Shown one piece after another: positions 1 to 64,000 of a DNA stretch of 64,000 nt (positions within the stretch are counted from its first letter, which is position 1; every line of letters starts with the position of its first letter). Under the pieces are notes generated by a model, which was not told the origin of the DNA, did no database searches, and saw only the letters and a list, made by a program, of their open reading frames with translations. Where the stretch lies: IMG/VR virus record IMGVR_UViG_3300028805_000046, positions 1 through 64,000 of that record; one strand, written 5' to 3'. The position numbers and the translations under genes are program-made. The stretch is from a virus. Lineage: Duplodnaviria > Caudoviricetes.

Positions 1-1
1 A

Positions 2-289
2 TATGCATTTGATGATTCTGCCGCATTTAAAAGAACAGAAATAGGTTTTCCAATTTGTCCTTCTATTAACTGTATTTGTTTCTTTGGTAAAGATTGTAAA
101 GAAATGAATTGGTCTGAAGAAATGAAAAAATATGGCGGTGATGAAGGATTTATTACTGTAGGCATTTTTAATAAATTTGGAAATCAAAGAAAACATATTG
201 TTTATACAAATTGTAAATGTGTTCATTATGCATTTTATACACAAAGACAATTTTTGAACTCTATAAACATTCTAAAGTATTATAGATAA
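2..289 (+). CDS. 5'-truncated CDS, probable glycosyltransferase-associated protein C-terminus
   Basis: Frame open from base 2 (YAFDDSAAF...SINCICFFG...DEG...VHYAFYTQR); lies directly upstream of glf; AT-richer than its neighbours. Confidence 0.45.
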   Translation, partial: YAFDDSAAFKRTEIGFPICPSINCICFFGKDCKEMNWSEEMKKYGGDEGFITVGIFNKFGNQRKHIVYTNCKCVHYAFYTQRQFLNSINILKYYR

Positions 290-290
290 T

Positions 291-1388
291 ATGACAGAGC
301 ATTATGACATTCTTTTAGTCGGAGCAGGACTGTTCAATGCAGTCCTTGCTAATCATTTTATCAAGCAAGGCAAATCCGTTCTTGTACTTGAAAAACGAAA
401 CCACATTGCGGGCAACTGCTATACTTACAATAAAGATAACATTGATGTTCATAAGTATGGCGCTCATATCTTCCATACTTCTAATGAACAGGTTTGGAAA
501 TTTGTAAATCAGTTCGGCGAGTTCAATTCATTCATTAACTCGCCTATCGCTAACTATAAAGACGAGATTTATAACTTGCCTTTCAATATGAATACATTCA
601 ATCGTCTTTACGGTGTCATCACTCCAGAACAGGCTAAGAATCAGATCATCAAAGAAACAAGAGACTGCTATACTGACAATCCTAAGAACCTTGAAGAACA
701 GGCGATAAATCTTGTTGGTAAGAAGATGTATGAAAAACTCATCAAGCACTATACTGAAAAGCAGTGGGGAAGAAAATGTACCGAACTTCCACCTGAGATC
801 ATCAAGCGCCTTCCATTAAGATTTACATATGACAACAACTACTTCAATGACAAGTATCAAGGAATACCTGTTGAAGGATATACACGTCTTATCGCTAAAA
901 TGTATGAAGGCGCCGATGTTGTTCTTGATACAGATTTCTTAAAGGATAAAGGACATTGGGAGTCAATGGCAGACAAGGTTTTCTATTCTGGCTGCATTGA
1001 TGAATACTATGACTATTGTTATGGACCGCTTGAATATCGTTCAGTAAGATTTGAGACAGTTGAACTTGACAAGGAAAACTATCAAGGCAACGCCGTTGTC
1101 AACTATACATCAGAAGAAGAGCCTTACACAAGGATCATCGAGCACAAGCACTTCAACAACAGAGGCTCTGATAAGACAATTATCTCGAAGGAGTATAGCT
1201 CTGAATGGAAGAAAGGCGATGTTCCTTACTATCCTGTAAACAATGACAAAAATAATGCCTTGTATCAGAAATACAAGGACATTAAAAATGATAAGGTCGT
1301 ATTCGTCGGACGATTAGGAAATTACAAGTACTTTGACATGGACGATACGATAGAGGCTGCTTTCAAAGTTATAGAAGAAGAGGGTTAA
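291..1388 (+). CDS. glf: UDP-galactopyranose mutase
   Basis: GAGLF FAD motif, HIAGNCY, HKYGAHIFHT, YFNDKYQGIP, YTRIIEHKHF, PYYP, GRLGNYKYFDMD. Confidence 0.97.
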   Translation: MTEHYDILLVGAGLFNAVLANHFIKQGKSVLVLEKRNHIAGNCYTYNKDNIDVHKYGAHIFHTSNEQVWKFVNQFGEFNSFINSPIANYKDEIYNLPFNMNTFNRLYGVITPEQAKNQIIKETRDCYTDNPKNLEEQAINLVGKKMYEKLIKHYTEKQWGRKCTELPPEIIKRLPLRFTYDNNYFNDKYQGIPVEGYTRLIAKMYEGADVVLDTDFLKDKGHWESMADKVFYSGCIDEYYDYCYGPLEYRSVRFETVELDKENYQGNAVVNYTSEEEPYTRIIEHKHFNNRGSDKTIISKEYSSEWKKGDVPYYPVNNDKNNALYQKYKDIKNDKVVFVGRLGNYKYFDMDDTIEAAFKVIEEEG

Positions 1389-1642
1389 GCGCCCTCTTTC
1401 TTTTTCCATTCGTTGTATTCTTTCGCAGTCATGACTCTTGTTCGGATCATTCCATAGCCTTTGAAGTGAGGCACGCCTTTTTCATCAAAGTCTGTTTTGC
1501 TGCAGATTACCAAAGGTTCTTTAGTCCAGAACTGTATCTTTCGTAGAATAGGATTGACGATACACTTCAAAGGACTTCTGTGCATCCAGCAACCGCATTC
1601 TTTGTCTTGGACGTAGTACTGATCTCGATTCATAAAATTCAC
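1385..1642 (-). CDS. hypothetical protein
   Basis: 85-aa ORF coupled to the upstream minus-strand gene. Confidence 0.6.
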   Translation of the reverse strand: MNFMNRDQYYVQDKECGCWMHRSPLKCIVNPILRKIQFWTKEPLVICSKTDFDEKGVPHFKGYGMIRTRVMTAKEYNEWKKKEGA

Positions 1643-2037
1643 TAATAACCAAATGCGTCAGTCCATTCATCTAGGATTTTGTCCGACCAGTCATTTAGTT
1701 CGTTGTCTATTTGAGTGTTTCCATTTTTGTCAAATGTAATGTGTTTCGTTAGGTCTTTAAATGTATCGCTGAAATCACCGTAGTTAAACTTAACCTGCAG
1801 GATATCTGCATCTATTTGGTATTCACAAATGATATAGACGTCGTGCATGCCGTCATCCAAAACCCAGCAGACTGTTCTTGGTGGCAGCTCCTCTGTCTTC
1901 ATGTTAGCGTTTTCCATTCCGAATAGTTCCATCAGGACACTGTCAAGATTTTCTACGAGTGCGCTTTGGGTCACATTCTCACAGATAAGACCAGCTTTGT
2001 TCAATCTCGCTAATGCTTCATTTAGTCCCAACCGCAT
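1642..2037 (-). CDS. leader-family protein (putative internal head protein)
   Basis: N-terminus MRLGLNEALARLNKAGLICE shared with genes at 2106-3398. Confidence 0.65.
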   Translation of the reverse strand: MRLGLNEALARLNKAGLICENVTQSALVENLDSVLMELFGMENANMKTEELPPRTVCWVLDDGMHDVYIICEYQIDADILQVKFNYGDFSDTFKDLTKHITFDKNGNTQIDNELNDWSDKILDEWTDAFGY

Positions 2038-2105
2038 ATTAAATTCCTTTTGAGATATTTATTGTGCGGAGATAAATAAATAAATAAATTAAAGAAGAGG
2101 TTTTT

Positions 2106-2414
2106 ATGAAAATGGAATTGAATGAAGCGCTTAACAAATTAAAGCAAGCAGGTATCATTACTGAAGAGAACACAATGACTGGAAACGTTGAAACATACTT
2201 CGAGATCGGCGAAGATGAATCAGCCTTGGCAGAATGGTTTGATGAGTATGTTTCTGGCTATTTCAAAGGGAAAGTTGAAATGACAGAAAATTCCGCCGGA
2301 AACACTGTTGTGAAAATGAAAGGCGCTACTGTCGGGCCAAGACTTGCTAAAAACATTTTAGACTATTGGTATGACGCCGTTGCATCATTTTCTATTAATG
2401 TATGGAGACACTAA
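2106..2414 (+). CDS. leader-family protein (putative internal head protein)
   Basis: MKMELNEALNKLKQAGIITE leader; GAGG RBS; ATAAATA repeats upstream. Confidence 0.65.
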   Translation: MKMELNEALNKLKQAGIITEENTMTGNVETYFEIGEDESALAEWFDEYVSGYFKGKVEMTENSAGNTVVKMKGATVGPRLAKNILDYWYDAVASFSINVWRH

Positions 2415-2749
2415 TGAAAATGACATTAAAAGAATCGGTTGAAAAACTTCAGAAAGCTGGACTAATCGTTGAGTCTGCTGATGAGGTTGAGTTGAACATT
2501 TCTCGATGGACGCTTGACAAGTCCCGCTCTGAATACAATCGCAATCTGTATTTTGATGAAGAAACACAGAAAATGTATCTTGAAGTTTGCGATGAAGACT
2601 ACGGTGACTATCTTTACTATCTCTCAAATGCGTATGGCGAAGAAATTGACTACATCGGTTTCACTAACTACCAGGGTTCAGCAGATTTCATTTTGGGAAA
2701 CATGAATGATGGATTTGTGATGAAGTTGGACCCATCAATGCCTACTTAA
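2414..2749 (+). CDS. leader-family protein (putative internal head protein)
   Basis: MKMTLKESVEKLQKAGLIVE leader; start reassigned to 2414 (GGAG RBS, TAATG overlap). Confidence 0.65.
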   Translation: MKMTLKESVEKLQKAGLIVESADEVELNISRWTLDKSRSEYNRNLYFDEETQKMYLEVCDEDYGDYLYYLSNAYGEEIDYIGFTNYQGSADFILGNMNDGFVMKLDPSMPT

Positions 2750-2769
2750 ATGACAGGAGAATTTCTTTT

Positions 2770-3051
2770 ATGAAAATGAATTTAGATGAAGCGTTGGACA
2801 AGCTACATGCAGCTGGCGCTATCACTGAAAGCGAGATCGTTCGTGTCGGTTCAAGATGCCTCTATGATCTTGAAGATTACAAGAGAATGATTAGCATTCG
2901 TCTAGATAATGCTATTGACGGAATTGTTGAAAGACTTGTCAAAGAACGCCCAATGTTTTTCCCAGACGGCGAGATTTCAGTTGAAGACGAAGATGAACTT
3001 CGTGAACATGTTAGAAAATACATCAGAAAGCACATAAGAGGATTAGTCTAA
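2770..3051 (+). CDS. leader-family protein (putative internal head protein)
   Basis: MKMNLDEALDKLHAAGAITE leader; AGGAG RBS. Confidence 0.65.
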   Translation: MKMNLDEALDKLHAAGAITESEIVRVGSRCLYDLEDYKRMISIRLDNAIDGIVERLVKERPMFFPDGEISVEDEDELREHVRKYIRKHIRGLV

Positions 3052-3398
3052 TGGAAATGGAATTGAATGAAGCGTTAAATAGACTCAATAAAGCTGGCCT
3101 TATTTGTGAATGGTCAGCAAGCGGCTTGGATGAATTCATTGAACTTCTTTCAAATTGTGTTGGACAGATTGATGATGACGAAGTCGTATTCAAGAAAATT
3201 CCTAGTTCATCTGAATATGTAGTCAGAACAAGAAATCACAACAGCAAGATTGCGAATATCTGGTATGACTATGATAAAGACAAGATAATCGTTCAGCTTA
3301 TTCCAGAATTTACTAACTATGAATTTGACAGTGAAGAACTTACTGTGGATAAATGTAAAGAAATTGGTGCGATGATTAGGGCTAAAGCAGAGGAATAA
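3051..3398 (+). CDS. leader-family protein (putative internal head protein)
   Basis: MEMELNEALNRLNKAGLICE leader. Confidence 0.65.
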   Translation: MEMELNEALNRLNKAGLICEWSASGLDEFIELLSNCVGQIDDDEVVFKKIPSSSEYVVRTRNHNSKIANIWYDYDKDKIIVQLIPEFTNYEFDSEELTVDKCKEIGAMIRAKAEE

Positions 3399-3399
3399 A

Positions 3400-4167
3400 A
3401 TGAATAAGGAAGAAAATTATGTCCACAGTCTTTGTGCCAAAATTCAGGAAAGATTTGGCAAAAGAATCATTGGTGCTTATGCTGACAAGTATTCAGTCAA
3501 GACTGCTGTCGCTGAAGCAAATAAGGTAAAGAGGACGCTTCGTGCAAAGATTCAAGATCTTATCAATGAAGCAAATCACATGGCTGATACACAACTTGAT
3601 GCAGAATATCAATTTGGCAGCTATGTTGACGTGACATTCTTCATTCATAAAGGCACATGGGAAAACATGAAGTCTGCTAGAAATGCTGACGGCGAAGTTT
3701 TTCAGATTGTCGTTTTGCCTGACGCAATTCCGCCTAAGTTCTGGGATAGACTTGGAATGATCTATGCTAACCTAATTGAAGAAGTTCTTGAAGTGCTTGG
3801 AAGCAAAGCAGGCGTTAGCGAAAGCATTGAAACTCTCAAGAAAGCTGGATTCCTTGTTGAAGCGTCCGACAAGGCTAAGTCCATTCGCGACCAGATTACC
3901 CGTGCTGCTATTGAAAAGTTTGAAGAAATTCCGTATGATGAATTTGAACAAGAACCTTGGGAAGATTCAGACGCTATTGACGCAATCCCTGATGAAAAGT
4001 TCTTTGAAGTGATGAAGTCTGCCATCAATGTAAAGACTCAAGAAGAAGTACTTCAGGCAGCTGAAGACGAAGATAAATTTAACATACTAGCAGACGCCTG
4101 GCTTGAATACTTGTCTGACCTTTCAGGCTACGTTGGCTGGGAATACACTTGGAATAGAGATTATTAA
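3400..4167 (+). CDS. two-part protein with an internal copy of the leader motif
   Basis: Internal VSESIETLKKAGFLVE followed by an acidic domain. Confidence 0.6.
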   Translation: MNKEENYVHSLCAKIQERFGKRIIGAYADKYSVKTAVAEANKVKRTLRAKIQDLINEANHMADTQLDAEYQFGSYVDVTFFIHKGTWENMKSARNADGEVFQIVVLPDAIPPKFWDRLGMIYANLIEEVLEVLGSKAGVSESIETLKKAGFLVEASDKAKSIRDQITRAAIEKFEEIPYDEFEQEPWEDSDAIDAIPDEKFFEVMKSAINVKTQEEVLQAAEDEDKFNILADAWLEYLSDLSGYVGWEYTWNRDY

Positions 4168-4190
4168 GGAGCAACAAGAAATATTTTAAG

Positions 4191-4217
4191 GTCCAGCAGA
4201 AATTGCTGGACTTTTTT
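4191..4217 (+). terminator. intrinsic terminator followed by a TATATT -10 box
   Basis: GTCCAGCA/TGCTGGAC stem + T6, then GTTATATTT. Confidence 0.8.
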
Positions 4218-4263
4218 GTTATATTTTAAAAAATAAATAAGTAAACATTCTAAAGGAGTAAAA

Positions 4264-4689
4264 ATGGAAGAAAGAATATTCACAAAGTTCCAAATCAAGG
4301 CCGCATTCGAGTACTTCAATTCATTGATGACAAAGCCTGGCGAAAATCCTCGCTATTCTCAGTTCATTTTCAACAACTTCCAAGCACTTGCTGGCGCTTA
4401 TGGAAAGGTAAAGTCTGAAATCTATGACCGTAATGCCGATCCTGAGTTCATTAAGGTTGCTCAGGCTATGAATGAACCGCTTCCTGATGAACCTGCAAAG
4501 GCTGCAGCAGTAAAGGCCACTCGTGAAGAGAATTGGAAGAAGGCACTTAGCAAGGCATTTGAAAAGGAAACCAAGAATGATGCAATTCTTCAACAGCAGG
4601 TAAAGATCCAGATTGAGACTCTTACTCTTTCTGAGTTCACAATGACCGCGCCTCCGTTCATTGTAGGTCTTTTTGCCTTCAAAGCTTAA
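4264..4689 (+). CDS. hypothetical protein
   Basis: 141-aa ORF with AAGGAG RBS. Confidence 0.7.
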   Translation: MEERIFTKFQIKAAFEYFNSLMTKPGENPRYSQFIFNNFQALAGAYGKVKSEIYDRNADPEFIKVAQAMNEPLPDEPAKAAAVKATREENWKKALSKAFEKETKNDAILQQQVKIQIETLTLSEFTMTAPPFIVGLFAFKA

Positions 4690-4692
4690 AGT

Positions 4693-5847
4693 ATGAATAC
4701 ATTAATCTGTTTGACAAAGACATACAGCTTAGGTGATTTTGACATTTGGTTGTCATATCACCTTTTGCATTTTAATAGAATAGTCATACTTGACAACGAG
4801 TCAGATGTAGACATCAAGCAAGTATGCGATGAACACGAGCAAGTCGAGTACCACTTAATCAAAGGTTGGCCTGACCAGTGGCATCTTTTCTCTGACATTC
4901 TAAACCAGAAGACAGACATCAAGTTCGAGCAAGATGAACTTGTAACATTCCTTGATGATGACGAGTATCTACTTGTAACCAAGCCTGTCAAGGCAAACAC
5001 GATTGACGACTTTTCTCCTGAAGACACGGAGAACATCATGCGTCATCAGTTCCATTGTCTTGACTGCGCATTAATGCCGGAAATCTTGATGGTTTCTTCA
5101 GTGCCTAGAGACAATCGTTCCTGCTTACTTCCATTTTCTTCAATCTACGCTGTAAAGCAGTTGTCTTCTCAAGGAAAGGCTTTCATTCGTTGGCAGCCCG
5201 GATTTGAATATGACTTCTGTAAGGAAGGACCTGAGATCGGTCATGTTCCGTGGATAAACGGAATTAGAATGTCTGACGTAGTCGGGTCAGGCGTCTCCAA
5301 GACAACTTACGGATTGCAGAAATTACCAGATAAAGATGATAACGGGTGCAGAATCTTCTTGTTGCATTATCATATTAAATCTATTGCTGAATGGGAAAAG
5401 AAGATTAAAAGAGGCTCTGCAGCCTCTAAAAATGAACCTGGACACAATGGTTCTTATGATGATGACATTCGTAAAGATCCGAAGTACCCTTGGAACAAGT
5501 CGTGGTTTAGCAAGACAGAAAATCTTCAGTACATGCCGCGTCTTTACACGCTTCTGTCTCAGCTGATTGAGAAACTTTACGGAATTACCCCAAGTTTTCC
5601 TAGAGATGATCTTTCTAGCTTCCAGTCAGTCGCACTTCCGCTTATTAGACGCGTCTATCCAAGTCTTCTTTCTATTCAGACTGTCGGCGTCATACCTATT
5701 CAGAATCCTGCAAGTACAACAAGTTACAGAAATTTGATACAGCAGACTCAGACTAGACTAAATAAGAACCCTTGGAAAACCGTTCTTCCGACAAATGGAA
5801 AGAATAATCAGAAATTGACTTGTTACCCATTTACAAAGAAGAAATAA
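4693..5847 (+). CDS. GT-A fold glycosyltransferase (GT2/GT92-like) with a C-terminal gp23 Gol-like segment
   Basis: WLSYHL, ILDNES, FLDDDEYL (DxD), LLHYHIKS..EW..K..RG motifs; tail VALPLIRRVYPSLLSIQTVGVIPIQNP. Confidence 0.75.
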   Translation: MNTLICLTKTYSLGDFDIWLSYHLLHFNRIVILDNESDVDIKQVCDEHEQVEYHLIKGWPDQWHLFSDILNQKTDIKFEQDELVTFLDDDEYLLVTKPVKANTIDDFSPEDTENIMRHQFHCLDCALMPEILMVSSVPRDNRSCLLPFSSIYAVKQLSSQGKAFIRWQPGFEYDFCKEGPEIGHVPWINGIRMSDVVGSGVSKTTYGLQKLPDKDDNGCRIFLLHYHIKSIAEWEKKIKRGSAASKNEPGHNGSYDDDIRKDPKYPWNKSWFSKTENLQYMPRLYTLLSQLIEKLYGITPSFPRDDLSSFQSVALPLIRRVYPSLLSIQTVGVIPIQNPASTTSYRNLIQQTQTRLNKNPWKTVLPTNGKNNQKLTCYPFTKKK

Positions 5848-5858
5848 TTTGTTAAATT
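5830..5858 (+). promoter_or_regulatory. sigma70-like promoter TTTACA-N17-TAAATT
   Basis: Exact 17-nt spacing; the same architecture recurs through the window. Confidence 0.65.
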
Positions 5859-5867
5859 TTAACTGTT

Positions 5868-6332
5868 ATGGAAAAACAACACATTCTAATCATTGTCCGT
5901 GGGATCCCAGGTTCTGGGAAGTCCACTTTCGCGGAGAAAATTGTTCAAGCAATTCCAGATTCCGCACACTACGAGTCTGATTCTTTCTTCATGAGAAGCG
6001 GCAAGTATGTCTGGAAGGCAGAATTGGCTTTCGTTGCTCACAGAATCTGTGAGGAGAAGACTGCAAAAAGTCTTGACAAACGAAAAGTGACAGTTGTCTC
6101 TAATACATTCACCACGCAGTCTGAGCTCAAGAACTACTTTGAGATGGCAAAAGCGAAAAACGCAAAAGTCATTGTCTTCCGTATGGAAAATTCCTTTCCA
6201 AACGTTCATGGAGTTCCTGAAGCGACATTGGAGAAGATGAAACTGCGCTTCACAGATGTTGAAGGCGAAAGAAAGGTCTTTGCATCTACTTCGGACGCTG
6301 AAATTGAAAACTTAAAGAAAGAATTGGCATAA
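5868..6332 (+). CDS. P-loop kinase (AAA_33 / polynucleotide-kinase-like)
   Basis: IVRGIPGSGKST Walker A, VVSNTF, NVHGVP. Confidence 0.85.
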   Translation: MEKQHILIIVRGIPGSGKSTFAEKIVQAIPDSAHYESDSFFMRSGKYVWKAELAFVAHRICEEKTAKSLDKRKVTVVSNTFTTQSELKNYFEMAKAKNAKVIVFRMENSFPNVHGVPEATLEKMKLRFTDVEGERKVFASTSDAEIENLKKELA

Positions 6333-6336
6333 GCAA

Positions 6337-6639
6337 ATGGATATTAAAGAGCGAGTTCAGGAAATTGAAACCAACCGAAAAGTAAGTGATGAACAAGCAG
6401 TCAAGTTTCTCAGAAATATTGATACACTTGCTTACTTTTCCATGCTTGTGGTCTTCGGATTTATCCTCTATATCGTCATTCAGTTCATTACTGCACCGAC
6501 GATTGTTGCGATCTTCACATTTGCCTTTGAGGCTTTTGCATTGAAGGGCATAGTTGAAGTTTCTGAATTTGCTTATGAAGGACTTGTAAGTCTTAAGGCT
6601 TATGCAATTATAAAGAAGGCTATCAAAAATGAAAATTAA
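6337..6639 (+). CDS. membrane protein
   Basis: Two hydrophobic helices. Confidence 0.6.
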   Translation: MDIKERVQEIETNRKVSDEQAVKFLRNIDTLAYFSMLVVFGFILYIVIQFITAPTIVAIFTFAFEAFALKGIVEVSEFAYEGLVSLKAYAIIKKAIKNEN

Positions 6640-7330
6640 CGTAGATGACCAGAAGAAACTCTGGATTGTGTCAGATACGCATTTCAACCACAAGAAATTG
6701 TGTACTTCGTATCCTGACCACTTTGACGCTCCTCGTAAGTATGCGACTATTGAGGAGATGAACCGCGACATTGTCACTCGATGGAATGTGACTGTAGGCA
6801 AGAATGACCAAGTTATCATGCTTGGTGACTGGTTCATGGGAACCCCGTTCAATGAACTTCGTGACAGATTCCTTGCGGCACGAAAAGCTCTTAATGGAAA
6901 CATTATTGCTTACGTTGCGGGAAACCACGATGAAAAGTTGATGAAAGTCGCTCCGGAAATCACCTGGCTTGACCGTGTGGAATTTGAATATCATGGCAGA
7001 CATTACATCTGTCAGCACCGTGACTTCACTGAACTTCCAGTCCGTGGCGTAACTCCTACTCCAGAACTTGTTCTTGTGCATGGACATACGCATTCGTTTG
7101 AAAAGACTTCTCAATGCGCTCTCGGTACACAGAATAACGTCTGTTGGGAAGCAAGATACGACTTGGCTAACGCCGATGATCTTTGCTCCGTAACTGAGGA
7201 ACTTATTGACGTTGAACTTGAAGACGAAGTTCTTGAGTCGCTTGCTTCTAAGGCAAAAGAGAACGGTGTCCCTCTTGCAAATTTCGTGAAGTCTCTGCTT
7301 GAAAAGGCAATAAAGAAACAGAAGAATTAA
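6629..7330 (+). CDS. calcineurin-like metallophosphoesterase
   Basis: SDTHFNH, LGD, GNHD, HGHTH; short ribbon-helix-helix-like tail. Confidence 0.88.
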   Translation: MKINVDDQKKLWIVSDTHFNHKKLCTSYPDHFDAPRKYATIEEMNRDIVTRWNVTVGKNDQVIMLGDWFMGTPFNELRDRFLAARKALNGNIIAYVAGNHDEKLMKVAPEITWLDRVEFEYHGRHYICQHRDFTELPVRGVTPTPELVLVHGHTHSFEKTSQCALGTQNNVCWEARYDLANADDLCSVTEELIDVELEDEVLESLASKAKENGVPLANFVKSLLEKAIKKQKN

Positions 7331-7340
7331 AGGAAACATT

Positions 7341-7637
7341 ATGAGTCGTTCAAGAAGAAAACCTGTTTACGGTGAAAACTACATGGAAACTGTTTGCTGC
7401 ACCGGAGACAAGACATCCGGAAAGTGGAAAAGAAGATACAATCGTATCATGCGTCGTACAAAGAAACAGCAAGTGACTGTTTTGGAGAATAAACTCCCTG
7501 AAGACATTGCTGATGACGAAACACTTTTCATCGATGATCCTGAATTGACTCATGAAGGAAATTCTTGGGAACTCGGCGACGGAAAGTATCCGATGGAACT
7601 CCTTAACCGAAAACCATATCAGAGAAGTATGAAATAA
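7341..7637 (+). CDS. basic hypothetical protein
   Basis: MSRSRRKP...KRRYNRIMRR, AAGGA RBS. Confidence 0.65.
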   Translation: MSRSRRKPVYGENYMETVCCTGDKTSGKWKRRYNRIMRRTKKQQVTVLENKLPEDIADDETLFIDDPELTHEGNSWELGDGKYPMELLNRKPYQRSMK

Positions 7638-7647
7638 AGGAACTAAA

Positions 7648-8859
7648 ATGCAATACTTACCAAAATTACAAGACTTTATGAAAGCATTAGAGCAGAACCG
7701 TGTGTTCGCATGCGAAGATGAGCATTTCATTGGGTTTAAGTACAACGAACCAACTGTAATCTCAAGAGATTGGGACGATGTGACTCTTAACGCTCGCGGA
7801 ATTGTCTTTGATAAGGCTACCGGCGACATTGTTGCTCGTCCTTTCTTCAAGTTCTTCAACTATCAGGAACTTGTGGACGGCGAAGGTAAGCACACTGACA
7901 TCTACACTAAGTCAGTGGAACATGGATTCGTTCCTGACTTCTCTTTGCCTTTCCGCGTGATGGACAAACTTGACGGTTCTTTGGGAATTATCTTCTGGGA
8001 TAAGTACGCTCACCGTTGGCGTGTAAAGACAGGCGGATCTTTTGACTCTGACCAAGCAAAATGGGCTCAGAAGTGGTTTGATGAACATGTGAACACAAGA
8101 ATCATGCTTCAGTCATTCACTTACTGCGTAGAAATTCTCTGTAAGGAAGACGTTCACCCAATTTCTTACGAAAAGGAAGAATTGGTGCTTCTTTCTGTGA
8201 TTTCCAACCTTACTGGTGATGAACTTCTTCTTGGCGACATCAAGTTGTGCGCAGAAAAGATGGGAATCCGTCATGCAGAAGTGCTTGAGTTCAAAAACTT
8301 TAAAGATGTCATTCCTTATGCAACAAATTTGCCTAAGGACAAGGAAGGCGTGGTAGTAACATTCCAGAACGGCTTTAAAGTTAAGTTGAAAGGAAAAGAA
8401 TTCTTGGAACTCCAGAAAGTATTCCATAACTTGACTGAAAAGAACATCTGGAAGACCTTTGAATGCGCTGTCTACGCTAAGTGGGACGGCAATATTGAAG
8501 AGTTGAATGAAAGCATGTCTGATTTCAACACTTTATTGGACACAATTCCTGAAGAATTGCCAGATGTAAAGCACTATGCAGAAAGTCTCCTTGCTGGATT
8601 CTTGTCATTGATAGTAGAAACTGCTAACACAGCTATTGAAATCATGAACACTAATACGGAAAGAAAGGATATGTATCAGGCAGCAGTTAAGAAAGCAAAG
8701 GGAACTAACCTTTCTGAAACTGCAATCATGGCTTGCATCTCTGCTTACACAAATGCAAACTTTGACAGCCCAGCTGCTAAGTACCGTCTGTTCCCACAGA
8801 AAGCAAGAATGGCAATCTACCGTTCCTTGAAGCCAGAAACAAAGGAGACTGAAGAGTAA
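7648..8859 (+). CDS. rnlA: RNA ligase 1 (T4 Rnl1-like)
   Basis: ARGIVFD, RPFFKFFN, DKLDGSLG (motif I), EGVVV (IV), KLKG (V). Confidence 0.9.
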   Translation: MQYLPKLQDFMKALEQNRVFACEDEHFIGFKYNEPTVISRDWDDVTLNARGIVFDKATGDIVARPFFKFFNYQELVDGEGKHTDIYTKSVEHGFVPDFSLPFRVMDKLDGSLGIIFWDKYAHRWRVKTGGSFDSDQAKWAQKWFDEHVNTRIMLQSFTYCVEILCKEDVHPISYEKEELVLLSVISNLTGDELLLGDIKLCAEKMGIRHAEVLEFKNFKDVIPYATNLPKDKEGVVVTFQNGFKVKLKGKEFLELQKVFHNLTEKNIWKTFECAVYAKWDGNIEELNESMSDFNTLLDTIPEELPDVKHYAESLLAGFLSLIVETANTAIEIMNTNTERKDMYQAAVKKAKGTNLSETAIMACISAYTNANFDSPAAKYRLFPQKARMAIYRSLKPETKETEE

Positions 8860-9548
8860 TGCCTGTTGGAACCTACATAATCCGTGCTCTCATTATTCTT
8901 TCAATCATTGCGGTTCTCGGATTTGCTCTTCATGTAAATCCGGAACCTCTCCAGGGTTCTGATCTTGCAGGATACATTAAACTTCCTGAGAGATGCTCAA
9001 CTCTTGTTGAAATTCAGCATGACACTATCTACCGTTCTGCTGATACTTTGCCTGAAAGATCAGTCAAGATCATTAAGGCAGTTGAAATAATCAGAAATGT
9101 AAGGAAGTCTTACTCGGAAGCAGAAGCTTTTGAGATGGCTTCTTTACTTTATGATGAATGCTCTGAATTTTCGCTTCCTTATAGCTATGTTCTTGCAATA
9201 GTTCATTCTGAAAGCCGCTTTAGTCATAAAGTCACTTCTTCTGCAGGCGCCCAAGGCGTCATGCAGCTTATGCCAAAGACTTTCGTTTCTATTTCAAAGA
9301 AATACGGTCTTGACTACAAAGAAACTGATGTATATGATATGCGAAAGAACATAAAAGTCGGATGTGCTTTCATTCATCGCTTGACGACTCGCTATAATGA
9401 CTTTTCTGTAGCCTCTGCTGCCTACAACGGTGGTCCTGGCGCTGCGGCGAAATTCAAGGCAAATCTTGCTATTCCTTCTGAAACGGATAAATATATTAAG
9501 TCCGTTGATAATAGGTATAAGGAATACCGCAGGATATTAGGAGAATAG
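8859..9548 (+). CDS. membrane-anchored lytic transglycosylase (SLT domain)
   Basis: N-terminal TM helix; HSESRF catalytic Glu, GAQGVMQLMP, AAYNGGPG. Confidence 0.9.
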   Translation: MPVGTYIIRALIILSIIAVLGFALHVNPEPLQGSDLAGYIKLPERCSTLVEIQHDTIYRSADTLPERSVKIIKAVEIIRNVRKSYSEAEAFEMASLLYDECSEFSLPYSYVLAIVHSESRFSHKVTSSAGAQGVMQLMPKTFVSISKKYGLDYKETDVYDMRKNIKVGCAFIHRLTTRYNDFSVASAAYNGGPGAAAKFKANLAIPSETDKYIKSVDNRYKEYRRILGE

Positions 9549-9550
9549 AA

Positions 9551-9868
9551 ATGAAAAGCGTAAAATTTGAATATTCAGAAACAGATAAGATCACTGGACA
9601 GGTCACTGTTCATAAGAAAATCGGATATCTCACTGGAGTTTCTCTCCGGACAAGATACATTGACGAAAATACCCTCTTTGAAGATGTTTACATCTCAATC
9701 AATAATGTAGACTACAAGTTGTCATCACTTTCAAGTCTTAAAATTGCCGGAATTGACGTTTCTGATGATAAAGGATATGTAAAACTTTCCGATGGATTCT
9801 CAAATCGCATATCTCCAATGGATTTTTTGGCGTATGCGGACAAAGAATGGATTGTCTCACATAACTAG
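9551..9868 (+). CDS. hypothetical protein
   Basis: AGGAG RBS, 105 aa. Confidence 0.6.
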   Translation: MKSVKFEYSETDKITGQVTVHKKIGYLTGVSLRTRYIDENTLFEDVYISINNVDYKLSSLSSLKIAGIDVSDDKGYVKLSDGFSNRISPMDFLAYADKEWIVSHN

Positions 9869-9894
9869 GAAACATTTTAAAGTTTTTCTACTTG

Positions 9895-9929
9895 ACGGGG
9901 TTGCCACCAACCCCGTTTTTTGTTATATT
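9895..9929 (+). promoter_or_regulatory. terminator hairpin overlapping promoter TTGCCA-N17-TATATT
   Basis: ACGGGGTTG/CAACCCCGT stem + T tract; -35 at 9901, -10 at 9924. Confidence 0.7.
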
Positions 9930-9958
9930 TACTACGTAAACAAAACAATGGAAATCAA

Positions 9959-10156
9959 ATGGAAACACAAACAAGATCGCCCGCCCCGCTTGGAGAAATG
10001 ATAGCGAATTTTCCGCTTGAGGCACTTCGCCGAGCTGTCGTGGACATTGACCGCCGAGAATCTGATAAGGTGGTCACTCATGAAACGCTTCTTGCTGCGG
10101 AAGCAGAAACGAAACTTGAAGAAGTTTCAGACAAAATCATCCAAGACAATCTTTAA
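9959..10156 (+). CDS. hypothetical protein
   Basis: Start reassigned to ATG 9959, downstream of the promoter. Confidence 0.5.
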   Translation: METQTRSPAPLGEMIANFPLEALRRAVVDIDRRESDKVVTHETLLAAEAETKLEEVSDKIIQDNL

Positions 10157-10183
10157 CTTAAATCCTTCCAAAGGAGCCAACTT

Positions 10184-10495
10184 ATGAACCAGCATAATCT
10201 CATAATTTTCATCGCATTCGTCATCGGATTTGCGGTTGGTGCTGTCTGTGTTTTAACTGACGCTGAAAAAGAAAAACATCAGGCAGTTGAACAAGCAGTT
10301 AAAAAATATAAAGAAGACGTTGAGAAAGTACATAATCTTGTCTTCGAGCGCATGAAGAACTACGAAGATCTTTGGCTTGCTTGCGATGCAAAGTACACTG
10401 CTTGCATGTTACGAGGAACTTCTGCATTAAACGCAAAGGATTCTGCGCTGGCAGCTCTTAAGAAAGAAAAGGCAAAACAACTCCCGAGGAAATAA
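10184..10495 (+). CDS. membrane-anchored coiled-coil protein
   Basis: N-terminal TM followed by a helical segment; AAGGAG RBS. Confidence 0.6.
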   Translation: MNQHNLIIFIAFVIGFAVGAVCVLTDAEKEKHQAVEQAVKKYKEDVEKVHNLVFERMKNYEDLWLACDAKYTACMLRGTSALNAKDSALAALKKEKAKQLPRK

Positions 10496-10497
10496 TA

Positions 10498-10950
10498 ATG
10501 CAGTACGGAAAAATGTACAAAAACTTCTGCAAGATTCGTCAGAAAGATGAGTCTCGCAAGCCTAACTCCCCTAAGTACACCGTTCATCACATTCATTTAA
10601 GATCTATGGGCGGTGCTGACACTGCTGAAAACAAGGTCTTGCTTACTCCTAAGGAACATTACATTGCCCACCGTCTTTTTGCGCATTCTTATAAGAAGAA
10701 ACATCCTGAAGTCTGTTTCTTGCTTGACAAGTTCGCTGGCGGCATGAAAGGCCAAGGCTCTCCTAAGCTTGCTGATCTTAACTTTTATGTCAACATCATC
10801 ATCAATGCTAAGAAGAGCGGCGCTAAGCTGAAACAGTTTGACGATGTCGTCACTTTGATTAAGTCAGAAACTCTCAAGCTTCTTGCATTGCCTGTCAAAA
10901 ACAAATCTGTAATAGACGCAGCACTTGGCGCTTTGTCCTTGCTTAAGTAA
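10498..10950 (+). CDS. HNH endonuclease (homing-type)
   Basis: YTVHHIHLRSMGG.D..ENKVLLTPKEHYIAH. Confidence 0.8.
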   Translation: MQYGKMYKNFCKIRQKDESRKPNSPKYTVHHIHLRSMGGADTAENKVLLTPKEHYIAHRLFAHSYKKKHPEVCFLLDKFAGGMKGQGSPKLADLNFYVNIIINAKKSGAKLKQFDDVVTLIKSETLKLLALPVKNKSVIDAALGALSLLK

Positions 10951-10984
10951 CGGAAAAATTTTTTCAAAAAACTGGAAAAATCTA

Positions 10985-11013
10985 TTGACGGCCCAGTTAA
11001 AATTTTTTAAATT
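10985..11013 (+). promoter_or_regulatory. promoter TTGACG-N17-TAAATT
   Basis: Canonical spacing upstream of the SPFH gene. Confidence 0.7.
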
Positions 11014-11067
11014 TTCTACGTCAATAAAATTCAACTAAAAACACAAACCTCAAACAAAGGAAGTTAA

Positions 11068-12345
11068 ATGACTAAAGGTCAAATCACTCTGGTAATTCTC
11101 GCAGCTATCGTCATCGCTCTTGTCGTTGGCTGGAAATCATTGGTTGGGTACAACGAATCCACGCAGATTCTTGTCACTCAGTCACCGCTCGGAACGATGT
11201 CTTGCGTTTCTGAGCCGGGCTTCTATTTCAAGGCGTTCGCTTCCGTCTATCCGTATGACCGTGCTAAGTCTTTCTACTTCAACTCCTCAACTGAAAAGGT
11301 CAAGGGCGAAGGCTGGGAAGGCGATGACACTGACGAAGATGATGTTGATGTAACGCTTTCTCGAAATGCAGGCGCAAAGATGGCGGGATACGTCTTGTAC
11401 GAAATTCCGACTGATTGCGAAAAGTTGATTGCCTTGCATCGAGTTTACGGTTCTTCAAAGAACATTAAGCACAACCTCGTCCGAAATGAAGTCCTATCAG
11501 CTGTCCGAAAGACTGCGCCACTTTACACCGCAGAAGAGGCTAAGGTCACTAAGTTCGCTGAAATGAACCGAATGTTCAATGACCAGGTGGTAGAAGGCGA
11601 ATATCTTACACAGACAAACGTCATTAAGGAACCGACTGGCACTGATGAAGTTGATTCTGCAGGTAAGGTGATTAAGAAGGCAGAATATCAAGAATACACA
11701 ATTACCAAACTCAAGCTTGACTCTCTCGGCCGCCGTATCATTCTTAAGCCGTCCGCTTTGACCAAGGCAGGTATCAATATCTCCCAGTGCGTCATTCAGA
11801 AGGTTCAGCTTGACCCGACTGCTCAGAAACAGTTGGACGTTGTGAAGAGCCGAGAAATGGAAAGAGTGTCTAAGGCTACTGAAGCAGAAGCTGCTAAGCA
11901 GGAAGCAATTACCGCTCGTGAAAAAGGAAAGGCTGATGTCGCTCGTGAACAGGCACAACAGTTGGTTGAGAAGATCAAGGCAACTACCATCGCTGAAAAG
12001 GATAAGGAAGTTGCAGTGCTAAAGGCTCAGAAGGAATTTGAAGTTGCACAATACGAAGCAAAGAAGGCAAATGAAGTTGCTAAGAAGATCAAGGCAGAAT
12101 CTGAAGCAAAGGCTGCTGCTAACCGTGCATTGGTATCTGCAGGTTTGACTCCGCAGGAAAGAGCCGAATGGGATTACAAGACTAAGGTCGGCGTTGCTGA
12201 AGCACTTGCTAAGTCCTCACATCCGCTTGTTCCAGAAATCATGATGACTGGCAACGGCGAAGGAAAGAATGGCGCAAGCAACGCTATGGACGCTGTTGGT
12301 CTTAACATGCTTATGGACTTGACCAGCAAGCTTTCCAACAAGTAA
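11068..12345 (+). CDS. SPFH/band-7 (prohibitin/flotillin-like) membrane protein
   Basis: N-terminal TM, PGFYFK, long AE/AK-rich coiled coil. Confidence 0.8.
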   Translation: MTKGQITLVILAAIVIALVVGWKSLVGYNESTQILVTQSPLGTMSCVSEPGFYFKAFASVYPYDRAKSFYFNSSTEKVKGEGWEGDDTDEDDVDVTLSRNAGAKMAGYVLYEIPTDCEKLIALHRVYGSSKNIKHNLVRNEVLSAVRKTAPLYTAEEAKVTKFAEMNRMFNDQVVEGEYLTQTNVIKEPTGTDEVDSAGKVIKKAEYQEYTITKLKLDSLGRRIILKPSALTKAGINISQCVIQKVQLDPTAQKQLDVVKSREMERVSKATEAEAAKQEAITAREKGKADVAREQAQQLVEKIKATTIAEKDKEVAVLKAQKEFEVAQYEAKKANEVAKKIKAESEAKAAANRALVSAGLTPQERAEWDYKTKVGVAEALAKSSHPLVPEIMMTGNGEGKNGASNAMDAVGLNMLMDLTSKLSNK

Positions 12346-12365
12346 ATCAATTTGCTTAACCTCCT

Positions 12366-12392
12366 AAGGCGGGCAGTTTTGCCCGCCTTTCT
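12366..12392 (+). terminator. intrinsic terminator
   Basis: AAGGCGGGCA/TGCCCGCCTT stem. Confidence 0.75.
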
Positions 12393-12425
12393 TTATATCA
12401 ACTTTAACCAAAGGAAACACAAAAC

Positions 12426-12758
12426 ATGCTTACCGTACTTCTTGTCATCAGTGTTTGTTATCAATTTGCTAGCTGTGGTTATGATCTTCTTAAGCTGTTT
12501 TCAGATGATTCTGAATATACCCCAGGTGTCTGTGCAGTTGCGTTCTTGATAAATCTTACTTTGGCAGTTCTTTCTTGTGTTGCGGTAAGTCTTGGCGGAA
12601 CCTTTGCATTCGTACTTGGTATTATCTTTGCGGTATTGTCGTTCTTCGGCGTTTTTATTAAGATCCTTGGCGGAACCGATAGCTGCTTTAATGTACTGAA
12701 TCTTCTCTACAGTCTTGTTATGATGGTCTTGTTTATCATCGCCGTCTGTATCGTATAG
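12426..12758 (+). CDS. multi-pass membrane protein
   Basis: About four hydrophobic helices. Confidence 0.65.
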   Translation: MLTVLLVISVCYQFASCGYDLLKLFSDDSEYTPGVCAVAFLINLTLAVLSCVAVSLGGTFAFVLGIIFAVLSFFGVFIKILGGTDSCFNVLNLLYSLVMMVLFIIAVCIV

Positions 12759-12768
12759 GAGCTGAAAA

Positions 12769-13116
12769 ATGAAAACTCTCTCAATCTTACTTCTATTTGC
12801 TGTTTCGTCAGCGTTTGCTTTTGCGCCGTGTGGCTGTAAGTCATCGCATACTAATAAGATCGCACATCCGAATACTCCAGCACCGTTAGTCTATAAGGAA
12901 CTTCCTTATCGTTTTCTTGACAAGTCTGAACCGATCGTCCTTGTGGAAAACAAGCCTCAAGTAAAGATGATTGAACATATTCAGGAAGTTGAAGAGACTG
13001 AAGAACCAGTTCCTGAAGAAACGGATTTTGAAACATGCATCAAGCAATGCGTTACGGAAAATACAACATCATCTTTCATTGAGTTCTGCATTAAGGAAAA
13101 GTGCAGTAAGGAGTAA
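12769..13116 (+). CDS. secreted protein with C-terminal 4-Cys domain
   Basis: Signal peptide (SSAFA); TDFETCIKQC...FIEFCIKEKC. Confidence 0.7.
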   Translation: MKTLSILLLFAVSSAFAFAPCGCKSSHTNKIAHPNTPAPLVYKELPYRFLDKSEPIVLVENKPQVKMIEHIQEVEETEEPVPEETDFETCIKQCVTENTTSSFIEFCIKEKCSKE

Positions 13117-13118
13117 AC

Positions 13119-13361
13119 ATGGACCCGGCTTCACTTGAGTGGCGACTTTCTCCAGTAAACCCGCAGTCAAATTACCATCCAATAAACCGAACAAAAGCTC
13201 TTACATCATCGCATGATGAACAGCACTGTGAGATGGTGCAGAAACCGATCTGGACTGAAGAAGATCTTTATGTCCAGCATAAGATGGAACAGTGTGTTTT
13301 TGTAACATTTATCATTGCTTCTATTCTTGGTATCTTACTTTTACTTTACAAAAGGAAATAA
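13119..13361 (+). CDS. small membrane protein
   Basis: C-terminal TM helix; AAGGAG RBS. Confidence 0.55.
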   Translation: MDPASLEWRLSPVNPQSNYHPINRTKALTSSHDEQHCEMVQKPIWTEEDLYVQHKMEQCVFVTFIIASILGILLLLYKRK

Positions 13362-13363
13362 AC

Positions 13364-13855
13364 ATGAAGAAAGGATTTACTTTAGTTGAACTTATGGTCG
13401 TGATTATCATTATGGGCATATTATCAGCCGTAGCTGTCCCGAAGTTATTCACAATGGCATGTGAATCTAAAGGCGACCAATGCCGCACACAGTCTCCAGA
13501 AATCTATAAAGAGTTCTGTCAGGCAAAGCCAGAAAAGTGTGATAATGAATTTCTGATTTCCATGTGCACAACTGATCCTACTAGCTGCATGAGAAATGGA
13601 GCGAGGGCGTGGAATCTTGCACAAGTACTTAAGGCACAGAAAAGACAGCTTGCTGCAAAAAAGAGACAGCAAGAAGCTCCTAAGCCGGCGCCTGCACCTA
13701 AAACAGTTGATACAGTTGTCGTTATTCAAGAAGAGCCTAAGCACTTAATTGACGATGCGCAGACAGACTTCGTGGAATGCATAAAGAAATGTACACGAGA
13801 AAATTCAGCAGAAAGTCTTGTTGATTTCTGCATTAAAGAAAACTGCAAGGAGTAA
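13364..13855 (+). CDS. type IV pilin/pseudopilin-like protein
   Basis: Class III signal MKKG|FTLVELMVVIIIMGILSAVAVPKLF; Cys-rich C-terminus; start reassigned to 13364. Confidence 0.85.
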   Translation: MKKGFTLVELMVVIIIMGILSAVAVPKLFTMACESKGDQCRTQSPEIYKEFCQAKPEKCDNEFLISMCTTDPTSCMRNGARAWNLAQVLKAQKRQLAAKKRQQEAPKPAPAPKTVDTVVVIQEEPKHLIDDAQTDFVECIKKCTRENSAESLVDFCIKENCKE

Positions 13856-13857
13856 AT

Positions 13858-14301
13858 ATGATAGAGAAAATCACATTAGCACTGGTCGTCGTTCTTTTCA
13901 TCTCTCTTACGCTGACCAAGAATCAGGTGGACAATCTGGCGGATCATTATCTTACAAAGCAAGAATTTGAAAAGAGAATGCCGCTAGTCGTTCATGACAC
14001 AAACACTGTCATTCGTTATGAAGATCGTTTCATTCATGACACGATTAGAACCACCAAGACAGAATATGTTGAGACGGCGACATTAAATGGTAAGTTTCAG
14101 GAATTTTCAAATGAAGAGTATGATGAAACGCTCACTGTCAGCTTTGAGACTGAAGACCATCTTATGGACATACCAACAAAGCATGTCTTAATTCAATGCA
14201 GCGGCAAACTCGTTGAAGATGAAGATGGGGATCCTAACACTTGTGTAGGCGAATGGATCATACGTGTTAAGGAAGAGATTGATGATGAAACCAGCAACTA
14301 A
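13858..14301 (+). CDS. membrane-anchored protein
   Basis: N-terminal TM; xHDT repeats. Confidence 0.6.
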   Translation: MIEKITLALVVVLFISLTLTKNQVDNLADHYLTKQEFEKRMPLVVHDTNTVIRYEDRFIHDTIRTTKTEYVETATLNGKFQEFSNEEYDETLTVSFETEDHLMDIPTKHVLIQCSGKLVEDEDGDPNTCVGEWIIRVKEEIDDETSN

Positions 14302-14482
14302 ATGTTCTCTCACAAAGATCTTCTATATCTTTCTGACCGTTACAGGAAACATGCTTTTCTGGGGATTTCCTCACAACCTGTTCTTGTCAATCGTCGGACT
14401 TATTTTTGGCGGTGCCTTGCTGGGATATATAGTAGGTGACTGGGCAAATATGAAATTAGAAAGAGGAGATTTTGGAGAATGA
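14282..14482 (+). CDS. small two-TM membrane protein
   Basis: Hydrophobicity pattern. Confidence 0.5.
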   Translation: MMKPATKCSLTKIFYIFLTVTGNMLFWGFPHNLFLSIVGLIFGGALLGYIVGDWANMKLERGDFGE

Positions 14483-14766
14483 AAACACTGTTTATGACAC
14501 TTGCACTTTGTCTTTTGATTAGTTGTGGTGATGAAATTACTTCTGTCCCACAGCAACCCGAAAAGACTTGCATTTCTTACAACCTTTCGTTGCATTGTAA
14601 GACTATGCCTCCTGTCGCTGCTAACACAAGTACAAGCGAGTACTTCAATGTCAGCCAGGAAGATCTAGACAAGATGAGAGCAGATGTTGAAAGAATCAAC
14701 GAAATTGGACTTACTGAATGCAGCATTGACAACTTATCTTGTGCTATGTATGAAGGAGACGAGTAA
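14479..14766 (+). CDS. lipoprotein
   Basis: Signal peptide with lipobox LIS-C. Confidence 0.7.
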   Translation: MKTLFMTLALCLLISCGDEITSVPQQPEKTCISYNLSLHCKTMPPVAANTSTSEYFNVSQEDLDKMRADVERINEIGLTECSIDNLSCAMYEGDE

Positions 14767-15389
14767 TGACAGACAATGGAATGGAAGGATGGGTCTTGGA
14801 CAATAAATCTCAACTTGTTGCTAATCCCGGGCCGGGTCTTAACGGAAACGGCTTAGTCGTTTCAGACGGAACTGATTCAAGACGACTTACTGTTAATGAT
14901 CTTTACAACAATTTCGGACGAAATGAACTTGAGTCGGATCTTGTGAAGTACATTGCAGCAAGTCCGTTCAGAATTCTTTACATTGAAGGTTCTGCTGACG
15001 TATTTGACTTGAAGCATGACGCTGATAAGAATCGTGCTGTCATCTTAGAGGTCATCAAAGAAAACATGCATAAAGAATATTGCATTGTGAATCTTCCAGG
15101 CCACGGCAGTCCTGCTGCTGTTAAGACTTGCCGTGTTGCCACGAAAGATATGGCGCCGACAGGCATTGAATTACAGTACATGCTTGACTCTTTGGTGTTA
15201 AACTTCTTAGGTCACACTTACCGAGTAAACTTCGAGAAGACTCTTACTGAAGAAGAGTTTAAGAAGGAAATTAAGAATGTCGTTGATCTTATCAACCAAA
15301 TGCTAGAAAGCAAAGAGAAGCTTAAAGCCGCTGAAGACAATGAGCTGAAAAAACTTTCTATTACTCTTTCGGGAATGAAATATAAATAA
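14766..15389 (+). CDS. hypothetical protein
   Basis: 207-aa ORF, translationally coupled. Confidence 0.65.
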   Translation: MTDNGMEGWVLDNKSQLVANPGPGLNGNGLVVSDGTDSRRLTVNDLYNNFGRNELESDLVKYIAASPFRILYIEGSADVFDLKHDADKNRAVILEVIKENMHKEYCIVNLPGHGSPAAVKTCRVATKDMAPTGIELQYMLDSLVLNFLGHTYRVNFEKTLTEEEFKKEIKNVVDLINQMLESKEKLKAAEDNELKKLSITLSGMKYK

Positions 15390-15409
15390 CAATAGAAAGA
15401 GGTTTTAAT

Positions 15410-15847
15410 ATGAAGATGACTATCATTTTTAAAGATGGCAATTCCCTTGATGATTGCATGAGTGGTCTTATTTCGGAATTTGACTTTGTCGCAACTGAAG
15501 AGACCGGCGTATTTTCTAATGGTGATGGATTGAGCATTTATGGCACTGACAACACACTTCATCTCGATGGCGAAGATGACGCTGTCAATGCTCTGTTTAA
15601 TGATAACATTCTTCCGGCTTACAATGATTACATCGTAAAGGCACTTGTCGCTGAGCATTACTCCTCTCCTACTCCTGCCCGTGGTAATCTTTGCGAGGCA
15701 TTCCGTGCTATGAGAAAGAACGGACTCAAGCAGCATTTGCTTGGTGAAGCTCTTGAGATCTTGAAGCAGAATGGCGCTGAAATCAAGAACCCTGAGAAGG
15801 CGTTCGGCCTTTCGCAACTCTTTGCTCAGAGAAGAATCCAACGATAG
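15410..15847 (+). CDS. hypothetical protein with leader-like repeats near the C-terminus
   Basis: LCEAFRAMRKNG and LGEALEILKQNGA resemble the 1.6-3.4 kb leader. Confidence 0.6.
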   Translation: MKMTIIFKDGNSLDDCMSGLISEFDFVATEETGVFSNGDGLSIYGTDNTLHLDGEDDAVNALFNDNILPAYNDYIVKALVAEHYSSPTPARGNLCEAFRAMRKNGLKQHLLGEALEILKQNGAEIKNPEKAFGLSQLFAQRRIQR

Positions 15848-15870
15848 TCGCTTCGGAAAAAATTTTTTGA

Positions 15871-15897
15871 ACCACGCTGTAAAAGGCGTGGTTTTTT
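15871..15897 (+). terminator. intrinsic terminator followed by TATATT
   Basis: ACCACGC/GCGTGGT stem + T tract + GTTATATTT. Confidence 0.75.
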
Positions 15898-15969
15898 GTT
15901 ATATTTTGAAAAACTTCGGTAACCTAAACTTTGTAAATATTATGAAAATTCAAACAGTAAGAGGAAATA

Positions 15970-16260
15970 ATGGGAACATTATGCTGGATATTTGGAGTTG
16001 TAGGAGCCGTCGCTTTTGCTATAAACTTACTTCCACAGTTAATCAAGTGCTATAAAGAAAAATCTGCAGAACAAATAAGTGTCGGTTTTTTGATCTTAGC
16101 TTTCATGGGAAATATCTGCTCAGCAGTCTTCGTATTCTATACGAATTACATGACTGGACTTTGGCAGTATCCCATCTTCTTTAACTATGGGGTCGCCACA
16201 ATCTTAACAACAATACTTTCCATAATGAAGTGGAAATACAACAAAAGGAAAAAACAATGA
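15970..16260 (+). CDS. PQ-loop (SemiSWEET-like) membrane protein
   Basis: LLPQLIK..K.KSA.QIS motif, three TM helices. Confidence 0.8.
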   Translation: MGTLCWIFGVVGAVAFAINLLPQLIKCYKEKSAEQISVGFLILAFMGNICSAVFVFYTNYMTGLWQYPIFFNYGVATILTTILSIMKWKYNKRKKQ

Positions 16261-16661
16261 TAGTATTCATTCCCTGGATAATGATGTTCTTCGCCGCATA
16301 CTTAGTCTTTACCGGCGTGGCAATCCAACACATCAACGATGACATGAAGTGGTCAGAAATTCTGCTCATGCCGTGGAGAAAAATCCTTGATTTGCTTGGG
16401 TGGTATAAAGAAGAAAAGAAGAAAGGACTTCGCCTCGTTCAGGATATGAACGGTCTTTTCATTATTCAATCGTTTAGAGATACACTTACATGGAAGATAG
16501 TTTGGTACACCAGCGATGAACAGGTTGCTTATGAAACATACAACAGAATGGCTGAAGAGTACAAGACAAAGAAAGAAGAAACGATTAAGGCCGCTGCTGT
16601 TGCATTAAAGATCAAGAAAGCCAAAAAGAATGCTGGAAAGATTCAGAAGATTTTACGCTAG
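16257..16661 (+). CDS. membrane-anchored hypothetical protein
   Basis: N-terminal TM. Confidence 0.55.
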   Translation: MIVFIPWIMMFFAAYLVFTGVAIQHINDDMKWSEILLMPWRKILDLLGWYKEEKKKGLRLVQDMNGLFIIQSFRDTLTWKIVWYTSDEQVAYETYNRMAEEYKTKKEETIKAAAVALKIKKAKKNAGKIQKILR

Positions 16662-16666
16662 GAGAA

Positions 16667-17203
16667 ATGATGGAAAACTTTAAAGTTGAAATTTTGAAAC
16701 ATCCTACTGATGAAGACTGGAAGTGGGTCAAGCTGCTTGCTTTCAACACAATGGGTCAGCAGTTCTTGATGGACAAAGACTTATCATTGGCATTGAAGAA
16801 AAAGTACTTGAAGTCAGAACACTCGCCGATTCGTTACCTTCAGTTCATCATTAAGCTAGATGGTATTCCTTACTGCAACTCTGTTCACTTTACCCGTCAC
16901 AAGTACGGTGTTGAGCACTTCGTCTCCTCGCAGAGAAATGATCGTCAAGACAAGTATGATAGAAAGAAGGCTCCTCAAGATGCTCCGGTCTCGCATATTA
17001 TGTGGGTAAATGCTCAAGAACTGATGTTCATGGCAAGAAAACGCCTTTGCGGCAAGGCAGACATTGATACACAGAAAATTATGCGTGCTATCGTCAAAGA
17101 AGTTCTGAAGACGAACCCAGAATTTGAAGATGTTCTCGTGCCGCAATGTCAATACCAACACGAATGTCCTGAATTTTTCCCGTGTGGAAGATATAAAGGA
17201 TAA
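16667..17203 (+). CDS. thyX: FAD-dependent thymidylate synthase
   Basis: SEHSPIR, HFTRH..., SQR, VNAQEL, RKRLC, PQC. Confidence 0.85.
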   Translation: MMENFKVEILKHPTDEDWKWVKLLAFNTMGQQFLMDKDLSLALKKKYLKSEHSPIRYLQFIIKLDGIPYCNSVHFTRHKYGVEHFVSSQRNDRQDKYDRKKAPQDAPVSHIMWVNAQELMFMARKRLCGKADIDTQKIMRAIVKEVLKTNPEFEDVLVPQCQYQHECPEFFPCGRYKG

Positions 17204-17206
17204 AGA

Positions 17207-17232
17207 AAACGGTTGCTTTTTAGCAACCGTTT
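17207..17232. terminator. bidirectional terminator between convergent genes
   Basis: AAACGGTTGCT/AGCAACCGTTT inverted repeat. Confidence 0.75.
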
Positions 17233-17238
17233 ATGATA

Positions 17239-17712
17239 TTATGCGTTCTTCTTTATTGTGATTGTGAACAGATTTTTCTTGATGTTGTCAAGATCATCGC
17301 CGCCCCAATGCTCAGGACTGGATGCAAACCACTCGATGCACTTATCAGCGACTCCGGCCTTGAAACGAGAATATCCAGCCTCACGAACGCCGCCTCTGAA
17401 GAAGTCATCGCATTCTTCTCTACTGAACTTACCGTAGCAGCCTCTGTTAGAATACAAGCAGTCATGAATAATTGCAGCGCAGTTATAAGTCATATTCTTC
17501 TTGTCCCACTTAGGTAGGAACCAGGTAAAAGCTGCCGGAACGCTAGCGCCATCAGTGCGGAAACCTTTCTTGAGCTTAAGAGTAAGTGTATACTCTTGGT
17601 CGCCTTTCTTATAGATAGCGGTTATGACACTGTCAGCGGTAAAAGTCCAGATTTTGTCCTTTGAAGAAGTAATAATATCGTTGAACACAATTTTTCTCAA
17701 TGTTACAGACAT
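17239..17712 (-). CDS. DUF1353-like protein
   Basis: GFRTDGASVP, AAIIHDCLY, REECDDFF; AGGAGG RBS on the minus strand. Confidence 0.8.
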   Translation of the reverse strand: MSVTLRKIVFNDIITSSKDKIWTFTADSVITAIYKKGDQEYTLTLKLKKGFRTDGASVPAAFTWFLPKWDKKNMTYNCAAIIHDCLYSNRGCYGKFSREECDDFFRGGVREAGYSRFKAGVADKCIEWFASSPEHWGGDDLDNIKKNLFTITIKKNA

Positions 17713-17758
17713 AATAATACCTCCTATTGTATTTATCTTTAGAGCGGATTTTATGACC

Positions 17759-17766
17759 TATAAATA
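17759..17766 (+). promoter_or_regulatory. T4-type late promoter TATAAATA
   Basis: Exact match 28 nt upstream of the glycosyltransferase start. Confidence 0.6.
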
Positions 17767-17793
17767 CATTGACATTTTAAATGATAGGTAAAT

Positions 17794-19041
17794 ATGAATA
17801 TTCTAATCACTAAGTTCATGGCGGCTCGTTTCAACTCCTTTTCGGATGTTGAAAGAATGTATGGCGGATGCGACGTAAACTCTCTCATGTGGAAAAAGAT
17901 TGCTGAAGCATACCCGGAACATACATTCTACTATGCCGGGGCCTCTGATCTTTCTAAATCCAATACAGATATCCCGCAAAATTTAAAAGACCTCTACACA
18001 CCTATTAAGGCGTTTGCGAAGGCCAATGGATATGATCCTTCTGGCAAAGATCCTCAGCCAGGACATAAGCCTTTCTATCAGGCAGCCGTTGACTACTGTA
18101 AGCAAAATGACATGAAGTTTGACCTTGCTTTGTACTTGTATGACCAGACGTTTACGATTTGCCATTGGGCAGACGGATACATCTCAGAAGTCAAGGGAAC
18201 GCCTTTGAAGACTCTTGTTTCACAAAGGTCAATGGCGCATACCCTCGTTCTTGCAAATGATCTCAACATCCCTCTATATCTTATGGTCATTGACCCTCGT
18301 CAAATCAATAAGATAGTTGGCGATATGAAACCGCCTGTAAAGATCTTTGGACAATGCAACACGACTGACCGCACAAAGTACTACGTCAACCTAAAAGACA
18401 AGGAAGTTAAAGAAGTTCCTATGGTCTATTCAGGAATTGAACGCTTCTTCCTTCTCGGTAAAGAACGTGTTGACTTCTCTAACCCCGACGATATTAACCC
18501 AAATTTCTTTGAGTCGTATAAGAAAGACAATGAATTCGTAATGACGCTTAACGGCTCTTTGTTCCGTCTTGAGTACATCAGAAAGTGGCTCTTCCCGTTC
18601 CGTCCAAAGCAAAAAGTCTTTGGTAAGTGGGACTGGGGTAAGTTGGCAGAAAAGGTTCATGCTTATGGCCTTGACAAGAATTTTGTGAAAAAGGGCATGA
18701 CCGAGATGGAAGATGTTATGTGGAGAACGAAGTTCACATTTGTCGTTCCTGCTGATAAGACAACTACTAACTTTGTCACTCAGAAGGTCTATTCTATGCT
18801 TTACTACGGCATCATTCCTTTCTGGGACAAGAACGCTTATGATACAGACAACTACTATAAAGACATTCCTGACTATGTAAAGGTTGAAACTCCTGAGGAA
18901 TTGTGGGAGAAAATTGACTTTCTCAACAAGAACCCGGAAGAATACAAGAAGCTCTTGAAGCAATGCTATGATGCTCTCAAGCCTAAGTATTTTACGACCG
19001 AGTACATTCATGAAGTCTTTGACTGCATCTTGAAGAAATAA
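17794..19041 (+). CDS. putative DNA (hmC) glycosyltransferase, GT-B/beta-glucosyltransferase-like
   Basis: N-terminal K....F......GG motif, PEHTFYYAG.SD, DPR, FGKW, FVTQK.Y.ML.YGIIPF, YD, V.TPEELWEKI; heads a sugar operon next to the polymerase. Confidence 0.65.
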   Translation: MNILITKFMAARFNSFSDVERMYGGCDVNSLMWKKIAEAYPEHTFYYAGASDLSKSNTDIPQNLKDLYTPIKAFAKANGYDPSGKDPQPGHKPFYQAAVDYCKQNDMKFDLALYLYDQTFTICHWADGYISEVKGTPLKTLVSQRSMAHTLVLANDLNIPLYLMVIDPRQINKIVGDMKPPVKIFGQCNTTDRTKYYVNLKDKEVKEVPMVYSGIERFFLLGKERVDFSNPDDINPNFFESYKKDNEFVMTLNGSLFRLEYIRKWLFPFRPKQKVFGKWDWGKLAEKVHAYGLDKNFVKKGMTEMEDVMWRTKFTFVVPADKTTTNFVTQKVYSMLYYGIIPFWDKNAYDTDNYYKDIPDYVKVETPEELWEKIDFLNKNPEEYKKLLKQCYDALKPKYFTTEYIHEVFDCILKK

Positions 19042-19085
19042 AATTACACAAAGCAAAAACCCGAAAAAGTTATTATATTTTGACT

Positions 19086-19583
19086 ATGGATAAGAAATAC
19101 ACATTTGTTTTAGACTGCGACGGAGTGTTTACCGACGGTACATTCCACTATAATTCTGAAGGAAAATGCGAGAAGGTTTTTGGACCTGATGACGCCGATG
19201 CTCTTAAGTTGATTAAAGATCAAGTGAACATCGTCATCTGCTCGGCGGATCATCGAGGATTTCCAATCACAAAGAAGCGCATAAATGATATGGGTTTTGA
19301 GTTGACATGCGTCAAGTCAAAAGACCGTCTTCAGTGGATTAAAGACAACTGCAAAGGCACAGAGGTTGCTTACATGGGCGACTCTTTCCAAGATGCACCA
19401 ATCTTCCAAGGCGTAGATGTTCCAATCTGCACTGCTGATTCATCTTTCTTGGCAAAAGAGTATGCTGAGTATATCACGCCTTCAAAGGGCGGAAATCGTG
19501 CTGTCGCTGACGCTGTCTTCTATCTTGCTGACCGCTGGTTTGGAATGACTCCAGAACAACTCCTTAAGATGGACGTAAATTAA
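19086..19583 (+). CDS. HAD phosphatase, KdsC-like
   Basis: LDCDGVFTDG, YMGDS.QD, GGNRAVAD. Confidence 0.88.
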   Translation: MDKKYTFVLDCDGVFTDGTFHYNSEGKCEKVFGPDDADALKLIKDQVNIVICSADHRGFPITKKRINDMGFELTCVKSKDRLQWIKDNCKGTEVAYMGDSFQDAPIFQGVDVPICTADSSFLAKEYAEYITPSKGGNRAVADAVFYLADRWFGMTPEQLLKMDVN

Positions 19584-19596
19584 AAAGGAAGGGAAA

Positions 19597-20175
19597 ATGA
19601 ATTATAAAGAGATGAAAGATAAGGTCCTTGCTGAAATGAATGAACAGTTAAGTTCATTTGATGAACGCATTGTGGACCAGTTTGTTGAAGAATTGGCAGC
19701 AAGACGAGGACGAGTAATCGTCGGACATGCTGCTGGAAGAATGGGTTACGGTCTTCGTGCTTTCATCATGAGACTTCGTCATTTGGGTTTTGATTCTTTC
19801 TGGTACACTGACACAACGATTCCACACTTGAATGAAAATGATATGTTCATTTTCTCTTCAGGTTCTGGAAAGACGAAAACTGTCGTCGATGTTGCGGAAA
19901 TTGCGAAGAACAAGACAAAGTGCCGTGTAGTCGCTGTAACTGGCGATGTAGGTTCTCCGCTTGCAAGAATTGCTGATCTTGTTCTTAAATTCAAAGGATG
20001 CAACAACGGATTGAACTCTGAGAACTCTCCAGACAAGATTACTTCAATCCAGCCGATGACGACTTTGAATGAACAGACTATGTTTATTTTCTTTGACTTG
20101 GTCTCGTTGAAATTGATGGAGAGATTGAGTGAAGATAACGGCACAATGTCACACCGTCACAATGTAATTGAGTAG
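19597..20175 (+). CDS. SIS-domain sugar-phosphate isomerase (HxlB/KdsD-like)
   Basis: GRMG...RAFIMRLRHLG, SSGSGKT, SPLARIAD, QPM.TL.EQ, RHNVIE. Confidence 0.88.
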   Translation: MNYKEMKDKVLAEMNEQLSSFDERIVDQFVEELAARRGRVIVGHAAGRMGYGLRAFIMRLRHLGFDSFWYTDTTIPHLNENDMFIFSSGSGKTKTVVDVAEIAKNKTKCRVVAVTGDVGSPLARIADLVLKFKGCNNGLNSENSPDKITSIQPMTTLNEQTMFIFFDLVSLKLMERLSEDNGTMSHRHNVIE

Positions 20176-20180
20176 GTTTT

Positions 20181-20879
20181 ATGAATATAAGTACATCATT
20201 GATTTGTATGAACATGGCTAATGTTGAAAAAGACATTGCCACAATTCTTGAGAAAGCCGGCAATGATAAGCGTTTCCACTGGATGCACGCTGATTTTATG
20301 GACGGACATTTTGTGCCTCGTCTTGGAATTTCGCCTGAGCTTATCAGAGACATTAAGAAGACTTTTCCGCAAATTCACATTGACTCTCACTTGATGATTG
20401 CCGATCCGTACACTTATGTGGACGTTATCGCTCCGTACTCTGATTGGGTCGTCTATCATTTGGAAGCAGTTACAGATCCTGTTCGCACACTTCAGAAGAT
20501 CCGTAAGACATGGCCGAATGTAAAGGTTGGTCTTGCTTTAAACTTGACGACACAGTTTGACCCGGCATTGATTAAGCTCTTTGACGGCGTGATGTTCATG
20601 GGAATCTCTCCTGGAGTTCTTGGGACAAATTCATATCCGGCATTGGTAAAACCTAAGATTGCTCTTTGTCCGAACCAATATCATTACTTTGTTGATGGGT
20701 CGGTAAACTTCGAGACAATCAAGGACTATAACACAATCAATCCGAACGGAACTCTTGTTTGCGGATCTTCAACAATGTTTAAGATTGATGACCAGACTAA
20801 AGGTCTAAATAGAACAGAATTGGTTGAGACAAACATTTGCCGCATTAAAAACGCACTTGGGGTAGAAAAACATGCATAA
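20181..20879 (+). CDS. ribulose/allulose-phosphate 3-epimerase family protein
   Basis: HADFMDGHFVP, DSHLM, HLE, MGISPG, VDGS, VCGSS; N-terminal SLICMN resembles AlsE. Confidence 0.88.
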   Translation: MNISTSLICMNMANVEKDIATILEKAGNDKRFHWMHADFMDGHFVPRLGISPELIRDIKKTFPQIHIDSHLMIADPYTYVDVIAPYSDWVVYHLEAVTDPVRTLQKIRKTWPNVKVGLALNLTTQFDPALIKLFDGVMFMGISPGVLGTNSYPALVKPKIALCPNQYHYFVDGSVNFETIKDYNTINPNGTLVCGSSTMFKIDDQTKGLNRTELVETNICRIKNALGVEKHA

Positions 20880-22551
20880 AACAGTTGTCATTCCAGCTGC
20901 TGGCTTAGGCTCACGCCTTGATGAATTCACGAAGAATTACAACAAGGCTATGTGTACGCTTGGCCCGAAGCCGGTGATTTCATACATCATTGAAAAGTTT
21001 ACGAAAGAAGACGAGATCATTGTCTTGTTAGGATATAAGGGAGATTTGCTTAAACAAGTCATCAAAATTGCTTATCCTGACTGGAACATTAAGTTCGTCA
21101 ATGTTGATAAGTTTGAAGGCGAAGGATCTGGCTTGGGATATTCATTGTCTTGCGCTAAAGATCTTTTGCAGAAACCGTTCTTGTTCTGGTCTAATGACTC
21201 TGTCATTGATGACGACGTAAACAAGTGGGACTATTCGTCAGATTTTATGATCTTGTCTGAATTTCGCCCAGCTTTGGCAGACCAGTATCGTCATGCTTCA
21301 ATCGGAAATGGAAAGGTAAACAGAATCTTGCCAAAGGGAGAATATGATCCTAAGGGCAAGTCAACATTGCCTTACATCGGAATTTCGTTCATTCATGACT
21401 TCAAGACCTTCTGGAATGTATTTGAAACTCAGCGTGATATTTTCATCGCTGCGGGAGAATCTGCTGGCTTGAACGCAATCTTGCCGACAAAGTATTACGT
21501 CACTAAGTCATGGCTTGATACTGGCAATAAGGCAGAACTTATCGCTGCAAAGAAGAAGTATTCCGACTTGATGGAAGAAACCATTCTTGAAAAGCCAGAA
21601 GAAGCAATTTGGTTTTTTGATGATGTTGTTGTGAAATTTCACATAGATCCTAAGTTCATCGCTGGTCGTGTTGAACGCTTCAAGACATTCGTCAATGCTG
21701 ACATGAAGAAGGCAGGCGTTCGTCTTCCAGATCTTTTAGCCTGGGACAAGAACGTTTATTCATATCGTCGTGCTCCTGGACACATTATGTCCAAGAGAGT
21801 GACTCCGACGAATTTTGAACTTTTCTTGACGAATTTCATTGGTAAGATTGAAGAAAAGCATGTATCTTCCGAATATCGTCAGGCGATGGTAAATGACTTC
21901 TATCGTGATAAGACTTTGTCCAGAATTAAGAAGTACTGCGAAACTTATGAAGATCTTGATGAGCCTTGCACAATCAACGGTTATCCTTGCTATCCCGCTA
22001 AGGACATGATTTCTAGCATTAACTGGGACTTGATTGCTGACAAGATCATCGTCACAGACAATTATCATGGAGACTTCCATCTTGAGAACGTTCTTATCAA
22101 TAAGACTTCTGAAGGCAAGGACGAGTACATCATGCTTGACTGGCGTCAGAATTTTGGTAAGACTCAGGACGGCGACATCTACTATGATTTGGCTAAAATG
22201 TGGCATTCTTTAATCGTCAATCATAACTTCGTTAAGGAAGGAAGATTTGAGATTAAGATCAAGAAGGACGGAGAAATTATCATTGATATTAACCGTTCAT
22301 TCATTGATACCGAATGTGAAGAAGCACTTAAGAAATGGTTCTCGCATCCATTCTCTAAGTTTGATTCTGCCTGCAATAGCTCAAGAGTACTTCAATTTGA
22401 TATGTACTTCGCACAGTTCTTGACCGCGCTTATCTTCTTGAACATTGCTGCTTGTCATACTGGAGACTACAGCCGCTTCTTGTTCCATTTGGGTAAGTAC
22501 TTGATGTCAAGATTCTTGGACGAACATCACGAATACATCAAGAAGAACTAA
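20872..22551 (+). CDS. sugar nucleotidyltransferase fused to an APH/choline-kinase-like domain
   Basis: IPAAGLGSRL...NKAM (NTP_transferase), WLDTG; C-terminal HGDFHLENV, LDWR, YYDLAK. Confidence 0.85.
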   Translation: MHKTVVIPAAGLGSRLDEFTKNYNKAMCTLGPKPVISYIIEKFTKEDEIIVLLGYKGDLLKQVIKIAYPDWNIKFVNVDKFEGEGSGLGYSLSCAKDLLQKPFLFWSNDSVIDDDVNKWDYSSDFMILSEFRPALADQYRHASIGNGKVNRILPKGEYDPKGKSTLPYIGISFIHDFKTFWNVFETQRDIFIAAGESAGLNAILPTKYYVTKSWLDTGNKAELIAAKKKYSDLMEETILEKPEEAIWFFDDVVVKFHIDPKFIAGRVERFKTFVNADMKKAGVRLPDLLAWDKNVYSYRRAPGHIMSKRVTPTNFELFLTNFIGKIEEKHVSSEYRQAMVNDFYRDKTLSRIKKYCETYEDLDEPCTINGYPCYPAKDMISSINWDLIADKIIVTDNYHGDFHLENVLINKTSEGKDEYIMLDWRQNFGKTQDGDIYYDLAKMWHSLIVNHNFVKEGRFEIKIKKDGEIIIDINRSFIDTECEEALKKWFSHPFSKFDSACNSSRVLQFDMYFAQFLTALIFLNIAACHTGDYSRFLFHLGKYLMSRFLDEHHEYIKKN

Positions 22552-22564
22552 AATGGAAAGTTTT

Positions 22565-22593
22565 TGGGCAGTTATAAATACTGCCCATTTTTT
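22565..22593 (+). terminator. hairpin terminator with TATAAATA across the loop
   Basis: TGGGCAGT/ACTGCCCA stem + T tract. Confidence 0.65.
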
Positions 22594-22644
22594 ATTAAAT
22601 TTGTATTGAATTTCATATAGCATTAAAGCTGAAAAGGAGATGAA

Positions 22645-25311
22645 ATGAAAGCATATAAGAATGTCTATTACGATAGATGGAATAAAGAAATTTGTGTTCG
22701 TTATGTAGGTGACTCGCATTATACACGCATTCCGTATCAAAAAGACTATTGGGTTAAGGATCCGACTGGTAAGTCAATCGTTAAAGACCAGTTCGGTATT
22801 CCGATGATTAAGAAGCAACTAACTGACAAAGAAATTCTCAAGACATTGAAGCGAAACGGTATTCCCGTTGCAGAATCTGATCTTCGTGAAGAAGTGAAGT
22901 GGATGCATGATACTTACGATAAGGTTGAACTTAAGGCGACTGTTAAAGATTTCAAGATTGGTGTATATGACATTGAATGTCAAGTTCCGGAAGATGGCGG
23001 ATTCCCGAAACCGGAAGAAGCAAAATTTCCGATTAACTTGATTACTGTCATTGACTATAACACAAGGGTTCCGACTACGTTCTCGACTCTTAATATTCAC
23101 GAAGACCAGTACATCAAGAATCTTCATAAACATGATGATGAACTTATCATGCTTCGAGATTTTTGTAAGTGGATGAATCAAGAAAACTTTGATATGATTA
23201 CGGGATGGAACTCCGTTCTGTTTGACATGCCGTACATCATTAACCGAATACGTCGTCTTCGTGCTGAAAGAGGCGTGAAAACTGAATTTGAAAATCTTTT
23301 GTCTCCGTTGGGTAAGAGACCTGAAGCAAAAGATATTTCTGACAAGAAGCAAGGAAATGAACTTGGTTCTTCTTATGAAATTCCTGGGTTGATTCATCAC
23401 GACTACATGGAACTTTATAAGACTTTCGCTAAACATGACCCGCTTCCATCATATTCACTTGGGTATGTTTCAAACATTGAACTTGGAACCGGAAAACTCG
23501 AATATGAAGGAACTATCAACACCATTTGGCAGACTAACCCACAGCAGTTCGGTGACTATAACGTAGTTGATAATGTCCGAATCGTTGAAGTTGAAGACAA
23601 GAAACAGATCTTCCCGCTCATCATCGAGTATATGTTTGACTGTCTTGTAACTCTTGACAAAGTCTACAACAAAGTACCGACTACTGAAGGATATTTCATG
23701 CGTTACATGCATAATGAAAATGTCGTTATGCGTGACAAGCCAGATCATCACGAAGACTGGTGGCACATTGAAGGCTGCTATAAAGTCAAAAGAAATGATG
23801 GTTCAACTTACTATCAAAACTGCGAATGGGAAAAAGAAGAATATGACTTTGAAGACTTCCATGTGAAGGCAGGTTACTGTTATGACTTCCCTGGGCGATA
23901 TGATGACTGTATGTCGTTTGACATTACGTCATCTTATCCGCATCATATCATGCAGTTCAATATCTCGCCGGAAGTTCTTGTCAAACATCCGTCTGCAGAA
24001 GATGTTGCAAGTGGTCGAGTAATTCTCACAGATGTCAATGATGTGGGATTCTTGAGAACTGACAATGCGATCTTGCCGACTGTTGTTAAGAAGGTGTTTG
24101 ATGAAAGAGCTCAGTATAAGAAACTGGCAAAGGAAGCAGAAGCACGCGGAGATAAGGCGATGGCGTCTGTCTATGATAATAGACAAGGCGTAAAGAAGAT
24201 CATTATTAACTCAATGTATGGCGTCTGTCTTGCACCGGGCTTCCACATGTATTCTATTGACTGTGCTAGAGCAATTACCCGCTGCGCTCGTGTAACTCTC
24301 CGTGACTGGCTCAAGAGATATGTTGAAAAGTACTACGTCTCACAGGCACTTTTGTCTGATGTCCAGAAATACTGGGGAATAACATTGAAGAATCCAAACC
24401 CGCTTACTGTAAAGAACCGTGAAGGTGTCGTTATCCACAGTGATACTGACTCTAACTATCTTTGCATTCATGAGCTTAAGGTTCGTTTGAAACAAGAAGG
24501 TATCAAGATTGATACTGAAGAAGAGCATCGTCAATTCTATGCTACTGCTGAAAAGATGTTCGCTGACTTCTTCGTTAAAGTTCTTGAACGCCGTGCTGCT
24601 GCGTCAAAGACAACTAATAAGATTAAGTATAACAGAGAAAACATCTTCTTGAATATGTTCTGCTTTGCTAAGAAGCTTTACATCGGAAATGTTATTGACG
24701 CTGAAGGACATATCTATCCGTTTAGCAAGCCTAAGCACAAAATCATGGGTGTTGGAATTAAGAGATCTGATATGCCTGACTTCTGTAAGGAAGCAGCTGA
24801 AAAGTTGGCATTTGACATCTGTTCAGGTCAGGGATATGAAGAATCTAAACAGTTCATTCTTGATGTGTATGACAGATTTAAGGCTGCATCTCCAAATGAA
24901 GTTGCTGCTAACAAGTCAATTTCTGAATACACCAAGTATGTAACTAAGCCGATGTCAGAGTACTTGATAAACGGACTTCACTTTGACAAAGGACAAGTCT
25001 TTAATGCTAAATGCGCATTGGCTTACAACTACATTCTCGCTAAGCATAAACTTCCGTACTTGCCAATTATGAACGGAAATAAGTTCCACTACGTCTTTGT
25101 AAAGTCTGCCAAGTATAGACAGATTGATGCGATTGCGTTTGTTGGAAACTGGCCTAAGGAATTTGACAAGTTCTTCGAGGTTGACTATGAGACAATGTTT
25201 ACTAAGACTTTCATTCCGCTGTTTGAAAGCATGTTCAGAGTCTCAAAATGGATTGGCGAGAAGGAAACAATTTCACTTGAATCCGCAGGACTTGAATCGT
25301 TCTTCGGATAA
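22645..25311 (+). CDS. 43: family B DNA polymerase (T4 gp43-like)
   Basis: YDIE exo I, GWNS..FD, SFDITSSYP, KIIINSMYG, SDTDS, KKLY; C-terminal LESFFG clamp-binding motif. Confidence 0.97.
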   Translation: MKAYKNVYYDRWNKEICVRYVGDSHYTRIPYQKDYWVKDPTGKSIVKDQFGIPMIKKQLTDKEILKTLKRNGIPVAESDLREEVKWMHDTYDKVELKATVKDFKIGVYDIECQVPEDGGFPKPEEAKFPINLITVIDYNTRVPTTFSTLNIHEDQYIKNLHKHDDELIMLRDFCKWMNQENFDMITGWNSVLFDMPYIINRIRRLRAERGVKTEFENLLSPLGKRPEAKDISDKKQGNELGSSYEIPGLIHHDYMELYKTFAKHDPLPSYSLGYVSNIELGTGKLEYEGTINTIWQTNPQQFGDYNVVDNVRIVEVEDKKQIFPLIIEYMFDCLVTLDKVYNKVPTTEGYFMRYMHNENVVMRDKPDHHEDWWHIEGCYKVKRNDGSTYYQNCEWEKEEYDFEDFHVKAGYCYDFPGRYDDCMSFDITSSYPHHIMQFNISPEVLVKHPSAEDVASGRVILTDVNDVGFLRTDNAILPTVVKKVFDERAQYKKLAKEAEARGDKAMASVYDNRQGVKKIIINSMYGVCLAPGFHMYSIDCARAITRCARVTLRDWLKRYVEKYYVSQALLSDVQKYWGITLKNPNPLTVKNREGVVIHSDTDSNYLCIHELKVRLKQEGIKIDTEEEHRQFYATAEKMFADFFVKVLERRAAASKTTNKIKYNRENIFLNMFCFAKKLYIGNVIDAEGHIYPFSKPKHKIMGVGIKRSDMPDFCKEAAEKLAFDICSGQGYEESKQFILDVYDRFKAASPNEVAANKSISEYTKYVTKPMSEYLINGLHFDKGQVFNAKCALAYNYILAKHKLPYLPIMNGNKFHYVFVKSAKYRQIDAIAFVGNWPKEFDKFFEVDYETMFTKTFIPLFESMFRVSKWIGEKETISLESAGLESFFG

Positions 25312-25327
25312 CACGAGGTAACTTAAC

Positions 25328-25984
25328 ATGGCTAACTTAAAAGCAAAAGAAAAATGTTTTGCTGACTTTAATGAACTTAAGGCTAAATTGCTGGCCCTCA
25401 TTGAGAAAAACGGTGTGGGCCACGTTTCCACTAGTGATTACAAATCACCTTTAAGAAAAGTTTGTGCAAGTATACATGTTTCACTTAACAATGCGTCTTC
25501 AACAACTTATAAAGATCAGAAAGTTTCTAGCATTGATTCTTTCAACTTTATCAACATTGAAGTCGAGAAAGTAAAATCATCTTTTTTACTTAGCATTGCG
25601 ATTGATGATCTTAGTTTCGGGTTTGATAATTCTTACTATTCTGATTCCGAGAAACTGAACATGCGCATTTGTACACCAGCAAGAAGAAACTTAGCTACTG
25701 ATAAGAGCATCAGCCTTAACATTACTTACTTTGATGAAAACACAACTTATAATAAAGAAAAAGTCTTTGCTTTTCTCGAAGAACTGTTTATGAAAATCAA
25801 GATCTACTTTGAGGCATTTGCGATGTTTCAAGGAGAATTTGACACTTTCAAGAAAGCAAAGATAGAGATTGAAACAGAATATCAGCATAAGCTAAGCGAC
25901 TTAAGATATAAATTAGATGCAGAGAAAATAAAAATCTTAAAAGCTATGGACATTGCTTTAGCTGCCGCACTTTACTCAAAATAA
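25328..25984 (+). CDS. hypothetical protein, C-terminal tag family
   Basis: Ends DIALAAALYSK*. Confidence 0.65.
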   Translation: MANLKAKEKCFADFNELKAKLLALIEKNGVGHVSTSDYKSPLRKVCASIHVSLNNASSTTYKDQKVSSIDSFNFINIEVEKVKSSFLLSIAIDDLSFGFDNSYYSDSEKLNMRICTPARRNLATDKSISLNITYFDENTTYNKEKVFAFLEELFMKIKIYFEAFAMFQGEFDTFKKAKIEIETEYQHKLSDLRYKLDAEKIKILKAMDIALAAALYSK

Positions 25985-25993
25985 GGAGAAAAC

Positions 25994-26272
25994 ATGGTAA
26001 CATTAAACATTGACACAAAGAGCCTTAACTTGCAGATCGTTGACGACAGCGAATGCACTCCAGGCGCTTCAAGACAGATTACTGAATTTAGACACTATAT
26101 GTTCCGTTTGATGCAGGCAAGACTTTCAGAAATCAAAAAGACTGACACTGTCGAGTCAAAGATTAAGAAACTTACTGACATTGTAAATATTCCAAACAAT
26201 TTCTTTCAGGCAGTAAGGCATTCAGTCGCCGACGGAAATATGAAAATTGAATACGAATACAAAGGAGAATAA
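25994..26272 (+). CDS. hypothetical protein
   Basis: AAGGAG RBS. Confidence 0.65.
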   Translation: MVTLNIDTKSLNLQIVDDSECTPGASRQITEFRHYMFRLMQARLSEIKKTDTVESKIKKLTDIVNIPNNFFQAVRHSVADGNMKIEYEYKGE

Positions 26273-26273
26273 A

Positions 26274-26480
26274 ATGAAGGTAATTCTAATTGGAAATGCC
26301 CAGACACATCCAGAAGTAGTTGGTCTTCTTAATGAAGACATGCTTCTTAACCCAGCAGTCGCTAATCAGACTCTCAACTTCCACAAGATGAAGATTGAAC
26401 GCATTGAGACTGCTGCAAATGGTGAAAAGGTTGTGTACATCAAAGAAAACGACGAAAGCGCTAAGCTTCTCAATGGCTAG
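26274..26480 (+). CDS. hypothetical protein
   Basis: Start at 26274 after AAGGAG. Confidence 0.6.
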   Translation: MKVILIGNAQTHPEVVGLLNEDMLLNPAVANQTLNFHKMKIERIETAANGEKVVYIKENDESAKLLNG

Positions 26481-26488
26481 GAGGAAAC

Positions 26489-26947
26489 ATGGCTGATATT
26501 CTTTTTGACTCTAAGATGACTTCTTTCAAGTTTGATGTAAAGAAGGAAAATCTTTTGACTACTTTCACACTTCAAGTAACTGAAGAAACATCAGTTAGAA
26601 GTTTCGTAAAGCAGTTCAAGTATCCTGTCCTTGATGTCTTTGCATCAACTGCAAACGGAGATATCTTTGACAAGATCAGCATTCCTTGTTCTGACTATCT
26701 TGTTAAGTACAAGATGAATCTTGGCGACCTTGAATTTGAGGTTAAGCTAGAAAACATCTCTGCTACTATCAGACACACTAAGGATGGTACTCCTTACACA
26801 ATCTATACATTGAAACTTGTGAAGGAACTTGACAAGAACATTGACATGAAACTTTCAACTTTCTTGAAGGTTAAGGTCGTTGACCCAGAAACTGGAAAGA
26901 AAACAGACAAGTACTTTAATACTGAAATGACTGTCATTGACGAATAA
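26489..26947 (+). CDS. hypothetical protein
   Basis: AGGAGG RBS. Confidence 0.7.
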   Translation: MADILFDSKMTSFKFDVKKENLLTTFTLQVTEETSVRSFVKQFKYPVLDVFASTANGDIFDKISIPCSDYLVKYKMNLGDLEFEVKLENISATIRHTKDGTPYTIYTLKLVKELDKNIDMKLSTFLKVKVVDPETGKKTDKYFNTEMTVIDE

Positions 26948-26971
26948 GTCACTGTCTGCATTTATTTTATT

Positions 26972-27040
26972 TGCCACGGAAAAAATTTCCGTGGCTTTTC
27001 TTATTTTGGTATTTACATTTTCGTCAAAAGTTATTATTTT
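26972..27040 (+). promoter_or_regulatory. terminator hairpin then promoter TTTACA-N17-TATTTT
   Basis: GCCACGGAAA/TTTCCGTGGC stem; -35 at 27012, -10 at 27035. Confidence 0.65.
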
Positions 27041-27210
27041 GATTTTAGACAGTAATCAACTTCAAAAACCGGCCTTTATTCGGCAAAATCTTAAAATTAC
27101 TATCATAAATTTCATCAAAAAACGTCATTTTATTACACATTTTGACGAAAATCGTCTGAGATTCTTACGAAAATAGCCGGAACGGATAATTAATCAGAAA
27201 TGAGGAAATT

Positions 27211-27753
27211 ATGAACTTTAATCAGTTAAAGAACTTAACGACCGCTATGTATAAATTCACAACAGTGGTCTTTGAAAAGTCTAAATTAGTAAGCACTTCG
27301 CTTGAGGCGCATGTCGCCGACTACAATTTTCCAAAAGGCACTGCTAACAGTCTTGACTTGGAAGTCCAATTCTATAAGTCTTTGCTTATGAGACGAGCGT
27401 CTTTGAAGATTTCAGTAAGTAATGATTATAGTAGCGGCGACGAACCACAGGTCAAGCTGACATGGGATCGTTTTCCTTCATTCTGCTTTTCTGAAGATGC
27501 TGAAAAGAAAGACAAGCTTCTTTACATTGAGTCTGCGGTCAAAGCACTTGCTATGAATAATTATGACCTGCTTTACACAAAGACTACATACTCAGAATAT
27601 TTTAGCGTAGAAGACGGCTTAGAAAAAGTCATTACGTCTATTAATGACAAGCTTTCGTTAATTGAAGATTTTGAAAGCATTTACCAAAGTAAAATTAAAA
27701 CAATGATACAGCAAATGAATGTTGAGTTTGCTGCTAAACAATTCCAAAAATAA
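27211..27753 (+). CDS. hypothetical protein, C-terminal tag family
   Basis: Ends NVEFAAKQFQK*. Confidence 0.65.
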   Translation: MNFNQLKNLTTAMYKFTTVVFEKSKLVSTSLEAHVADYNFPKGTANSLDLEVQFYKSLLMRRASLKISVSNDYSSGDEPQVKLTWDRFPSFCFSEDAEKKDKLLYIESAVKALAMNNYDLLYTKTTYSEYFSVEDGLEKVITSINDKLSLIEDFESIYQSKIKTMIQQMNVEFAAKQFQK

Positions 27754-27766
27754 ATAAGGAGTAAAC

Positions 27767-28030
27767 ATGAAATCAAATGACCAGAAATTTCAAGAACTTG
27801 TAGATGAACACGTTCATACTGAAGGCTTTAGGGCAAAGACTGAACAGTGCTTAATGAGCCTTGGCGGTTTCGGCTCTTGGGTAGTGCTTTGGCTTGGACT
27901 TTGCTTTTTCCTTCTTGCACCGTGGCCGCTCGGATTCATTATTGGATTTGTGCCTATCATTGCCGCTTCCTGGGTCGTTGATGAATGGGTTGAAATGAAG
28001 AAAAAGTTGAAAGAGGAGAAAGATGAGTAG
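27767..28030 (+). CDS. two-TM membrane protein
   Basis: Hydrophobic hairpin. Confidence 0.6.
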   Translation: MKSNDQKFQELVDEHVHTEGFRAKTEQCLMSLGGFGSWVVLWLGLCFFLLAPWPLGFIIGFVPIIAASWVVDEWVEMKKKLKEEKDE

Positions 28031-28205
28031 ATCTGATATTAAGAGCAAACTTTTGGACAGACTCGAAGACGGACGATTGCTTTGGGAAGATGTCGCCCGT
28101 GAATGTATTGCAGAAATGTCAACTGATGAAGTTGAAGAAATGTGCGATACATGCGAGTATCTTGCGGACGAAGACGAAGGAGAAACAGAAGACTATGACA
28201 GTTGA
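28023..28205 (+). CDS. small acidic hypothetical protein
   Basis: Coupled ORF. Confidence 0.6.
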   Translation: MSRSDIKSKLLDRLEDGRLLWEDVARECIAEMSTDEVEEMCDTCEYLADEDEGETEDYDS

Positions 28206-28386
28206 GCAGTTGATAGAGCATCTTAAGACGCTTGAACCAACTGCAACTGTTCAGTATAAGTCAACTGTCATCTCGACTGACTCTGCTGGATTTATGAAAG
28301 CGCAGCCCGCTTGGGTGGAACTAAATGAAAAGAATGTCTTCAAGACAAGATTTGGTGGAAACGTAATTTTTATTGGAGACAACTGA
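28195..28386 (+). CDS. hypothetical protein
   Basis: MTVEQLIEHL start reassigned to 28195. Confidence 0.6.
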   Translation: MTVEQLIEHLKTLEPTATVQYKSTVISTDSAGFMKAQPAWVELNEKNVFKTRFGGNVIFIGDN

Positions 28387-28402
28387 TGGACACTGATTCG
28401 TA

Positions 28403-28588
28403 ATGAATAAGACAGTCATTAAAAGAATAAATGGCTACTTAACTGGAGCCAAATCTTGGAGTGCTGAAAGGCTCACGGACATTGAAAACCGTGAGTCTTT
28501 ACTTATTAACACAAAAGCAGACGCTGATTTTGTCCGTGCTAGACATCATGCAGAAATTATTTCTGCTGCAAGGAAATGGGAAGAATGA
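28403..28588 (+). CDS. tag-family protein carrying an NrdD glycyl-radical-loop fragment
   Basis: KRINGYLTGAKSWSAERLTDIENR; ends EIISAARKWEE*. Confidence 0.65.
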   Translation: MNKTVIKRINGYLTGAKSWSAERLTDIENRESLLINTKADADFVRARHHAEIISAARKWEE

Positions 28589-28899
28589 ACTTAAATGAAT
28601 ACTTTGAAAGAAATCCTGGAGTTGTAGAAAGGATAAAAGCAGGAAAGTATAGCAGAGAAACATGGGAAAGGGTGTTTCCAGACTTGTCCGCTGTTGCATG
28701 GTCTTCGTTTGTTACTAACTACTTAACTAAAACTGGAAAAGCATTTCTTGCTCCTGTAAGATCTAATGTTCGTTATGTAGTTATGTCTACCAAAGATTAT
28801 GAAGATCAGTTAGCAATCAATCAGAAATTTCAAAGAATGTACATTCAAGAAAAACGAGAAAAAGCATATCGTGAGGCTGCTGCACAATATGACTGTTGA
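28585..28899 (+). CDS. tag-family protein
   Basis: Ends AYREAAAQYDC*. Confidence 0.65.
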   Translation: MNLNEYFERNPGVVERIKAGKYSRETWERVFPDLSAVAWSSFVTNYLTKTGKAFLAPVRSNVRYVVMSTKDYEDQLAINQKFQRMYIQEKREKAYREAAAQYDC

Positions 28900-29158
28900 T
28901 GAGCTTTTATCTTTAGACCCTGATTTTGGTACTGAGGAAGATGCTGCACGCTTCTTAAAATGGAAAGTTCCAACATGGGCAACTTCTATTTCAGGTCATA
29001 AATTGGACTGTCATTGCTTATGTGAATTAAGATTTGGTGAACTTAGTGTTCAAGAATTTCGTGAATTAGAAGAAATGCATCGTAAAATACGTGCTTATTT
29101 TAAAAAGATTGAAAAAGAAACGGAAATTCGTAAGGCTGCTTTAAAGTATGACTGTTGA
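28889..29158 (+). CDS. tag-family protein (paralog of next gene)
   Basis: MTVDEL start; ends EIRKAALKYDC*. Confidence 0.65.
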   Translation: MTVDELLSLDPDFGTEEDAARFLKWKVPTWATSISGHKLDCHCLCELRFGELSVQEFRELEEMHRKIRAYFKKIEKETEIRKAALKYDC

Positions 29159-29408
29159 TGAATTAAGAAAATGGAATGGCATGAAGGATGATAAGAATGA
29201 CACATGGGCTCTGGAAAGAATGCTGAATGAATCTGTTCCTGTTTATGCCAGCCTCATCTCGACAAGAACTTTACATCCTACGACTTTTAGTGGATTGACG
29301 ATAAGAGATCTTAGCTTGGACGAACTGTTAGAATGCCAAAAGATTTTTGATACATTTGCGAAAGAAGTAAGAATAAGGAAAGCAAGCTATGCGTGGGAGA
29401 ACGATTGA
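29148..29408 (+). CDS. tag-family protein
   Basis: MTVDEL start; ends RIRKASYAWEND*. Confidence 0.65.
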   Translation: MTVDELRKWNGMKDDKNDTWALERMLNESVPVYASLISTRTLHPTTFSGLTIRDLSLDELLECQKIFDTFAKEVRIRKASYAWEND

Positions 29409-29640
29409 ATGGGAAGATGAAAAGCAGAAATCTCTTGTACAGAGCATTATAGACGCCTCACGTAAGATTTCAATGAATGCTGCCGGCCGCGGTAATTCAG
29501 GCATTATCTTTTCTCCTTATGTCGCTTCACTCTTTGAGGACGAGTACACCATGATTGATGTTTCTTCAGAAGAATACAAGAAGCAGCAGAAAGAACGACA
29601 TCAGCAAGAAATTAGAAAAGCTGCTGAGGAATGGAAATGA
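29389..29640 (+). CDS. tag-family protein carrying a gp23 major capsid fragment
   Basis: WEDEKQKSLVQSIIDASRKISMNAAGRGNSGIIFSPYVASLFE; ends EIRKAAEEWK*. Confidence 0.65.
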   Translation: MRGRTIEWEDEKQKSLVQSIIDASRKISMNAAGRGNSGIIFSPYVASLFEDEYTMIDVSSEEYKKQQKERHQQEIRKAAEEWK

Positions 29641-29933
29641 TAAATGATCAGTTTGACGCATTCACGAAGACTATAAAAGAGATTAGAAGCAATCTTGGTT
29701 ACATAAATGCTTCGCTTGAAGCAGTAAAATCAAATCTTACTAAATTGAATGATAAAATAGACACTGAAGAAAGTCTGTTAAAAATTCTTAAAGATGAAAT
29801 AACTCAGGAGATTGACAGAGACCTCATAAAGCAAATGATTCTTAATGATCCTGGCTCAAAAGAATGCAAAGCTCTTCAGAAAAAGAATCACATTCAAGAA
29901 ATTAAGGACGCTGCGAAAGAATATGAACTTTAA
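29637..29933 (+). CDS. tag-family protein carrying a gp23 helix fragment
   Basis: IDTEESLLKILKDEITQEIDRDLIKQM; ends EIKDAAKEYEL*. Confidence 0.65.
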   Translation: MINDQFDAFTKTIKEIRSNLGYINASLEAVKSNLTKLNDKIDTEESLLKILKDEITQEIDRDLIKQMILNDPGSKECKALQKKNHIQEIKDAAKEYEL

Positions 29934-30324
29934 AGAACTTACTGAAAAACTTAAAACTGTTCCTGATTTGGTATGCACCACGCTTGGTGGCGAAAATTCC
30001 TGGCAGCAAAAGATTTATTATCTAGCCAAATATTACAATGAAGAAGTCTACATGCCCGTATTCATTGTTGATGAAAGAAGAGAAACAGTTTTCATCAACC
30101 ACTTTCAGTATGAATATAGTTCAATGATGTTTAACGGCAACACTGCTTCTTATACAGACTTTGAAGACTTTTGGATGAATCTTGACGGCTGGATTCACAC
30201 CGTTGATAAAGAAGTCAGCGCAGCTATAGTTGAACAGCAGAATCATCAAAGAATGCTAACTGAACTGAAAAAAGAAAAGAAAGAGTATGCGATTCGTCAT
30301 GCCGCAGTAGAATGGAGCACTTAG
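29923..30324 (+). CDS. tag-family protein
   Basis: Ends AIRHAAVEWST*. Confidence 0.65.
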   Translation: MNFKELTEKLKTVPDLVCTTLGGENSWQQKIYYLAKYYNEEVYMPVFIVDERRETVFINHFQYEYSSMMFNGNTASYTDFEDFWMNLDGWIHTVDKEVSAAIVEQQNHQRMLTELKKEKKEYAIRHAAVEWST

Positions 30325-30377
30325 GAAAAAAATCATAGCTTTGTCTTTTCTTCAAAACTTTATTATATTTTTCCATG

Positions 30378-30385
30378 TATAAATA
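30378..30385 (+). promoter_or_regulatory. late promoter TATAAATA upstream of uvsX
   Basis: Exact T4 late consensus; an adjacent TATATT box lies just upstream. Confidence 0.55.
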
Positions 30386-30444
30386 ATGTACCGATCATTG
30401 GTAGTCGGTCGTTATTTAGCAATTATTAAGCATGGAGAAATAAA

Positions 30445-31626
30445 ATGGCAAAGAAACAAAGCAACGCATTCATAGCAAAGATCAAGAGAGACAAAGCATT
30501 TGCAGATATTCTTTCTGCAGACAATTTTGAGGAACAGTTCGTTTCCACTAACTGTGGACCTGTAAACGTCCTTTTCTCAGGACGAGTAAAGAATGGTGGT
30601 ATCAAGAAAGGATGTATGGTTACCATCGCTGCTGACTCTAAGCAGGGTAAGTCACTTATCGGTTTGAACCTTCTTGCTGAAGCATATAAGAGCGGCATGT
30701 CTTGTATCGTTATAGATTCCGAAAACGCATTTAACACAAGATTGGCAAGAATGCTTGGTGTTGATACAGACGACATCGTTGTGTTCAAGACTTCCCGTAT
30801 TCCTGAAATTAAACAAATCTTCGCTCGTGTCAATAACGGTTTGACTCGTGCAGAATCTCGTGAAATCTTTATTCTTCTTGACTCCTGGGGTCCGCTTGTT
30901 GAAGAACAAGTTCTTGAAAAAGCAGCTCAGGCATCTTCCGCTGTGAACATGTCTGGTGCAAGATTCAAGAACGAACTTGCAAACGTCATCAACGCTTATG
31001 GTAACACGACTTTCATCGTCAACCACGTCTATGACACAATGGACCCATATTCCCCAACTGGTAAGTTCGCAATTCCTGGTGGTAAGCGTCTTGTATTCAA
31101 CTCTGACGCAATCGTTCTTGCATCATCTTCTGCTAAGGCAAAGGACTCTGACGGCGCCATCTATGGTAAGATCATTACTGCTGCTGTTTCTAAGGGCCGT
31201 AATGCTAAGGAATTTAAGAAGTTGAAGTTCTTGATTGAATTGGACGGCGGTATCAACCCTTACTATGGCTTGCTTGAAGAAGCAATTGAGTCGGGTGTCG
31301 TTGTTAAGCAGAAGAAAGGTGTCTCAAACGTCTTTGTTCGTCCTAAGTATGACACTGATGGACGTGAATGGAAGGAAAAGGAACTTTACTGTGCGAAGTT
31401 CTGGGTTCCTGTCTTCGCTGATGATGCTTTCAATGATTTCCTTGAAAGAAAGTTCTCGTTTGAAGAAACTGTACTTACTTCTTCAAAGGAAAACATCAAC
31501 GATATGATTGCCGCAGGCGACTGGGACAATCTTCCGGATAACTCTTTGACTTCCAAGCAGGAAACTGAAAATCCTGAAATTCCTGATGAAGATGAACCGT
31601 TTACTTTTGACGTTGATAAAGACTAA
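30445..31626 (+). CDS. uvsX: RecA-like recombinase UvsX
   Basis: AADSKQGKS Walker A variant, IDSE, LLDSWG, VNHVY, PGGK. Confidence 0.92.
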   Translation: MAKKQSNAFIAKIKRDKAFADILSADNFEEQFVSTNCGPVNVLFSGRVKNGGIKKGCMVTIAADSKQGKSLIGLNLLAEAYKSGMSCIVIDSENAFNTRLARMLGVDTDDIVVFKTSRIPEIKQIFARVNNGLTRAESREIFILLDSWGPLVEEQVLEKAAQASSAVNMSGARFKNELANVINAYGNTTFIVNHVYDTMDPYSPTGKFAIPGGKRLVFNSDAIVLASSSAKAKDSDGAIYGKIITAAVSKGRNAKEFKKLKFLIELDGGINPYYGLLEEAIESGVVVKQKKGVSNVFVRPKYDTDGREWKEKELYCAKFWVPVFADDAFNDFLERKFSFEETVLTSSKENINDMIAAGDWDNLPDNSLTSKQETENPEIPDEDEPFTFDVDKD

Positions 31627-31643
31627 TTAGAAAGACGGTCTCA

Positions 31644-31679
31644 TGGGTGGGCAGAAAAATTTTGCCCACCCGTTTTTTT
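31644..31679 (+). terminator. intrinsic terminator
   Basis: GGGTGGGCA/TGCCCACCC stem + T tract. Confidence 0.75.
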
Positions 31680-31724
31680 ATGTAAAAAGTTATTATATTT
31701 TGTCAAAGTAAAAGGAGATTTAGT

Positions 31725-32285
31725 ATGATCATTGTGATAGAAGGTCCTAACAGAGTAGGAAAAAGCACGCAGATCGCTAATCTCAAGAATTATTACGAAA
31801 GCAAAGGAATGCGTGTTCATGTAATTCATTATGAACATATTCACCTTGACCCGACAAGAACTTATACTCCCGAAGCGATGAAGGATATGGCGACTGTCCG
31901 TTATGATGATATGTTGAAACTTGCAAATGAATTCGCAAAAGATCCGATGTCCGTAATCATTTTTGATAGAGCGCATCTTGGTGAACACGTCTATGGACCC
32001 AAGTATAGAGATTATTCTGGTGAATATGTCTTTGAACTTGAAAAGAAATATCCAGAATTTCTTCAGAACGCCTATGAATTTGTTTTCATCGATGACGCAG
32101 AAAATCTTTTAGCACGTGAAGATGGACTGAGCCCGACACAAGGTCTTGAACAGAAGAAGTATGAATTGAGTTCATTCATTGATGCTTTTGTGAGAAGCAA
32201 TGTTCATCATAAAGCACTTATTAGATTGTCTGCAATCGGCGATGCAGATGCAGTATGGAAACACATTAAGGAGATGATAGTATGA
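31725..32285 (+). CDS. thymidylate-kinase-like dNMP kinase
   Basis: IEGPNRVGKST, IFDRAHLGE.VY. Confidence 0.88.
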   Translation: MIIVIEGPNRVGKSTQIANLKNYYESKGMRVHVIHYEHIHLDPTRTYTPEAMKDMATVRYDDMLKLANEFAKDPMSVIIFDRAHLGEHVYGPKYRDYSGEYVFELEKKYPEFLQNAYEFVFIDDAENLLAREDGLSPTQGLEQKKYELSSFIDAFVRSNVHHKALIRLSAIGDADAVWKHIKEMIV

Positions 32286-33034
32286 TTAAAGACTTTGAAA
32301 TGAAAGAAGATTTGACAGTGCAGTCAAGAACAGGTCGTGGAAATAACACAACTATTAAAGATGATGCACTTATGCCGCTTGCATACAAGTATATGAATGG
32401 CGAGAAAGTAGGTAATACTTGGGAGATCATTGATGCACATTTGACTCTCAATCCGTATCAGCCTTACTTGTCAATCTTTGGCCGACCGTTTAAAAAGGAC
32501 TATCTTGAAAAGGAACACAAGTGGTACATGTCTCAAGATCTTTCTATCAAAGGATGGATGGACGACATCAAGATCTGGAACTGGTGTGCATCAAAAGATG
32601 ACAAGCAGCTCATCAACTCAAATTATGGTTGGTGCGTCTTCAGTGCAGAAAATGGCAATCAGTATGAAAATTGCCTGAAGAAACTTACAGAAGATGTCAA
32701 CACAAGAGAAGCGTTGATGATCTATACTCGTCCTTCAATGCATCACGATGCGATTGAAAATGGCAAGCATGATTTCATGTGTACTGTTTCCGCACAGTTG
32801 ATGATTAGAGACAATACACTTCAGTACATTGTAACCCAAAGATCTTGCGACATCGTAACAGGTTTGTCATTTGACTTCCCTTGGCACTGTTTTGTCTATC
32901 AGATGATGTATGAAGAACTTAAGAAGAAGTATCCGAACTTGGCAAAAGGCAGCATCTTCTATAATGTCGGTTCGCTTCACATTTATGAAAGACATGAAAA
33001 CCTTTTGAAATCATTCGTTGCTTACGAGATGTAA
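32282..33034 (+). CDS. 42: dCMP hydroxymethylase (ThyA fold, T4 gp42-like)
   Basis: NSNYGW, TREA..IY.RP, DFMCT catalytic Cys, RSCD...GLSFD (Asp at the dCMP/dUMP discriminator), SLHIYE. Confidence 0.85.
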   Translation: MIKDFEMKEDLTVQSRTGRGNNTTIKDDALMPLAYKYMNGEKVGNTWEIIDAHLTLNPYQPYLSIFGRPFKKDYLEKEHKWYMSQDLSIKGWMDDIKIWNWCASKDDKQLINSNYGWCVFSAENGNQYENCLKKLTEDVNTREALMIYTRPSMHHDAIENGKHDFMCTVSAQLMIRDNTLQYIVTQRSCDIVTGLSFDFPWHCFVYQMMYEELKKKYPNLAKGSIFYNVGSLHIYERHENLLKSFVAYEM

Positions 33035-33037
33035 TAA

Positions 33038-34399
33038 ATGAAATCAGCTGAATTTGAAAGAATTATCATCAAAGCACTTTATGTGAACGATAATGCTCGT
33101 TCAAAGATTCTTCCGTATCTCGACTTAAAGTGGTTCTTTGATGTTGATAACAAGATTATCATTAAAAGTATTCTTGACTTTACAGCTTCATTCAACACTA
33201 TGCCGTCTGTCATTGAGACAAAGAGAATGATCAAAGATGACCAGACGGAAGGTGTCTTTGATCTTATCATGGCTATCAAAGATGAAGAAGTACAGACCGA
33301 ATACATTCTAGACGAGATTGAAGAATTTGTCCGTCGTAAATTGATTTACCGTGCTTGTGAAAATGGCATGAAATATGTGACGACGGGTGAAAAGACTGCT
33401 GAGGCTATTTCAGACGAGATGGCAGAAGCAGAAGCGTTTTCTTTCAACGCAAATGTTGGATTTGATTTCTTTGCAGATCCTGACCGTTTGTATGAAGACG
33501 CTAACACGAAAGAAAAGCTCTGGAACACAGGAATTAAAGCAATTAACGATATTCTTGTTGGTGGACTTCATGAAAAGTCATTGAACTTGTTTATGGCGCC
33601 GACGAACATTGGTAAGACTTTGATTATGTGCTCGCTTGCGACTAACTTGATTTTGAATGGACACAATGTTCTTTACATAACATTTGAAGATCCTGAAAAC
33701 AAGATTGCTGCTCGTGTTGCTCAGAATATGTTCAACGTGACCCAGCAAGAATTTAAGTTGATGTCTCGTGATAACTTCAATAAGGCATTTGCCAATATCA
33801 TGAGCAAGACTTCTGGAAGATTCCTCATCAAGGAAATGCCAGAATATACAGTCAACGCACTTCAACTTAACGCATTCTTGAAAGAGCTTAAAGAAAAGAA
33901 GGGCTTCATTCCTGATGTAGTTTTCATTGACTATATTGGGTGTATGATTCCGAACGGCCGTCCGAACGCAAACTTGAACACTAACACTACTTTGCAGCTC
34001 ATCGCTGCTCAGACTCGTGCTCTTGCTCAGGTTCATGGCTTCCCGATTGTCAGCGGTTTGCAGACTAACCGTGGAGGTAACGGAATTGCAGAACTTTCAT
34101 TGTCTGATGTATCTGACTCTTATTCATCAACTATGAAGGCAGACTCGATTTTCGGTGTTACTCAGCCTGATGATATGCAGCAACAGAACTGCTATTGCAT
34201 GAAGTTGTTGAAGACTCGTTATGGCGGTAAGAACCGTGGCGCTACATTCCTTGTCGGCGTGGACACTGAAAGACAGAGAATTTACGATGTCTCTCAGGAT
34301 AAAGTAAAGAATGATACTGTAAGCCTCTTTGACACTGAAAAGATTTCGCACAGCGATGGTCATGTTGACCTAGAGGCGCAAGATATTGATTATCTTTAA
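33038..34399 (+). CDS. 41: replicative DnaB-like helicase (gp41)
   Basis: APTNIGKT, YITFE, FIDYIG, QTNR, LLKTRYG. Confidence 0.93.
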   Translation: MKSAEFERIIIKALYVNDNARSKILPYLDLKWFFDVDNKIIIKSILDFTASFNTMPSVIETKRMIKDDQTEGVFDLIMAIKDEEVQTEYILDEIEEFVRRKLIYRACENGMKYVTTGEKTAEAISDEMAEAEAFSFNANVGFDFFADPDRLYEDANTKEKLWNTGIKAINDILVGGLHEKSLNLFMAPTNIGKTLIMCSLATNLILNGHNVLYITFEDPENKIAARVAQNMFNVTQQEFKLMSRDNFNKAFANIMSKTSGRFLIKEMPEYTVNALQLNAFLKELKEKKGFIPDVVFIDYIGCMIPNGRPNANLNTNTTLQLIAAQTRALAQVHGFPIVSGLQTNRGGNGIAELSLSDVSDSYSSTMKADSIFGVTQPDDMQQQNCYCMKLLKTRYGGKNRGATFLVGVDTERQRIYDVSQDKVKNDTVSLFDTEKISHSDGHVDLEAQDIDYL

Positions 34400-34411
34400 G
34401 GAGAACTAAAA

Positions 34412-34825
34412 ATGGACTATTTCAATTCTTTGCTGTCTGACTGGGAAGACGGTCAGGCGCTTGAAAGAAAACAGAATCGTGCTACATTCTACAAGTTCAT
34501 GAAAGAACGTGGCTTTGATTTTGAAGACATCGATGAATACACAAGATTGCCCAAGTCAATCGTTCCAGTAACGGAAGGCGATGCGGACGATCTTCATAAA
34601 TTCAATGCAGCGATTGCAGACTTACATAAAAAGAAGCTCGTCAACATCGCTGACTCATTGACTTATCTTACAGGAGATTATTTTGATGAAAAGTCAATGT
34701 TGAAGTATCTCGATGAACTTAACTTTTACTCTCTTAAACAGGAATTGCTTAAACGCCATCACCTGAAGAAAGAGGAAAATGAATCTACTTTGATGGACTT
34801 TTTTGAAAATGCTGACGACGAGTAA
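34412..34825 (+). CDS. possible late-transcription co-activator (gp33-like)
   Basis: Position matches T4 33-59-32 order; C-terminal TLMDFF clamp-binding-like motif. Confidence 0.4.
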   Translation: MDYFNSLLSDWEDGQALERKQNRATFYKFMKERGFDFEDIDEYTRLPKSIVPVTEGDADDLHKFNAAIADLHKKKLVNIADSLTYLTGDYFDEKSMLKYLDELNFYSLKQELLKRHHLKKEENESTLMDFFENADDE

Positions 34826-35450
34826 AGAACTTTATCATTTCTGGACCCTCTTTTCTAAGCTTCTTAGCAAGAAGGAGGACCCAGAGCCCATCGTTAGAAA
34901 ATTCATGAAGAAATCTTTTGAGGAAATCTTGAAAGAAGATTTTTATGAAACACCTAACATGGCTAAAGGTTACATCGCTTTTGTGGATCTTGCAAATGCG
35001 ATAAGTATGAAACAGTTTGACTTTACAGATTGGATTTACATCTGTGTGGGTGATTTTTTGAGAGATGGAAGCGTTAAGAAAAAAAACATAACTAATCCCT
35101 CTTATGTCAAAAAATTTATTAAATTTTACTCTGTAAACGGAAAAACTGAACAACTTGAAGTAATAAATAAATTGCGAATGGAATCGGAAAAACAGATTGA
35201 AGACAATCCGTTTGCCGCTTTCACTGGCAACCAATTTGACCTATATAAAGTCAATGAAAAGCAAAAGAACAAGCTTTATGAATTGATTAGAAATGGGACT
35301 TTAAGTTTTTGGTTTTGGTTTGATGGAATAGACAATCACAAGTTTGACATCGACGAAACCAAAATTGATGATCCAGATTATTTTCGTTTCTTAAGGCTTA
35401 TGCGAATAATAAGACAAGTCAATAAAAAGGCGAACATTAAGGAGAAATAA
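34809..35450 (+). CDS. possible helicase loader (gp59-like)
   Basis: Size ~213 aa, basic, immediately upstream of gp32; synteny only. Confidence 0.4.
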   Translation: MLTTSKELYHFWTLFSKLLSKKEDPEPIVRKFMKKSFEEILKEDFYETPNMAKGYIAFVDLANAISMKQFDFTDWIYICVGDFLRDGSVKKKNITNPSYVKKFIKFYSVNGKTEQLEVINKLRMESEKQIEDNPFAAFTGNQFDLYKVNEKQKNKLYELIRNGTLSFWFWFDGIDNHKFDIDETKIDDPDYFRFLRLMRIIRQVNKKANIKEK

Positions 35451-35452
35451 TT

Positions 35453-36466
35453 ATGCCACAGAAAAGAGACCTAAATTCCTACTTTGCAGACATCAACGCA
35501 GCAGTCGCAGATCAAGAAAAGAAGCCACAGAAGAAGCTTAAATCTTGGAAGATTGAAAACGTCTTCACTCCGACTTATAAGGACAACAAGTTCAGCGTTG
35601 TTATCAGATTCCTTCCTTCACATCCTGACGAAGTAAAACCATTCGTTGAAAACCGCAAGCACTCTATCAAGTTGCCAAATGATAAGTGGTTCATTACTGA
35701 ATGCTTGACCAAGTTTGGCAAGCCTTGCCCAATCTGCCAACATAACCGTGAACTCTACAAGAAGCTCCCTAAGGAAGAAGCATCTAAGCTTTCTTTGGGT
35801 AAGGGTAAGAGCCGTTACATCTGTAACATTCTTGTTGTTCGTAACGCAAACAATGCCGATACAGAAGGTAAGGTATTCCGCTTCGAGTTCGGTCCGCAGA
35901 TCATGAAGATGATCTCGTTGGCAACCAAGAGCCGTGAAGATGAACTTCAGGGAAAGATTGATGGATTCAACCCATTTGACTGGTATGAAGGTGCAGACTT
36001 TGTTTACACCGGCGTCATGGGATCCAATGGTCCTAAGCTTGATGATTCCCACTTCGGTCAGCCAGGTCCGATTGACCGTTATGATCCGAAGACCAAGAAG
36101 TTCGTTCCACTTACTCCGGCTGAAGTAGACGCTATTGAAGCACAGCTTTATCGCCTTGATGAATGCTACAACAAGGAAGATGAAGTCATGGACTTCAACA
36201 AGATCTGCGAAAAGTGGAAGGAAAAGACCGGCGAAGATCTTCTTTCTGGAGAAGCAACCGCCGCAGGTACCGCAGGCGTTTCGCTTGCATCAACAAATCC
36301 GTTCTCTGAGAGCGCAAAACCGGCAGCTCCGGCACCAGCATCAAATGATGACTTCAACTTTGATGAACCTGCGCCTACTACCAAGAAGAACATCAATGTA
36401 AATTCAGTTCCAGAAATTTCTGACGATGCTTTCTTTGCAGAAGCAGATGAAGCCTTCAAGGACTAA
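35453..36466 (+). CDS. 32: single-stranded DNA binding protein (gp32)
   Basis: VIRFLP, C....G.PCPIC, Y.CNILVV, EGKVF.FEFG, NPFD..EGADF, acidic tail. Confidence 0.93.
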   Translation: MPQKRDLNSYFADINAAVADQEKKPQKKLKSWKIENVFTPTYKDNKFSVVIRFLPSHPDEVKPFVENRKHSIKLPNDKWFITECLTKFGKPCPICQHNRELYKKLPKEEASKLSLGKGKSRYICNILVVRNANNADTEGKVFRFEFGPQIMKMISLATKSREDELQGKIDGFNPFDWYEGADFVYTGVMGSNGPKLDDSHFGQPGPIDRYDPKTKKFVPLTPAEVDAIEAQLYRLDECYNKEDEVMDFNKICEKWKEKTGEDLLSGEATAAGTAGVSLASTNPFSESAKPAAPAPASNDDFNFDEPAPTTKKNINVNSVPEISDDAFFAEADEAFKD

Positions 36467-36487
36467 TCAACGTTAGAAAGATTTTTC

Positions 36488-36517
36488 ATGGGAGCCTTCA
36501 TCGGGCTCCCATTTTTT
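36488..36517 (+). terminator. intrinsic terminator
   Basis: ATGGGAGCC/GGCTCCCAT stem + T tract. Confidence 0.75.
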
Positions 36518-36544
36518 ATTATTTTTTGTCTAAAGGAGTAAATC

Positions 36545-37471
36545 ATGGCAGACTTTTATGACGAGAATTTAAGAGTGTTGAATTTCACTCACATTGACTT
36601 TGATGGCGTCGTTTCTGGCATCGTTATTAAGAATTATTTTAAAAATGTAATTACTGAACAAGTCAATTACGGAAATGAACAGCAAATCATCGCAAAGGTG
36701 AATAAGTACAAAGGCAAATTTGATGCAATTATCTTCACTGACTTCTGTCCAACTGAAGGAGGTCCGGGAATATTGAAGAATGCGATTGAAGAAATCAAAG
36801 TAGTTGCTGAAGTACCTATTCTGGTTCTTGACCATCACGAATCCGCTTTAAAGTATAATGACCCGCCTAATAACATCTACATCAACTTGAAGTATTCAGG
36901 CTGTATGCTTGCTTACAAGTACTTCTCTGTGAAGAAAGATCTTTCACATTTGCAGGAACTTGTAAGTATCGCTAATGATTATGACCTCTTCACTTTGCAG
37001 GACAAGCGCTCAATGCTCTTCAATGCTTTGATGTGGCAGATGGGTTTCAACTGGTTCTTCGCAAGATTCAAGCATGGAAAGATTGCTTTGTATGATGAAG
37101 AGAAAGAGTGGCTTAAGGAATACATTCAGGAAGTAAAGAAGCAGTACGATGAACTTCCAATTAGCGACCTTGCTCATAATGGTTGCTTCTATGAATGTGA
37201 GAAATACTTGGCAGAAATGTCAGTCAGACTTTCAAAAGAAGGCTATAAGTATCAGGTCATTAAGCACGGAAATTCATTGTCTATCCGTTCAAATACAGAT
37301 GACATCAACCTCGTTGAAGTCTGCAAGTTCATTGGACGTGGTGGCGGACATCGTAGAGCTGCAGGTATTCCGATCTTCTATGGTGAAGACATTAAGCAAC
37401 TTGTTGAAAAGGTGACATTTGCTGTTGAGCATGTGCTCAACTATGGTGGCAATAAAGAACTTCCATTCTAA
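36545..37471 (+). CDS. DHH-family phosphoesterase
   Basis: THIDFDG, FTD, LDHH, SIRS, GGGHRRAAG. Confidence 0.9.
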   Translation: MADFYDENLRVLNFTHIDFDGVVSGIVIKNYFKNVITEQVNYGNEQQIIAKVNKYKGKFDAIIFTDFCPTEGGPGILKNAIEEIKVVAEVPILVLDHHESALKYNDPPNNIYINLKYSGCMLAYKYFSVKKDLSHLQELVSIANDYDLFTLQDKRSMLFNALMWQMGFNWFFARFKHGKIALYDEEKEWLKEYIQEVKKQYDELPISDLAHNGCFYECEKYLAEMSVRLSKEGYKYQVIKHGNSLSIRSNTDDINLVEVCKFIGRGGGHRRAAGIPIFYGEDIKQLVEKVTFAVEHVLNYGGNKELPF

Positions 37472-37484
37472 CTAAGGAGAAACT

Positions 37485-38045
37485 ATGTTTTCAGAAAAAT
37501 CACTAACTAAAGAAAATCTTATCGCTTTCTTGAAAGAGAAAGGACTCTATGAAGAGTGCGGCGAATGGTGCCAGCCAAGATTTGTCCAGCAGGAAAAAGA
37601 CAAGGCTGCTAAGAAGGCCGCTGAACCTGTCTGGAAAAGAAACTTCCGTTGGGAAGGACATCACACCCGCTGCTGTTATGAATGCAGTGGCGAACGTTTT
37701 GATGACTCTGACTATTGGGGACATTTCGTCACTAACATGGAACTTCTTCCGTTTGACTTCTATGACCCAAGCGAAGATGGACCTGCTGATAATGATGAAA
37801 ATTTTGTTCTTTTGAAGGAATGTCCGACCTTTAACAAACTTTGTGAAAAGATGCTGAAGTTCGTTGATGGCGAACTTGATGAAGACGTAGATCGTTGCTA
37901 TGACTTTGACAAGTTTGGATTTGACAATCCGCCTTCAAATGACCAGCTTATTGAATGGCTCGGCAATCTTGTAATCAGCAAGAAGGACGCTGAAGATCCT
38001 GCAAGCGAAACTTGGGAAGACTGCTTCGTTGGACCTTCTTTCTAA
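37485..38045 (+). CDS. acidic hypothetical protein
   Basis: AAGGAG RBS. Confidence 0.65.
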   Translation: MFSEKSLTKENLIAFLKEKGLYEECGEWCQPRFVQQEKDKAAKKAAEPVWKRNFRWEGHHTRCCYECSGERFDDSDYWGHFVTNMELLPFDFYDPSEDGPADNDENFVLLKECPTFNKLCEKMLKFVDGELDEDVDRCYDFDKFGFDNPPSNDQLIEWLGNLVISKKDAEDPASETWEDCFVGPSF

Positions 38046-38068
38046 CATAAATCGTTTAGAAAAAATTT

Positions 38069-38110
38069 GTTGACTGACCAATTTACAAAGTCAGTCAACT
38101 TTTTTATATT
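38069..38110 (+). promoter_or_regulatory. terminator hairpin with -35 in its loop (TTTACA-N17-TATATT)
   Basis: GTTGACTGAC/GTCAGTCAAC stem; -35 at 38082, -10 at 38105. Confidence 0.75.
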
Positions 38111-38148
38111 TTGACTATAATCGTTTTAACTTTAACAAAGGAATCCAA

Positions 38149-39414
38149 ATGGCACAAGATCAATGCCTTTACACTTTTGATGGAAGCAAGCTCGGTATCG
38201 TTCCTAGCTCAACTACAATTTCTAAAGAAGTTCCGCCGGGAACTTATACTTTCTGCTATGACCAGCGAATTGGTCTTTGGGTAGAAAAGTGCTCCGATGT
38301 ACCTGATGTTCCTGTCCGCGTCTACGGCAGCGCATCTAGCAGACTTGCAAAGGTCTATCGTGCTTTTGACAGACGTCCTCGTAACACAGGCGTTCTTCTT
38401 TCTGGTGAAGCAGGTATGGGTAAGTCTTTGTTTATCCGTATGATGGCAGCGGAAGCAAAGCGCCGTAACATGCCAATCTTTATCATCAACGCTGACCTTC
38501 CGGGCATCGTTCAGTGGTTGAAGAAATGCTCTTCGCATGCGCTTGTCATTCTTGACGAATTTGAAAAGGTCTTCCGTAAGGATGTTCCGGGTCAAGATGA
38601 AGTTCCTAACCAAGACAAGTTCCTTTCATTGCTTGACGGTATGGACGATGGCAAGAAACTTTATGTCGCTGCCATCAATGAAACTTACAATCTTAACAAG
38701 TACATGATTAACCGTCCTGGCCGTTTCTTGTATCACTTCACATTCGGATTCCTTTCTCAGCGTGAAATCGTCGAGTACATGGAAGACAAGCTCGTTGATA
38801 AGTCTCAGCTCGGATTCTTGTCTACTGCTCTTCTTGGACATCGCATCAACTATGACGCATTGTCTTGCATCATTGATGAAGTGAATGCTGGCGAAGATCC
38901 AAAGGAAACTTTGCAGGATGTCAACCTTGACCGTGAAGACGCTGCTAAGCAAGATGTCACCATTGAACTTAACGGCATTAAGTTCGTCTGGAAGAACTGG
39001 AAACCGCACTTCGGTCAGCTCACTCAGGCAGCAACTCTTGATGCACATGACTTTACTGGCAACACTATTGCCCGTGTCTGTGCTACTTGGGACATTCGTG
39101 ATATGATTGCTACTGGTTCTTCCAAGTACACAACCAAGCTCACTGTTCCGGGAGACAAGTTGTCGTTCTCGACTGACGGACATGCTAACTGCTTCCGTGA
39201 CTGGACTGCAGAAAGCGTCAAGACTGCATTTAAGGAAATCACTGACAGATCTGATCTTGTCATTGAGCCTCACTACGAGTACTCTGGATACGGATACGTC
39301 GGCATGGACGGCGATGCAAGAATGAAGCCAGCGGCTGCATACCGCAATGAACGCGTGCAGCGAGAAGCTCGTCCGCTTCCTGGCTTCACATTAGCGGAAG
39401 GCAGTAACGCCTAA
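38149..39414 (+). CDS. AAA+ ATPase
   Basis: GEAGMGKS Walker A, ILDEFEK Walker B, LLDG, NRPGR arginine finger. Confidence 0.9.
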   Translation: MAQDQCLYTFDGSKLGIVPSSTTISKEVPPGTYTFCYDQRIGLWVEKCSDVPDVPVRVYGSASSRLAKVYRAFDRRPRNTGVLLSGEAGMGKSLFIRMMAAEAKRRNMPIFIINADLPGIVQWLKKCSSHALVILDEFEKVFRKDVPGQDEVPNQDKFLSLLDGMDDGKKLYVAAINETYNLNKYMINRPGRFLYHFTFGFLSQREIVEYMEDKLVDKSQLGFLSTALLGHRINYDALSCIIDEVNAGEDPKETLQDVNLDREDAAKQDVTIELNGIKFVWKNWKPHFGQLTQAATLDAHDFTGNTIARVCATWDIRDMIATGSSKYTTKLTVPGDKLSFSTDGHANCFRDWTAESVKTAFKEITDRSDLVIEPHYEYSGYGYVGMDGDARMKPAAAYRNERVQREARPLPGFTLAEGSNA

Positions 39415-39434
39415 CTAAAAGAAAATATTTTCTG

Positions 39435-39462
39435 CCTGCACCTTCAAAAGTGCAGGTTTTTT
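39435..39462 (+). terminator. intrinsic terminator
   Basis: CCTGCAC/GTGCAGG stem + T tract. Confidence 0.75.
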
Positions 39463-39476
39463 GTTATTTTTGAACT

Positions 39477-40334
39477 ATGTATTTAGCGACTATCAATAAC
39501 CAATTTGACAATAAGATAAGAGGTCTTACTGTAGATAAGAATGTCTGGGGAAAAGTTCTTCAGATAGTGCGAGAGCCTCTTATTGTGCCGGATAAAGCCA
39601 AGATTCCTCAGTGGAAATTTTGTACCATCAAAGGAGAACAAAGATGCACTGAGAACATTGGAAGCACTAATCTGCTTATTCTTGATTTTGACGATTGTTC
39701 ATATTCGTTTAAAGAATTTGAAAGTCAGTTCAGAGAGTACAAGTACATTCTTCACACATCTTGGTCTTATGATGGCAAAAACAGTAAGTTTCGTGTTCTT
39801 CTGTTCTTAGACAAAGAATATGAAATCTCGCGCTTATTCTTCAAATGTCACGATAAGTCTTTCAGTCCATATCATTACATGCTTAACGCATTTCCACATA
39901 TTGACCCGGCTTCTTTTGTTAAAGCTCAGTTCTTTAAGATGCCGGCAATAAAAGCGCCTGGAGTTCCTTATTACTTCTCTATTCACAATGGCAGACCTTG
40001 GTCGCCGATGGAGATTGAAGGATTCAGTTTCGCTTATGCAATGTGTGAAATGAAGCAAGAAGAGTACATTAAGAAACTTGAACAGGAAAACGCAAAGAGA
40101 AGACAGCGTCAACCTAATCAAGACATGACTAAGGCGATTGAATTTGCGACAAGAAAGATGAATGAAACTCCAGCGGGTCTTAGACATAACGCTGTCTTTG
40201 GACTTGCAAGCTGGTTCGCTGGCATTGGAGGAACTTATTCGGAATTTGCTCAGATTAGACCTAACTGGGCTGATAAGCAATATGACAAACAGATTAAAAG
40301 GCTTGCTACCGAATGGTGCAAGATAGGTAAGTAA
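39477..40334 (+). CDS. archaeo-eukaryotic primase-like protein with PriCT-like C-terminus
   Basis: LILDFDD, LHTSWS, KFRVLL, DPAS; C-terminal G.RHNAVF.LA. Confidence 0.7.
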   Translation: MYLATINNQFDNKIRGLTVDKNVWGKVLQIVREPLIVPDKAKIPQWKFCTIKGEQRCTENIGSTNLLILDFDDCSYSFKEFESQFREYKYILHTSWSYDGKNSKFRVLLFLDKEYEISRLFFKCHDKSFSPYHYMLNAFPHIDPASFVKAQFFKMPAIKAPGVPYYFSIHNGRPWSPMEIEGFSFAYAMCEMKQEEYIKKLEQENAKRRQRQPNQDMTKAIEFATRKMNETPAGLRHNAVFGLASWFAGIGGTYSEFAQIRPNWADKQYDKQIKRLATEWCKIGK

Positions 40335-40335
40335 A

Positions 40336-40539
40336 ATGCACGATTTCGTATTGAAAGCATGTAATGTATTTGAGAAGATACTTTATGGGTGTGCGGCTGC
40401 AACTGTCCTTCTTTGGGCACTTGGAGCACTGACGCCTTTCATGATTGCGTTCAATGTATGTTTCATAGCTATAGATGTCATTGGCATTTGGGTTATCAGA
40501 AAACTGGTAAAGGTCTGTAAGGAGAACGGAATTGAGTGA
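40336..40539 (+). CDS. small membrane protein
   Basis: Two hydrophobic helices. Confidence 0.55.
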   Translation: MHDFVLKACNVFEKILYGCAAATVLLWALGALTPFMIAFNVCFIAIDVIGIWVIRKLVKVCKENGIE

Positions 40540-40726
40540 ACTGATAATTTGTTTGCTAATCATTTGTGGAACCATCATCGCAGTCACCCGCTTCAATCAT
40601 AGCTGTAAGCATGAATGGGAAGTAGTTGAATCTGGCAATCTGCTTAATGACGATAATGAAAAGATTGGTCGTGTCGTTTTTCTTCGCTGTAAGCATTGCG
40701 GCGAATACAAGAGGAAGGATCTGTAA
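40532..40726 (+). CDS. membrane-anchored zinc-ribbon protein
   Basis: TM + CKHEW...CKHCG. Confidence 0.6.
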   Translation: MSELIICLLIICGTIIAVTRFNHSCKHEWEVVESGNLLNDDNEKIGRVVFLRCKHCGEYKRKDL

Positions 40727-41328
40727 TGGACATTAAGTACGTTTCACTTATTACTACGCCAAAGAACATACTTGAAATTAAAGTCTTTGACGATTATAAA
40801 GAATCAGATAAGAACATCGCCAACTTCGCGTCTAAACAGCTTGGAAAGAAGTTGAACGCCCTGCTTCCAGTTATGGACAAGTACACAGGTTCTTTCTTTG
40901 ACAGCTATGAATGGGACAATCCTAATCCAGACATTGAAGATCCGATGACTGATGGCATTGACATCTGTAACAGAGTTCACGGTGAAACATTGCTGACTAC
41001 TGACAGATACATTATCTTCAGAGTTGGTCAAGCAAATGCTGGTGAAGTGATGGTTGTGCCTGAAGGCGTTGCTGGAGATCTTGAACATGCTAAACGTATC
41101 TTGACAGCAAAGTACATCCAGCTTGTCGTTGACTTTAAGATAATGGCTGAAAAGTTCCCTAAGATTGGTTGGAACTCAGAAGTCCGTTCTAAAGATGATA
41201 CTTTCCAGCTTGCTATGATGAACACCGCTGACAAGTATGATGGGTATTATGCCAGAATCTTATGTTATGATACAGTTAAAGAACAATTCGTAAATTTTAA
41301 GGAGAAAATCAAATGGGAGACAATTTAG
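40726..41328 (+). CDS. hypothetical protein
   Basis: Coupled ORF; start reassigned. Confidence 0.6.
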   Translation: MDIKYVSLITTPKNILEIKVFDDYKESDKNIANFASKQLGKKLNALLPVMDKYTGSFFDSYEWDNPNPDIEDPMTDGIDICNRVHGETLLTTDRYIIFRVGQANAGEVMVVPEGVAGDLEHAKRILTAKYIQLVVDFKIMAEKFPKIGWNSEVRSKDDTFQLAMMNTADKYDGYYARILCYDTVKEQFVNFKEKIKWETI

Positions 41329-41840
41329 CACTCGCAAAAGCGATTGACAGATACTTTAAGAAGAATAGTCAACGAGACATTCTTAAGCATCTTTATGATG
41401 ACGACATCAATGTCTATAAGTCTTTTGACCCGACTATCTGGGAAGAAGTCATTGACAAACAGATTGAGCTTGACAGCGAAAATCTTGCATACTGTGGTGA
41501 TGACACGCCACAGGCAAGATTCAAGAATATCTTTGATGTCTTCCGTGGTTCGCTTGAAGAAGAATTTCCGTTGACTCCAGTCGAGAACACTATGTTCCCA
41601 ACACTTTTCAGAGTTCTTGAACATAATGGCAAACGAATCATCATCACCATGATGATTGGGCAAGGCTGTGTGATGGACACTTGCACTGAAGAAGGCTTTG
41701 CTGGATGGATGTCAAGAAATGGCGGAACGTACAAGATTGACAAGGTCTTTACTATTGAAGACTTCAAAAAAGCAGTTGACAATACTCGCACAAAACTTGA
41801 AGAAATGATTGAAAACGCAGACACTAAAAAGGAGGCTTAA
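41313..41840 (+). CDS. hypothetical protein
   Basis: AAGGAG RBS; MIGQG motif. Confidence 0.65.
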   Translation: MGDNLALAKAIDRYFKKNSQRDILKHLYDDDINVYKSFDPTIWEEVIDKQIELDSENLAYCGDDTPQARFKNIFDVFRGSLEEEFPLTPVENTMFPTLFRVLEHNGKRIIITMMIGQGCVMDTCTEEGFAGWMSRNGGTYKIDKVFTIEDFKKAVDNTRTKLEEMIENADTKKEA

Positions 41841-41841
41841 G

Positions 41842-42165
41842 ATGGGTGACGAAACAAAGTTCTTTCTTGTTGACACAACAGTCAACTGGGCAGATGAAAT
41901 GGATGTATGTGGTTACGCAATTTACAACGGCGCTGAACTCAAGAAAATGATAGATTATGTTTCTGAGCAAGATGATGACTGGACATACTCTGTATGTCTT
42001 GGCACCAATGAAGACACAGAACTTTCTAAGGAAGATGTTCTTGAAATGCTTAACAGCGCAGATGAAATCACTGCTGAACAAGTTATGTTCCTTAAAGACA
42101 AGCTTTGGCAATGCGAAGAAGACATCTTTGAATATCTTTATGATAATGAGGAAAACGAAGAATGA
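41842..42165 (+). CDS. acidic hypothetical protein
   Basis: AGGAGG RBS; NWADEMD. Confidence 0.65.
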   Translation: MGDETKFFLVDTTVNWADEMDVCGYAIYNGAELKKMIDYVSEQDDDWTYSVCLGTNEDTELSKEDVLEMLNSADEITAEQVMFLKDKLWQCEEDIFEYLYDNEENEE

Positions 42166-42629
42166 GTATAAAGCTTGCAGATTTTGGACAGACAGTAAGT
42201 CTACTTTATGACAACTGCGAAGTTATCAACATTGACTATTGGGCGATAGTCAGTCTTTTCTTTTCACATGCAAGAAACGATTATGTTTGGGATCCTCATC
42301 ATAAAGTGATGGACATTTTCCAGCGTGTTAATGACTTCACTCTAACGATTGACATTTCCAATGTTAAGCATTTTTCCACGACTAGACGAAATAGCGAAAC
42401 TGACTCGATGAGCGCTGATGGAAACTACGCTATTGAACGAATTAGAAATGGAAAAGATCTTTGCGCTATCTGTTTCGGTCCAAATCGTTATGACTTAAAC
42501 TGGAAAGATGACACTTATGACGCGTCTTTGTGCGGAACTCCGATTAAGGAGCATTTCAACGCCAATGTAAAAGTTACAGAAAGTGTCGGAAAAGACAATC
42601 ATAAACATTTAATCATCAGAGTCCCGTAA
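42162..42629 (+). CDS. hypothetical protein
   Basis: ATGA overlap. Confidence 0.6.
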   Translation: MSIKLADFGQTVSLLYDNCEVINIDYWAIVSLFFSHARNDYVWDPHHKVMDIFQRVNDFTLTIDISNVKHFSTTRRNSETDSMSADGNYAIERIRNGKDLCAICFGPNRYDLNWKDDTYDASLCGTPIKEHFNANVKVTESVGKDNHKHLIIRVP

Positions 42630-42672
42630 TGACCAGATAAATACACCAAACAGAATTTTGTGAGGTGTGTTT

Positions 42673-43416
42673 ATGAAAATTGCGGGCTTAGATCTCTCGT
42701 ATACTTCACCTGCGGTAGTTATAGAAGAACTCGATGATGATCTAAATGTTATTTCTTGTACGGGCTACGGATTCGCAATTCCAAAATGGGTTCAACCTAA
42801 CATTGTTGAATACCGTGGCCCTAAAGATTATCCTGATGACTATGCAAGATACAAGTTCTTACAGGATAACATCCTTAAATGGTGTGAAGGCTGCGACTAT
42901 GCCTTCGTTGAAGACTACGCTCTTCAAGCAAATGGCCGAGTATTCAATCTAGCCGAATTTGAAGGCTACATAAAGCAAGAGCTTTATCGTCGTGGCACGA
43001 TTTTAAGATTCTATGTGCCATCTACTAACAAAAAATTCTATTCAGGTTACGGTGGAGCCGATAAGATCTCCATGTATCAGGCTTGGCAGAAATGGCCGGG
43101 CAAGAAACCTTATCTTGACGATCTTCCAATAGTTGACAAGGGAGATGGAGTCAAGCCTACATCTGACATTATTGACGCACATGCGCTTTGCGAGTTTGGA
43201 AGACAAGAACTTCGTCTTCGCAGAGGATTAGATGATCCTGACAAGCTTCCGCAGAACGTGCGTGAGGTTTTCGCATTAAAGAAGGCCAAATCCCTTGAGA
43301 AAATTGCGAAAAAGAAGGAAAAAGGAACCGCTAAGAAGCGAGAAAAGGTCGCTTTAGGCATTCTTGAAACTTCTATGATGGGTCAAAACCTAAAAGACAT
43401 TGATAAAGGGCAATAA
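42673..43416 (+). CDS. RuvC-like Holliday junction resolvase
   Basis: IAGLDLS, FVEDY, KK..SG.G.A.K, DIIDA. Confidence 0.85.
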   Translation: MKIAGLDLSYTSPAVVIEELDDDLNVISCTGYGFAIPKWVQPNIVEYRGPKDYPDDYARYKFLQDNILKWCEGCDYAFVEDYALQANGRVFNLAEFEGYIKQELYRRGTILRFYVPSTNKKFYSGYGGADKISMYQAWQKWPGKKPYLDDLPIVDKGDGVKPTSDIIDAHALCEFGRQELRLRRGLDDPDKLPQNVREVFALKKAKSLEKIAKKKEKGTAKKREKVALGILETSMMGQNLKDIDKGQ

Positions 43417-43418
43417 TC

Positions 43419-43943
43419 ATGGGAATGTTCAACGCTGCATACGCAAAAGCGATATTTACTCCTAAACATCCAGAGAAATGTCTTAACACAAACGGCAAAT
43501 GCGAGAAACCGCTGCCTCAGATGCGTTCTTCTTGGGAAATGAAGTTCGCTAACTTTTGCGATATAGAAGAAAACGTCCTGGGTTGGGGTTCTGAGGTAGT
43601 TGAAATTCCGTATATTTCGTCATTAGATGGCAAAACGCATCGCTACATAACTGACTTTGTGCTAGTCACTAAAAACAGAGACACAGATCAGATAGAAAAG
43701 TGGTTGATTGAAGTAAAGCCTGCCTCTCAAGTTCCTAAACTTGATGAATTTGGCAAGATCATCTTCCCAGAACTGAATAAGAAGAAGCGTCTTACTGAAC
43801 AGCGCATTGAACGATGGCGAGAGTGCTGCAATGTGCTTAAAAAGAACCATGAGAAATGGACTGCTGCAAGAAAATGGGCAAAAGATCATGGTTATTTCTT
43901 TAAAGTCATAACTGAAGTAGAACTTGACCTGATGAATAAATAA
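43419..43943 (+). CDS. 4: head completion nuclease (T4 gp4 / TnsA-like)
   Basis: RSSWE, WGSE, HRY.TDF, IEVKP, KW.AA. Confidence 0.85.
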   Translation: MGMFNAAYAKAIFTPKHPEKCLNTNGKCEKPLPQMRSSWEMKFANFCDIEENVLGWGSEVVEIPYISSLDGKTHRYITDFVLVTKNRDTDQIEKWLIEVKPASQVPKLDEFGKIIFPELNKKKRLTEQRIERWRECCNVLKKNHEKWTAARKWAKDHGYFFKVITEVELDLMNK

Positions 43944-43966
43944 AATAAAGAAATTTAGGAGACGCA

Positions 43967-45070
43967 ATGAGCGAAAATATGATTTTAGAAGGCGGAAACG
44001 CCAAAGCAAAGAATGGTGCTGAAGCTGGAAAGATCAGTCTTGCTGATTTTACACCAGAACAGTACGATGATTTTAAGGAAAGCGTGATTAGACTTGTTGA
44101 AGCAATCGGCTTTGCATTTCTTGACTACGCTGGTGAACCACTTTTCGTTGACAAGGCAGCAGTTCGTTCCTTGAAGATCTTCTCAGGATCTGGTCATGAA
44201 TTTTTCAAGCGTTCTAGAGAAGAATACGTCAAGGTTAAGCCGAAGATGGGCGACATTGACGTTCAGATTGACGAAAAGAAGAAAGAAACAGTAAGAAAAT
44301 TCCTTCAGGAAAGCGAAGGAAAAGAATTTGCTGGATTTACTTACCTTGGTTCTCAATTTGGCGGTGACTTCTATAACATTTTCGCTGCACCTAAGAAATT
44401 CCAGCCTGCTGCAAAGAACATTCAGATTGACTTCGAGTTTATCGAGTTTGACGAAGAAGGAAATCCTAATGAATTTGAGATGTTCACTAAGAACTCTGAC
44501 TGGGCAGACCTTTCACAGGGCATTAAGGGACTTGCAAAGCAGTGCTTGATTCCTGCAATCTATAAGGTCATCTACGCAACCCCGGGTATCGTTCTTCAGA
44601 ATAAGAAGGACCTTCCTTCAAAGGCATACAAAGACGAAACTGTGCCTACTAGAACATACGGACCTAAGGGATCTCGTGCTAAGTTCCAGCCTGTAATGAA
44701 CGCCGACGGATCACAGATGATGTATGATGGCAAGCCTGCCTTCCGTGAGTTCCCAGCAAAAGACACTCCGCTCAATCGTGACCTTAACTCGATCTTTACT
44801 GAAATGTTTGGCATTAAGCCTACGCCTAAGACTCGTCAAATGATGAACTCTTACGTTGGAATGCTTCAGTTGATTAAGAAGTACTTGCCAAAGCCAGTAG
44901 TTCAGAAGGTTTACTTGAACTACAAGGACAACATCTATACTCAAGTTGATGATCCTGCTGTTGGTGATGCAATCATTCAGAAGTTCAAGGAGATCTGCCC
45001 GTTCGTTCATGACCTTGACGAAAAGATGTCACTTGAGCTTTACTTCAAACAGACAATTCTAGGAGAATAA
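43967..45070 (+). CDS. Pol-beta-like nucleotidyltransferase, possibly virion-packaged
   Basis: SGSG...MGDIDVQ...IQIDF; N-terminal ILE|GGN. Confidence 0.65.
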   Translation: MSENMILEGGNAKAKNGAEAGKISLADFTPEQYDDFKESVIRLVEAIGFAFLDYAGEPLFVDKAAVRSLKIFSGSGHEFFKRSREEYVKVKPKMGDIDVQIDEKKKETVRKFLQESEGKEFAGFTYLGSQFGGDFYNIFAAPKKFQPAAKNIQIDFEFIEFDEEGNPNEFEMFTKNSDWADLSQGIKGLAKQCLIPAIYKVIYATPGIVLQNKKDLPSKAYKDETVPTRTYGPKGSRAKFQPVMNADGSQMMYDGKPAFREFPAKDTPLNRDLNSIFTEMFGIKPTPKTRQMMNSYVGMLQLIKKYLPKPVVQKVYLNYKDNIYTQVDDPAVGDAIIQKFKEICPFVHDLDEKMSLELYFKQTILGE

Positions 45071-45071
45071 C

Positions 45072-46796
45072 ATGCCAGTAGCAATGAAGACAATCACTTC
45101 TACCAAGAAAGGTTCAGAAGGTGAAAAGGTCGAGATTAGAGATTATTGGTTTAAGTCAAGTATGGAACCTATTGCAGTCGCTTACGGCTGCTTTAGCCCA
45201 TTTACAGGAAAGTATGGACATGCTCGCCTTCTCGAAAATGCAAAGGAACATGGCATTAACAAGTTTATCATCTGTTCTCCGAACAAGAAGCAAGTAGTTG
45301 ACAATGACAGAAACATGTTCACGCTTGAACAGAAAGTAGAAATTGCTGACAAAGGCGCAAAGTCACTTGGCTATAACGTCATTGACGCTTTCATTGCTTC
45401 AAGCAATTTTGTCGTTTCTAACCTTTTAGAGATTGCTGAGAAATACCCAGAAAATCGTATCGTGCTTTGTTGCGGTCCTGACCGTATTGCTGAATATGGA
45501 CGATACATGAACAAGTTTGAAGCAGGTAGAAACCAGCTGCCAGACGATTCTGACCCTAAGCCGGGTAAGTTTGAATTTCTTACTCTTGAAGACCGCGGCG
45601 AAAAGAATGTTTCTGGTACTGCTATTCGTGCTATGATTCGTAACGGCGACCGTGAAGGATTCCTTGAGATGACAGGATATTCTCCAAAGATGTGGGATCT
45701 TGTTTACGGAATGGCAAAGAAGAACGGTGTACTTGAAGAACGCTTCTCTGACTTCTTCGCTGATACTCAGCTTGATGAAGCTCTTGCTGCAACGAACCGT
45801 GTTGGCATTAAGCACTTGTACAACCCGGGCAACGCACAGGAACTTGGTGCATTAGAATTCTTTGACCTTCTTGACCTTCTTGAAGAAGATGGCGGTAAGC
45901 TCGTCAATGGTAAGAATTTCTCGATGACAGAAAAGTCTGATGGAGCTGCATTCCGTATGGGCGTTGATGATGAAGGCAAGTTCTTCGTAGAACAGTCTTA
46001 CTCTGGCCCAATCTACGACTCTGATTTTATCCGTGATAAGTACAGCAAGAAATTTGGTCGTGTAAACCGTCTTGCTAGAGGCTGGGCAAATATCATTGAC
46101 ATTCTTCAGGCAGATGAAAAGACTCAGACTTGTATGTCTAAGATCTTTGACGACATTGGACCGTTCAAGATTTCTGGTGAAATCTTCATTTCAGAACTTG
46201 GTATGAAGGACGAAAATGGATACGTCACTTTCGTCGGTTCTCGTTATGATCCTAAGCGCCTTGGCGAAGATGCGACAATCGTTATGTTCGCTGTCAATGA
46301 CGCCGATGGAGAATCTGTTCCTGATACTCAGAAGATTATTAAGTACTTGATAAAGAATGGCTCTTCAAAGTCAATCAAGTATGATGACGCCGAATTGAAT
46401 GTCAAGCAGAACATCGCGATTGACGTTGGAACAGAAATCAAGAAGATTCGTGCTAACGTTGACCGTTTTGAAAAAGAAAACGAACTCTCTATTACTGATG
46501 TACTTAACAATCCTTCAAGAAAGAAATCTGACATCCAGTTGAAGAAATTCGTTCGTACTTTCGTTGAAGAACAGCAAGGCGTTCTCAATGCCAAGTTTGA
46601 AACTCAGCTTGAGCATTACGAAGGTAAGTGGGGTCCGGATTATGAAGGCGTCGTTATCAAGTTGAAAGATGGAACGATGATTAAGATTACTTCTAAGGGC
46701 TTTAAGGAATTTAAGGCAAAACATGATGACAGTCTTCAGAAGTGGATCATGGAGAACAAGTCGTTCGTTAGTGAATTTGAAAGATATATACGCTAA
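45072..46796 (+). CDS. HIGH-family cytidylyltransferase-like domain fused to an ATP-dependent (RNA) ligase-like domain
   Basis: GCFSPFT..YGH, G.DR, VSGT.IR; then TEKSDG, SGEIF, EGVVIK, IKITS. Confidence 0.7.
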   Translation: MPVAMKTITSTKKGSEGEKVEIRDYWFKSSMEPIAVAYGCFSPFTGKYGHARLLENAKEHGINKFIICSPNKKQVVDNDRNMFTLEQKVEIADKGAKSLGYNVIDAFIASSNFVVSNLLEIAEKYPENRIVLCCGPDRIAEYGRYMNKFEAGRNQLPDDSDPKPGKFEFLTLEDRGEKNVSGTAIRAMIRNGDREGFLEMTGYSPKMWDLVYGMAKKNGVLEERFSDFFADTQLDEALAATNRVGIKHLYNPGNAQELGALEFFDLLDLLEEDGGKLVNGKNFSMTEKSDGAAFRMGVDDEGKFFVEQSYSGPIYDSDFIRDKYSKKFGRVNRLARGWANIIDILQADEKTQTCMSKIFDDIGPFKISGEIFISELGMKDENGYVTFVGSRYDPKRLGEDATIVMFAVNDADGESVPDTQKIIKYLIKNGSSKSIKYDDAELNVKQNIAIDVGTEIKKIRANVDRFEKENELSITDVLNNPSRKKSDIQLKKFVRTFVEEQQGVLNAKFETQLEHYEGKWGPDYEGVVIKLKDGTMIKITSKGFKEFKAKHDDSLQKWIMENKSFVSEFERYIR

Positions 46797-46808
46797 AGGA
46801 GATTTTAG

Positions 46809-48533
46809 ATGTCCATAGAATTAAAAGAATCATTCGGTGAATGGCTCAATGCAAAGGGCATTTCCACCGAATTTGCCTTAGATGAAGCCGCAAGCAAGAA
46901 GCCTGCTAAGAAAGCAGCTCCTGCTGCAGCTAGTAAGAAATTGTCATCTACTGAAAAGAGCGTTGCGAAAAACTCTGACTTCTTTGGAGAACTCGCAAAG
47001 GTAATTGGTACTGAAGGTCAGTTTTTGACTTCAGGAGCAGCTCGTCAAAAATTGAAAGATGGATATGATGGAATCATTCCTGTATTCATCAACGGCGAAG
47101 GCGGTCCTCAAGCTAAACTTTACATCTCAAAGGCTTATGCAAATGATGTAAAGGCAAAACTTGATGCTGCTGGATATGAAACAGAAATTGTCGGTTCATC
47201 TCTTGCTGTAAAGAGTGCAGATGGAACTGAAACTGAAATTCATATTGGCGGAAATGAAATTAAGCTAGAAGTTGGTAAAGGCTCTGGCGCTGGAAGCGCT
47301 ATTGAAAAGTATCTTGTGCCGGCAACTCCTACTCAGGAATCTATCATTGCTTCAATCCTTCAAGCAAAGGCAGAAAATGCAGTCAAGGATCCGGGCGATG
47401 TTCCAGAATGTGTAAAGAACTTCCTTGGTGAAAAGGTCATTAAGAAACTCTCTGCATTTGGACGCTGGCTTCTTTCATCAAATCCAGTTACCCATACAGG
47501 CGTCTGCTATTACGATTCATTCAGAGTTCCTGATGATGACGTAGAAGGTTTTCAGGTTGAACTTGCACACTTCCTTTTCAACGGAACAGAAACATGGTAC
47601 AAGTCATTTGAAAAACTTTATAACAGCAACATCCTTCAGGAAATTTCGTCTGTCTTTAAGAACGGCGTAAGCAACTGGAAGCAAGCTTTGTTCTTGCACT
47701 TCTGGCGTTACTTCCACGGTCAAGATCTTCGTGATACTTGGGTAGATCATTATCTTAATGATGGCCGCTGTGGCGCAGTAAAGGACAATGTTGATAAGGC
47801 GGATATCTTCCTTTGCTTCAACCCAAGAATGGCACAGAAGATCGTTCAGGACTTGCTTACTACGAAGACACGTCAAGAATACTTTGATAAGATGACTCGA
47901 TACATCAATGACAAGTCATTCATCGGTATTTCTTTGAAGAAGATTGGAAGCAGCGTTACTTTGTCTGCTGTCAACTTCAAGACATACACCAACGCAACTG
48001 GTGATAACATCAACCCAGAAAAGAAGGTGCTTTTGAAGTTCGTCAAGCCAGGTGACAAGAACAACACTTTGAACATTGCAGCCGCAAAGATCATGCCATC
48101 TACTTCTGATGCAAATGTTACTTACACGATTGAAGTTCCGTTCAACCCAAATCATGCTCATGATCTTCACATGCCTGACAATTCATGCATGCTTATTACA
48201 GTTCGTTCTAATGGTTCTAGCTTTGGTAAGATAACCGTTGAAGCTAAGTTCAAGAACGCTGCTGCACAGCTCGGTAAACTTGTTGAACCTTTGAAGACAT
48301 TCTTTGGTTATTCTCCGACTGACGCATTGAAGAACCGTGCTAAGCCTCGCATGACGCCTCAGGAAGTATCTGCTGCATATCGTTCTATCGCTGAGGACAT
48401 TATTGGAATGTTCCAGCAAAAGGAAGAAGCAGTCTATCAGATGCTTGCACAAGGCATTGGATATCCAATTCAAGTTGGTAAAGATCCTTCTAATGTAAAG
48501 ATTGACTCTGCACCTTACATTAAGATCTACTAA
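46809..48533 (+). CDS. large protein, possible PD-(D/E)xK nuclease, possibly virion-packaged
   Basis: TPTQES, KADIFL, IGISLKK; N-terminal KESFGEWL..LDE|A. Confidence 0.45.
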   Translation: MSIELKESFGEWLNAKGISTEFALDEAASKKPAKKAAPAAASKKLSSTEKSVAKNSDFFGELAKVIGTEGQFLTSGAARQKLKDGYDGIIPVFINGEGGPQAKLYISKAYANDVKAKLDAAGYETEIVGSSLAVKSADGTETEIHIGGNEIKLEVGKGSGAGSAIEKYLVPATPTQESIIASILQAKAENAVKDPGDVPECVKNFLGEKVIKKLSAFGRWLLSSNPVTHTGVCYYDSFRVPDDDVEGFQVELAHFLFNGTETWYKSFEKLYNSNILQEISSVFKNGVSNWKQALFLHFWRYFHGQDLRDTWVDHYLNDGRCGAVKDNVDKADIFLCFNPRMAQKIVQDLLTTKTRQEYFDKMTRYINDKSFIGISLKKIGSSVTLSAVNFKTYTNATGDNINPEKKVLLKFVKPGDKNNTLNIAAAKIMPSTSDANVTYTIEVPFNPNHAHDLHMPDNSCMLITVRSNGSSFGKITVEAKFKNAAAQLGKLVEPLKTFFGYSPTDALKNRAKPRMTPQEVSAAYRSIAEDIIGMFQQKEEAVYQMLAQGIGYPIQVGKDPSNVKIDSAPYIKIY

Positions 48534-48551
48534 CGAGAAAATATTTCTTTC

Positions 48552-48578
48552 ATGGGGCGCTTCGGCGCCCCATTTTTT
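48552..48578 (+). terminator. intrinsic terminator (UUCG loop) followed by TATATT
   Basis: ATGGGGCGC-TTCG-GCGCCCCAT + T tract. Confidence 0.85.
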
Positions 48579-48592
48579 GTTATATTTGAATT

Positions 48593-49405
48593 ATGAATAT
48601 ACACGAAGATCTTTGGAAAGCATTTAACGACATTCATTTTGATGATGAAGAAGGTAAGCATCTTTATACAGATTCTTACGGGACAATTTATAAGTCAGCG
48701 ACAGGCTGGGCAGGCTCTTTTTCTGAACCGTTTGATAATGAACGAGTTCTTGACGAAATGTCAGCAAGACGAGTTGAAAAAGGTGGAGAACCAATCTCAC
48801 CTGAAGAAAGAGAAGAGCTTAAAGCAAAGTGGTCTTATGCTGGCGACTATGCCCGTAAGCTAGGCACTGAAATTCATTCTGTTCTTGAAAATCTTTGGTA
48901 CAAGAAAGATTATTTCATGGACAAGCGTCTTCTTGTCAATTTTCCAGAAATGAAGGAAGACTTTGATGAACGTAAGAAGAAATGCAAAGTTCTTTTCAAC
49001 AAGATGAAACGAATTTACGCTCCCGTGGAAAATGAATTCATCGTTTATGACAGAGACTTGGCTCTTTGCGGCACGATTGACTTTCTTGCTTACAATATGA
49101 AGACAGGAAAATACGAAATCATTGACTGGAAGACATCAAAGTCACTTGATACGCAGAATTTTTATGGAAAGACTTTGAAGGCGCCGTTTGACGATTTGCC
49201 AGAAACGAATGTATCTGAATATTCACTGCAGCTTTCTTTGTATAAGTACTTGCTTGAGAAACATACTGACATAAAGATTGACAGAATGCTCTTATTCCAG
49301 ATTCCAAATAAAGATCAGGCAGTTGGGCAAATTGTGCAATGTTATGACTTGTCTGGCCGAATAGGCGAATACTTAGAGAAAGAAAAAGACAAAAATCTGA
49401 AGTGA
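48593..49405 (+). CDS. PD-(D/E)xK exonuclease (Cas4/RecB-like)
   Basis: GTEIH, E, GTIDF, IIDWKT, YSLQLSLY. Confidence 0.88.
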   Translation: MNIHEDLWKAFNDIHFDDEEGKHLYTDSYGTIYKSATGWAGSFSEPFDNERVLDEMSARRVEKGGEPISPEEREELKAKWSYAGDYARKLGTEIHSVLENLWYKKDYFMDKRLLVNFPEMKEDFDERKKKCKVLFNKMKRIYAPVENEFIVYDRDLALCGTIDFLAYNMKTGKYEIIDWKTSKSLDTQNFYGKTLKAPFDDLPETNVSEYSLQLSLYKYLLEKHTDIKIDRMLLFQIPNKDQAVGQIVQCYDLSGRIGEYLEKEKDKNLK

Positions 49406-49409
49406 CCAA

Positions 49410-49438
49410 TTTACAAGTTTCATAAAAGTTGTTATTTT
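49410..49438 (+). promoter_or_regulatory. promoter TTTACA-N17-TATTTT
   Basis: Same architecture as other promoters in the window. Confidence 0.6.
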
Positions 49439-49520
49439 TGAAAAAAAAGGAACCGATATGAAACTTGAAGAATTTTTTGACATTTTACATTGGAAACCTA
49501 CACTATAAGGAAATGAAATT

Positions 49521-50459
49521 ATGAGCTTAGAAGATTTTATCGGTTACACAGAAGAGACGCCGCCGCAGCGTGAAAAGGTGCTTCTCGTTGACACAAACAA
49601 TATGTCAATGCGCTGTCTTTACGCCACGCCGTATGATCCTACGGATACCGACTTTACTTCTTACAAGACTGCGTTCATGATGTCTTTAAAGAAAGCAATT
49701 AAGCAGTTCCATCCGACAAAGATTATCTTTTGTCAGGAAGGCGGCAATAATTGGCGCAAGCAAGAATATGATGGTTACAAAGCAAGTAGAGCGGAAGGTT
49801 ATTCAGCCTCTCTCGTTGATTTTGACGCCTTTTTCAAGATGAATAATGAGTTTATTGCTGGACTTCAAAAAACACTTCAGAATGCATTATTCCTGCGCAT
49901 TCCAAGACTTGAAGCAGACGATCTTATCGCCCTCATTACAAAGTATAAGCAAGATTGGGATATTTTGCTTATCTCGACTGACCACGACTTTTACCAGCTT
50001 CATAAGTTTGAAAACTTTGAGCAGTATGATCCTGTGAAACATAAGTTCATTGAAGTTCTTAATCCTGAACTTGCTTTGATGCAAAAGATCATCACAGGCG
50101 ATGCGTCTGACGACATTCCAAAGCTTAAGGACCGTGTAGGTCCAAAGACTGTTGAAAAGATCTTACTTGAAGGTCTTGATGAATGGTTAGATGAAAATGA
50201 CTTGCATGCTGCATTTGACAGAAACAGAAAGATCATTGACTTCGAGTACATTCCAAAGGAATTTCACCAGCCTGTCATTGATGCAGTTGATTCTTGGAAG
50301 CAAGGCAAATTCAATGGCAATGAATACTACACTTTCGTCATCAAGCAACAGATTCCTCGTGAACTTGAAAAACTTGATGAATCTCTTGAAATCTTCTCAA
50401 GAGTAAAATCTGCTGAAAAGGAAAAAGATGGAAGCGAAACACAGAAGAATTTATCGTAA
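49521..50459 (+). CDS. rnh: RNase H / 5'-3' flap exonuclease
   Basis: LVDTNN, NWRK..Y..YKA.R, EADD, STDHDFYQL, GDASDDIP, VGPKT. Confidence 0.92.
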   Translation: MSLEDFIGYTEETPPQREKVLLVDTNNMSMRCLYATPYDPTDTDFTSYKTAFMMSLKKAIKQFHPTKIIFCQEGGNNWRKQEYDGYKASRAEGYSASLVDFDAFFKMNNEFIAGLQKTLQNALFLRIPRLEADDLIALITKYKQDWDILLISTDHDFYQLHKFENFEQYDPVKHKFIEVLNPELALMQKIITGDASDDIPKLKDRVGPKTVEKILLEGLDEWLDENDLHAAFDRNRKIIDFEYIPKEFHQPVIDAVDSWKQGKFNGNEYYTFVIKQQIPRELEKLDESLEIFSRVKSAEKEKDGSETQKNLS

Positions 50460-50934
50460 GAGCTTAAAGCTCTACGAAGATCTTTCTACTTGTGCAAGAC
50501 TTCATGTTGCAGCTCTTCTTGTAAAAGATGGCCGCATTCTTTCTGTCGGTTATAACGGTGTTCCTTCTGGTGATAGTCACTGCAAGGACACCTTTATTCA
50601 GATGGACGGAAAGTTTTACATTGGGCCTTTTGGACCTCCTGATGAATTTGAAAGGTCAAGAGTCTCCGAACAAGAATGGAAAGAAAAACATCACGAATTT
50701 TCTGAAAAGCATGAAATACATGCTGAAATGAACTGCATTGCTTATGCGACAAAGAATCACGTTGACATCACTGGCTGCGCCTTGATTGTATCAATCTCGC
50801 CGTGCATTCACTGTGCCAAATTGATTTTGTCAGTCGGCATTAAGCAAGTCTATTATGAAAATGAATATGACCGCGCCGCTTCTGAAGGAATAAATTTCCT
50901 AAGGGAACATGGCGTATCTTGTGAGAAATTATGA
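50428..50934 (+). CDS. cd: dCMP deaminase
   Basis: STC.R..V, GYNG, HAEMN, SPCIHC. Confidence 0.92.
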   Translation: MEAKHRRIYRKSLKLYEDLSTCARLHVAALLVKDGRILSVGYNGVPSGDSHCKDTFIQMDGKFYIGPFGPPDEFERSRVSEQEWKEKHHEFSEKHEIHAEMNCIAYATKNHVDITGCALIVSISPCIHCAKLILSVGIKQVYYENEYDRAASEGINFLREHGVSCEKL

Positions 50935-51848
50935 AAGCACTTGTAATATCTGACATACATTCTGACTTCTGGACTCCTTATAGCAGGGAGCCGTTAGTTG
51001 GTTCTGATCCAACAGACACAGCAGTCTATAAAGGTCTTGACTTTGTTTGGGACACATTTAGCAATCGTTTCCCTAAGACAGACGCTATCATCATTCCTGG
51101 CGACATTAGCAACGACTTCTTAACCTTTGTCCGTGTTACAAAGTGGCTGTCAAAGAAGTATAAGAAAGTCTACATTGTCCCTGGCAATCACGATGCGACT
51201 GTCCGTGGAGGAACTTCTTCAGAGTCAAATCTTATGTTCAAGACTACTGAAGAAAAGTTTAAAGCAATGGAAAACGCCTGCAAGCAGCTTGGAAATGTCT
51301 TCTTCCTTGAAGGAAAAATCATTGATGAAATTGCTGGCTGTATGGGCGTGAATGACTTTAAATGCGATACATATCAGTTTGGACCGCCACAGTACATTCG
51401 TTGGAAGAAATGGTATGACGGCAAGTATTGGCGTTATTTCGGCCAGCACCATGACGAGATCTTAAAGTACTATGATGAGACGCTTACTAACCTTTGCAGT
51501 AAGCAGCCTAAGATCATAGCTACGCATTTCGTTCCGTATGAGGCCGGCGTCAACTTCAACTACCGCAACAGTCAGTACAATGAAATGTTCTTCTTCCAAG
51601 GCGAAAAGTACTTGAACATGCTTCCTGACGGTGCTTTATGGCTTTGTGGTCATGTACACGATAGAAAGTATGTCGAGTACTACACAAAGGACGGAAAGAA
51701 GATTACGATTCTTTGTAACCCGCTTGGCTATCCGGGCGAACAGACTTCAAAAGGCGACGTCTGGATTTATCCAAAAGGCGAAGGAACGCTTCAGCGCAAG
51801 TATGAAAATATCGCTGAAGATAAGTACATTATAGATATTCCAGATTAG
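50931..51848 (+). CDS. metallophosphoesterase
   Basis: SDIH, GD, PGNHD, THF.P, GHVH, NPLGY. Confidence 0.88.
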   Translation: MKALVISDIHSDFWTPYSREPLVGSDPTDTAVYKGLDFVWDTFSNRFPKTDAIIIPGDISNDFLTFVRVTKWLSKKYKKVYIVPGNHDATVRGGTSSESNLMFKTTEEKFKAMENACKQLGNVFFLEGKIIDEIAGCMGVNDFKCDTYQFGPPQYIRWKKWYDGKYWRYFGQHHDEILKYYDETLTNLCSKQPKIIATHFVPYEAGVNFNYRNSQYNEMFFFQGEKYLNMLPDGALWLCGHVHDRKYVEYYTKDGKKITILCNPLGYPGEQTSKGDVWIYPKGEGTLQRKYENIAEDKYIIDIPD

Positions 51849-51856
51849 GAGTAAAC

Positions 51857-52342
51857 ATGACCGAAGAAGAACAGTTAAAGAAGAACATCAGAATTGCTGA
51901 ATTGAATTTGGCAGCTGCTGAAAAGAAACTTGATGACTATCGTCAGAAAAATAAAGACAGTGTCTGCAAGAAGCTAGATGAGCAGTATGCTGGAAAGTAC
52001 TTTCTAATGCACGGAAAAGACCGTTTTCGCTTATCGGCAATTAAAAATCCTATGCACCAGATTTTCGTTCATATCATAAAAATCAACTTTCAAGGCAATG
52101 GATTTATCCGTGCTAACGCAAAGGTGATTGAAATGAAAACCTTCCCAGAGGATTTTGCTGCGTCTTTAGGCAAGACCTCTGAAGACGTTCTTAATCTTTC
52201 GTATTATGAAACATCAAACTTTGACTTCAAGCCAGAAGACCTTGAAAAAGAAATGACGATTGATGAAATCGGCACAATCGTCGGCGAAGCAAAGTCGGCC
52301 TTCAATACAGTCCAGCAAGAGTTCTATACAGATAAGTGGTAA
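51857..52342 (+). CDS. hypothetical protein
   Basis: AGGAG RBS. Confidence 0.65.
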   Translation: MTEEEQLKKNIRIAELNLAAAEKKLDDYRQKNKDSVCKKLDEQYAGKYFLMHGKDRFRLSAIKNPMHQIFVHIIKINFQGNGFIRANAKVIEMKTFPEDFAASLGKTSEDVLNLSYYETSNFDFKPEDLEKEMTIDEIGTIVGEAKSAFNTVQQEFYTDKW

Positions 52343-52343
52343 T

Positions 52344-52742
52344 ATGCGTACTAACAAGTATGACAGAAAAGAGAAGAAACTGCGTCATTGGAATAGACTT
52401 TATAACAAGATGTTGAAGTCTATTCCTACTTTTCAGGAAGCAGATAGTGCTGATGAACGCTTTAAGAAAGAGCTAGGAATTAAAACTGTTGACATTTACA
52501 CGCTTGACAGAATTCTTGGCATTTCAAAATGTGGGCGTCATAAGCACGGTAAGAACCGATGCATCGGGCAAAGAAAGGAGACTTTGCTTGCACGTGAAAA
52601 ATCGGAAAGAAGAGCCGAACGAAATGGCATTAGAGCGCAGTACACAGATGAGCAGTTAGAGCAAGATTATGCTGAAGACCAGCGCATAATCATGGACATT
52701 TATGATTCTTGTTACGATCCTCTAGAGGACACATTCAGATAA
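52344..52742 (+). CDS. basic hypothetical protein
   Basis: Start reassigned to 52344; Arg/Lys-rich. Confidence 0.55.
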   Translation: MRTNKYDRKEKKLRHWNRLYNKMLKSIPTFQEADSADERFKKELGIKTVDIYTLDRILGISKCGRHKHGKNRCIGQRKETLLAREKSERRAERNGIRAQYTDEQLEQDYAEDQRIIMDIYDSCYDPLEDTFR

Positions 52743-52764
52743 ATTTCAACAAAAGGAAACTCAC

Positions 52765-53211
52765 ATGAATAAACTTATTGAAAAAATCTTTAACTTTGAA
52801 AAGAGCGATGAACAGTATGACTACGAGAATGCAGTCTATAACATTCAGCTTTCTTTCCTTCAGGAAGACAACAAGATCAATCCTGAAGACATCAAGACTG
52901 TAACCGAGTACGAAGCAAAGTACCGTGAACAGTTTAGGGAAAAGGTTCTTCCAAGCAAGGTTCTTGCAGAAGGTCTTGCCAAGGAAGGCAATCTTATCAA
53001 GGCTACTAAGATCGTCAAGCCAAACAGACATATCTGGAACGATATTTTTGGTTCCCTCTTCGGCGCTTACGAGCATAAAGACGAGAATGGAAATTGGGTT
53101 CCCGGTCCTGCTTTGGGTCATGGATATGAAGGCGGCTATGATTGCAGCTGGAATGCCGACGAAGAATTTAGAAAATTGAAAGATGCAGTTAAGGGTGCAT
53201 TTAAGGACTAA
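52765..53211 (+). CDS. hypothetical protein
   Basis: AAGGA RBS. Confidence 0.65.
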   Translation: MNKLIEKIFNFEKSDEQYDYENAVYNIQLSFLQEDNKINPEDIKTVTEYEAKYREQFREKVLPSKVLAEGLAKEGNLIKATKIVKPNRHIWNDIFGSLFGAYEHKDENGNWVPGPALGHGYEGGYDCSWNADEEFRKLKDAVKGAFKD

Positions 53212-53213
53212 AT

Positions 53214-53378
53214 ATGAAATGTTTCACCTGTAACACTGAAATTGAAGACATGAAGAACTGTGTGACTTTGGAGTTGAAATCTCCTTCTGACCCAGTTCTT
53301 AATCGTTCTGAGCAGATCTGCAGCAAATGTGCTTACGGCATTGTAGGTCGTGCTCTTTTATGCAGACACTATCAATAA
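53214..53378 (+). CDS. small zinc-finger protein (not in ORF track)
   Basis: MKCFTC...ICSKC, 54 aa, AAGGA RBS. Confidence 0.55.
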   Translation: MKCFTCNTEIEDMKNCVTLELKSPSDPVLNRSEQICSKCAYGIVGRALLCRHYQ

Positions 53379-53398
53379 GAAATGCAATGAGGGGTAAA

Positions 53399-53656
53399 AT
53401 GGAACGTAAATTGACTGAATACTCAGAGCCGTTTGACTTCTGGGTTCTTGCTTTCGTTGATAAGAAAACTGGCAAGACAATAAGTTACTACAAGAATACT
53501 TGGAAGCGCGTAAACACGCCTATTGAGGCTACGCACTTTCATACAACAACTTGGGCTAAGAAGCGTGCTGACGAAAATCGTCAAGATCCGAATGTTCTGC
53601 CGAAGATCATTCGTTATCATGCAGACTTCAAGGCAATTCTAGCAGAACATGGGTAG
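53399..53656 (+). CDS. hypothetical protein
   Basis: GAGG RBS; start reassigned. Confidence 0.55.
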   Translation: MERKLTEYSEPFDFWVLAFVDKKTGKTISYYKNTWKRVNTPIEATHFHTTTWAKKRADENRQDPNVLPKIIRYHADFKAILAEHG

Positions 53657-53662
53657 GATAAG

Positions 53663-53932
53663 ATGAATAAGTTGAAAAAGTTAGCAAAAGTCATTTTCAT
53701 TGGCGAAACTGCTTTTACTGGTGGCGTCTGTCTTCTTGCTTCTCTGGGTTCGAAGACTGTAACGCTTTATCAGATTCTTACTACTTGGCTTGCGCTTGAC
53801 ATAGGATTCCTTTTCCTTACAGTCAGCGTGCTAATGTTCATCGTTGCGTTGTTCTGGGTAAGTGACGGCGAAGAAGGCGAGTCTTATCTTGACTTTGTCA
53901 GCAGAAAAATTAAGGAAGAACTAGATGATTAA
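53663..53932 (+). CDS. two-TM membrane protein
   Basis: Hydrophobic hairpin; architecture similar to the next gene. Confidence 0.6.
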   Translation: MNKLKKLAKVIFIGETAFTGGVCLLASLGSKTVTLYQILTTWLALDIGFLFLTVSVLMFIVALFWVSDGEEGESYLDFVSRKIKEELDD

Positions 53933-54191
53933 GAAGCCTCGTGACAGAAAGATCATATTCTTCGCAGTAATAGCAGCAATCATTGCTGCTTTAATTATTG
54001 CCACCAGTTCGTCATTTCTTGCTGCCTTTACATACGCACTTGTAACGTTTCTCATCTTTGGCGGGGCACTCGCTGTCGCATTGCTTGGAACTGCATTCAT
54101 TTTCTGGGCATTTGACAGCGGATGTCAAGAGAATACTTACAGTGAAGTATGGGACAAAATGATAGCTGAAATCAAGAATGGGCTTGAGTAA
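53925..54191 (+). CDS. two-TM membrane protein
   Basis: Hydrophobic hairpin; FW..D.G....Y. Confidence 0.6.
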   Translation: MIKKPRDRKIIFFAVIAAIIAALIIATSSSFLAAFTYALVTFLIFGGALAVALLGTAFIFWAFDSGCQENTYSEVWDKMIAEIKNGLE

Positions 54192-54275
54192 AGTCTTCGG
54201 AAAATTTTTTGCCCATTAAGTTTTTTGGCAGAAACTTTATTATATTTTTGTCGTTAATTTTTCAAGGAGTAAATA

Positions 54276-54914
54276 ATGAAAGAATATGATAAGGCGAATG
54301 CCATGAACATTATGTTTGACATGCAGGAATCTTTGCAGAACGCTATCGGCGCAAAGCGAGGAACCCTCTGTCCAAATACCTGGAAGAAGGATATTCCTGA
54401 CAAGTATAGAACTATGGCTAAGGAGTCAGGGTACTACATGATGTCAACTATTACCGAACTTTTTGAGTTCTTTGAGCAGTGGAAGAAAGACAACTATCAG
54501 TTCACCGACCTTGTCAAGTTTGAACTTATTGATGCTTGGCACTTCGTTATGAACCAACTTCTTTACTTGAACATCAAGCCAACTCAGACTGTTGAATGGT
54601 TCTATGAAAAGGCAAAGGAAAATCTTGAACAGGTCACTTTCGTCAATCATGACCTTTATTACATTGTAGGTGGCGTCGTTGAAACGATGGGTGAAATTTA
54701 TCAGAACTCTAGCTACAAGTCCTGGAAAACGTACGAAACCCCGAAAGAAGATCCTTTGAAGTTGCAGGTCCTCGCTGAAAACTTCTTGTTGAAGTTCTTT
54801 GAACTATTCGTCGTTACTGGAATGAAGCCAGAAGACATCTGGAAGTTCTATTACGAAAAGAACGCAGAAAATTTCCATAGACAGCAAGATCCTAACGGCC
54901 GTTATTACAAATAG
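54276..54914 (+). CDS. all-alpha dimeric dUTPase/dCTPase-like NTP pyrophosphatase
   Basis: TELFE, ELIDAWHF, KSWK, YYEKNAENFHRQ. Confidence 0.8.
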   Translation: MKEYDKANAMNIMFDMQESLQNAIGAKRGTLCPNTWKKDIPDKYRTMAKESGYYMMSTITELFEFFEQWKKDNYQFTDLVKFELIDAWHFVMNQLLYLNIKPTQTVEWFYEKAKENLEQVTFVNHDLYYIVGGVVETMGEIYQNSSYKSWKTYETPKEDPLKLQVLAENFLLKFFELFVVTGMKPEDIWKFYYEKNAENFHRQQDPNGRYYK

Positions 54915-55157
54915 AGGAAAAAATGAAAAGTAACTTTACAGAATGGTTTGGGTACCTCATTGGTATCTTTCTGTTCTTATTGATGCTAGCAGGCATCGCA
55001 AAATCAGAATATCTTAACCTTCACATCGATGATCCTATTTCATCATCGGCAACAGAAATTCACAATAAGTAAACATTGAGAAAGTTTTCGTTGAGTTCAA
55101 AATTTGACGAAAACTTTTTTATATTTGCTACGTTAATTCAAACAGGAGTAAACAAAA

Positions 55158-55916
55158 ATGATTAAACAAATGAACTATGATAGCAAGTTTATTGACCTTA
55201 TGACTGAACTTGCAGCCATCAATCCTCAGTTGATTTTCAAGCAGGCAGACGGAAAGATTTCTGTTAAGGCTATTGAAAAGACTGAAAAGTCAATCTGCTA
55301 CTTGCTCGATGCACCGAAGGACGCATTCAGCTTTGAAAGCGAATCTTTGGCAATGATTGACTTCACTCGCTTCATTTCGTACTTCAACACCTTCAACAAG
55401 GTCAACAAGGACGAAAAGCTCTGCGATACTCCAATCCTTTCTGTTGAGTACAGCGATGATGGTGAAGAAGCACGCATCATGCATATCAACTCCACAAAGC
55501 AGAAGTGCTCATTCAAGCACCGCCTTGCAGACGAAGATGCAATCGTCAAGCCGAACTTCAACCGTATCAAGTTCGCATCTGTTGATGCAAGCTTGAAGAT
55601 TTCCGATGAACAGTTGGCAAATCTTGTGGCTATGAAGAAGCTTACCGATGCAGACCGTATCAAGTGGTCATTCCACGACTCTGTATGTACATTGACTTTG
55701 TACAACACCAGAACTACCGACACCTATGAAACCGATATTGACCTTACTCAGGCAGTGGAAACTCCGTTTGAGTACTCTACTCTTGCTAAGGGTCTTCCGA
55801 TGATCCCAACTGGCTCTTACGCCGTTGAAGTTTCAAAGACCGGTATCATGTCCTTCAAGCAGGAAAGAGCCGACGGAATTGATTTGATCTTGTATCTTGC
55901 CAAGACTGGCAAGTAA
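55158..55916 (+). CDS. 45: sliding clamp (gp45-like)
   Basis: LAAINPQLIF, IDFTRFIS, two-lobed ~250 aa, MIP.G.Y.VEVS. Confidence 0.7.
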   Translation: MIKQMNYDSKFIDLMTELAAINPQLIFKQADGKISVKAIEKTEKSICYLLDAPKDAFSFESESLAMIDFTRFISYFNTFNKVNKDEKLCDTPILSVEYSDDGEEARIMHINSTKQKCSFKHRLADEDAIVKPNFNRIKFASVDASLKISDEQLANLVAMKKLTDADRIKWSFHDSVCTLTLYNTRTTDTYETDIDLTQAVETPFEYSTLAKGLPMIPTGSYAVEVSKTGIMSFKQERADGIDLILYLAKTGK

Positions 55917-55946
55917 TACTTGAGAAAAAATTTCAAGTTTTCGCTT

Positions 55947-55984
55947 AACGCGGGGTTTACAGCCCCGCGTTTTTTTGTTATTTT
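55947..55984 (+). promoter_or_regulatory. terminator hairpin with -35 in its loop (TTTACA-N17-TATTTT)
   Basis: ACGCGGGG/CCCCGCGT stem; -35 at 55956, -10 at 55979. Confidence 0.75.
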
Positions 55985-56016
55985 TATTTCAGTAAATAAC
56001 TAAAAGGAAAAAACAA

Positions 56017-56433
56017 ATGGTAAAAGTAATCTATACAAGAGCCGTCAATGAAAGAGGACGCGATGCGTCCATCGGATTTGATGAAACGTCTTATGAATAC
56101 AAAGACGGAATCAATTCAGAAGAAGAATTTCAGAAAGTCAAGAAAGAAGTCATTGAAGAACTGAAAAATCCTGAAACTTCGCTAATCAAGGCGTCTTTCT
56201 ATACGGAAACACATGTTCCGTTTGAAATCAGCTATGATGACATCAATCCTGATGATGAATACAACAACATCGATGATGTCAATGAAATGACTCTTGAAAA
56301 GATTCTGAATGACACAGAATCTATGCCTCGCTGGATGTGGGAAATGTTGAACTGCAAGGAGAATGGAGATGGTCTTCCAGATGATGAAAACGCCTTGAAT
56401 GAATACTTTAAGACTCACGGTATCCTCAGATAA
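56017..56433 (+). CDS. acidic hypothetical protein
   Basis: AAGGA RBS. Confidence 0.65.
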   Translation: MVKVIYTRAVNERGRDASIGFDETSYEYKDGINSEEEFQKVKKEVIEELKNPETSLIKASFYTETHVPFEISYDDINPDDEYNNIDDVNEMTLEKILNDTESMPRWMWEMLNCKENGDGLPDDENALNEYFKTHGILR

Positions 56434-56444
56434 GGAGAACTAAA

Positions 56445-57047
56445 ATGCCAAGATTCGCAAAGAAAGGTTCAACTCGCATTGATATTTTGAAAAAGATGTT
56501 TGATGAGATGAAGAAAGACGAAAACGGTCGCTTATATGAAATCGGCGACGATGAGATAGCAAATATTACAGAATTTGAAGCAATTCCTGAAAGTCGTCAC
56601 AATGAACTTATTGAGGCATACATTGAAGAAAAGCTTGCTTATCGTGAAGATTCTAAGGCATGTAAAGATCTACAAAAGATTAACTTTGACTTTGAGAACT
56701 GTGGTTATACAGATGACAAGGATAATTATCCTAATCATAACCCTAAAGTCCATGATAATGGAAAAGACGCTGCTTTCAATCAACTACCAGACGGAACCGC
56801 AATCATTTGGGGTTGGGCAGGCGGTGACTGGGAGATGGATGTAAATTTCATTCTTTATCTTGACCCATCAAACACAATCAGAGCTTACATTCCTTCTGAA
56901 GGAAATGTTTATTGCCATAAATGCAAAGCTGCTTATGGATCATGCGACTGCGATGAAGATGAACTTCCGAACCTTGAGGAAGAAGGTATCATCCACGAAT
57001 TTGACAAAATGTACGCAGATGTCTGCAACAGAATCCAAACCAAGTAA
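56445..57047 (+). CDS. hypothetical protein
   Basis: DL.KINFDFEN, AGGDWE, IRAYIP..GN, CHKC. Confidence 0.7.
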   Translation: MPRFAKKGSTRIDILKKMFDEMKKDENGRLYEIGDDEIANITEFEAIPESRHNELIEAYIEEKLAYREDSKACKDLQKINFDFENCGYTDDKDNYPNHNPKVHDNGKDAAFNQLPDGTAIIWGWAGGDWEMDVNFILYLDPSNTIRAYIPSEGNVYCHKCKAAYGSCDCDEDELPNLEEEGIIHEFDKMYADVCNRIQTK

Positions 57048-57058
57048 GGAGAACTAAA

Positions 57059-57508
57059 ATGGGAAAATATGTTTCTTCTCGTTCTGCAGATAAATTGCAG
57101 TTTGATGTCAATACTGTAAAGCTTGGACAACTTCCAGGCATCTTTGACACGATTACACAGCAAGGCGGTTTCTTCAAGAAATTTGCTGATATGTGGAAGG
57201 AAGGCGAAAATTATATTGGCGATGAAGACGAAGGCCTGATGGAATATGATACCGACGAGACTTTGGAAGTTCTTCATATTGATGATGAAGATATGAAGAC
57301 TTTCAAGCTCGCAGATGCTTTTTCGCATACTGACTTCTGGATAAATCCGGCTTTTGAAAATACAGTTCTTGCAGACATTAAAGGCGGCGTTGCTTCTAAG
57401 TCTCTTTATGGTGTCCTTTCTAAAGGACATTCTGATGAAGCAAGCATTTTGGTTTTTTATGAAAAAGACACTGGGACTGTGATAGGATATGAAGTAGATG
57501 TTGACTAA
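57059..57508 (+). CDS. acidic hypothetical protein
   Basis: Same TAAGGAGAACTAAAATG RBS as the previous gene. Confidence 0.65.
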   Translation: MGKYVSSRSADKLQFDVNTVKLGQLPGIFDTITQQGGFFKKFADMWKEGENYIGDEDEGLMEYDTDETLEVLHIDDEDMKTFKLADAFSHTDFWINPAFENTVLADIKGGVASKSLYGVLSKGHSDEASILVFYEKDTGTVIGYEVDVD

Positions 57509-57770
57509 AACAGTTCTGCCAACTCTTTACATTCAAGATGAAGAATCTTTTAAGAATGCTCTCATCAGACTTCACTTCATAAAAGCAAGCACAGAAACTG
57601 GTCTTGACTGCAGGTACGGCGACTATTCTTTTTCTTGTAGACTTATTAAGGCTTTAGGCTGTAAATGCTTTGAAGACCTTAAAAGTCATTTCAATCGTAT
57701 TGAACTGAATAAGCAGAAACAAGACAAGATTAATGAAATGAGAGCAGAAAGAAACAAGTGGGAGGTGTAA
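57498..57770 (+). CDS. tag-family protein (divergent tag)
   Basis: Ends INEMRAERNKWEV*. Confidence 0.55.
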   Translation: MLTKTVLPTLYIQDEESFKNALIRLHFIKASTETGLDCRYGDYSFSCRLIKALGCKCFEDLKSHFNRIELNKQKQDKINEMRAERNKWEV

Positions 57771-57771
57771 A

Positions 57772-58038
57772 ATGTGTCTTTGCTGTGACTTGGTAGGAAA
57801 AAGAATTCCTAAGCATCTTGCACAAAAGATTGAAAAGAATCCTGCCACAAGACGCCTTTATGATGAATTCCGAGAATATGACGTTGACATTCAGGAAATT
57901 CTTGCTGTCTTTGATAAGTATAACTGGGATCCGATAAGAGCTAGGAAAGAAAATGAAGGAAAACTTATGGCTTTGAAGAAAAACAAGGAAAAGAAAATCA
58001 AAATCCGCGAAGCCGGCGACGAATTTGTAGTTGATTAA
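57772..58038 (+). CDS. tag-family protein
   Basis: Ends KIREAGDEFVVD*. Confidence 0.6.
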   Translation: MCLCCDLVGKRIPKHLAQKIEKNPATRRLYDEFREYDVDIQEILAVFDKYNWDPIRARKENEGKLMALKKNKEKKIKIREAGDEFVVD

Positions 58039-58209
58039 ATGCAAATTTAAGCAGTTTTTTCGTCAAAAATGACTTTAGAGCCTGTTTTTCGTCCGCAGCG
58101 ATAATTTATATTGGTTTGGGTAAAAGAGGCTCAAAATTCATTTCTGAGATTCTTACTTACCGCGGAAAATTTTCATAATTTTTGAATTTTTCTGAAAACT
58201 TTATTAAAT

Positions 58210-58530
58210 TTGAACTCAAATACAGAAAAATCCTATTTCTGTCTCGGAGTTCAACACAATGAATTGTCGGTTAAGATTAGGTTAGACGTAGAAAAGGTGG
58301 TTCTGCAATAAAAGTCTAAACACCAGCGAAGAAAAGAGTAACGATCTTTTCATACAGCCGTCACACGCATTATGGAATGTAGTCGGAGTACAGGGTGACC
58401 GTCCCGTAAGTCCATAAGTAAGCCGTCTTGCAACGTCATACGGTTCAACAGTTATAAGAAAAAAAGACTGCTGTTACTGGAGACTGTAAGTTCCCCTCTA
58501 GGGCTTACTGTCTCCGGTTTCCAGTTACAG
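58210..58530 (+). ncRNA. candidate structured ncRNA / long structured leader
   Basis: No convincing ORF; at least six stems; preceded by a TAAATT -10-like box. Confidence 0.45.
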
Positions 58531-58553
58531 AAAAAAAGAATTTGATTTTGAAT

Positions 58554-59015
58554 ATGAAACTTTTACCAATGAAAAACAGAGTTTATCGTCTAGATACTGA
58601 CTTAATTCATAGCGCTATTCGTGATGCGATGGCGCATGAAAAATTTGTCGGTAAGAAGTTACGAACTGCACTTGTGTTAAAAGGAAATCCGTTCAGTCTT
58701 TGTTTCTGGAAATTTGCTGTAAGATTTGCAGAAGAATACCGTAGATTCTTTCCTGAAAAGATGGTTGATGAATTTCTCGATGCAGAAGTTGACTATCGTA
58801 CAAATGAAGCCATCGTCTATCAAGTAAAGAAACATGCAGTAAAACATCTTGGAAAGTTTTTCCGTGAAAATCTCGCTGAATATGTTCTTGATTTCGTTAC
58901 GAAGCATGAACAGGAATTTGATAAGACTCCGGAAATGTACAAAGAGTTTATAAATAACTTGAAGAAATTTGCAGAAATAAAAATTGCAGCAGTAGAATAT
59001 TCAGAGGAAACATGA
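58554..59015 (+). CDS. tag-family protein
   Basis: Ends EIKIAAVEYSEET*. Confidence 0.6.
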   Translation: MKLLPMKNRVYRLDTDLIHSAIRDAMAHEKFVGKKLRTALVLKGNPFSLCFWKFAVRFAEEYRRFFPEKMVDEFLDAEVDYRTNEAIVYQVKKHAVKHLGKFFRENLAEYVLDFVTKHEQEFDKTPEMYKEFINNLKKFAEIKIAAVEYSEET

Positions 59016-59269
59016 CATTTAAAGAATTAAGTTCTAGAGTCCAAGACACTTATAGCGACTCTGAAGAAATCAAAAGCATTACTGGTGATGACAAGCATTT
59101 TATCATTAAGTTCATTGATGACAAGACACAGTTTCTTGTAGCGACAGATCCTTCTGTTGAAGGTAAGTTTTTCTTGGCGATTTTTGAAGGAAAGAAAAAG
59201 GTAGACGCTGACTGGGTTGAGGATAAAGAAGTTCTGCTTAACATTGAAAAGCAGATTGAGGTTTTGTAA
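59012..59269 (+). CDS. hypothetical protein
   Basis: ATGA overlap, GAGG RBS. Confidence 0.6.
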   Translation: MTFKELSSRVQDTYSDSEEIKSITGDDKHFIIKFIDDKTQFLVATDPSVEGKFFLAIFEGKKKVDADWVEDKEVLLNIEKQIEVL

Positions 59270-60087
59270 TGGCTCTTGTTGAGGATATAAAGAAAAGAAA
59301 CATTCAGATTTTTGAAAGCAATCAGGAAATGCTCGCAAATGATGAACGAGCACAAAAATGCATCGCCGCTTCTATCAAGCGTCAAGAATTCATTAGTAAA
59401 GACACTTTGATTCCTTGGAAAGAAAGATTTGCTGAACCTGCAAAAGTTATCATTTCGCATCGTTCAACTCTTGACGCCGCAAGACGCTATCATGAAGGAA
59501 AGACAGCAGTCTTGAATTTTGCATCAGCGACGAACCCTGGAGGCGGAGTTCTTAAAGGTTCTAACGCACAGGAAGAATGCATCTGCCGTTGCTCTACGCT
59601 TTACAACTGCCTGAATACTGCAGAAATGTTGAAGCAGTTTTATCAGCCGCATCGTAATGCTCATAACCAGCTTAACAATGATGACATTATCTATACGCCT
59701 TATGTCGTAGTTACTTTAGACGATTACTACAAGCTTCTTGAGTCTTCTTACATGGTCGACGTCATTACTTGTGCAGCTCCGAATCTTCGTCCTGATAAAG
59801 ATGGAAAGGAAATAAAGATTAGCAATGAAGATCTTTATGAACTTCATCAGAAGCGTGTGACTCGCATTCTTGCTGCGGCTGCTGCGCATAACGTAGACAA
59901 CATCATTCTTGGAGCATTTGGTTGCGGCGCGTTCAGAAATGATCCTGAAATAGTCGCTAAGGCTTATAAGACTGTTCTTCCGAGATTCGCAAAATGCTTT
60001 AAGAACATTGAGTTTGCGATTTACTGTAGTAAAGACAGTGATAGAAACAACTTCTATGCTTTTCATAAAGTACTTGGAGGAAAATGA
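59269..60087 (+). CDS. bacterial-type PARG/macrodomain ADP-ribosyl hydrolase (TIGR02452/DUF2263-like)
   Basis: LNFASATNPGGG..GSNAQEE.ICR.S, ITCAAPN, LGAFGCGAF.N. Confidence 0.9.
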   Translation: MALVEDIKKRNIQIFESNQEMLANDERAQKCIAASIKRQEFISKDTLIPWKERFAEPAKVIISHRSTLDAARRYHEGKTAVLNFASATNPGGGVLKGSNAQEECICRCSTLYNCLNTAEMLKQFYQPHRNAHNQLNNDDIIYTPYVVVTLDDYYKLLESSYMVDVITCAAPNLRPDKDGKEIKISNEDLYELHQKRVTRILAAAAAHNVDNIILGAFGCGAFRNDPEIVAKAYKTVLPRFAKCFKNIEFAIYCSKDSDRNNFYAFHKVLGGK

Positions 60088-60455
60088 TGGAAACTATATT
60101 CACAATTTGCTGCGGATTCATGTTTTTTATAGTGGGTCTTGTGGCTGCAATTCTTTTAACTATCTTCATTGACATAATCTTTGATCTTGACTTGAATGTT
60201 TTCTGGGTATTAGACGCAGTTCATTTCATTATTGTTTTTCCAATAATGCTTGCATTCTTGACACTTCGCTTCAAATTGCAGAAACGAAAGGAATGTATCT
60301 TCTATTTCTTCGTGTTTAGCAACATTGAAGCAAGCATTGTCAGAAAGATGGGATACGACTTTGAATGCGACGATGAGGAATACACCGTCCAGAACATATT
60401 CGGCGCAAAGTGGGAACGAATAGACACAACTACTACCGTCTTTAGGAGAAAGTAA
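60084..60455 (+). CDS. membrane protein
   Basis: Two TM helices. Confidence 0.55.
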   Translation: MMETIFTICCGFMFFIVGLVAAILLTIFIDIIFDLDLNVFWVLDAVHFIIVFPIMLAFLTLRFKLQKRKECIFYFFVFSNIEASIVRKMGYDFECDDEEYTVQNIFGAKWERIDTTTTVFRRK

Positions 60456-60632
60456 GATGGATCATCAAACACAAGTACAACTTTATCTTGCTTCACATAC
60501 TAATGATCTTGACTATGCTGTAGCACAGACCGCTGCGCCGGCTTTGTATGGAGGCATGATTATCATTGCCTTATATGTACTTATCAGGATACTTGTAGGC
60601 ATCTTTAAACACTTCTTCGTGGAGGAAGATAA

Positions 60633-60890
60633 ATGAAAATAAAATCACTTAAACAAGATTTACCGCCACTACTTATGATAGTGGCTTTTGTTTTCTTGCT
60701 TGTCGCTGCGCTTACTGGCAAGATTGACAAGATAGACGCAGCATTAGAGCCTTTCTGTACGAAGACTTTACCAGCGGCAGTTTCTGTCGTTGTGCCTGAA
60801 AGCGTTCAGAAAAGCAACTTTAACCCAAGAAAATGGGTTATACATTATAACTGGAAAGAAATTCAAAAGGGCGAGTTCCCAAGGAGATAA
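60633..60890 (+). CDS. membrane-anchored protein
   Basis: Single TM; GGAGG RBS. Confidence 0.55.
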   Translation: MKIKSLKQDLPPLLMIVAFVFLLVAALTGKIDKIDAALEPFCTKTLPAAVSVVVPESVQKSNFNPRKWVIHYNWKEIQKGEFPRR

Positions 60891-60892
60891 AG

Positions 60893-61477
60893 ATGGCAAA
60901 TAAATTTACCACAAAGATTGATGAGATGTTCGTGAAGTACGGACGTCCAGACGGAAATGATAAATACATCATCTTAGGCTACTGTCATTCAGGCGATGAA
61001 GATGGTGGAACAGATGATTATGAATATTTTGACTGTGTTTATGAAAGCGATGTTGCAGGCCATCGTGCTGGTAAAGAACGCCGTCCTCACTGTCTTTTTT
61101 CACAGACAGAAGATCTTGATGAAGACTTTGAAAAAGATTGGGACAACTTGACAAATCAGATCTGGGACGCATTCCGTTCAAAGATGCGAGAAGGCATGTT
61201 TGAAAGCACGAACTGCTACTGGTCTCGCTATTTCGCAGTTACAAAGGATCATAAACTCGTGTCATTCGTTTCTCGTGGCGACATGAGCGATGGCGATGAA
61301 GACATCGTAGATCTTGACACTTATAGTAAGGAACAAGCAGATACTGCTGCTGACTATGAACTTCTTGGCTACATTCAAGAAAAATGCGAAGGCATTAAGT
61401 CAAATTTGAGCGACATGACGCATGACGAAATTCGTCAAAAGGCAATCGCTGCAATTAAGGAACTCATAAAGGAGTAA
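60893..61477 (+). CDS. acidic hypothetical protein
   Basis: AAGGAG RBS. Confidence 0.65.
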   Translation: MANKFTTKIDEMFVKYGRPDGNDKYIILGYCHSGDEDGGTDDYEYFDCVYESDVAGHRAGKERRPHCLFSQTEDLDEDFEKDWDNLTNQIWDAFRSKMREGMFESTNCYWSRYFAVTKDHKLVSFVSRGDMSDGDEDIVDLDTYSKEQADTAADYELLGYIQEKCEGIKSNLSDMTHDEIRQKAIAAIKELIKE

Positions 61478-61508
61478 AAATGGAATTTCTTTTGGGAATT
61501 TTCGTTGG

Positions 61509-61829
61509 ATGGTTAATCTGGGGGAGACAATGACAAAATTACTTACTTACGCAAACATTCTTGGTTTTAAGGCATTCATAATAATGTACAGCGCTGCTGT
61601 CATGATTGGGATGGTTCTTTACAATATCATTTTAAAACAAGTTCTAGCAGTTCTTTGGGTTGCTGCAGAACACATGCCTGATGATTTTGGCTCAGAAAAA
61701 GTTGATGATGCAGTTGGTTCTGCTGCAAAGTCCTTCGCTGGCTTCGTAGACAATCACGTCTTCAAGCAGCCAGAGCCAAACTACGAAATTGTGCCTGACG
61801 AAGAGTATAAAGCAAATTTTAAGTTCTAG
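61509..61829 (+). CDS. membrane protein (start uncertain)
   Basis: TM segment. Confidence 0.5.
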   Translation: MVNLGETMTKLLTYANILGFKAFIIMYSAAVMIGMVLYNIILKQVLAVLWVAAEHMPDDFGSEKVDDAVGSAAKSFAGFVDNHVFKQPEPNYEIVPDEEYKANFKF

Positions 61830-61849
61830 CTTCTTTATGTAAAATCTTT

Positions 61850-61857
61850 TATAAATA
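61850..61857 (+). promoter_or_regulatory. late promoter TATAAATA
   Basis: Intergenic exact match. Confidence 0.5.
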
Positions 61858-61899
61858 TTTTGTTTAGTTCTTCGTGAACTTTTAGATTTTGGAGGCAGT

Positions 61900-62085
61900 A
61901 TGACTGACGAACAGATGAAGAAATTCATGGAAGACCAGATAGAAGAGATTCAGATACATAAGTGGATTGAATCTGAAAAAGCAGGTCATGATCTTGGTTC
62001 TGAAGCAATAAAAGATTTTATCAAGAACCACGCAGCAAAATTTAGAGAGGATTGGCTTAAGAACCATCCTGACTGCGATAAATAA
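61900..62085 (+). CDS. DUF4032-like small protein
   Basis: EEI..HKWIESEKAGHDLG..AI.D...HA..FR. Confidence 0.7.
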   Translation: MTDEQMKKFMEDQIEEIQIHKWIESEKAGHDLGSEAIKDFIKNHAAKFREDWLKNHPDCDK

Positions 62086-62103
62086 ACAAAAAGGAGTTTT
62101 AAG

Positions 62104-62577
62104 ATGGAAAAATTAGACGAAGCACTTCGCATTGACGGATTTGACGCAGAAACTCAAAAAGAATTTGACAAGCTCTGCGCATATCTTTCTGTTTTCAAGC
62201 ACAGAGCAAAGCCTTCTAGCCCACGCTATGTGACTAAGCTTAATGAATTTCAGTTGAAGTTCATGGCATTCATTGACAAGGCGACTACTAATCGTGCTAA
62301 GCTGCAGATTAAGTCATACATTTCTGAAATTCAGAACTTGCTTCAGAAAGCAGAAGTTGCTCCGCCAAAGGAAAAGCCAGTAAATCTTGGCGGTGGAAAG
62401 GTTCGTCAGGTTAGAACCGCGGCCAAGCCAGCTCCTTCTTATGCAAGCGAAACTGGTGGAGAGTATTACGACAACGGAGTTCATGTTTACGAAGCACCTG
62501 CTGACGAAGATGAACCCGAAGAAGTTCAGACTGCTCTCCGCACATTGCGCCGTAACGGAGCAAGAGTTTCACGATAA
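62104..62577 (+). CDS. late protein with leader-like motifs
   Basis: GATAAATA upstream; N-terminal LDE|AL; C-terminal VQTALRTLRRNGA. Confidence 0.55.
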   Translation: MEKLDEALRIDGFDAETQKEFDKLCAYLSVFKHRAKPSSPRYVTKLNEFQLKFMAFIDKATTNRAKLQIKSYISEIQNLLQKAEVAPPKEKPVNLGGGKVRQVRTAAKPAPSYASETGGEYYDNGVHVYEAPADEDEPEEVQTALRTLRRNGARVSR

Positions 62578-62598
62578 AGAACCTAGAGAAAATTTTTG

Positions 62599-62624
62599 AG
62601 GCGCATGAAAATGCGCCTTTTTTT
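62599..62624 (+). terminator. intrinsic terminator followed by TATATT
   Basis: AGGCGCAT/ATGCGCCT stem + T tract. Confidence 0.75.
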
Positions 62625-62658
62625 GTTATATTTTGACTACCAAATAGGAGTAATTTTT

Positions 62659-63066
62659 ATGTTACAAGCAAAAACACTTGAAAAGATGGTTGGGAATAAG
62701 CAAGAGCCCGAAGTTCACGATGAAGCATGGCTTCACAATCCAATTCGTTTGAAGCAAATCATCAAAGCGTCTGCTGACGCCTGCGGCATCGTTCTCAAAA
62801 ATCCAAAACAGAACTGTCCGAAATGTCACGGCCGTGGATGGACTGCAGTTGATGTAAAGACTGGTCTTCCAGTTGTCTGCCGCTGTATCTTCCATTCTGA
62901 AGACAAGCACAATCCGAATGAAGTATCTCCGTACTATCTTCGCCCGCACAACCGTGCTGAACGCCGCGCTCAACAAAAGTGGCTTCTCAAACATCCACAG
63001 GAAGTGAATAAAGAAAAGAACAAAGTTGATTTCAGCGACATGGCTATTGAGGAGGATAGAGACTAA
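62659..63066 (+). CDS. zinc-finger protein
   Basis: CPKCHGRG...CRC; NRAERR. Confidence 0.65.
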   Translation: MLQAKTLEKMVGNKQEPEVHDEAWLHNPIRLKQIIKASADACGIVLKNPKQNCPKCHGRGWTAVDVKTGLPVVCRCIFHSEDKHNPNEVSPYYLRPHNRAERRAQQKWLLKHPQEVNKEKNKVDFSDMAIEEDRD

Positions 63067-64000
63067 TGGCGAAGATTATCAGTAATGTGTGGGTTGAGAA
63101 ATATCGTCCAAAGCATGTGAAGGACATCGTTCTTCCAGAATCTTTTAAGAAATTTTTCAACGACTTGATTAAGGAAGGCAATGAAGTAGGCATTCCGAAT
63201 ATTCTTTTGTCTTCGCCAACTCCAGGTACTGGTAAGACTACTATCGCTAAGGCAATCGTTGCTGACTTGAACGCTGATGCGATGTACATCAACGCTTCTT
63301 CTGAAAACTCGATTGATGTTTTGCGTAGCCAAATTGCTGGCTTTGCCAGCACAATGTCCTTCAATGGCGGTCGTAAGATCGTTATCTTGGACGAAGCGGA
63401 TGGTTTGACGCCTCAGTTCCAGAAGGCATTACGTGCATTTATTGAAGAATTTTCAAGTTCATGCCGTTTCATTTTGACTTGCAATAACATCGGCAAGATC
63501 ATTGATCCGTTGAAGCAAGGCCGTACGATGGTGTTTGACTTTGACATGGGCAAACAGAAAGATGAACTTATTCCAAAAATCACTGCACGTCTTGAAGGCA
63601 TTCTTAAACATGAAGAAGTGCCGTTTGAACATGAAGCAGTTCAGCGAATTGCAGAAAGGACATTCCCGTCTATTCGTAAAGCAATTTCGTTCTGTCAGCA
63701 GTATGCGAAGATTCATGGCAAGATTGATGAAGAAGCAGTGCCGAAGAACACTGACATTGACCTTGTAACGACATTCATCGGTGGCGAAAAGCCAAATGTG
63801 ACTGCGACAAGAGCATTCATTGAAAATGAAGGTCTTTCTGCAACTGAAGTATTCCATGCATTGTTTACGCATTTTGTGCCGCATGAAAAGTGCGTCAAGA
63901 AAGCACAGGCGACGATTCTTCTTGCCGATTATGAATACCGTTCAATGATTTCAGCAGATCCATCATTGCAGATCGCTGCTTGTCTTATTGAACTTGCGGG
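63066..64000 (+). CDS. 44: clamp loader ATPase subunit (gp44/RFC small), runs off the window end
   Basis: Read manually: WVEKYRP, PGTGKTT, INAS, ILDEADG, RFILTCN. Confidence 0.93.
   Translation, partial: MAKIISNVWVEKYRPKHVKDIVLPESFKKFFNDLIKEGNEVGIPNILLSSPTPGTGKTTIAKAIVADLNADAMYINASSENSIDVLRSQIAGFASTMSFNGGRKIVILDEADGLTPQFQKALRAFIEEFSSSCRFILTCNNIGKIIDPLKQGRTMVFDFDMGKQKDELIPKITARLEGILKHEEVPFEHEAVQRIAERTFPSIRKAISFCQQYAKIHGKIDEEAVPKNTDIDLVTTFIGGEKPNVTATRAFIENEGLSATEVFHALFTHFVPHEKCVKKAQATILLADYEYRSMISADPSLQIAACLIELA

Follow-up and report, generated by a model that had tools for sequence, protein, structure and literature searches.

Why should seven small neighbouring phage genes, most of which encode proteins with little in common, all end in the same few residues? 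This question is raised by positions 28403–30324 (+ strand) of the window, i.e., the whole 64,000-nucleotide stretch that was analysed, itself part of a 184,671-bp record. Here, the C-terminus of each of seven ORFs (m1 to m7) follows the pattern I-[RK]-x-A-A-x-x-[WY], with 1–3 further residues before the stop codon. All seven ORFs, and the C-termini that an initial annotation had quoted for them, are present on that strand. Its description of seven mostly unrelated bodies holds for most of the set, but is slightly overstated for m3 and m4, which are full-length paralogs (E 2e-6). The genes overlap at every junction by 4–20 nt, and a Shine-Dalgarno-like AGG or GAGG lies inside each upstream tail. 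The coordinates of m1 to m7 (Table 1) use the best-placed start codons; for m7, a start at 29923 (133 aa) is more likely than the 159-aa ORF from 29845 that was annotated initially.

Table 1. Genes of the array, other genes bearing the tail, and features of the surroundings.
Feature	Position	Strand	Length	C-terminus or other sequence	Tail core	Remarks
m1	28403..28588	+	61 aa	tail HHAEIISAARKWEE	28556-28579	N-terminal body copies the glycyl-radical loop of NrdD
m2	28585..28899	+	104 aa	tail AYREAAAQYDC	28867-28890	ATGA overlap with m1
m3	28889..29158	+	89 aa	tail EIRKAALKYDC	29126-29149	paralog of m4
m4	29148..29408	+	86 aa	tail RIRKASYAWEND	29373-29396	paralog of m3
m5	29389..29640	+	83 aa	tail HQQEIRKAAEEWK	29611-29634	gp23-like peptide GIIFSPYVASLF and preceding helix
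m6	29637..29933	+	98 aa	tail HIQEIKDAAKEYEL	29901-29924	body like gp23 helical segment LKDEITQEIDRDLI
m7	29923..30324	+	133 aa	tail AIRHAAVEWST	30292-30315	last gene of the array, intergenic region after
Further carrier outside the array	57772..58038	+	88 aa	ends KIKIREAGDEFVVD		profile 27.9 bits, 1 residue from stop
Further carrier outside the array	~58542..59015	+	~157 aa	ends FAEIKIAAVEYSEET		start uncertain; profile 21.8 bits
Further carrier outside the array	166462-166908					motif at C-terminus
Further carrier outside the array	166902-167414					motif at C-terminus; no coupled gene after
Acidic Cys-containing protein	28023..28205	+	60 aa	contains RECIAEMSTDEVEEMCDTCEY		upstream of the array; surroundings, not tail family
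Terminator-like hairpin, then sigma-70-like promoter match	26973-26995, then 27012-27040	+				upstream of the transcription unit holding the array; consensus matches only

The position of the motif was followed through the whole record. A regular-expression scan of all its ORFs gave nine matches, eight of them 1–3 residues before the stop. Using a profile of the tail that was trained partly on tails it then detects, a search of all six frames gave 11 matches of at least 21 bits, every one of them 0–3 residues from a stop, and one additional internal match of 13.9 bits, while no reversed or shuffled sequence scored above 6.5 bits. A lack of C-terminal enrichment relative to the phage proteome had been named beforehand as grounds for giving up the idea of a common tail; the enrichment is there. 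Four of the proteins that bear the tail (hereafter carriers) lie outside the array and were found with regular expressions modelled on the seven array tails. The ORF at 57498-57770, just before the carrier at 57772-58038, ends in a degenerate variant, EMRAERNKWEV. With profile A1, all seven array ORFs score 30–36 bits at 0–1 residues from the stop; the family in question comprises small ORFs from T4-like phages of the clade with a [IL]-[KR]-x-A-[AGS]-x-x-[WYF] helix no more than 5 residues from the stop, and the array ORFs belong to it. Between the aromatic residue of the motif and the stop there are 1–5 variable residues, the last ones often acidic or polar (EE, DC, END, K, EL, ST). This varying distance is not what one expects of a pocket in which the free carboxylate is read.

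In the relatives, whose contigs reach 287 kb, 6–11 tail-bearing genes occupy the same locus between the DNA polymerase gene and uvsX, and a profile scan of the whole contigs of five relatives found tails inside the arrays only. Their motif is sharper, H-x-x-E-I-K-x-A-G-x-x-Y, and the tail often opens with a T-P-E-E cap. When a profile was built from the relatives' tails only, it detected just m5 (E 9e-8) and m6 (E 2.5e-7) in this genome, so that m1–m4 and m7 carry a looser variant of the tail, with A-A instead of A-G and the His often absent. Orthologs of m1 form 12 clusters in which R-I-N-G-Y-L-x-G and the tail are invariant; those of m2 (contigs L007, L065 and L067) end in QLKEATEQW, and those of m3 occur in L007 and L067. 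Loss of the tail from orthologs had also been set down in advance as evidence against the idea; instead, in the ortholog groups (55 and 12 clusters found) the tail is nearly invariant among the members that were aligned. Natural fusions occur as well, either with two modules in one ORF (L004:5350 and P0001) or with m1 joined to m6 (P0086).

A search of 1.84 billion proteins gave eight significant matches, all in proteins of 56–115 aa and all at the very C-terminus. The pattern EIKxAGxEY gave 45 chance matches in other viral contigs, none C-terminal save for one possible exception, and at the DNA level the corresponding pattern found true tails in three already known contigs only. From these protein and viral contig searches, the shared-tail family is known only within a narrow clade, and comparison of the tail profile and the carriers with Pfam, PHROGs and PDB sequences returned no known family for the tail. 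To our eye there is a likeness between the tail and the end of bL12 (L-E-E-A-G-x-E-V-E-x-K); the Pfam and PDB comparisons gave no such match, and the likeness was dismissed as a common helix-capping pattern.

That the codons differ and the conservation lies at the protein level, as had been proposed from the seven tails, is borne out by the codon counts. At shared tail residues the codons are identical in 0.462 of cases, where codon usage alone would give 0.446; the likeness does not exceed this prediction, and selection therefore acts on the protein. The dN/dS of the carriers is 0.13–0.61, with dN lower in the tail than in the body in most pairs, e.g., in m2 (dN/dS 0.16–0.58). A blastn search with the whole region against 50,697 phage records gave no match, nor did tblastn with m6.

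The bodies tell a different part of the story. Three of them had been likened to pieces of conserved proteins, two to gp23 and one to NrdD, and the parents were recovered, although for m5 and m6 the gp23 matches are weak and below the Pfam threshold. Within the phage's own proteome, the best match of m1 is the C-terminus of NrdD (E 1e-3 over 33 residues); in the loop itself (RINGYLTG...KSW), 7 of 11 residues are identical to those of NrdD, but not one codon is, and the Pfam NRDD match is sub-threshold (residues 4–31, E 0.17). The m5-family profile matches the phage's own gp23 (E 3.4e-4), and an m5 ortholog (L004:3634) matches residues 338–382 of gp23 (E 4e-9) and, by tblastn, capsid genes in 1,798 phage records. 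For m6, the matches are to positions 167–197 of Pfam Gp23 (E 0.0024, 17.8 bits), to the PHROG major head protein (E 0.0021) and to residues 201–245 of the phage's own gp23 (E 0.04), and a whole-genome Pfam scan placed Gp23 at 29754–29846, in m6 (E 9e-4). Both m6 and m5 (13.4 bits) fall below the curated cut-off of 24.4 bits for Gp23 (PF07068); the genuine gp23 gene, at 135976–137265, scores 227.9 bits. Carriers of the relatives match gp23 residues 81–104, 91–134 and 338–382 with E values of 3e-6 to 4e-9 (family profiles, ~3e-8), and Pfam Gp23 is the only family matched by several carriers (5/34, best E 1e-7). Judged by these sequence matches, such carriers are gp23-derived fragments, single segments of 25–60 residues, and not capsid proteins.

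Comparisons with the phage's own proteome and with family profiles detected no parent for m2, m3, m4 and m7. Detection is possible only for fragments that come from conserved segments, so that the impression that the most conserved peptides were chosen is partly a detection bias. In m3 and m4 we thought to see the catalytic-Cys region of thymidylate synthase; this was not supported, with the family profile reaching just 7 bits against the ThyA-like ORF at 32282-33034 and the Pfam model finding no second match in the genome. Look-alikes of m7 in the ESM Atlas had scores too low to be of use.

A second tag was found on the same capsid segments in other phages. In contigs L069–L094, small proteins end in [VI][DN]-W-x-K-E-G-F-stop, and their bodies match Pfam Gp23 at positions 3–48 (E 3e-11), 143–184 (E 1.6e-9), 27–51 and 310–338; in L069 their source is the gp23 of the same phage (58% identity over 60 aa, E 5e-23). 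As in the window, these are arrays of small proteins with one common C-terminal tag, and several bodies copy the same gp23 segments. In contrast, the tag is short, unrelated in sequence and always closed by Phe, and the arrays follow g23 at a distance of ~5 kb instead of occupying the interval from the DNA polymerase gene to uvsX; the phages are only distantly related to this one (gp23 ~28–53% identical). That another lineage joins a different tag to the same gp23 segments supports a modular design of bait plus tag, and argues against simple paralogy and against a by-product of translational coupling. The same capsid segments carry unrelated tags in two lineages, so that the design seems to have had more than one origin, and this speaks for function.

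Structure prediction and the surroundings of the array add some detail. AlphaFold gives the tail as a confident terminal helix (pLDDT 82–87); in m5 this helix spans residues 60–82, and the gp23-like peptide is predicted to be disordered, as expected for a displayed linear peptide. The natural two-module protein P0001 yielded a low-confidence all-helical model (pLDDT 57, pTM 0.23). The 60-aa acidic protein upstream is found at or near the head of the array in every relative examined, and its identity between clades (62–67%) is far above that of the mini-proteins; its 14 clusters are all at least 63% identical to the protein of the window. A complex prediction from the alignments of the tail and of this neighbour scored 0.01 (mark 0.32). 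No late box TATAAATA occurs between 22580 and 30378, and the one at 30378 stands ahead of uvsX. Early expression of the array is hinted at only by the absence of a late box and the weak promoter match (promoter-like sites being no more numerous in the region than the shuffled expectation); in the W-x-K-E-G-F lineage, whose arrays follow g23, the timing may differ.

Several explanations compete for these observations. The motif might be a by-product of a nucleotide signal, the end of each ORF carrying the Shine-Dalgarno sequence and start codon of the next gene, or of a recombination cassette. The overlap of all array junctions would fit, as would the placement of AGG or GAGG in the R/K or A-G codons and of the next ATG, sometimes, in the Tyr or Trp codon; yet the conserved residues are written in freely varying synonymous codons, the next start codon takes many different positions relative to the motif, and any such signal begins only after His, Glu and Ile. 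The tail is also kept where no coupled gene follows (m7, the carrier at 166902-167414 and the last array gene of L004), and there is no DNA-level similarity to the relatives. The codon test largely refutes this reading, which we find barely credible. An ordinary paralog family, i.e., one ancestral small gene that was duplicated repeatedly, its bodies diverging beyond recognition while the helix was kept for structural reasons and the "fragments" arose by chance or convergence, would account for the m3/m4 pair, for the tandem arrangement, which is typical of duplication, and for the codon identity of the tails within the window array alone, which is somewhat above expectation (0.513 vs 0.382). 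However, bodies that match several separate segments of gp23 as well as NrdD (E 1e-3 to 4e-9) cannot share one mini-gene ancestor, the Pfam and PHROG capsid profiles confirm the gp23 matches independently, and the different tag on the same segments elsewhere speaks for repeated fusion and not for divergence, all of which makes common descent of the carriers highly improbable.

Two further explanations accept the tail as a protein element and differ in what it would do. It might have no partner and be an autonomous, well-capped and highly charged helix, a solubility or lifetime element (stability element or degron) for short peptides that spread since it is useful to any mini-protein. In keeping with this, the predicted helix is isolated and without tertiary packing, its spacing to the C-terminus varies, no partner was found, and the T-P-E-E start and A-G-x-x-aromatic end resemble classical helix N- and C-caps. 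A generic solubility element, though, needs neither the fixed spacing of His, Glu, Ile, Ala and the aromatic residue with near-invariance in ortholog groups, nor a strict C-terminal position, and the very short fixed-end W-x-K-E-G-F-stop of the second lineage looks like a recognition peptide; we hold this explanation to be unlikely. Alternatively, the carriers might act on capsid assembly, the tagged gp23 fragments binding gp23 or the prohead as assembly regulators, as cargo destined for the inside of the head or as dominant-negative poisons of co-infecting relatives. C-terminal peptides are well established as addresses for HK97-fold shells (encapsulin cargo peptides, C-termini of scaffolding proteins), the baits span several conserved gp23 segments in two lineages, the arrays of the second lineage lie close downstream of g23, and a scaffold-like ORF at 134928-135893 has an internal tail-like KLEEAAKQY. 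The last, though, is one brief resemblance within a helical protein of low complexity and did not score in the profile search. Against capsid assembly stand m1, which copies NrdD and no head protein, the head-gene region (126–141 kb), in which no ORF ends in the motif, and the location of the array, which is flanked by the DNA polymerase gene and uvsX and preceded by no late box. A role in assembly thus seems rather improbable.

We tentatively favor the reading in which the carriers are real, fast-evolving accessory proteins of an uncultured T4-like phage clade, each built from two modules, a variable bait and a constant helix handle. The architecture that had been claimed, a variable body with a constant C-terminal module, is supported by a tail that is C-terminal only and conserved in orthologs, by bodies from at least two unrelated parents (gp23 and NrdD) and by the second tag elsewhere. 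The N-terminal bait would, in at least five types, be a diverged, re-coded copy of a highly conserved segment of the phage's own core proteins, the sources being several separate gp23 segments, including the most conserved first-quarter region, and the glycyl-radical loop of NrdD. The constant module would be a C-terminal helix of ~25 residues with the core H-x-x-E-I-[KR]-x-A-[AG]-x-x-[YWF], followed by 1–5 residues and the stop, and may serve as a handle for protein-protein contacts, either docking on a single partner or holding the carriers together, and so give all baits one common fate or location. As for function, our best guess is that the baits are competitive mimics of gp23 and NrdD, which would occupy whatever recognises these invariant peptides; the most plausible target would be host defences that sense proteins, such as Lit/Gol or capsid-sensing systems. 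Imitating an activating peptide might also trigger the sensor instead of blocking it. The initial annotation had likewise proposed docking on one common hub, which would suit neutralising host immune sensors or sabotaging competing phages; these would be candidate roles.

Many bacterial defences are triggered by conserved proteins of the phage, the major capsid protein foremost among them, and a phage has to cope with such sensing although its freedom to mutate those proteins is limited. A more general version of the proposal, which we regard as doubtful, would have large T4-like phages carry libraries of peptide decoys, in which those peptides that their own core proteins (capsid protein, ribonucleotide reductase) can least afford to mutate are re-coded and joined to a lineage-specific C-terminal handle that a co-evolving partner reads, so as to intercept host protein-sensing immunity or a rival phage; different lineages would have invented different handles for the same baits. 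If true, separately encoded and re-coded invariant peptides that share a tail would amount to a new counter-strategy or inter-phage weapon, and a natural case of a "binder plus common handle" design. The baits would indicate which stretches of gp23 and NrdD are recognised by something in the cell, and the tails could serve as affinity baits for the partner. A full-text literature search found no description of tagged capsid-fragment mini-proteins, nor was an earlier description of the bait-plus-handle design found in the literature searched.

Known systems resemble parts of this arrangement. PeSL-type mobile regulatory cassettes of T4-like hyperplastic regions are conserved at the DNA level, with a promoter and stem-loop between genes (PMC4122927); here, the conserved unit lies inside the coding sequence and its codons vary as codon usage predicts. 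Degrons of the ssrA/ClpX C-motif type have fixed, mostly non-polar last residues that are recognised along with the free carboxylate, whereas the carriers' endings are variable and often acidic or polar. Closer is the T4 capsid-targeting sequence (CTS) of the internal proteins IPI, IPII, IPIII and Alt, where one short peptide is likewise common to otherwise unrelated small T4-type proteins that have a common fate. The CTS is N-terminal, measures ~10 residues, ends in a prohead-protease site (L/I-x-E) at which it is removed, and is found on late, head-packed proteins. The module described here is instead C-terminal, ~25 residues long and helical, has no sequence similarity to the CTS and lies in a region without a late promoter box; the carriers' N-termini are not shared, and H-[LI]-x-E, found in many relatives' tails, is absent from most of those in the window. 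The cargo-loading peptides of encapsulins and the C-termini of scaffolding proteins are C-terminal address tags on diverse cargo in an HK97-fold capsid system; unlike these, the motif is not at the end of any head protein of this phage, and m1 mimics NrdD, which is not a head component.

For the baits, two comparisons are the most instructive. GrcA/YfiD spare-part proteins are, like m1, small separate proteins that reproduce the glycyl-radical loop of a much larger one, an enzyme (RINGYLTG in m1, the Gly being kept). GrcA comprises the whole radical domain, ~60 residues homologous to pyruvate formate-lyase, whereas m1 has only ~27 NrdD-like residues at its N-terminus, followed by the shared tail, and no Pfam glycyl-radical domain (Gly_radical) was detected in it. 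The Gol peptide of T4 gp23 has its counterpart in carriers of the relatives (types GolA and GolB) that copy a segment from the first quarter of gp23, which we take to be the Gol region; such a segment occurs in 0 of the 7 ORFs of the window array. The Gol region has been described as a 29-residue stretch in the first quarter of gp23 that is the most conserved part of the protein and is sufficient for sensing, and that binds EF-Tu and triggers the defence by Lit, a protease of prophage e14 (PMC3014915). Gol sits in the full capsid protein and triggers a defence, whereas in the relatives' arrays the copied segment forms a separate, re-coded mini-gene that carries the common tail.

The seven overlapping genes m1–m7 encode carriers built from two modules, a variable body ("bait"), which in several carriers, though not in all seven, is a copy from one of different core proteins, and a shared C-terminal tail that is selected as protein, and the layout recurs with another tag in other phages. 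All seven ORFs, and the C-terminal endings quoted for them in the initial annotation, were found in the DNA; with the best-placed start codons, neighbours overlap by 4–20 nt and a Shine–Dalgarno-like sequence lies within each upstream tail. The record, a linear IMG/VR virus sequence of 184,671 bp whose first 64 kb form the window, is T4-like, and the window contains an excess of T4-type late boxes (TATAAATA), with 6 found where 1.6 would be expected. The relatives' loci, retrieved via UvsX and individual carriers, match the window's in synteny, with the shared order DNA polymerase, small genes, array, uvsX, a 185-aa ORF, a thymidylate-synthase-family gene, helicase and gp32. A late box of the same type, followed by a short hairpin (30378–30409), stands immediately upstream of uvsX, which therefore has a late promoter of its own, separate from the array.

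Features of the array, its relatives and the parent genes (positions without a contig name refer to the record)
Feature	Position	Strand	Remarks
60-aa acidic Cys protein	28023–28205	+	precedes each array examined, lying at its head or close to it
Its orthologs	L004:1782–1952, L007:2865–3047, L065:7120–7302, L067:6748–6930
m1	28403–28588	+	C-terminal glycyl-radical loop of NrdD (IKRINGYLTGA...KSW vs VRRITGYLTGS...KSW), E 1e-3
m2	28585–28899	+
m3	28889–29158	+
m4	29148–29408	+
m5	29389–29640	+
m6	29637–29933	+	gp23 residues 201–245, E 0.04
m7	29923–30324	+
UvsX	30445–31626		immediately downstream of the array
Tail carrier outside array	57772–58038		looser scans
Tail carrier outside array	about 58542–59015		looser scans
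nrdD	about 105–108.6 kb
gp23, major capsid protein	135976–137265		Pfam Gp23, 227.9 bits
Tail carrier outside array	166462–166908		regex scan
Tail carrier outside array	166902–167414		regex scan
Relative's carrier	L004:3634		gp23 residues 338–382, E 4e-9
Relative's carrier	L004:4961		gp23 residues 81–104, E 3e-6
Relative's carrier	L007:3877		gp23 residues 80–121, E 5e-5
Relative's carrier	L007:4076		gp23 residues 91–134, E 7e-6
Arrays of [VI][DN]-W-x-K-E-G-F-stop proteins	L069–L094, e.g. L069:7535–8480, L083:7218–8227, L075:6249–6692	(−) for L075	uncultured T4-like contigs

A regex scan of all ORFs of the record gave nine matches to the tail, eight of them 1–3 residues before the stop. When the record was scanned in six frames with a profile (A1) built from 23 tails, including the genome's own, 11 segments reached at least 21 bits, all 11 lying 0–3 residues before a stop, and reversed or shuffled sequences gave 6.5 bits at most, so that the C-terminal enrichment expected of a true tag is borne out. 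Only one tail-like match in the genome is internal; it scores 13.9 bits (KHIYEIRAAAVQ) and lies in a 307-aa ORF without known family (79262–80185; L011:1263–2186). Slightly downstream of the second tail-bearing gene group, a 272-aa ORF (59269–60087, +) carries an NPGGG motif and is macrodomain- or PARG-like by eye, which suggests a further accessory or counter-defence region at 57–60 kb.

The relatives' arrays hold 6–11 tail-bearing ORFs with a sharper motif, often starting T-P-E-E-R-x-K-W-x-K-E and continuing H-[LI]-x-E-I-K-x-A-G-x-x-[YW]-x(2-3)-stop. A profile from these tails alone detected just m5 and m6 in this genome (E ~1e-7); the remaining five tails of the window thus belong to a looser, local version of the motif, with A-A instead of A-G and the His often missing. 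One carrier type has 55 ortholog clusters at 90% identity and m1 has 12, and bait and tail are both nearly invariant within an ortholog group, as conservation of the tail would demand. Between relatives, dN/dS was 0.13–0.61 for carriers against 0.01–0.04 for UvsX, and the tail had a lower dN than the body in most pairs; judged by these sequences, the carriers are real, fast-evolving genes. The tail family is narrowly distributed: when 1.84 billion representatives were searched with a profile, only 8 clusters reached E < 1e-3, each 56–115 aa long and matched at its very C-terminus, and scanning IMG/VR with a DNA pattern recovered true tails from no contigs beyond three that were known beforehand. 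For the m5 family, AlphaFold2 predicts an N-terminal helix, a disordered stretch (residues 34–56) corresponding to the gp23-like peptide, and a confident helix reaching the C-terminus (60–82, pLDDT 82–87), on which, as we read the spacing, the conserved residues (His/Leu, Ile, Ala-Ala/Gly, aromatic) would share one face.

The bodies had been described as mostly unrelated, which holds for the other pairs, having only the tail in common, but not for m3 and m4, which are paralogs (E 2e-6). Carriers, including those of relatives, were searched against the window phage's own proteome. The proposed copy of the NrdD radical loop in m1 was recovered; of two bodies taken for gp23 pieces, m5 is supported by its family profile (3.4e-4, compared with about 3e-8 for the GolA and GolB types, carriers of relatives), and m6 gave a weak match. 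Pfam Gp23 was the sole family matched by several carriers (5/34, best E 1e-7), four matched the PHROG major head protein family, and tblastn with the m5 ortholog gave a single hit, in the capsid gene, for each of 1,798 deposited phage genomes. The copies are re-coded, m1 and NrdD having no identical codon at seven shared residues. Neither the own-proteome search nor family profiles detected a parent for m2, m3, m4 or m7. The m3/m4 family (28889–29408) bears a faint likeness (7 bits) to the part of the thymidylate-synthase-family gene at 32282–33034, the second gene after uvsX, that holds the catalytic Cys, and also to the W...C-H...G-x-L-S motif of ThyA; the Pfam model lends a thymidylate-synthase-like origin no support. 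Natural fusions, namely two-module proteins that carry one tail inside and another at the end (L004:5350–5718 and protein P0001), an m1–m6 fusion (P0086) and a lost stop after the tail, the frame continuing 64 residues over the next gene (L004:3634–4056), indicate that modules recombine. Far from the head-gene cluster, a 384-aa ORF (4693–5847, +) contains a segment also present in gp23, V-A-L-P-L-I-R-R-V-Y-P-S-L...G-V-x-P, and matches Pfam Gp23 weakly (E 0.0012); it is probably a gp24-like vertex paralog.

Because each tail holds the next gene's ribosome-binding site and sometimes its start codon, the motif might have been a by-product of a nucleotide signal. The codons do differ, as first noted: Ile is encoded by ATT, ATC or ATA, each of the four Ala codons occurs, Lys/Arg appear as AAA, AAG, AGA, CGT and CGC, and identical codons at shared residues (0.462, all pairs of 25 tails) match the expectation from codon usage (0.446). 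The next start codon moves from within the aromatic codon to beyond the stop, and tails are kept without a coupled downstream gene in m7, 166902–167414 and L004's final array gene; selection therefore works on the peptide. Both this coupling artefact, which we regard as highly improbable, and plain divergence of a paralog family, a rather poor prospect, are further opposed by a second tag. Searching IMG/VR for DNA that could encode [VI][DN]-W-x-K-E-G-F-stop gave 26 stretches, several with 2–4 copies; from these came 32 distinct small ORFs with this ending, in arrays ~5 kb downstream of g23 in phages distant from ours (gp23 28–53% identical). Among their bodies are matches to Pfam Gp23 at positions 3–48 (E 3e-11) and 143–184 (E 1.6e-9), both above the curated cut-off, and at 27–51 and 310–338; several bodies copy the gp23 of their own phage, as in L069 (E 5e-23, with 58% identity across 60 residues), where L069:8124–8480 joins two segments in swapped order (residues 460–485 ahead of 407–459). 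Unrelated tags have thus been placed at the C-terminus of the same segments of the capsid protein in two lineages, which is the strongest argument for "bait plus tag" as a real design. That the tail is a partner-less stability helix or degron seems unlikely to us, and we would give similarly little weight to an action of the carriers on capsid assembly or rival phages.

The helix would instead be a putative common handle, and the baits mimics of peptides recognised by some factor. A candidate tail partner is the acidic Cys protein, which may be linked to the array. Its motif R-E-C-I-x-E-M-S-x-D-x-V-x-x-M-C-D-x-C-x-Y is invariant, its conservation between clades (62–67%) is far above that of the carriers, and its only 14 clusters, all at least 63% identical to the window's protein, are limited, as far as searched, to the array-bearing clade. 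Early expression of the carriers is at most hinted at by the absence of late boxes from 22580–30378 and by a terminator with a weak promoter match at 26973–27040. Mimics made ahead of the capsid protein could occupy sensors such as those of Lit type, and the common tail would give all of them one fate or place; this reading of handle and sensor-occupying mimics as a whole is favoured tentatively, at somewhat less than an even chance. The papers searched held no description of a bait-plus-tag design. GolA and GolB carriers copy gp23's most conserved first-quarter stretch, which we take to be the Gol region. A review describes Gol as the best-conserved part of gp23, binding EF-Tu and serving as what the Lit defence detects (PMC3014915).

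Follow-up and report, generated by a model that had tools for sequence, protein, structure and literature searches.

Two tagged mini-genes upstream of uvsX

The window, the whole 64,000-nucleotide stretch of DNA that was analyzed, is the start of a 184,671-bp record of a T4-like phage with an estimated completeness of 54%. Upstream of uvsX it contains a same-strand run of 11 small genes, tightly packed and with overlapping stops and starts, seven of which form an array of mini-genes ending in a common C-terminal tag (Table 1). Two neighboring members of this array, ORF1 and ORF2, resemble segments of the T4-type major capsid protein, gp23. Their reading frames and coordinates had been given correctly in the preliminary description, and its statement that each has its own start and tag was confirmed. 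The start of ORF1 lies in a 20-nt overlap with the tag of the upstream gene and has an AAGGA Shine-Dalgarno sequence upstream. The likely start of ORF2 is the ATG at 29637, which is coupled to the stop of ORF1 through an ATGA overlap and has a GAGG 7 nt upstream, and both genes end in the shared C-terminal helix. For ORF2, 29631 is a less probable start.

Table 1. Features of the mini-gene locus and related sites, in coordinates of the phage record
Feature	Position	Strand	Remarks
Third gp23-like piece	5608-5724	+	near the C terminus of a 384-aa GT2-like protein (gene 4693-5847)
Strong terminator-like hairpin	26973-26995	+	precedes the cluster 27211-30324
Sigma-70-like promoter-like site	27012-27040	+	after the hairpin, before the cluster 27211-30324
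Array of seven tightly coupled mini-genes with common C-terminal tag	28403-30324	+	ORF1 is member 5, ORF2 is member 6
NrdD-like array member	28403-28588	+	aa 6-32 form the head (...RINGYLTG...KSW...), a copy of the glycyl-radical peptide at the extreme C terminus of own NrdD
ORF1 mini-gene	29389-29640	+	83 aa
ORF1 core, aa 7-57	29407-29559	+	homologous to own gp23 aa 265-315 (helix-strand-helix)
ORF1 linker helix and shared C-terminal tag (...HQQEIRKAAEEWK)	29560-29637	+	tag HMM E 8e-12
ORF2 mini-gene	29637-29933	+	98 aa, as in relatives
ORF2 variable N-terminal part	29637-29756	+	coiled-coil-type noise matches only
ORF2 capsid-like helix, aa 41-70	29757-29846	+	homologous to own gp23 aa ~208-240, the longest helix
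ORF2 invariant tail (LNDPGSKEC...) and shared tag (...HIQEIKDAAKEYEL)	29847-29930	+	
First T4-type late box after the array (TATAAATA)	30378-30385	+	just upstream of uvsX (30445-31626)
Own major capsid gene, gp23	135976-137262		far outside the window; 429 aa; Pfam Gp23 E 1.3e-68

Relatives found on 255-275-kb contigs keep the gene order of DNA polymerase, small genes, uvsX, thymidylate synthase, gp41-type helicase, and gp32. Two relatives (L004 and L006) have the array between DNA polymerase and uvsX, and four more have it directly upstream of uvsX; its copy number differs among the relatives. Comparison of the array DNA with cultured phages gave no match, as did a tblastn search with ORF1, and the ORF2 alignment, scanned against viral contigs, yielded no confirmed locus.

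All promoter and terminator calls come from consensus scans only. In these scans, the cluster is preceded by a terminator and then a promoter-like site and contains no TATAAATA late box, and because of this arrangement early or middle transcription of the cluster is plausible.

Homology to gp23

The phage's own gp23 gave an AF2 model with a pLDDT of 81 and a pTM of 0.80, which matches the T4 gp23 structures 6uzc, 5vf3, and 7vrt with E ~1e-20. Its secondary structure includes helices at residues 216-243, the longest one, and 267-289, a strand at 296-299, and a further helix at 301-309.

The preliminary description had recognized the gp23 segments and named a search with the Gp23 profile as a check. 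With family and genome profiles the match is specific and reproducible, although single-sequence Pfam scores are below threshold. Against PF07068 (Gp23), with a curated cut-off of 24.4 bits, ORF1 alone scored 13.4 bits (E 0.051, profile positions 215-276) and ORF2 alone 17.8 bits (E 0.0024, profile positions 167-197), and no member of either mini-gene family reaches the cut-off, the best scorers included. With HMMs of the two families, searched against the genome in six frames (3023 segments), the phage's own gp23 was the top match outside the array in both cases: for the ORF2 family with an E-value of 0.0076, the next match being at 0.74, and for the ORF1 family with a whole-sequence E-value of 7e-7 over two stretches, the next being at 0.58. 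In the reverse search, an HMM of gp23, based on 129 diverse representatives, was run against the whole 184-kb genome and gave four places with E <1e-3, namely own gp23 (1.7e-142), the C terminus of a glycosyltransferase (8e-6), ORF2 (3.3e-5), and ORF1 (4.2e-4); the next match had an E-value of 6.2. Alignment of the two mini-gene families with gp23 by hhalign gave scores of 25.2 and 26.4 (E 9e-5 and 5e-5), compared with 7.1 and 2.9 for reversed alignments and at most 11.7 and 10.9 in 40 column shuffles. The reciprocal profile searches and the hhalign controls bear out that ORF1 and ORF2 each carry a gp23-homologous segment.

Across 128 gp23 representatives, the ORF1 family scores lower the farther a representative is from own gp23 (Spearman -0.50, p 1e-9), and the ORF2 family shows a weaker trend in the same direction (Spearman -0.21, p 0.017). 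A score that falls with distance from own gp23 is predicted by descent from the gp23 of the lineage and not by convergence; the similarity of ORF1 and ORF2 is to the gp23 of the phage's own lineage.

Could short amphipathic helices have come to resemble gp23 by chance or convergence? The ORF2 helix is short and amphipathic and gives coiled-coil noise matches at E-values similar to that of Gp23, the Pfam scores are below the cut-off, and profile searches of solved structures with either family did not reach T4 gp23 or gp24, ORF2 returning coiled-coil noise only. Nevertheless, two adjoining genes match two neighboring segments of gp23, a gap of about four orders of magnitude follows the four places of the genome census, and the shuffled and reversed controls score far lower. 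Gp23 is also the family matched by most members on either side, being the most frequent Pfam match in the ORF2 family (23 of 25) and in the ORF1 family, although in the latter this means just 5 of 27. We consider a chance resemblance very improbable overall, and for ORF1, whose scores follow the phylogenetic distance from own gp23, it is largely refuted.

As had been described, the two fragments are in reversed order relative to gp23: the upstream ORF1 corresponds to the later of two segments that are neighbors in gp23 and the downstream ORF2 to the earlier one. The T4 gp23 sites named in that description were also right, as residues ~343-393 and 278-309 of the T4 protein align to these segments of own gp23. 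We take the element copied by ORF1 to belong to the A domain of the HK97 fold and the helix copied by ORF2 to be the "spine" helix of its P domain. The AF2 model of ORF1 alone, which has low confidence overall (pLDDT 62) and is usable for helices only, contains a helix at residues 7-30, a weakly predicted middle with the strand region at pLDDT <50, and a confident tag helix at 61-82 with pLDDT ~80-85; between the AF2 models, the predicted helix 7-30 corresponds to the gp23 helix 267-289. Positions that do not vary within the ORF1 family are for the most part consensus positions of gp23 (W, L, I, I, G-N, I-I, S-P, V-A-S). Both mini-genes show local homology to conserved gp23 motifs above chance; a complete HK97-type fold, with at least ~400 residues and the N-arm, E-loop, and P and A domains, was not found in either.

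Conservation and selection

We found 29 homologs of ORF1 (62-93% identity) and ~30 homolog clusters of ORF2 (58-100% identity), with intact ORFs in ~25 cluster representatives per mini-gene. In all six relatives with full array DNA (L004, L006, and L015-L018), both genes are intact and the indels are in frame, and 2 of the 29 ORF1 homologs (P0058 and P0059) appear to be frameshifted. In one relative (L004, P0029), the N terminus of ORF2 has been swapped for a different head containing an internal tag-like motif.

The mean pairwise dN/dS was 0.37 for the core of ORF1 and 0.26 for its linker and tag; for ORF2, it was 0.69 in the N terminus, 0.50 in the capsid-like helix, and 0.16 in the tail and tag. 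The value for the adjacent uvsX was 0.06. A ratio of 0.4-0.5 over the 30-50 codons of the capsid cores amounts to only moderate constraint. In absolute terms, the array has a dS of ~0.43-0.47 and a dN of ~0.17-0.20, compared with 0.09 and 0.005 in uvsX, and the region is a fast-evolving hotspot that probably undergoes recombination. Fast evolution of this kind is typical of host-interaction genes.

That the mini-genes are decaying remnants of a duplicated capsid gene, as the two seemingly frameshifted ORF1 homologs might suggest, is hardly credible and is refuted by their conservation, the separate starts with ribosome-binding sites, the translational coupling, the tags, the reversed order, the ~25 intact representatives of each, the exclusively in-frame indels of all six fetched arrays, and the dN/dS below 1, at 0.37-0.50 in the cores, and here the preliminary description, which had denied such decay, was correct. 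Judged by their sequences, ORF1 and ORF2 are real and functional small proteins that are separately translated, belong to a family of tagged fragment mini-genes, and were copied from a gp23 of the lineage and then kept under selection.

The tag and the other array members

The tag is a helix of the form ...EI[RK]xAAxx[WY], followed by 1-3 residues, and is common to the seven genes of the array. An HMM made from the last 28 residues of the array genes and their orthologs matched all seven with E-values from 1e-10 to 1e-12 (5e-12 for ORF2), which are inflated, as the array is not independent of the model. Independent support comes from the visible motif and from matches outside the array: the HMM found an internal site in a 307-aa protein (79262-80182, E 1.8e-5), and a pattern search found tag-like ends in genes at 58458-59012 in the window, at 166459-166905 and 166872-167411 outside it, and, weakly, at 27211-27753. 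The idea that the tag results solely from overlap with ribosome-binding sites and start codons was rejected, as the tag codons differ between genes; it is also contradicted by the last array gene, which keeps the tag with no overlapping downstream gene.

The first gene of the array carries a head from a different parent. Its resemblance to NrdD has an E-value of 0.0065 with the family HMM in the genome and 1e-5 with BLASTP, and the ortholog in L004 matches positions 552-580 of the 581 in TIGR02487 with E 0.02. In the variant P0030, the 28403 gene is fused in frame to the ORF2 helix. The array heads with a larger-protein parent are those derived from gp23 (ORF1 and ORF2) and from NrdD (the 28403 gene); for the other four heads, HMM searches of the 184-kb record, which is ~54% complete, revealed no parent, and the ESM Atlas gave no result for two of these other heads. 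The class copies conserved cores of several essential proteins, but the heads could also have been recruited simply as ready-made foldable helices.

The third gp23-like piece, in the GT2-like protein, aligns to own gp23 residues 73-135 with a BLASTP E-value of 8e-7. Its conserved core (~73-110) corresponds to T4 gp23 ~86-123 and overlaps what we take to be the Gol region, residues 93-122 of the T4 protein. This piece has one homolog cluster, which is 91% identical, and a profile search of solved structures with the glycosyltransferase tail gave no match.

Possible functions

The preliminary description saw the mini-proteins as early capsid-mimicking decoys that occupy or destroy capsid sensors, or else as poisons of a rival phage's capsid assembly. 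The decoy version is weakened by the nature of the copied pieces, as we take the helix and the helix-strand-helix to be core elements of the HK97-type fold and not surface patches. With core elements copied, the products would be poor mimics of the folded capsid surface, and any mimicry would be of nascent or unfolded capsid protein. A capsid-specific decoy is weakened further by the array neighbor with the NrdD fragment and by the tag on other proteins. Because one head is derived from NrdD, the class is not capsid-specific, and a story built on capsid sensors cannot explain the whole array.

The function that we favor, with a probability of about 45%, is competitive mimicry toward a host reader of gp23 segments, with the tag serving a shared second function. 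In each mini-gene, a brief segment copied from a highly conserved part of an essential protein of the phage is joined to the shared C-terminal helix with its aromatic end. The mini-proteins would be made from the replication-gene operon, before the late capsid genes or independently of them, and would mimic parts of the capsid protein that become accessible only while it is nascent or unfolded. They might then compete for or soak up the reader, which may be a host sensor or a host factor of the EF-Tu/Lit type or the chaperone type, and the tag may contribute oligomerization, partner binding, or turnover as the common second function. A reader of gp23 in such a nascent or unfolded-type state is known from the EF-Tu/Gol/Lit system, in which the 29-residue Gol region of gp23 binds EF-Tu and triggers Lit (PMC3014915); the review describes this EF-Tu-binding peptide as the most conserved part of gp23 (PMC3014915). 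Capsid proteins commonly trigger defense; several defense systems sense them, among them Avs7 and Dsr1, and EF-Tu is part of the Avs7 complex (PMC13581612). If the mimicry proved true, the mini-genes would be a new kind of phage gene encoding self-derived peptide decoys or regulators, and the decoys would be built from those motifs of essential proteins that are unable to change and that host immunity is expected to read.

A rather unlikely alternative is that the mini-genes were born from pieces captured in a hyperplastic region and serve an unrelated function, the tag being the functional part and the capsid ancestry incidental. The tag is the most constrained part of the two genes (dN/dS 0.16-0.26) and is found on many otherwise unrelated proteins; moreover, heads have been swapped or deleted in relatives (P0029 and P0030), the copy number of the array varies, and no fewer than two unrelated parents, gp23 and NrdD, have supplied heads. 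Against incidental ancestry, the most conserved motifs of the parent are exactly those that were kept, and the agreement of the family-invariant residues with the parent consensus suggests selection on parent-like features. Distant T-even phages, moreover, retain a similar spine-helix motif in small untagged ORFs (see below).

The fragments may, on the other hand, act on assembly itself by binding folding or assembly intermediates of the capsid protein through strand or helix complementation, either poisoning head formation in a related phage that infects the same cell (exclusion) or adjusting that of the phage itself. From what we take to be the architecture of HK97, the copied core elements pack inside the fold and are pieces of the dominant-negative type; the poorly predicted strand region of ORF1 (pLDDT <50 alone) fits the behavior of a strand that depends on a partner sheet, and ORF1 is nearest to the gp23 of its own lineage. 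The identity to own gp23 is, however, ~30%, and a poison of relatives is expected to poison the phage itself. Furthermore, a replication-gene operon without a late promoter would probably yield the fragments before the capsid protein exists, and the NrdD-derived head misfits a capsid-specific role. In one co-folding run without controls, the ORF1 core (aa 1-58) and own gp23 scored 0.01, which bears on binding in neither direction. We judge interference with assembly, both variants taken together, to be unlikely.

Relation to known systems

ORF1 and ORF2 contain cores homologous to two neighboring conserved elements of the family of gp23 and its vertex paralog gp24 (PF07068, HK97 fold; Protein Data Bank 6uzc, 5vf3, 7vrt, and 1yue). 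In contrast to the members of that family, the mini-genes hold 30-50 copied residues, score below threshold, and are reversed in order, separate, and C-terminally tagged; they cannot be subunits of the shell. Eukaryotic microProteins and dominant-negative fragments, such as those of the Id and LITTLE ZIPPER types, retain one interaction element and act by competitive binding. The mini-genes are like them in being small proteins made from one element of a larger protein, but microProteins are known from eukaryotic transcription-factor families, and no phage example of a microProtein-like fragment was found in the literature searched.

The proteins GrcA/YfiD of Escherichia coli and Y06I of phage T4, reportedly described by Wagner et al. 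in 2001, are said to be autonomous glycyl-radical "spare parts." They resemble the array in being stand-alone small copies of one conserved functional piece of a large enzyme, which recalls the NrdD peptide of the 28403 gene; ORF1 and ORF2, however, have no catalytic motif, and it is difficult to see capsid cores as spare parts. The Gol peptide provides another likeness, as it is a short conserved gp23 segment that has activity by itself and is recognized by a host factor and a defense protease (PMC3014915). It is part of gp23 and not a separate gene, and ORF1 and ORF2 copy other segments of the protein. Nothing relevant on capsid decoys, mimics, or fragment genes was found in the literature searched, and tagged capsid-fragment mini-genes are apparently an undescribed class. 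Whatever their function, they illustrate a route of gene birth in the hyperplastic regions of phages, by fragment capture and addition of a shared tag.

A similar helix in cultured T-even phages

The ORF2 helix matches phrog_14392 with an E-value of 3.4e-5 over positions 17-41 of 47 only, whereas bona fide members match positions 1-47 with E ~1e-25. This family is an unannotated ORF of 46-59 aa between gene 56 (dCTPase) and soc, found for example in Escherichia phage wV7 and Klebsiella phage HMGUkp2. Against the Pfam Gp23 profile, such ORFs match positions 171-198, which is the same helix, with E-values of 0.016 and 0.055. They have the helix motif L-x-x-E-I-T-x-E-I-D-x-E-I in common with ORF2 but differ from it in having a basic N terminus and in lacking the tag.

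A broader and more doubtful version of the mimicry would make the arrays a general "self-mimicry" counter-defense, in which decoys from buried conserved cores are made early against pattern-recognition immunity of the host or against readers of nascent proteins, and the spine-helix ORF beside soc would then be its remnant in cultured T-even phages. The presence of a capsid-helix ORF in cultured T-even phages makes the mimicry idea testable in E. coli by standard genetics. T4 itself has segF at this site, between gene 56 and soc.

Divergence and content of the mini-gene array

The synonymous divergence of the small genes differs from that of their neighbor. Across seven loci, dS between relatives was about 0.45 for ORF1 and ORF2, the two tagged mini-genes with gp23-like pieces, against 0.09 for the adjacent uvsX (30445-31626), and a three-locus comparison gave a similar trend of raised dS over uvsX for the remaining small genes of 27211-30324. 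The ORF1/ORF2 value is ~5 times that of uvsX. Such a pattern suggests either recombination involving divergent alleles or a locally raised mutation rate.

The make-up of the array also differs between relatives. The adjoining members 28889-29158 and 29148-29408 are mutually paralogous (HMM E about 5e-4), with no parent for their heads detectable within the available 184 kb, and two loci carry one additional paralogue of this type (L004, at 5266-5535, and L018). Loci L015 and L016 have no called NrdD-like member and show instead a gap of ~210 nt between the 63-aa and 104-aa genes. In the window, the NrdD-like member may serve as a GrcA-like spare part or as a mimic for the activase NrdG.

Directly downstream of uvsX, one relative has an inserted 307-aa ORF (L017:5351-6274), possibly a homing endonuclease judging from a faint sequence match to NUMOD3; for comparison, T4 has segA between uvsX and the beta-glucosyltransferase gene.

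Tag and capsid-like segments outside the array

As a genome-wide motif, the tag also occurs outside the array (see table).

Features within and outside the array
Feature	Position	Strand	Remarks
Tagged array member, NrdD-like head	window 28403-28588	+	head RINGYLTG...KSW... a copy of the glycyl-radical peptide at the C-terminus of this phage's own NrdD
C-terminal tag motif	window 58458-59012 (protein)	+	outside array
C-terminal tag motif	genome 166459-166905 (protein)		beyond window
C-terminal tag motif	genome 166872-167411 (protein)		beyond window
Internal tag motif	genome 79262-80182 (protein)		beyond window
GT2-like protein, 384 aa	gene 4693-5847; piece 5608-5724	+	gp23-like segment at its end
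Small ORF, phrog_14392	L009:2450-2629		Klebsiella phage HMGUkp2; unannotated
Small ORF, phrog_14392	L010:1986-2126		Escherichia phage wV7; unannotated

The terminal segment of the GT2-like protein aligns to about 86-123 of T4 gp23, a stretch presumably overlapping the EF-Tu-binding Gol region. Only one cluster of homologues was found, at 91% identity.

In cultured T-even-type phages, the phrog_14392 ORF is flanked by gene 56 and soc and has a motif resembling the capsid spine helix, the long gp23 helix matched by ORF2. Whereas HMGUkp2 and wV7 carry this ORF, the same slot in T4 is occupied by the homing endonuclease gene segF.
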